Below are positions 1 through 22,676 of a stretch of DNA of 22,676 nt, one piece after another (position 1 is the first letter of the stretch; each line of letters opens with the position of its first letter). The position numbers and the translations under genes were made by a program. A model generated the notes under the pieces. That model was not told the origin of the DNA, ran no database searches, and saw only the letters and a program-made list of their open reading frames with translations. The stretch lies in NCBI GenBank assembly GCA_043754515.1, contig JAYUUO010000287.1:1-22676 (forward strand), given 5' to 3'. Source of the stretch: Armatimonadota bacterium. Lineage in GTDB: Bacteria; Armatimonadota; Armatimonadia; Armatimonadales; Armatimonadaceae.

Positions 1-50
1 GGCGTTGCCGCCGGTGCCCGCGCCCGTATCTAGGCCCGTCGCGCAGTAGC

Positions 51-431
51 CTATTTGCCCGCCCCAACCCGCTTAACCATGACCCAGTTCGTCTTTGTGC
101 CGGGATCGCGGTACAGGTGGATCTGCACCAGCGTCGGCCGCATTTTATAGGTGAAGGCGTAGGTCACTTCGGCGTCCAGCGCACCCGCCGCGACTCCGTC
201 CTTGAACCGCCCGAAGACGAGACGGTTATTGGTACAGGGCGCGAGCTCACGGAAGAAGTTGCGCCCCATGGCGTCCGAAGGGTTGACGTTCGCAAGCTCC
301 GACTCGTATTTGTTGTAAAGTTGGATCGTGCCGCCGTCGTCCACGCGGACACAACCGAATGGCAGGGCATCCACCTCGGACTTGCTCATGTGCGGCAAAT
401 CACGTAGTTGCTCGGTGGAAACAAAACTCAT
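51..431 (-). CDS. pyp: Photoactive yellow protein (PYP; p-coumaric-acid-binding PAS blue-light receptor), 126 aa
   Basis: Aligns without gaps to Halorhodospira PYP from Y42 to V125: YNKYE (Y42,E46), GRNFFRELAPCT (C69), FTYKMRPT (F96,Y98,M100), WVMVKRV (W119). Start re-assigned to ATG at 431 (MSFVST), preceded by AAGGAAGGAA; the upstream gene stops at 433. Confidence 0.93.
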   Translation of the reverse strand: MSFVSTEQLRDLPHMSKSEVDALPFGCVRVDDGGTIQLYNKYESELANVNPSDAMGRNFFRELAPCTNNRLVFGRFKDGVAAGALDAEVTYAFTYKMRPTLVQIHLYRDPGTKTNWVMVKRVGAGK

Positions 432-432
432 T

Positions 433-1089
433 TTATTTAATTCCTTCCTTCGCGTGAATGCCACCCGCCATAACGGATGATGCCACGTCGTTGCTAACGC
501 CATCCGCCGCGTCAAGGTTCGCGAAAACCGTGTCGCCGATTTCGTGTTCCATGTTGCGCACCATTTGCGCGACCAGTTTGAAGCGGCGCACCACGCTCCT
601 CGCGTCGGAATCGCCGAGTTCGACTTCTAGATGCTCACGGGCGGCGTACATCGTCATGAGTTGCGATTCCATCGAGCCGATCGTAGTCTGTAGCTGGCGG
701 AAGGCTTCGAGCACATCGTCAACTTCCGACGCGCCGATCTCGCGCTCCAACCGCTCCTTGTCCTCATACAGGCTGGCGAGTTGTTGCTCCATGGATGCCA
801 CCGAGCCGTTGAGCGATTCGATCTTGCCGGTGAACTGCCGGATTTTGAGTAGCACCTGTTTCGGGTCCGAAAGCCCGGCGAGCGGGTTGTCGTCGTCGGC
901 ACTCGGGGCGGGCGATAGCTCCGCGACCCGCGTTTCCAGGTTGCGGATGTGCGCGATGACGTCGGCGGCGCGCTCTAGGCCCAACTCCTTGCGGAGCCGT
1001 TCCCGGTCAACGCGAAGAGGCCCTATTTCGTTCTGTACCGCGTCGAGTTGCTCTTGCAGTGCTCGTGTTTTTCCCCCGAAGTTAAACAT
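433..1089 (-). CDS. Uncharacterised helical/coiled-coil protein with about three 40-aa repeats, adjacent to pyp
   Basis: 218-aa ORF with heptad-rich sequence. Repeats SMEQQLASLYEDKERLEREIGASEVDDV and SMESQLMTMYAAREHLEVELGDSDARSV are exactly 40 aa apart. Stop lies 1 nt before the pyp start. Confidence 0.85.
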   Translation of the reverse strand: MFNFGGKTRALQEQLDAVQNEIGPLRVDRERLRKELGLERAADVIAHIRNLETRVAELSPAPSADDDNPLAGLSDPKQVLLKIRQFTGKIESLNGSVASMEQQLASLYEDKERLEREIGASEVDDVLEAFRQLQTTIGSMESQLMTMYAAREHLEVELGDSDARSVVRRFKLVAQMVRNMEHEIGDTVFANLDAADGVSNDVASSVMAGGIHAKEGIK

Positions 1090-1135
1090 GTTTGTTGTCT
1101 CGAATCTGTTCGGTTATTTTTGTTCGTGATTTCCG

Positions 1136-2593
1136 CTACGAGTTGAGTGTTTTGAGTGCCTGATCCATGCTGTCGAGAAGGTCCGACATTTCGCGGTAGC
1201 CTTCCACGCGTCGTTCCAGACTGTGTATCATCGCGACGATTTCGCGGGCGTCGGTCTTCCCCAACTCGTTCTGGAAGACATACCGGTCCGCGCGTAGCGA
1301 CACCATTTCCTTCGCGGTCACTGCTAGCTGATCACGCGCCGCCCTTATTTTGCAGGCGATCTCGTCGGCGTCGGTGGTGTCGAACGCGCGGACTAGTCCG
1401 GCCCGGTTCGTCTCCTCGTCCGCCTCTTTCGCGGACAACTCGGTGACCCGGTCGCGTAGCCCTCGTACCAATGCCACCATCTGGCTTGCAACAACCGTGC
1501 CAAACTCGCGCTCCAGATATTCGTTTTCGGCGCGGGCCGCTTCGGCGCGGGTTTGCTGTTCGGCGACCAGTGATGACAACCGCCGTATCTCCCCGATGAT
1601 CCGCTCCCCCGTCACCGCGTCCCCGTACTCGGCGCGCAGGGTGGCGAGCGTGGCGCGCTCCCGCGTTATCTCTTTATGCGCCGTTCCGAGCGAGTCGAGC
1701 ACGTGCCGCCAGGAGATGATCAGCGTCGCCGGGTCGCTCGCCCCCGTCTCCACCCGCACGCGCTCCCAGTCGGCGGAAATTGCCCCCAATTCATGGCGTA
1801 ACGCGCGTAACTGCGTCTCGCGCTGGGCCGCCCATTCGGCGCGGGCGGCGCGGGTCGGGGCGTCATCGGGCTCGGTATCCGTTTCGGCACCCGCCGCGCC
1901 CTCGGTGGGCACCAGATGTAGTCGGCGGAACATGTCGGAGATGCCGTCTCTCCCCGAGACGCCGAGGTCGGATTCGAGTTCCCGCCACTCCCGCTCGCTC
2001 TCGTCGAGCCGCGTCGTCAACTGCTGGAGGCGGCCCTGGAGCGCGTGGGCGTCAACGATGACCATGCCCGACGGACTCCCATCGGCGAGATTATCCGAGG
2101 CGACCACATCCGCCCCCAGGAGCGACTCCAGCCGGGATACGTCGCCACTGGATACCGCCTCGCTCCCGGTCGGTTCGGCCAGGAAGTTCGTGATCCGGGC
2201 CAGATCGGGCCCGCGGAGCACCGGCTCCAGCGCGCCGAGAAGCCCGGACAGCATCGCGGCGCGGCAGAACAGGGCACCGTCCATGCGCCCGTTCTGGATC
2301 TGGTAGCCGGACTGTGTGTTGATCAGAATCCACTGCGCCTTGACCTGCATATAGAAGATCGCGGCGATAGTCTCCTGCTCCTGGGCGTCGTCCACGTCGC
2401 GGAGCACGCGGACGAAACCGTCGCGTAAGTGGACGACAAAGGCGCGGCAATCGGCGCGTTGCGCGGGCGAGGAATTCTCCCAAACCGCGAGACATTCTTT
2501 CCAGGCGCGCTCTAGTTCGGCACCGCCGAGGATAGCGATGATGCGCTCGCCCGCCGTCCCCGGCCTGTCGTCATATTTTTCATTTAACTGCAT
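1136..2593 (-). CDS. Uncharacterised protein: N-terminal globular helical domain plus about six 40-aa helical repeats
   Basis: Long ORF, open to 2737; ATG at 2593 (MQLNEKY) chosen but the start is uncertain. C-terminal units ETGASD/EYGDAV/EFGTVV/AFDTTD/ELGKTD are spaced 40,41,40,40 aa. Confidence 0.8.
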   Translation of the reverse strand: MQLNEKYDDRPGTAGERIIAILGGAELERAWKECLAVWENSSPAQRADCRAFVVHLRDGFVRVLRDVDDAQEQETIAAIFYMQVKAQWILINTQSGYQIQNGRMDGALFCRAAMLSGLLGALEPVLRGPDLARITNFLAEPTGSEAVSSGDVSRLESLLGADVVASDNLADGSPSGMVIVDAHALQGRLQQLTTRLDESEREWRELESDLGVSGRDGISDMFRRLHLVPTEGAAGAETDTEPDDAPTRAARAEWAAQRETQLRALRHELGAISADWERVRVETGASDPATLIISWRHVLDSLGTAHKEITRERATLATLRAEYGDAVTGERIIGEIRRLSSLVAEQQTRAEAARAENEYLEREFGTVVASQMVALVRGLRDRVTELSAKEADEETNRAGLVRAFDTTDADEIACKIRAARDQLAVTAKEMVSLRADRYVFQNELGKTDAREIVAMIHSLERRVEGYREMSDLLDSMDQALKTLNS

Positions 2594-2790
2594 TGGAATA
2601 AAGGTTCTAAATGGGATTTGGGCAAGAACGACGCAACCCGCGCCAAGAACGATCTGCCGATCACCGAAATATCTGCCGTTAATGGCGGACAAGTGTAGCA
2701 TTTTTCGCGCCGGATGTGGGCATGAATAGGTACCCATCGTCTAGCGCGACAAGCACGAAGCAAGCTTCCACAAATGCAATGTCATTTCTG

Positions 2791-2806
2791 AGCAAATAGC
2801 GTGCCA
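2791..2806 (-). promoter_or_regulatory. Sigma-54 (-24/-12) promoter of the pyp operon
   Basis: Minus strand reads TGGCACGCTATTTGCT, matching TGGCACG-N4-TTGCW with GG-N10-GC spacing. Intergenic and correctly oriented. Confidence 0.7.
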
Positions 2807-2818
2807 CCGGTCGAAAAA

Positions 2819-4057
2819 TTATTCGCCCGCGTTTTGTAGCACCACGCGCCGACGCCGGGGGTCGTACCCGATGGTGAGCCTTCCCTCCAGCAGATCCCGG
2901 AGCGGCTTCCCGACCAGCCCCCCGCGCCACCCGGAGAACAGAGGCCCCTCGAAGTCGGGGCGGGCGCGCTCGGCCGCGAGGGAGCGCAGATCGTCCCCGG
3001 ACGCGAGTAGCGAAGGCGGCAGACTCTCCTCGGTCGCGCGCAGACGCACCACGGTGTTGAACATCTCCTGGAGCACTGTACCCTGCTCGTCAAGAGGCGG
3101 GAGCGCGTCCGCTTCGGGGCGTTCCTCGGGCGGCACCGCGACGCCGCGTCTCACCACCTCGACCAGTGCCTGCGCGTTCTTCTCGCCTAAATTAGCGGGC
3201 GCGGTGCGCAGGGTCAGAATCGCGTGCGCGTCGGTCGCGGCGCGGCGCGCGATCTCGATCAAAAAATCATCTTTCACCACGGAGCGGCGCGGCTTATCCC
3301 GGCGATGCGCCTCGGCGTCGCGCCATTCGGCGAGTTCGCGTAGCACCGCGAGACCCCGCCCGTCAAGCACGTTCTTGCCGCCCACTTTGCGCCACAACTC
3401 CCGCGGCGGCAACTCCTCCGTGCCCGCGAGGAGCGAGCGGCCCATCTGGTCGTCCGCCCACGCCGCGCGCCCGCGCCGGATCAGTATCGCGGACAACTTG
3501 TCGTGGACGGCGTGCAGGTAGCGCACGTCATTCTCGGCATACTCGCGCATCGCGGGGGTGAGCGGGCGGCGAGACCAATCGGCGAACCCTTCGTCCTTGG
3601 CGAGGCGCACCGCCAGCACTGCCTGCACGAGCGCGCCGTATCCTGTCTGGAGCGAGTACCCGGCGAACGCGGCGGCGACCTGCGTGTCATACACGGGCGC
3701 GGGCGGCTCTCCGAGGCGCGAGGCCAGGATCTCCATGTCCTGTCCGCCCGCGTGCAGGATCTTCAGCACGTCGGGGTTGAGGAACAGGTCGCCGAGGACG
3801 CCGAGTTCGCCGCCTAAAGCCGGCACATCAAGGATGGCAATGAACCCGTCCGCCGTGGCGACCTGGATGATCTCCAGCACGGGCTTATACGTGCGCTCGC
3901 GGATGAACTCCGTGTCAAACGCGAGCCGGGGGTCAGCGGCGAGGGCGGGTTCGAGACGTTCGGCGAGTTCACGAAGCCCATCGGCATCGGCGACGTAAAG
4001 CGAGTCGGGGGAATAGTCGGCGGCAACGGGAGCCGCCGCGTTAAAAGAGCGGTGCAT
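2819..4057 (-). CDS. rnd: Ribonuclease D (DEDD 3'-5' exonuclease plus HRDC domain)
   Basis: Motifs FDTEFIRERTY, KILHAGGQD, YDTQVAA, DWSRRPLT, YAENDV; HRDC-like LAEWRDAEA...D..LIEIA; C-terminal GWRG. Confidence 0.92.
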   Translation of the reverse strand: MHRSFNAAAPVAADYSPDSLYVADADGLRELAERLEPALAADPRLAFDTEFIRERTYKPVLEIIQVATADGFIAILDVPALGGELGVLGDLFLNPDVLKILHAGGQDMEILASRLGEPPAPVYDTQVAAAFAGYSLQTGYGALVQAVLAVRLAKDEGFADWSRRPLTPAMREYAENDVRYLHAVHDKLSAILIRRGRAAWADDQMGRSLLAGTEELPPRELWRKVGGKNVLDGRGLAVLRELAEWRDAEAHRRDKPRRSVVKDDFLIEIARRAATDAHAILTLRTAPANLGEKNAQALVEVVRRGVAVPPEERPEADALPPLDEQGTVLQEMFNTVVRLRATEESLPPSLLASGDDLRSLAAERARPDFEGPLFSGWRGGLVGKPLRDLLEGRLTIGYDPRRRRVVLQNAGE

Positions 4058-4170
4058 TAGACGCTACTATTCGGCGCGGCGTCCGGTTTCCCCTGCTACC
4101 ACGCTAAACGCCGCGCCGTCTCCCGAACGCGGATGCCTCATTCTGTATGCGGCTGGGCCTGGCGTCTCGC

Positions 4171-5115
4171 TCACGTGCCCGCGTCCGTCTCCATCACGCG
4201 CACGAACGCGTCTTCCAATGTTTCGCGCACCGGCACCACCGCGCGTATCCGTCCGCCCGATTGAACCAGCGCGGTGATCAGTTCGGGAATGCGGGTTATC
4301 GCGTCGCCGGGCAACTGGACAGTGAGGAGCGGCGTCCCGTCGTCGGGGACCGAGATGGCACCGAAGCGGGACGCGGCTTCGCGCAGAATCGGCGTGACGA
4401 TTTCGAGTTCCACCGTCACCGAGGCGGCGGGTGCCGTGATCTCGTCCACCGTGCCCTGCCGCACGATCTGGCCGCGCTTGATGATGGCGACTGTGTCGCA
4501 GGTCAGCTCGATCTCGGAAAGCAGGTGCGAATTAAGTAACACCGTCGTGCCGCGCCCCTTTAGATACAAAACGATGTCGCGCACCGCCCGCCTGCCGAGC
4601 GGGTCCAGCGCGGATGTCGGCTCGTCCAGTATCACCAGGGTCGGCTCGTGCAGGATCGCCTGCGCGAGGCCCGCCCGCTGCTGCATCCCCTTCGAAAACG
4701 CGCCGAGTTTGTCCTTCGCCCTGGGCAACAGCCCGACGATCTCCAGCACCTCGGGAATGCGCCGCCTGCGGTCGCCCGCGCTCATCCCATACAGCCGCCC
4801 GTGCGTGTCTAGAAACTCGGTCGCGGTGAGAAACTCGTGGAACTGAAACTTCTCCGGCAGGTAGCCGATGAACCGCCGCGTCTCGCGGTCGCCGATTTTC
4901 TTCCCGAGCACGGTCGCGGTCCCGCCCGTCGGGAAAACATTGCCCAGCAACATTCCGATGGTGGTCGTCTTGCCCGCGCCGTTCGGACCCAGGAAGCCGA
5001 ACACCTGCCCCGCCTCCACGGTCAGGTCGAGCGACTCGACCGCCGCGAACTTCGCGCCCCGGTAAATCTTCCGCAAAGCCCTCGTCTCGATTACGGGGGT
5101 GGAGTCCGTTTTCAT
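4171..5115 (-). CDS. ABC transporter ATP-binding protein (ABC-2/drug-exporter type)
   Basis: Walker A GPNGAGKTT, signature FSKGMQQR, Walker B ILDEP, H-loop NSH, C-terminal TLEDAF. Confidence 0.92.
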   Translation of the reverse strand: MKTDSTPVIETRALRKIYRGAKFAAVESLDLTVEAGQVFGFLGPNGAGKTTTIGMLLGNVFPTGGTATVLGKKIGDRETRRFIGYLPEKFQFHEFLTATEFLDTHGRLYGMSAGDRRRRIPEVLEIVGLLPRAKDKLGAFSKGMQQRAGLAQAILHEPTLVILDEPTSALDPLGRRAVRDIVLYLKGRGTTVLLNSHLLSEIELTCDTVAIIKRGQIVRQGTVDEITAPAASVTVELEIVTPILREAASRFGAISVPDDGTPLLTVQLPGDAITRIPELITALVQSGGRIRAVVPVRETLEDAFVRVMETDAGT

Positions 5116-5121
5116 CTGCCT

Positions 5122-5130
5122 ATGATAGCA
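5122..5130 (-). promoter_or_regulatory. Extended -10 element (TGcTATCAT) of a probably leaderless ABC ATPase mRNA
   Basis: Minus strand reads TGC TATCAT AGGCAG ATG; the hexamer ends 6 nt before the start codon. Confidence 0.45.
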
Positions 5131-5286
5131 TGAAACGAAAAACCGGGTGCCAGTATCCCGGCGGGCACCAGGGCGATTGCATCATAGCTTGGTTTGCCAC
5201 GCGTCCGACTATATTCATGGGGAATCAGGAAGACTATGATGCAATCGCCCTACGGCGGGCACAACCGAGTGACGAGGAGTAACATT

Positions 5287-6618
5287 ATGCGTGTGCAGGA
5301 GATAATCGCGAAGAAGCGGGACGGCGGAGAACTCACGGGGGTGGAGATAGGGTCATTCATTACGGGGTACGTGCGCGGCGAGGTGGCGGATTACCAGGCG
5401 TCGGCACTGCTGATGGCGATCTACCTGCGCGGCATGACCGGCACGGAAACGGCCCTACTGACCGACGCCATGGCACGCTCCGGGGAGATGCTAGATTTAT
5501 CGGGCGTCAGCACAACCGCCCCGACCGTTGACAAGCACAGCACCGGCGGCGTCGGCGACAAAACGACGCTGATCGTGGTGCCGCTCCTGGCGGCGGCGGG
5601 CGCGCGGGTCTGCAAAATGAGCGGGCGTGGCCTTGGACACACGGGCGGCACACTCGATAAATTGGAAAGCATCCCCGGCTTCCGCGTCAACTTATCGCCC
5701 GCCGAGATGATCACGCAGGTACGAAACATCGGTGCCTGCCTCGCCGGTCAGACCGACGCCATCGCGCCCGCCGACAAGAAACTGTACGCCCTGCGGGATG
5801 CGACCGCGACCATCGGTTGCCTGCCCCTGATTGTTTCGTCCATCCTGTCTAAGAAACTCGCCGGGGGTGCCAGACATTTCCTGTTTGATGTCAAGTCCGG
5901 CGACGGCGCGCTGGTCGGAACCCTCGCGGAGGCAGAGGCACTGGCGCGGGCATTGGTGGACGGCGCGGCGGCGAACGGCCGCCGCGCCACGGCGGTGATC
6001 TCCGACATGGACGCGCCGCTTGGTTACGCGATCGGGAACGCGCTCGAGATCGCCGAGTCGGTCGAGATGCTCTCCCCCGACATCCCGGACGCGCGCAAGA
6101 ACCGCCGCCTCCGGGAGATCTGCCTGACGCTCGCCGGGGAAGGACTCGCGCTCGCCGGGATCACCGCGTCGCCGGAGGCGGGACGGGAACGCGCGGAGGT
6201 GTTGCTGAGATCGGGGGCGGCTCGGGACAAGTTGCGGGCGATCATCGCGGCACAGGGAGGTGATGCACGTGTTGTAGACGACCCTGACGGAGTACTAACC
6301 GTGGCACCGTTTCAGTCGCCGCTGGTCGCGGAGAGGGACGGGTGGGTGACACGTATCGCCGCGCGTCGCGTCGGCGAGGTAGTGGTCGCGCTCGGCGGGG
6401 GACGTGGGCGCAAGGAGGACGCGATTGATCCGTCTGTCGGGGTCGTACTGCGCAAATCGGTCGGCGATGCCGTTCATGTCGGCGAGACGTTGGCAGTCGT
6501 CCACGCGGGCGACGAAGCCGGATCAGTCGCCGCGCTCGCCGCGCTCCGGCAGACTCTACATATCGGCGACGTTGCCGCGTCTGTAGCACCCCTCGTATAT
6601 TCCGTGCTGAGAAAATAA
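5287..6618 (+). CDS. pdp: Pyrimidine-nucleoside/thymidine phosphorylase
   Basis: Motifs IIAKKRDG, DKHSTGGVGDK, KMSGRGLGHTGGTLDKLESIPG, PADKKLYALRD, SILSKKLA. Start MRVQEII at 5287 with a GAGGAG RBS. Confidence 0.95.
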   Translation: MRVQEIIAKKRDGGELTGVEIGSFITGYVRGEVADYQASALLMAIYLRGMTGTETALLTDAMARSGEMLDLSGVSTTAPTVDKHSTGGVGDKTTLIVVPLLAAAGARVCKMSGRGLGHTGGTLDKLESIPGFRVNLSPAEMITQVRNIGACLAGQTDAIAPADKKLYALRDATATIGCLPLIVSSILSKKLAGGARHFLFDVKSGDGALVGTLAEAEALARALVDGAAANGRRATAVISDMDAPLGYAIGNALEIAESVEMLSPDIPDARKNRRLREICLTLAGEGLALAGITASPEAGRERAEVLLRSGAARDKLRAIIAAQGGDARVVDDPDGVLTVAPFQSPLVAERDGWVTRIAARRVGEVVVALGGGRGRKEDAIDPSVGVVLRKSVGDAVHVGETLAVVHAGDEAGSVAALAALRQTLHIGDVAASVAPLVYSVLRK

Positions 6619-6863
6619 CAGACAAAAATGCGCCTGTTTTTAGCCTGTTTGGTGTAGAACTATGTAGACACGGGTATCACTCGGTGTGAGCGATCCATCC
6701 AGGGACATTCCCCGCGGCGTCGAGAACAGTTAAGACAACTGATTTCGGCGCCGATTTTTTTACCAGTTTTTTTGTCGGCTTCAGGTTTATCCCCCCTTTG
6801 TATTGGTTATATATAGAATAGGACGTTGTCCTGATGTAGAAATAACGAGTAAAAGGTAGACAA

Positions 6864-7847
6864 ATGTATACTGATCGCACACACAACAAACCGCTTTGCG
6901 CCGCTGTCCGAGTTATGACACTGGCTACTATTCTCACTGGCTCCATGACACCCACTTTCGCCCAATCGGTAGAGCCACGCCGCCTGTCGTCCAACCCGAC
7001 GGACCTGCACGATTCGTTCGCGCCGCACTCAACCTACGGGGACTCGCCCAAAGCGTTCGCCGACTACCTGTCCAAGAACGATGTGCTATTGCAACGTTAC
7101 TCCCGCCACTTCGGAGTATCGCAGGACCGGGTTTTGTCGTTCGTGCAGAACGCGCTCGTGCCGATGGATCTGCCGAGACAGGAGACTGTGACCACCTTCG
7201 GCGTGACCAAGAGCGGTAGCATCTACCCGGTGCGGACGACACTGCCGTCCGGAACGCGGGTATGGGCGACGCGCGAGGGAGCACCGGTCATCAAGTGGAA
7301 CTGCTCGAATCCCCTGACGACAGCCCTGCCGGGGGCGAGTTTAAGCACGAGCCCACTCGAATACGCGAATGCACCGTCGAACGTGTTGCCCGAGGGCTTC
7401 ACGCCCGTTCTTGATGTCCCACAGGGTGTAGCGATGGTCGCCTCGCTGGCTATGCCTGCGGATGGTGGCGCGCTAGCACTGTCGCCGCCGCTCCCTGCCG
7501 CTGACTTCGCGTTCGCGGTTCCCGCTACTGACGTGGTAGGGTCAAGTTCCCTGCCGGGCGTCGGTGACATATTGGAGAGGGTAGGCGGTTCGAGCATCAA
7601 CGATTATTTACCCGCGTTGTTGATCCCGCTTGTTTTCGCGGCGACGCAGGGCAAGGGTGGCAACGCGGATCTGGTGACCGCCGAGGCGGAACCCATCACC
7701 GCGCGACCTACCGCCGAGGGCACCACCCAGTTGCCTCCTATCGGCCCGACCGTGGTGCCGGAGGGCGACACCGCTGGACTGTTGGTCGCGGGTTTACCGC
7801 TCCTCGGCGCGTGCCTGTGGCTCGCCCGCCGACGCAGGGTCTCGTAG
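6864..7847 (+). CDS. Secreted PEP-CTERM-type surface protein with a DUF6777-like N-terminal domain
   Basis: Signal peptide ending TFA-Q. GTRVW...GAPVIKWNCSNPL resembles the CxNPL motif of DUF6777. C-terminus VVPEG + hydrophobic helix + RRRR. Confidence 0.78.
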   Translation: MYTDRTHNKPLCAAVRVMTLATILTGSMTPTFAQSVEPRRLSSNPTDLHDSFAPHSTYGDSPKAFADYLSKNDVLLQRYSRHFGVSQDRVLSFVQNALVPMDLPRQETVTTFGVTKSGSIYPVRTTLPSGTRVWATREGAPVIKWNCSNPLTTALPGASLSTSPLEYANAPSNVLPEGFTPVLDVPQGVAMVASLAMPADGGALALSPPLPAADFAFAVPATDVVGSSSLPGVGDILERVGGSSINDYLPALLIPLVFAATQGKGGNADLVTAEAEPITARPTAEGTTQLPPIGPTVVPEGDTAGLLVAGLPLLGACLWLARRRRVS

Positions 7848-7886
7848 CGAGTGCCTTAGATAGTCAGCTTGCTGTTCCGAAGCGGA

Positions 7887-7937
7887 GCCGCCCCGTGTTC
7901 GCGCGAGATAGCGCGAGCACGGGGCGGTTTTGTTTTT
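7887..7937 (+). terminator. Intrinsic terminator
   Basis: 18-bp stem GCCGCCCCGTGTTCGCGC / GCGCGAGCACGGGGCGGT, loop GAGATA, followed by TTTGTTTTT. Confidence 0.85.
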
Positions 7938-7992
7938 AATCCGTGCTCCCAGAGCATGTGTCCAGTCCCTGGAAAAATTATCCGAACCGCCA

Positions 7993-8008
7993 TGGCACGC
8001 TTTTCGCA
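7993..8008 (+). promoter_or_regulatory. Probable sigma-54 promoter
   Basis: TGGCACGCTTTTCGCA (GG-N10-GC), about 50 nt upstream of the ATG at 8057 and just after a terminator. Confidence 0.55.
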
Positions 8009-8056
8009 GGATAATGTTTCGACCACGGCGAACCGATGGTAGACAGGGGACGAAAT

Positions 8057-8956
8057 ATGATACAGCACGAGGAAAAAAGCGGGGACTACGGCGCGGCAAT
8101 ACGCGGCGACGAGCAGACGGTCGCCTGGGCGAACCAAACGGATCTCGGTGGCACCGACGCGGGGCACCACACGGCACCGTCCATGAATAAGGTAGCGTTG
8201 GCGTTCGGCGGCGTGCTCGTGATCGCCCTCGTGTTCCTCTGTTTTCGGCTCGCCTACGACGGGATCAAGACCGGGGTCGAGCGCAACGGGCTGGCCGCGA
8301 ACGCGCCCACGGTACGTGCCGCGCCCGCCTACGCCGCGCCCCGCGCGAGCGTCACGGGACGTCCTGCCCCGGTTGCCGCCGCGCCAGTGTCCATCTCCGC
8401 GCCAGTGTCCCTCTCCGCGCCGTCCATGGTCCCGCCGCGCCCGATCGCCCCCCGCGTAGTGTTCGCGTCCGACGCCGACCGCGAACATATCACCGATCTG
8501 CTCGGCGACTGCCGCGCCGCCTACGAGGCATCGGGGGAAGCCTCAAGGAAGTGGTATGCCGCCAATACGACCCGGACGGCGGCGCGCATGAGCCATAAAG
8601 AGGCGGTGGAGAGCGACAGCGGCGTTGACGGCCCCCATCTGCTCTCCGCCTCCGAGTGGGATTCGATTGACACGCAGGTCGAGGGTTTTTCCACGACTGT
8701 CGGACTCGCCACCCAACCGGCGCGCTACCCTGTCGCCCTGCAAGGCATCAGCATCGGGTTGCGCCGTGAGATGCACACCTACCTGCAAACGACCCGCACG
8801 GCACTGGCTCAGACCGACCCGCAACGACGTGCCGCCATCCAGGCCCGCGCGGAGACACACCGGCAGAAGGCAGGCCAACTGCTTGCAACGCTCGAAGCGG
8901 CGGTGAAATCGGGCACGCCGCCCCCAACCGGGACCGGCAACGACGCCGAACAATAA
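8057..8956 (+). CDS. Hypothetical single-pass membrane protein with Pro/Ala linker and helical C-terminal domain
   Basis: TM segment VALAFGGVLVIALVFLCF, PA-rich linker, amphipathic helices. ATG at 8057 after AGGGGA. Confidence 0.7.
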   Translation: MIQHEEKSGDYGAAIRGDEQTVAWANQTDLGGTDAGHHTAPSMNKVALAFGGVLVIALVFLCFRLAYDGIKTGVERNGLAANAPTVRAAPAYAAPRASVTGRPAPVAAAPVSISAPVSLSAPSMVPPRPIAPRVVFASDADREHITDLLGDCRAAYEASGEASRKWYAANTTRTAARMSHKEAVESDSGVDGPHLLSASEWDSIDTQVEGFSTTVGLATQPARYPVALQGISIGLRREMHTYLQTTRTALAQTDPQRRAAIQARAETHRQKAGQLLATLEAAVKSGTPPPTGTGNDAEQ

Positions 8957-8991
8957 CGCCCGCGCCACGACCGGTGCCCCCGAGCCACCGT

Positions 8992-10044
8992 CTACCTGGT
9001 TTCGGCACTCATCACGCGTCGGCGGCGAGACGCAATAGCCGCGACCGGCAAAACGACGCAAGTCAGCAACAAGCCAGTTCCTGACTCCGGTACGGCGGCG
9101 GTGGGGTTGAAGCGGATCGTGGTAGGTGCGGTTACCCCGCCTCCCGCGTCAAATAGGCGCGTGCTCAGCGCGTCGCCGTTTCGTAACGTGCCGGATAGAT
9201 CCCAGTAGAAGCCGCCGCTCCCGCCGAACGTACCTGCTGTTGGGTTGCTAAATTGCAGGTTATTGCCGTAGAAGTTGATCACGGCCGTTTGTGACTGGGC
9301 ATACACCGTATTCGGGCTGATGCGTCCTCCGTAAACATCCACCACCCCCGCGTTCGTGACCCGTAGATCACCGATGTCGCCCCCAGTGACAGAAATATGC
9401 GTGTTGTCATAGGCATACATGTGAAGAGTGGTGGCGGTGCCTCCGTAGGTGATCTCCGAGTTACCGAACCCGATGACGGCGTTCGCGAAAGAGCCTCCAG
9501 AGATGTTGAGAATGCCGTAGTTCGACGATTGGGCACCGTTATTAAAGCTCCCTCCGAGCACGTTGGCCGTGGCGCGTTTACCGCCGGGCAGGGTGGGTAC
9601 CGCGCTGGAGACGGCGATCTGCGTCGTACTCGTCCCCCCCATGAGTGTCAACAGGGCGCGATCACTGACATTGATTCCGTTGTTGATCAAGCCACCCGTC
9701 ACCGTGACCGTACTATTCTCCTGGGCATACAGTTGCTCGATGTAGGTACCCGAGGTCACCGACACGACGCTGTCGGACAAAGATTCCAGATTCCAAGAGT
9801 CGTGGGCACCTACCAGGTCGGCATGGACTCCGGCGAACCGATTGTTAGCGGCGTCACGCCCGACATAGACACCAAAGTCGGTGGAGGTGATCGGGTTGCC
9901 TCCCGCGACCGTGCGGTCGGCGGCAACATATAATCCGGCGTGGGCGGCGGGGGCGGATAGCAAGGCAAGTGCCCCCGATAAACAGAACAAAGCGGACACT
10001 CCGGCGAAGGTGGCCGCGGATGAATACTTACGAAGAAACGTCAT
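8992..10044 (-). CDS. PEP-CTERM surface protein with Gly-rich beta-helix-like repeats
   Basis: Signal peptide ending AAHA; repeated V/I-x-V/I-x-GG units; C-terminal AVPESGT + hydrophobic helix + RRRR. Confidence 0.85.
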   Translation of the reverse strand: MTFLRKYSSAATFAGVSALFCLSGALALLSAPAAHAGLYVAADRTVAGGNPITSTDFGVYVGRDAANNRFAGVHADLVGAHDSWNLESLSDSVVSVTSGTYIEQLYAQENSTVTVTGGLINNGINVSDRALLTLMGGTSTTQIAVSSAVPTLPGGKRATANVLGGSFNNGAQSSNYGILNISGGSFANAVIGFGNSEITYGGTATTLHMYAYDNTHISVTGGDIGDLRVTNAGVVDVYGGRISPNTVYAQSQTAVINFYGNNLQFSNPTAGTFGGSGGFYWDLSGTLRNGDALSTRLFDAGGGVTAPTTIRFNPTAAVPESGTGLLLTCVVLPVAAIASRRRRVMSAETR

Positions 10045-10230
10045 GACATGCAGATCCTTTCAGGTCACGGTTTACGAGCCATGACGGTTGTGAGTATAAG
10101 GATGGCGCGTGAGCCAAACGTGAGGCAATGTGGCTCCGGGTCGGCGGGACGAAAAGCACCGGAGCCGCGTACTGAGCAGAAGCACGGCGTTAAGAGCAGG
10201 CACCGTGTCAGGAAGGTAAGCGACGGGAGG

Positions 10231-11514
10231 CTACGCGGCGAGTCGCAGTCCGGGCGTCGCGGTTGCCATGCCGCCCGTCACGGATCGCTCGGCGACCATT
10301 TCGGCGGTGATGACACACTCGTCCCAACGCTCTGACGGCGCATCGTACATCAGGTCGAGCAATAACTCCTCGAGTATGGCCCGCAACGCGCGCGCCCCGG
10401 CACCGCGCCGCAGTGCCTCCCGCGCGACGGCGGTCAGGGCCTCATCTGTGAACGACAGGGCGATCCCGTCCATCTCCAAATACTTGCGGAACTGTTTTAC
10501 TAAGGCGTTTTTCGGCTCGGTCAGGATGCGTACTAGAGCCTCCTCGTCTAGAGCGTCGAGCGTCGCGATCACCGGCAACCGCCCGACGAACTCGGGTATC
10601 AGCCCGAACTTGCTCAGGTCTTCGGCGGTCAGTTGTTCGAGCGCGGTCGCGGCGCGTCCCGCCCGGTTCTCGCTCGTCAGCCGACTGGTTATCTTCGCGC
10701 GGAATCCGATCTCCTGCCGCCCGACGCGCCGCTCGATGATCTCCGTCAGCCCGCCGAACGCGCCGCCGCAAATGAACAGCACGTCGGACGTGTCGAACGG
10801 GATGGTCTCGCCGTGCGGGTGTTTGCGCCCGCCCTGCGGGGGGACGTGGGCCACGGTGCCTTCCATAATCTTGAGTAGGGCCTGCTGAACCCCCTCGCCA
10901 GAAACGTCGCGGGTCAGAGACGGCGAATCGCTTTTGCGGGCGATTTTGTCAATCTCATCCACATAAACGATGCCGCGCTGGGCGTTCTGGAGCACGACGG
11001 GGAACGGGTCGCCGTTGTCCGCGACATGAATCAGGCGGAGCAGGATGCTCTCCACGTCTTCGCCGACGTAGCCTGCCTCGGTGAGGCTGGTCGCGTCCGC
11101 GATGGCAAACGGCACATTAAGGACGCGGGCGAGTGTCTGCGCGAGTAGCGTCTTACCGCTCCCAGTCGGCCCAACGAGCAGGATGTTCGACTTCTGTAGT
11201 TCGACATCAGTGCGGGGGGCATGGAGCCGCTTGGAATGGTTATAGATGGCGACCGACAGCACCCGCTTCGCCCTGTCCTGCCCGACGACATACTCGCCCA
11301 GGACCCGGTGGATGTCGCGGGGCCGGGGAATCGCGGCCACCGGCTGTTCCCACTCCCCGGTCTTCCCCTCGGTGCGGATGACATCGTTGCAAAGATCCAC
11401 GCAGTCGAGGCAGACGCCGCCGTGCAAGCCAAGGATCAGTTTACGCGCCTGCTCGCGGTTCTTGCCGCAGAGAACGCACCGGCTGTCGTTGCGATCATAC
11501 CCCCATCGTGCCAT
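10231..11514 (-). CDS. clpX: ATP-dependent Clp protease ATP-binding subunit ClpX
   Basis: C4 zinc-binding domain (CVLC...CLDC), Walker A GPTGSGKT, pore loop [27 protein letters not shown] loop, IGF loop, GARALR. Confidence 0.96.
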
Positions 11515-11538
11515 CGCTCAGTCCTCCCGCCGCGCCGC

Positions 11539-12126
11539 TTAACGGCGGTCGCGCTTGATCACGGTGTCTACCACCCCGTACGCGACAGCCTCCTCCGCGC
11601 GCATGAAATAATCCCGGTCAATGTCGCGCTTGATACGCTCCATCTCCTGCCCGGTGTGCGTCTGAAGTATTCGGGCGAGTTCCTCGTTCATTTTGAGGAT
11701 CTCGCGCGCTTGTATGTCAATGTCAATCGCGGTACCCTGAAACCCGGCGGACACTTGGTGTATCATGATGCGTGAATGCGGGAGCGAATAGCGTTTGCCT
11801 TTGGTGCCGCTCGCGAGGAGCACCGCGCCCATGGAGGCCGCCATACCGACGCAGATGGTGGAAACGTCGCACTTGATCAGCCGCATGGTGTCGTAGATCG
11901 CCAGGCCCGCCGTCACCGAGCCGCCGGGCGAATTGATGTACAGGTCAATATCCCGGTCGGGATCGTCTTTCTCCAGGAAAAGAAGTTCGGCGATGATCAA
12001 ATTCGCGATCTGGTCGTTGATCGGGGTGCCTAGAAAAATGATTCGGTCCTTAAGTAGCCGGGAATAAATATCGTAGGAACGCTCGCCGCGCGCGTCCTGT
12101 TCCACGACGTAGGGAATTAAACTCAT
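11539..12126 (-). CDS. clpP: ATP-dependent Clp protease proteolytic subunit
   Basis: Motifs [18 protein letters not shown] and YINSPGG; catalytic Ser (AASMG), His (IMIHQ) and Asp (DRDYFM). Confidence 0.97.
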
Positions 12127-12310
12127 ATCGGTTGCTGTTTTTCCTCGGATCTGTGCTTGTTACAGGGTAGTATGGTACGCCAATATCGCCCCGCGCGCCA
12201 AAAGGAACCGTTCCGCCTGGCGCATCGCATGCGCGAGAACATCACGGGATGGGCGCGAGTGGCCACGACCGGGGGGTGCCCCCCGATATTTGTAGCAACC
12301 ATCACACACC

Positions 12311-13915
12311 ATGTTGCCTAACTTCCCGTCGCCCGACAAGCCTGTTCTCTCCGCCGAAGAGCACGTGGCGTTGTCAGCGTTCCTACTGGAGAATACGGCG
12401 GAGCAGGGGGTCGCGGCGTTCGAGGTCGCGCGTGACGACTGGCGATGCACCTACTTATCCGAGCAGGCGCGCGTCCTCCTCGGCGGCGACCGTGATACGG
12501 AAGGGCCGCCTTACCTTCCGGAACTGATCGGCGCACTCTCGGGTCGCTCCGAAGTGACGAGGGCCACCCTCTTGCTCCCGCTCCCCGACTCCTGCCTTGA
12601 GGTGACCGGCTCTTACAAGCCGGACGCGGCGGTCGGCTTCGCCGCCGATAAGGACAAGCCGAAGATATACTACGTCCTCCTGCGCCGGACGGGCGGGAGC
12701 GAGGCCCGTCTGCGCGAGGAGCGGGACCGGCTCGAGCGCGCTCTCGCCGCGACTGGTCAAGCTGTCTGGGACTGGGATCTGGAGAGCGGCGAGGCGTATG
12801 TGTCGCCGCGCTGGGCGCAGATACTCGGCAGGACGGGCGGCGGCTCGCGCGCGGACGCGCTCTACTCGCCGGAAGACTGGCTGGAGTCGGTACACCCGGA
12901 CGATCGCGAGCCGGTCGCCGAAGCCTACGCGCAGTTCATCGTCGGCGAGCGGATGGAGTACGATATTGAGTTCCGTATCCGGCACGAGGGTGGCGGGTAC
13001 CTGTGGATACGCTCGCGGGCCAGCGCGTTGCGGCGTGACGATAACACCGCGTGGCGCGTGACCGGGGCGCACAGCGACATCACGGACCGCAAGGAGCTAG
13101 AATCCGCGAAGGAAGTGCTCCTCCATCAGCAAAGTCGGATTGCGGAAACGTTGCAACGCGTGCTACTCCCGCTACCCGGTGGCACGAACTACCCCGGCCT
13201 GGAAGCCGCGCTTCTGTACGAGCCGGCGAGCGACGAGGCGCAGGTCGGCGGCGACTTCTGCGACGCGTTCCCGATCAGCGACCGCGAGATCGCGCTGGTC
13301 GTCGGGGATGTACTGGGGAAGGGTCTGAGCGCGGCGGTCGCCACGGCGGAACTGAAGTTCTCCCTACGCACTCTGCTCCGGCAGTACCGCGACCCCGCCG
13401 TGTCGCTCCGCCTGTTGAACCGGCTGTTGTGGGAATCGTACCGGGGCGAGCGCGGACAGAACCCACCGCTGGTGCCCATAGCGGTGGTGGTCGTCAATGT
13501 ACGGACCCGCTACCTCCGAGCCGCCGTGGCGGGCGCGGAGGCACCGATGATCCTACGGGGGAGCGGATCGGGCACTGCCGCGAGCACCGAGGAGATACAG
13601 TGCGGAGGGTTGATGATCGGCACGTTGCCAGACGAGGACTACGAGCGGCAGATCCTGCCGATGGGTAGCGACGACTGCCTCTTGATGACCACGGACGGCC
13701 TGACCGAGGTGCGCGACGCCTGGACGGGGTCGTTCCTCGGCTCTAGAGGCGTGGCGCGGCTGGCGCACGACGCGCTGTCGTCGCGTCGCCCTCTGGAGGA
13801 AGTTAAGGGCGCCATCGTGCGGAGCGTGCGCAACTACGGGGGCGGCAAGGGTGCCCTGCGCGACGACGTGACGATGATCCTCGCCCGCTGGCAGGCGGAG
13901 CCGGGGCGGAAGTAG
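12311..13915 (+). CDS. PAS/PAC-domain SpoIIE/RsbU-family PP2C phosphatase
   Basis: PAS_3-type WDWDL...VHPDDRE...WIRSR...DITDRK; PP2C motifs GGDFCD, GDVLGKG, TDGLTE, DDVT. A degenerate PAS may be present at the N-terminus. Confidence 0.9.
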   Translation: MLPNFPSPDKPVLSAEEHVALSAFLLENTAEQGVAAFEVARDDWRCTYLSEQARVLLGGDRDTEGPPYLPELIGALSGRSEVTRATLLLPLPDSCLEVTGSYKPDAAVGFAADKDKPKIYYVLLRRTGGSEARLREERDRLERALAATGQAVWDWDLESGEAYVSPRWAQILGRTGGGSRADALYSPEDWLESVHPDDREPVAEAYAQFIVGERMEYDIEFRIRHEGGGYLWIRSRASALRRDDNTAWRVTGAHSDITDRKELESAKEVLLHQQSRIAETLQRVLLPLPGGTNYPGLEAALLYEPASDEAQVGGDFCDAFPISDREIALVVGDVLGKGLSAAVATAELKFSLRTLLRQYRDPAVSLRLLNRLLWESYRGERGQNPPLVPIAVVVVNVRTRYLRAAVAGAEAPMILRGSGSGTAASTEEIQCGGLMIGTLPDEDYERQILPMGSDDCLLMTTDGLTEVRDAWTGSFLGSRGVARLAHDALSSRRPLEEVKGAIVRSVRNYGGGKGALRDDVTMILARWQAEPGRK

Positions 13916-13973
13916 CCCGCTTCTATCGGATCGCCGCCGCGCGGCGATAAAGACGAAGAAGGAGTAACAAAAT

Positions 13974-14321
13974 ATGAACGCAATTTCCGTGATCGCGCCG
14001 TATGAGTGGATGGGTATGTGGGTCTTTGACGACCCGGTGAAAGGGTTGAACCGCGAGCCGTTCGTCGGCGGCACGGATATTATCATCAGCCAGATGGTCC
14101 GGCACTTGCCGGACCCCGGCACGGGGTTCCGAATGATGTTCAGCGGGACTGAGTTCCCCGGCTACCAGCACCGCCTCAATGGGGTGCGCGCGGAGTCAAG
14201 CGGCAACGTCTATCGCGCCGCCGATTTCGGGCTGGAGGGCTGGCTCTGCCCCGCCCTGCTCAAGTATTTTGGGGAGCCGCCCGCGCGTACACACGTGCGG
14301 GTTGAGGCGAAACCCGCCTGA
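13974..14321 (+). CDS. DUF6717-like conserved hypothetical protein
   Basis: Motifs WVFDD...GL.REPFV.G.D and GWLCPALLKYF; strong AAGGAG RBS. Confidence 0.75.
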   Translation: MNAISVIAPYEWMGMWVFDDPVKGLNREPFVGGTDIIISQMVRHLPDPGTGFRMMFSGTEFPGYQHRLNGVRAESSGNVYRAADFGLEGWLCPALLKYFGEPPARTHVRVEAKPA

Positions 14322-14334
14322 TCGCGTCCCCGCT

Positions 14335-14369
14335 GGGCGGCTGGGCGTGGCGGGCGTGGCGGGCGTGGT
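14335..14369 (+). repeat. Short tandem repeat (GGGCGTGGC x~3) forming a G3-N5/6 x4 G-quadruplex motif
   Basis: G3 tracts at 14335, 14343, 14352 and 14361. Confidence 0.6.
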
Positions 14370-14385
14370 AGTGTCACCCCCGCCG

Positions 14386-14394
14386 TGATACAAT
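14386..14394 (+). promoter_or_regulatory. Extended -10 promoter candidate for typA
   Basis: TG-A-TACAAT about 108 nt upstream of the typA ATG. Confidence 0.5.
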
Positions 14395-14411
14395 ACGGGC
14401 GGTAATTTTCC

Positions 14412-14452
14412 GACCCGCGCCGAAGAAGGAACTTCGCTCGGCGCGGGTCTTT
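14412..14452 (+). terminator. GC-rich hairpin with short U tract (terminator or typA leader structure)
   Basis: GACCCGCGCCGA / TCGGCGCGGGTC perfect 12-bp stem, then TTTC. Confidence 0.55.
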
Positions 14453-14501
14453 CGTCGCGTCAACGATTGTTGACTTTGATACATTTTAACAGGCTTTCAT
14501 T

Positions 14502-16328
<1,827 letters not shown>

Positions 16329-16354
16329 ACGCCGCGAAACGGCTACATAGAACG

Positions 16355-16386
16355 AAACCCGGCTGGTGTCAGTCGGGTTTTTCTTT
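16355..16386 (+). terminator. Intrinsic terminator of typA
   Basis: AAACCCGGCTG-GTGT-CAGTCGGGTTT followed by TTCTTT. Confidence 0.8.
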
Positions 16387-16441
16387 AGATCCTCTACTCG
16401 CGGCGACGCATTATTCCCTGAGGGTGTCTCGCGCCTTTCGC

Positions 16442-17539
16442 TCATGGCATCCCTTCTATAGGAAGAAAAGTCCCTCTGTCGTCGACATAGAACACGAAAC
16501 TCGCGCTCGTCCCCTCATCTGGGTTCGTGACGAGCACCGGAACGCTCCCCGCCGTGGCGATGTCGCTTGCGAGGATCGGCGCGGACAATTGCGTGGCCGA
16601 CAGGAACATGGTCTGCCGGTCGGTGCCCCCGAACTTGATCACCGCGCCGTTCTTGAAGTCTGTGCCGCCCACCGTCAGCGTGAACCCCGCCCCGCCTGCC
16701 GCTGCGGAAGCCGGACTCAGGTTGATGATGGCCGGCGTGGTCGTGGTCGGCACCACGAATGTCACCCCGTACTGAGCCGTCAACTCGTCGCGCAACTTTT
16801 GCTTGTCGCTTTTCGTGCCGTCCGGGTAGGTGTTACCGCCGATCTCATCCTCGGGGTCGGTTCCGTCCGTGTTGAAACGCCCCAAATTATAGTTCTCAGC
16901 TATGTAGGTGCCATCCGCTAACCGTCGGACGAACACTACGTACGACGCACCCTGCTTCATCTCGTAACAATTCTCTTTGACGGTCTTGTAGAACTGAGAC
17001 GAACTATTCTGGAGCAACCCGACCATCTCGACGAGCGGCACGGTCTGCCCCGCCGCGATGGTAGCACCCGACTTGAGATACTTCACCTGATCTACCGCGA
17101 ACGTCCCCCGCGTCCACTCGCTCTGGGGATATGTGTTTGGGTCCCGGTCAAGCACCTCCCTGTCGAAGTAGGTGGCGAAGTGCGTCCGCTCATTCACGAA
17201 CTCCTGCAACGGCCTGCCGACGATGATCGCATCCCACTCCTGGGCTCTGGATATTGTCTTTCTGTAGAACATTTCGGCCTGCTGATTTATAGTCTTGATC
17301 TTCCCCGGATCGAGATGCGCGGGTATCTTGATTTGAGCCGCCCTCTTGAGTAAAGTCAACTCTTTGGCGGAACCCTTCCGCGCCCCTCCATGCTCCCGCG
17401 CGGATGTGGCGGGGGAAGTCGCCTTCGCAATCTCCGCTGCCTTCGCGGATGCCGTTGGCCGCGAACGGGTGAGATACGCCGCTCCGAGCGTCCCCCCGAC
17501 CAGCACAGATGCTACAAGGGCGATAAGTTTTTTTGACAT
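16442..17539 (-). CDS. Secreted/membrane-anchored 'partner' protein, paralog 1, with C-terminal IPT/TIG-like Ig domain
   Basis: N-terminal hydrophobic segment. Core shared with paralogs 2 and 3 (IVG.P.Q.FV, ENC.E.KQ, GRFNTDGTD.EDE). IPT-like INLSPAS...FTLTVGGTDF...VTNPD. Starts 3 nt after the protease stop. Confidence 0.85.
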   Translation of the reverse strand: MSKKLIALVASVLVGGTLGAAYLTRSRPTASAKAAEIAKATSPATSAREHGGARKGSAKELTLLKRAAQIKIPAHLDPGKIKTINQQAEMFYRKTISRAQEWDAIIVGRPLQEFVNERTHFATYFDREVLDRDPNTYPQSEWTRGTFAVDQVKYLKSGATIAAGQTVPLVEMVGLLQNSSSQFYKTVKENCYEMKQGASYVVFVRRLADGTYIAENYNLGRFNTDGTDPEDEIGGNTYPDGTKSDKQKLRDELTAQYGVTFVVPTTTTPAIINLSPASAAAGGAGFTLTVGGTDFKNGAVIKFGGTDRQTMFLSATQLSAPILASDIATAGSVPVLVTNPDEGTSASFVFYVDDRGTFLPIEGMP

Positions 17540-17542
17540 GGT

Positions 17543-18220
17543 TTATTGCCCCCACTTCGCGATGAGTTCGTTCACATCATAGGCTTGTAGGCCATCCAGC
17601 ACAAACCCATCGGGGAACTCAGCTTGTTGCTCCATGATAGAACGCCTTCCCGCGCCTAGCGGCTTATCATCGCGGAACGTTCCCTGACCCTTCTTGGGGT
17701 GGGCGAACTTCAGGCTGTGCCCGATCTCATGCGTCGCTATTTTTGTTTGTAGGCGCATCTCGAAGTCCGCGTCGCCACCAGCCGCAGCCTGAATATTCCC
17801 CGGGTACATCGCGATAGTACATACATACCAGTTTAAATCGTGATCTAGCGTCCTTGTAAGATTGTTACTGCTTGTACCCGTATAATAGCAGGTCAGGGCA
17901 CCCATCGTGTTGTCTAGTGTCTCGCCGACGAAAAATTTGTCCGTGCGGGGGAGCCAGCTGCTCCGCTCGAACATGCCTGCGCTGACTGTCGAGGACAGAC
18001 TCCCGTACCACGCCTGTATTCCCGCGCGGAACGCTTCGGGGTAGCCCGATCCGTACTCATAGACGGACCGCGCCAGGAAGTAACCGTTGCACGCGTTGCC
18101 GTTGCTACGTGTACCATTCCAACTGTCGGCTAACACCGACGTACCGTTCACCACGGCAAGGGCAACGGCAAGTGCCAGAGAGGCGACGGCGCGGGCGCGC
18201 CATTTGCTTGAGAAAACCAT
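17543..18220 (-). CDS. Secreted metzincin (matrixin-like) zinc metalloprotease, 225 aa
   Basis: HEIGHSLKFAH zinc motif, Met-turn RSIM, C-terminal YDVNELIAKW. Signal peptide from ATG at 18220 ending VLA-DSW; purine-rich GAAGGAAAGG upstream. Confidence 0.85.
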   Translation of the reverse strand: MVFSSKWRARAVASLALAVALAVVNGTSVLADSWNGTRSNGNACNGYFLARSVYEYGSGYPEAFRAGIQAWYGSLSSTVSAGMFERSSWLPRTDKFFVGETLDNTMGALTCYYTGTSSNNLTRTLDHDLNWYVCTIAMYPGNIQAAAGGDADFEMRLQTKIATHEIGHSLKFAHPKKGQGTFRDDKPLGAGRRSIMEQQAEFPDGFVLDGLQAYDVNELIAKWGQ

Positions 18221-18271
18221 AATCACGAGAACCTTTCCTTCGTTGTCGAAACACACGGGGGGCACGATTGC

Positions 18272-18302
18272 CCCGCTCGCCTTATACAATAAGGCGAGCG
18301 GG
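18272..18302. repeat. Perfect 14-bp inverted repeat upstream of the protease gene
   Basis: CCCGCTCGCCTTAT-ACA-ATAAGGCGAGCGGG. Confidence 0.8.
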
Positions 18303-18416
18303 CTTCTGTCAAGGTCGCTTCCCACGCATTTATACCGGTTTCCGCGCGGGTTGAGAGCGATCTCCATAGATCCACGACGAGACCGATCCGTTTGACTACC
18401 GGGCGGGCGTCGGGCT

Positions 18417-19470
18417 TCACGCTACCGTCCGGGCTACGGCACGTTCGTATTGGGCTGAGTAGCTGGAGGTCCGACCGCCCCCCGTGACGCGGACGCGGTA
18501 GCCCGCTTTGATGACGCGGGGGAGCGACATAGTGAGCAGCACCGGGCTGGTCGCGGTCCGCGCCTCGGCGGGCACGGCTTGCGTGCCGCCCACCGCCCAC
18601 GCCCCGTCACCCGCCTGCTTCTCGACCTGGACGGACGTGCCCGCCGGTTGCGGCACGGCGATGCTCACCCGGAGCGCGAGCGCGGCGGGCGTGGGCGGCG
18701 TTCCGGGGTTCGGCGCCGAAGGGCGGCGTGCCGACATTCGGCGCGACGAAGCCGTGCGACACAACGCCCGGGCCCGGCAGCGTGCCAAACGCCACGCCGT
18801 ACGCCGCGGTCAACTCCTCGCGCAGTGTTTGTTTTCTGGTCTTGGTCCCGTCGGTGTTTACACCGCCGGGGGCGTTCACCTCGTCCTCGGCGTCAGTACC
18901 GTCCGTGTTGAAACGGCCCTCGTTCAGGTTCACCAGCCAATAGACACCATCCCTGCTGTGACGGTCGAGCACCATAACGTAGCGCGAGTTCTGCTTTGTT
19001 TCTCGGCAATTATCTTCGACGGTTTTGATGATGTTACCGTTCTCCGTTACCAACCCGACCGGCTCCGCATATCGGATCGTTTGCCCGGCACTTATCGGGT
19101 CACCAGGTCGCGCATACAGCACCTGATCTACCACGAAACTGCCCTCGGACCAGGCCTCATTCAAGTAGCTCGCAGAATCCCTATCGAGGGGGTCGAATGG
19201 CTGGTTGAGTATAGTGTAGAGGTGAGATCTGTCAACGAAGCCCTGTGTAGGTCTGCCGACGACGATCGAGTTGTTATCCGCTTTGATAGCACTCAACGTC
19301 GAGAGGCTAAAGTATCTACAATCAGCGTGGGTAGTCTTAACCTTCGCCAGATCAGTCCCTCTAGGAACTGTCGTACGCTTAACCCCTGCCCGTCGTGACT
19401 GGCTTGGCGGGGAGCATGAGGTGGCGGCTATCAATATGGCTAGGGAGCACAGTTTTATAATCAGTTTCAT
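18417..19470 (-). pseudogene. Lipoprotein 'partner' paralog 2, frameshifted near 18717
   Basis: Lipobox-like IAATSC; paralog core to YGVAF. The reading frame drifts after FVAPNVGTPP, and a protein-like beta-rich C-terminus continues in another frame to the stop at 18417. Restoring 2 nt gives about 351 aa, similar to the paralogs. Confidence 0.75.
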
Positions 19471-19471
19471 C

Positions 19472-19597
19472 TCAGTCCCCCCACTCAGCGCGTAGTTCTT
19501 GGATGTCGTAATAGCGAGTGCCTTTCCACGTATCCGCCCGACTCATGGTAGAGATGAGGGACAGACATACCAGCAGAGTTACACACACGCTTCGCAT
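19472..19597 (-). pseudogene. 41-aa internally deleted paralog of the metzincin protease (not in ORF track)
   Basis: Translates as MRSVCVTLLVCLSLISTMSRADTWKGTRYYDIQELRAEWGD*. ADTWKGTR matches protease ADSWNGTR and YDIQELRAEWG matches YDVNELIAKWG. Stop is 1 nt before the paralog 2 ATG. Confidence 0.8.
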
Positions 19598-19752
19598 CGA
19601 GTTGTCAAAGATAGCATACGTTGAAACGCCCCGGTTTGTTTAGTACAGGGAACCATCCCCCAATTCAAAGTAGACTTTGAAGCGCGAACCGCCGTAACGA
19701 GACGTTGTTTCCTTCTGACGATTATTTCACGGTGACCGACGGACGCAGTCAG

Positions 19753-19768
19753 TGGCACGAAAATTGCT
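19753..19768 (+). promoter_or_regulatory. Sigma-54 consensus site
   Basis: TGGCACGAAAATTGCT, a perfect match to TGGCACG-N4-TTGCW; intergenic. Confidence 0.6.
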
Positions 19769-19873
19769 ATGGACAGGGCGTTGCGAGGCCCGCGCCGACC
19801 ATGTCTACTGGATCTGGTTTCGGTACACGCCGGGGCTGATGTGGTAAGGCGTCGGAATATCTTCTGTTCACTT

Positions 19874-19902
19874 TTGACGCGGTTGTTCATCCGCAGTATA
19901 CT
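19874..19902 (+). promoter_or_regulatory. Sigma-70-type promoter of the TA-like operon
   Basis: TTGACG-N17-TATACT, 27 nt upstream of the ATG at 19930; imperfect palindrome GCGGTTGTTCATCCGC in the spacer. Confidence 0.75.
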
Positions 19903-19929
19903 CTACTAAATACGGAGCAACCGAGAACG

Positions 19930-20184
19930 ATGCCCACCCTGACTCTTGAACTACCGGACGCGGCATACCATGCTGCGCTTGCCCTCCCCGAAACAGAGCG
20001 AGTGCGTCGCGCCACGTTCGCTTTTATAGACGACGAGGGAGATGGACCGGATTACGATCGCGAAACGGACGAGGATGACCTCGCCGCTATCGGCCGCAGT
20101 CTTGAGGACGAGGCCGCAGGGCGCATCATACCCGGTGATATAGCCCTCGCGCGATTCAGACAGCAATTCAAACGGAACTCATAG
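19930..20184 (+). CDS. Putative type II antitoxin (small acidic protein)
   Basis: 84 aa; N-terminal TLTLELPD; acidic middle; C-terminal AIGRSLEDEAAGRIIP typical of antitoxins partnering RelE/ParE toxins; upstream of a toxin-like gene. Confidence 0.65.
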   Translation: MPTLTLELPDAAYHAALALPETERVRRATFAFIDDEGDGPDYDRETDEDDLAAIGRSLEDEAAGRIIPGDIALARFRQQFKRNS

Positions 20185-20207
20185 CGGCAGATGGAAATGA
20201 TCCGCTC

Positions 20208-20615
20208 ATGAACCCGCTTCAACTCGACCTCAGCGAGTCGGCACTTGCCGAGCTGTCAGCGGCAGGAGAGTACGTGCGCTTCAGTCAGGGCGATACCGCC
20301 GCCGAACGCTTCAGTGAGAGAGTTTCCGAAGCGTTCGGCGCGGCGACCACACGGCTCGCCAGGGAAATATCCCAGAACATAACAGGGAAACCATTCGATC
20401 CGGTTGATCCGGTGGCTTCCGCCCGGTGGGCGCAGCCAGTGTACCGCATGCGCGTCGAAACGGCTGACAAGCGGGCGCGGTATAGCAGCGCGAGGCTATG
20501 GTATGTACTACTCGCTCCGTGACAAGGGGGGGTTGGCAGACCTGATACGTTACTGATTCACGGCTTGCGGCATAGCGCGACGCGCCCGCTCGATGCCGAG
20601 CAAGGCAACGGGTGA
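20208..20615 (+). pseudogene. RelE/ParE-like toxin interrupted by TGA at 20520-20522
   Basis: N-terminus LDLSESALAEL...AAERF is ParE/RelE-like. The same frame continues past the TGA as QGGVGRPDTLLIHGLRHSATRPL..., resembling the family's final strand, to a stop at 20613-20615. Confidence 0.55.
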
Positions 20616-21640
20616 AAACGGGACCCGGTTGCCACTAGATCGTCTACCCAGAAGACAAAACTCGCGCTCGTCCCCTCATCCGGGTTCGTGACGGTGATGT
20701 CAAAGCCTCCTCCGGCCGCTATGTCGCTGTTCTGGATCGGCGCGGTTAGTCGAGTCGCCGACACAAACGTGGTCTGCCGGTCGGTGCCCCCGAACTTGAT
20801 CACCGCGCCGTTCTTGAAGCCGGTGCCGCTCACGGTCAGAGTGAACGCCGGCCAGTTCCCTGTCACGACGCCGGACGGCCCGACGCCCATGATGGTCAGC
20901 GGGGCCGTGTTCGGCACCGCGAATGTGACGCCGTACGCCGCCGTCAACTCGTCCCGTAACATTTGCTTGAAGGATTTTGAGCCGTCGCGCTTTGTATTCC
21001 CCGTGACTTCGTCCTCGGCATCGGTCCCGTCCGTGTTAAACCGCCCGAGGTTGGCGTTGAACGTCTGATACTTGCCGTTCCTTTTTCGCTTCAAGAAAAG
21101 GACATACCGACTGTTCTGCTTCAGCTCGTAGCAGTTCTCGATGACGCTCTTGAACACCCCCTGTGCGCCGTAACTCATCAAGCCCACAGGTTCGCTTACC
21201 GAGATGACCTGTTCCACCTGGATTGCCGTCCCCGATAGCACACTCTCGACACGGAACGCGCCGTCCGTCCACTCTATCAGCGGGAGGCTTTCACCCCCTT
21301 TGTCGAAGATGCTCACGGGCGACATCAGGGCGTAGTGCGCCCGCCCGTAGACAAACTCCTGCGTTGGCGTGCCCACGACTATCGCATCGGCGTTCGCTAA
21401 TACGTCGGCCAACGTTTCTCGGTAACGGATGCAACTCACCGGCCCCGCGATGTGAATTTGACTCTTTGTGATGCCTTTCGGCAGGCGCGATTTGACGACA
21501 CGATAACGAGGCGTGCGTCTAACCGCACTTCTGCTCGCTTTACTTTTTGTCGGCGGCTTCGCGGTGCCAGCGGAGTGCGCGGCGACGGGAATCAGGACGC
21601 ACACCAATAAGAACCCTGCCCAATTTGTTATTCGCATCAT
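20558..21640 (-). CDS. Secreted 'partner' protein, paralog 3, with C-terminal IPT/TIG-like domain
   Basis: Signal peptide; core DAIVVGTPTQEFV, ENCYELKQNSRYV, NLGRFNTDGTDAEDEV; IPT domain nearly identical to paralog 1. Confidence 0.85.
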   Translation of the reverse strand: MMRITNWAGFLLVCVLIPVAAHSAGTAKPPTKSKASRSAVRRTPRYRVVKSRLPKGITKSQIHIAGPVSCIRYRETLADVLANADAIVVGTPTQEFVYGRAHYALMSPVSIFDKGGESLPLIEWTDGAFRVESVLSGTAIQVEQVISVSEPVGLMSYGAQGVFKSVIENCYELKQNSRYVLFLKRKRNGKYQTFNANLGRFNTDGTDAEDEVTGNTKRDGSKSFKQMLRDELTAAYGVTFAVPNTAPLTIMGVGPSGVVTGNWPAFTLTVSGTGFKNGAVIKFGGTDRQTTFVSATRLTAPIQNSDIAAGGGFDITVTNPDEGTSASFVFWVDDLVATGSRFHPLPCSASSGRVALCRKP

Positions 21641-21698
21641 ATACCTGGCAACCTTTTCTGAAGCACCGCATTGTTGTAGTCAGTGCGGCTACAAAAAT

Positions 21699-21730
21699 GT
21701 GTCGTAGCAAGACCGTGTCGTAACAAGACC
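21699..21730. repeat. 16-bp tandem direct repeat upstream of paralog 3
   Basis: GTGTCGTAGCAAGACC GTGTCGTAACAAGACC (1 mismatch). Confidence 0.7.
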
Positions 21731-21915
21731 GTTCGGAGACACCTGCTACTTGTTTAGCTCCGAAGGACACTACTCCGCTTCAAAGCATATTATGAGGAGA
21801 GTAGGACTCGGGTGAGCACCGGAAGCTTGGATCGATTGATCACTAACGGGCGAGGAGTGATCTCATCTACACGGTAATCGTGATATTGGCCATGGAAGAT
21901 CCGTGCCAACCCCGC

Positions 21916-22676
21916 CTACCGGATCTGCTTGCGGTACGCCCCTGGACTGACGTGGTAATGGCGGCGGAACACCTTGCACAGATGGTTGGCGTCCGCGAAG
22001 CCGGTCTCGGCGGCGATCACATCCAGCGTCGCGTCCGTCTCGGCCAGGCGGCGCGACGCCGATTCGAGCCGCACCTGTGTCATAAAGCGGCCCGGCGTGG
22101 TGCCCGTCACGGCGCGGAAGTGGTGCGAGTAGCGGCTGCGCTCCATCCCGCGCGCCCGCGCCAGATCCGGTACGCCGATGGGCGAGGCGAGGCGATTCTC
22201 GACGTAGCCGCGCGTCTCCTCCAGTAGCCGTTCCCGCGCCGCCGCCGTCTCCGCCCCGCCGTGTCGCCGCGCCCGCGCCGCCCGCTCGACGCACAGTAGC
22301 AGATCGAAGAGCGCGGCCTCCTCGTCAAACCGGTCATGCGCCGTTTCACCGATCAGCGCGAGCCGCGCCGCCGCACCGCGTACCGCCCCGGCAAGGGCAT
22401 CGTGCCCGAAGTCCCAAACCGCGCCCGTCTCGGCGAGCCGCGCCGCAAGTCGCGTGATGACATACGGGTGGCGAATAATGAGCCAGAAAAAGCCCCACTC
22501 TTCGGTGGCGGTCGCGGGCAGGAGGTACCGGTGCGTGGATGGCAGCACGGCGAAGAAGCCCCGCCCCTCCGGCAGTGCAACAGCGGAGCCGTCCGGCCCG
22601 ACCCAACACCCCGTACCCGTTAGCGTGATCTGGAGGAGCAGGGACGGACGCTTCGGATCGCCCCCGCGCTTCAAAC
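21916..22676 (-). CDS. AraC-family transcriptional regulator (5' end probably outside window)
   Basis: Cupin-like N-terminal part; double HTH LARARGMERSRYSHHF...IAAETGFADANHLCKVFRRHYHVSPGAYR. Confidence 0.92.
   Translation of the reverse strand, partial: LKRGGDPKRPSLLLQITLTGTGCWVGPDGSAVALPEGRGFFAVLPSTHRYLLPATATEEWGFFWLIIRHPYVITRLAARLAETGAVWDFGHDALAGAVRGAAARLALIGETAHDRFDEEAALFDLLLCVERAARARRHGGAETAAARERLLEETRGYVENRLASPIGVPDLARARGMERSRYSHHFRAVTGTTPGRFMTQVRLESASRRLAETDATLDVIAAETGFADANHLCKVFRRHYHVSPGAYRKQIR

Follow-up and report, generated by a model that had tools for sequence, protein, structure and literature searches.

Two uncharacterised candidate partner families encoded with a PYP photoreceptor in an Armatimonadota genome

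Layout of the locus

The window analysed here, a stretch of 22,676 nucleotides from an Armatimonadota bacterium, carries three genes on the minus strand at one end. Gene A (positions 1136 to 2593, minus strand) was predicted to encode 485 amino acids from an ATG at 2593, a start that has the same offset from the A_N domain described below in relatives. Gene B (433 to 1089, minus strand) was predicted to encode 218 amino acids in helix-break-helix repeats, and pyp (51 to 431, minus strand) was predicted to encode 126 amino acids. A and B are separated by 46 nt (1090 to 1135) and B and pyp by 1 nt (432), as stated in an earlier note on this DNA, which had described three co-oriented genes with these gaps. 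Near-identical DNA was present in an ice metagenome (X5), and close relatives were named Armatimonadota.

The pyp product aligned to solved PYP structures at an offset of +3 (E = 5e-27), with Y39, E43, and C66 at the positions of Y42, E46, and C69, residues that the earlier note had rightly called intact; the equivalent of position 50 is Ala. Compared to TIGR02373, the protein scored 121 bits (E = 2e-35), below the cut-off of 143, and clade-B PYPs likewise fall under this cut-off in a table of PMC9664959. By these alignments, the window PYP is a member of the PYP family with its chromophore residues intact.

The contig ends 50 nt past pyp, and this segment (1 to 50, minus strand) holds the putative 5' end of a pCL-like AMP-dependent ligase gene that would continue on contig C156 across an inferred join. 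The ends of the two contigs (C287 and C156) overlap by 19 nt, and a gene for an AMP-dependent ligase at the end of C156 shares 64% identity with the gene following pyp at locus L005. Based on this overlap and the ligase match, the fourth gene of the operon is likely a pCL-like ligase lying beyond the contig end. AMP-binding genes directly follow pyp at both L004 and L005. One aromatic amino acid lyase (TAL-like) was found in the host genome, on contig C10 and unlinked to pyp, with His-Leu at its specificity position, which we take to indicate the tyrosine-lyase type. A GC-rich inverted repeat after pyp, of which a 60-nt part lies in the window, folded no better than shuffled sequences (z = 0.42).

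Sigma-54 promoters are characterized by a -24/-12 consensus with a 5-nt spacer. A sigma-54-type promoter-like site that matches it exactly, as the earlier note had claimed (TGGCAC-N5-TTGC; 2792 to 2806, minus strand), is located in an intergenic region approximately 200 nt upstream of gene A. Pairs of TGGCAC and TTGC with the 5-nt spacer occurred 41 times genome-wide, compared to 4 to 20 times for each spacer of 1 to 4 or 6 to 11 nt (approximately 11 expected). The host genome encodes rpoN and one enhancer-binding activator, and relaxed sigma-54-type sites were found upstream of A in all three close relatives (L004, L005, and L006). Sigma-54 control of the operon appears to be lineage specific: besides this operon, the site was found only in L004, L005, and L006, the three closest relatives, and upstream of a preceding gene in L012. 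A further sigma-54-like match inside A (1488 to 1502) coincides with an EFGT repeat turn and was rejected as probably protein driven.

Ice-metatranscriptome contigs spanned the A/B gap (X17, 1017 to 1169) and the B/pyp junction (X20, 335 to 515), both at a depth of approximately 3 and from a single study. The RNA runs were selected using the window, may include carried-over DNA, and were assembled into contigs, which cannot be equated with transcripts; they give a weak hint of A-B-pyp cotranscription.

Architecture of A and B

Self-similarity was greatest at a lag of 40 residues (lags 5 to 99, 500 shuffles) in both A (z = 3.7) and B (z = 4.2). The description in the earlier note of two proteins built from 40-residue repeats was upheld for B and for most of A but did not extend to A residues ~12 to 146, which are nonrepetitive. 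These residues form a separate, compact, all-helical domain in prediction, here termed A_N (2156 to 2560, minus strand; ~135 amino acids), with a conserved YxxxKxxWxxxN motif. The AlphaFold2 model of A_N had a pLDDT of 96 and a pTM of 0.89 (82 sequences). The rest of A consists of five or six degenerate 40-residue repeats (1139 to 2020, minus strand), with turn anchors at residues 282, 322, 363, 403, and 443 and an extra one at 209, and its C-terminal half-repeat resembles the motif of B.

Neither gene A nor gene B matched a Pfam or NCBIfam family above its cut-off, and A_N had no useful match in Pfam, PDB sequences, or the ESM Atlas. No Foldseek match to the A_N model was found at E ≤ 1e-3, and the best VIA-align match (Z = 8.9, rmsd 4.5, 121 residues aligned) was to generic helical bundles, in a range common for such bundles; this absence of structure matches does not establish a new fold. 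The A_N profile recovered 363 clusters (50% identity) at E ≤ 1e-3, with named members that included Bacteroidota and Leptospira. A word-index search with alignment A2 returned 6 proteins, and a plasmid search with stand-alone A_N returned no match.

Gene B encodes approximately four repeats, two of which (residues 100 to 108 and 140 to 148) carry a strongly conserved M-E-x-Q-L-x-x-L/M-Y motif (QLxxLY). In the monomer model (pTM 0.24), B consists of helices interrupted at the repeat turns and does not adopt a compact fold; such a model would be compatible with an elongated oligomer. B was also considered as an SMC/Rad50-type coiled-coil ATPase, and this assignment was rejected (12 to 23 bits versus cut-offs of 300 to 1087, with matches confined to coiled-coil parts). 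In other bacteria, B is only 60 to 70 amino acids long, with two motifs 33 residues apart. A_N stands alone in other bacteria, and among the loci examined in the phylum the long, repeat-bearing form of A was found mainly in the host's family, which lacks CheW; the exception was the CheW-positive genome G175.

Conservation of the trio

PYP was identified in 14 of 401 genomes of the phylum. The window A_N query also found 14 genomes, 12 of them in common with the PYP set, and the A_N profile placed A_N within approximately 2.5 kb of pyp in 13 of the 14 PYP genomes. The B profile matched 16 of 401 genomes, including all 14 with PYP, where B adjoins or is fused to pyp. Rows from positive genomes had gone into the B and A2 profiles, so that matches in those genomes arise partly by construction and the informative part of the survey is the scarcity of matches in the remaining genomes. 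The positive genomes represent 4 families and 10 genera and are not independent. The two B genomes beyond the 14 were G309, with a contig-end fragment, and G075, with an orphan B and no PYP or A_N match.

The window query located 23 A_N places, of which 17 adjoin pyp, 2 adjoin a degenerate PYP-like gene, and 4 adjoin neither. A_N paralogs on contigs lacking pyp were found in the host genome (G000, contigs C193 and C136), G270 (C37), and G386 (C147). The host genome also carries a second A-B-pyp operon, on contig C150, in addition to its two A paralogs without pyp. Metagenomic A_N loci contained PYP and B in 16 of 19 cases (approximately 12 of 14 after near-duplicates were merged); the three without pyp were on contigs of 2.7 to 3.7 kb, two of them near-duplicates. 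On the question of whether homologs of the repeat proteins occur mostly apart from pyp, raised in the earlier note, the neighbourhood survey found them mostly with it. The linkage of PYP, an established photoreceptor, to two uncharacterised families of candidate partners is real and conserved.

Clustering of this kind could also arise if A and B were coregulated effectors that interact with each other and not with PYP, for example as a helical polymer with a structural role or one in stress protection, with shared regulation and cotransfer keeping the genes together. Fusions of A_N to B are commoner than fusions to PYP, some A paralogs and a single B are orphans, and sequence-distance correlations across 18 loci were highest for A_N-B (0.71), followed by A_N-PYP (0.49) and B-PYP (0.35), values that shared inheritance alone yields and that were not counted as coevolution. 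However, B repeats are fused directly to a degenerate PYP in G036, where the A_N match is weak and unlinked, and the trio stays together among loci that differ in gene order, strand, and promoter. In the two genomes with A_N that lie outside the PYP set, both the neighbouring PYP-like gene and the A_N motif are degenerate. A_N and PYP are both degenerate in genus g2, where the PYP-like gene lacks Y, E, and C (read by eye), the A_N motif lacks W77 and N81, and the B profile found no B. The effector explanation is considered unlikely.

Fusions of A_N and chemosensory links

The best 150 A_N homologs included 78 stand-alone proteins (≤185 amino acids), 27 with degenerate repeats as in A, 8 with canonical B repeats (identified by regular expression, with P0087 additional), 11 with a CheA-like tail, 2 full CheAs with a C-terminal A_N, 2 tandem A_N proteins, and 22 that were unclassified; no A_N-PYP fusion was present among them. 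Three clusters with A_N fused to B repeats were named Leptospira; their accessions are absent from the supplements of PMC9664959. Pfam searches of 59 longer A_N homologs identified CheW in 10 and HATPase_c in 4. Elsewhere, neighbours of the trio included CheA (L047), an MCP-domain protein with HDOD (L048), and a dimer plus CheW protein (L063). A_N is the most conserved element, and chemosensory output is linked to it.

In the 11 CheA-like proteins, A_N occupies the position of Hpt, and this placement, together with its helical bundle, would suit a divergent Hpt-like phosphotransfer domain through which the module signals by phosphorelay. However, no His-dominated column was present in the 82 aligned rows (highest His share, 26%), and Pfam Hpt did not match any of 21 A_N members at E ≤ 1. 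N-box and G2-box patterns serve as a check for CheA ATP binding; both were absent from all 11 A_N-fused CheA-like proteins and present in both full CheAs. A phosphorelay role for A_N is therefore very improbable, and the 11 fused proteins are likely kinase-dead array components, as the missing N-box and G2 patterns suggest.

The fused proteins resemble CheA3 and CheA4 of Cereibacter sphaeroides, catalytically defective CheA-like proteins that localize with chemoreceptor arrays (bioRxiv 10.1101/2023.09.19.558490), but the Hpt position in the A_N-fused homologs holds a PYP-linked domain without the His. In the available text of that study, CheAs lacking Hpt are listed merely as assembly errors or bipartite systems.

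Another explanation is that A_N and B are biogenesis helpers without a signalling function that chaperone apo-PYP or pass p-coumaroyl-CoA from the ligase to PYP. In favour of such helpers, many loci have an AMP-ligase gene after the trio, frequently accompanied by an aromatic lyase or fused to one. Set against this are the fusions of A_N to CheA-like proteins in 13 of the 150 homologs, the retention of A and B in G175 beside a C69S PYP with no adjoining ligase, and the operon of Halorhodospira halophila, which is described in PMC12826048 with just pyp, pcl, and tal. A role in biogenesis is accordingly regarded as quite improbable. The H. halophila system otherwise resembles the window in its single-domain PYP with Y42, E46, and C69, its downstream ligase, and a lyase in the genome, but the window differs in having two added upstream genes of undescribed families, an unlinked lyase, and a sigma-54-type site (compared with PMC12826048 as available).

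CheW was not found in any of eight tested genomes of the host's family or in G000 and was found in all seven genomes from other families. The host genome (G000, 92.7% complete) had no MCP or flagellin match and no output gene linked to A-B-pyp. Flagellin was found in none of five genomes and PilT in all five, and the host has several PilT ATPases. A gas-vesicle search was negative in the same number of genomes (0 of 5), but no control gave a match.

A proposed light relay

Both PMC9664959 and PMC12826048 state that, for single-domain PYPs, most partners have yet to be identified. The former places PYPs of Armatimonadota, Leptospira, and Salinibacter in clade B, to which the window PYP would belong as judged by taxon and similarity rather than by a tree. 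In its table, the entry for neighbours of clade-B pyp genes, among them a pair of genes upstream of pyp in Armatimonas rosea, reads "None," with no further characterisation in the accessible text, and nearby sensorless chemoreceptors are proposed there as PYP partners. Unannotated genes thus flank pyp in clade-B neighbourhoods as they do here, but the host genome differs in having no chemoreceptor match. Recurrent PYP partners in PMC12826048 include GGDEF/EAL proteins, kinases, and MCPs, with other neighbours left hypothetical. The pyp operon of Gemmatimonas phototrophica described there contains a CheW-like protein of 491 amino acids and a 399-nt "pseudogene," a pair whose sizes would suit this module. 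No description of the A_N or B families was found in the accessible literature, outside which most subscription journals lie.

The earlier note had proposed A and B as candidate direct partners of PYP. A functional partnership is supported by the B-PYP, A_N-B, and A_N-CheA-like fusions; the N-terminal domain of A, which the proposal had missed, has to be added to it. The reading preferred here, considered fairly probable, is that A, B, and PYP constitute a three-part light relay of photoreceptor, adaptor, and docking domain. Holo-PYP would form and photocycle, and its signalling state, which is partly unfolded (PMC12826048), would have an altered affinity for B and/or A_N. PYP would thereby bind the QLxxLY-repeat adaptor B, the A_N docking domain, or both in a light-dependent manner, and A_N would act as a transferable adaptor passing the signal to an output. 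The protein that contacts PYP may be B, which is fused to PYP, or A_N, which degenerates along with it.

A precedent for this mechanism is provided by PBP of Rhodobacter capsulatus, an acidic protein that is encoded next to pyp and binds a basic PYP in a light-state-dependent manner (bioRxiv 10.1101/2021.06.01.446672). PBP has 142 amino acids with predicted helices and beta-sheets, whereas A_N and B are predicted to be all-helical, a comparison made by description only. The computed pI values at this locus (PYP, 8.6; A_N, 5.0; B core, 4.7) suggest charge complementarity, which was counted in favour of the relay.

In flagellated hosts, A_N would be wired to chemosensory arrays by either of two routes, namely, in the place of Hpt on a CheA-like protein that lacks the N-box and has a CheW domain or through a separate gene next to that for CheA or for a short protein with an MCP domain. 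In the present host, A_N would instead cap a rod of degenerate repeats, and the repeats and C-terminal half-motif of A may allow it to join B in an elongated scaffold of helices on which PYP would be clustered or positioned. For the output in this host, the leading guess, although a doubtful one, is that type IV pilus motility is controlled. A broader proposal, put forward tentatively, is that A_N and the QLxxLY repeat are dedicated relay partners of clade-B PYPs in several phyla, comprising a PYP-switched B/A_N complex, a kinase-dead CheA-like link to arrays, and, in a pilus-bearing, nonchemotactic, glacier-associated lineage, a light-controlled scaffold or filament with the repeat rod.

The locus offers two concrete candidate partners for PYP, both probably soluble, with minimal natural forms of approximately 135 amino acids (A_N) and 60 to 70 amino acids (B). 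If the relay is real, a light-switched pair of this small size would be a useful optogenetic part, and the fusions of A_N to CheA-like proteins would represent a route from PYP to chemotaxis.

Second A-B-pyp operon and A paralogs

A divergent second A-B-pyp operon was found in the same genome (L001, G000:C150:62987-65544). Its PYP, at 54% identity, had an intact triad and possibly differs in photocycle or regulation; a search upstream of this operon for a sigma-54 site found none. Paralogs of gene A also occurred away from pyp. One, composed of the N-terminal helical domain A_N and degenerate repeats (L003, G000:C136:26538-27668), lay 3' of a greA-like gene, an arrangement kept across the genus (G270:C37 and G386:C147), and pyp was absent from all three of these contigs. 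A shorter A paralog was located on G000:C193.

Candidate regulatory sequences and sigma-54 activator

An exact sigma-54-like motif on the minus strand (1488-1502), matched in the close relatives L004 to L006, was located within gene A, approximately 400 nt upstream of B. Because it coincides with an EFGT repeat turn of gene A, the motif may be protein driven, or it may be an internal promoter. The sole strong match to a sigma-54 activator in the genome (L075:2525-5485, G000:C66) contained, by eye, receiver and AAA domains and no obvious C-terminal DNA-binding helix, and was preceded by a GAF-type histidine kinase gene; this activator would serve the approximately 30 sigma-54 sites above background.

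Directly 3' of the pyp stop was a perfect GC-rich inverted repeat (window 1-35 plus the end of C156, the putatively adjoining contig), with the contig break inside it and weaker counterparts in L004 and L006. The repeat apparently lies within the 5'-terminal part of the probable ligase gene, which has no obvious ATG start, and could stabilize pyp mRNA or attenuate the ligase.

Other genes of the window

Three related secreted-looking proteins (365, 287, and 360 aa; two with IPT/TIG domains) were encoded at 16442-21640, a region that also contained a metalloprotease-like 274-aa gene located between those for the three proteins, a sigma-54-like site (19753), and a small gene pair resembling a toxin-antitoxin pair (19930-20522; no Pfam match). 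Two other proteins (6864-7847, with DUF6777, and 8992-10044) ended in VPE-type sorting-like tails, which are PEP-CTERM-like.

PYP key residues and chromophore

Among 29 aligned module PYPs (A9), Gln occupied the Glu46 position in 8 and Val the Tyr42 position in 5, shares exceeding the family-wide figures in PMC12826048. Several metagenomic loci (L058:584-3579, L051, and L052) had a radical-SAM gene and a gene resembling 4-hydroxyphenylacetate 3-hydroxylase on the flanks of the trio; in two loci of this group, pyp was present as two distinct copies. These loci could conceivably use a modified chromophore, such as a hydroxylated coumarate.
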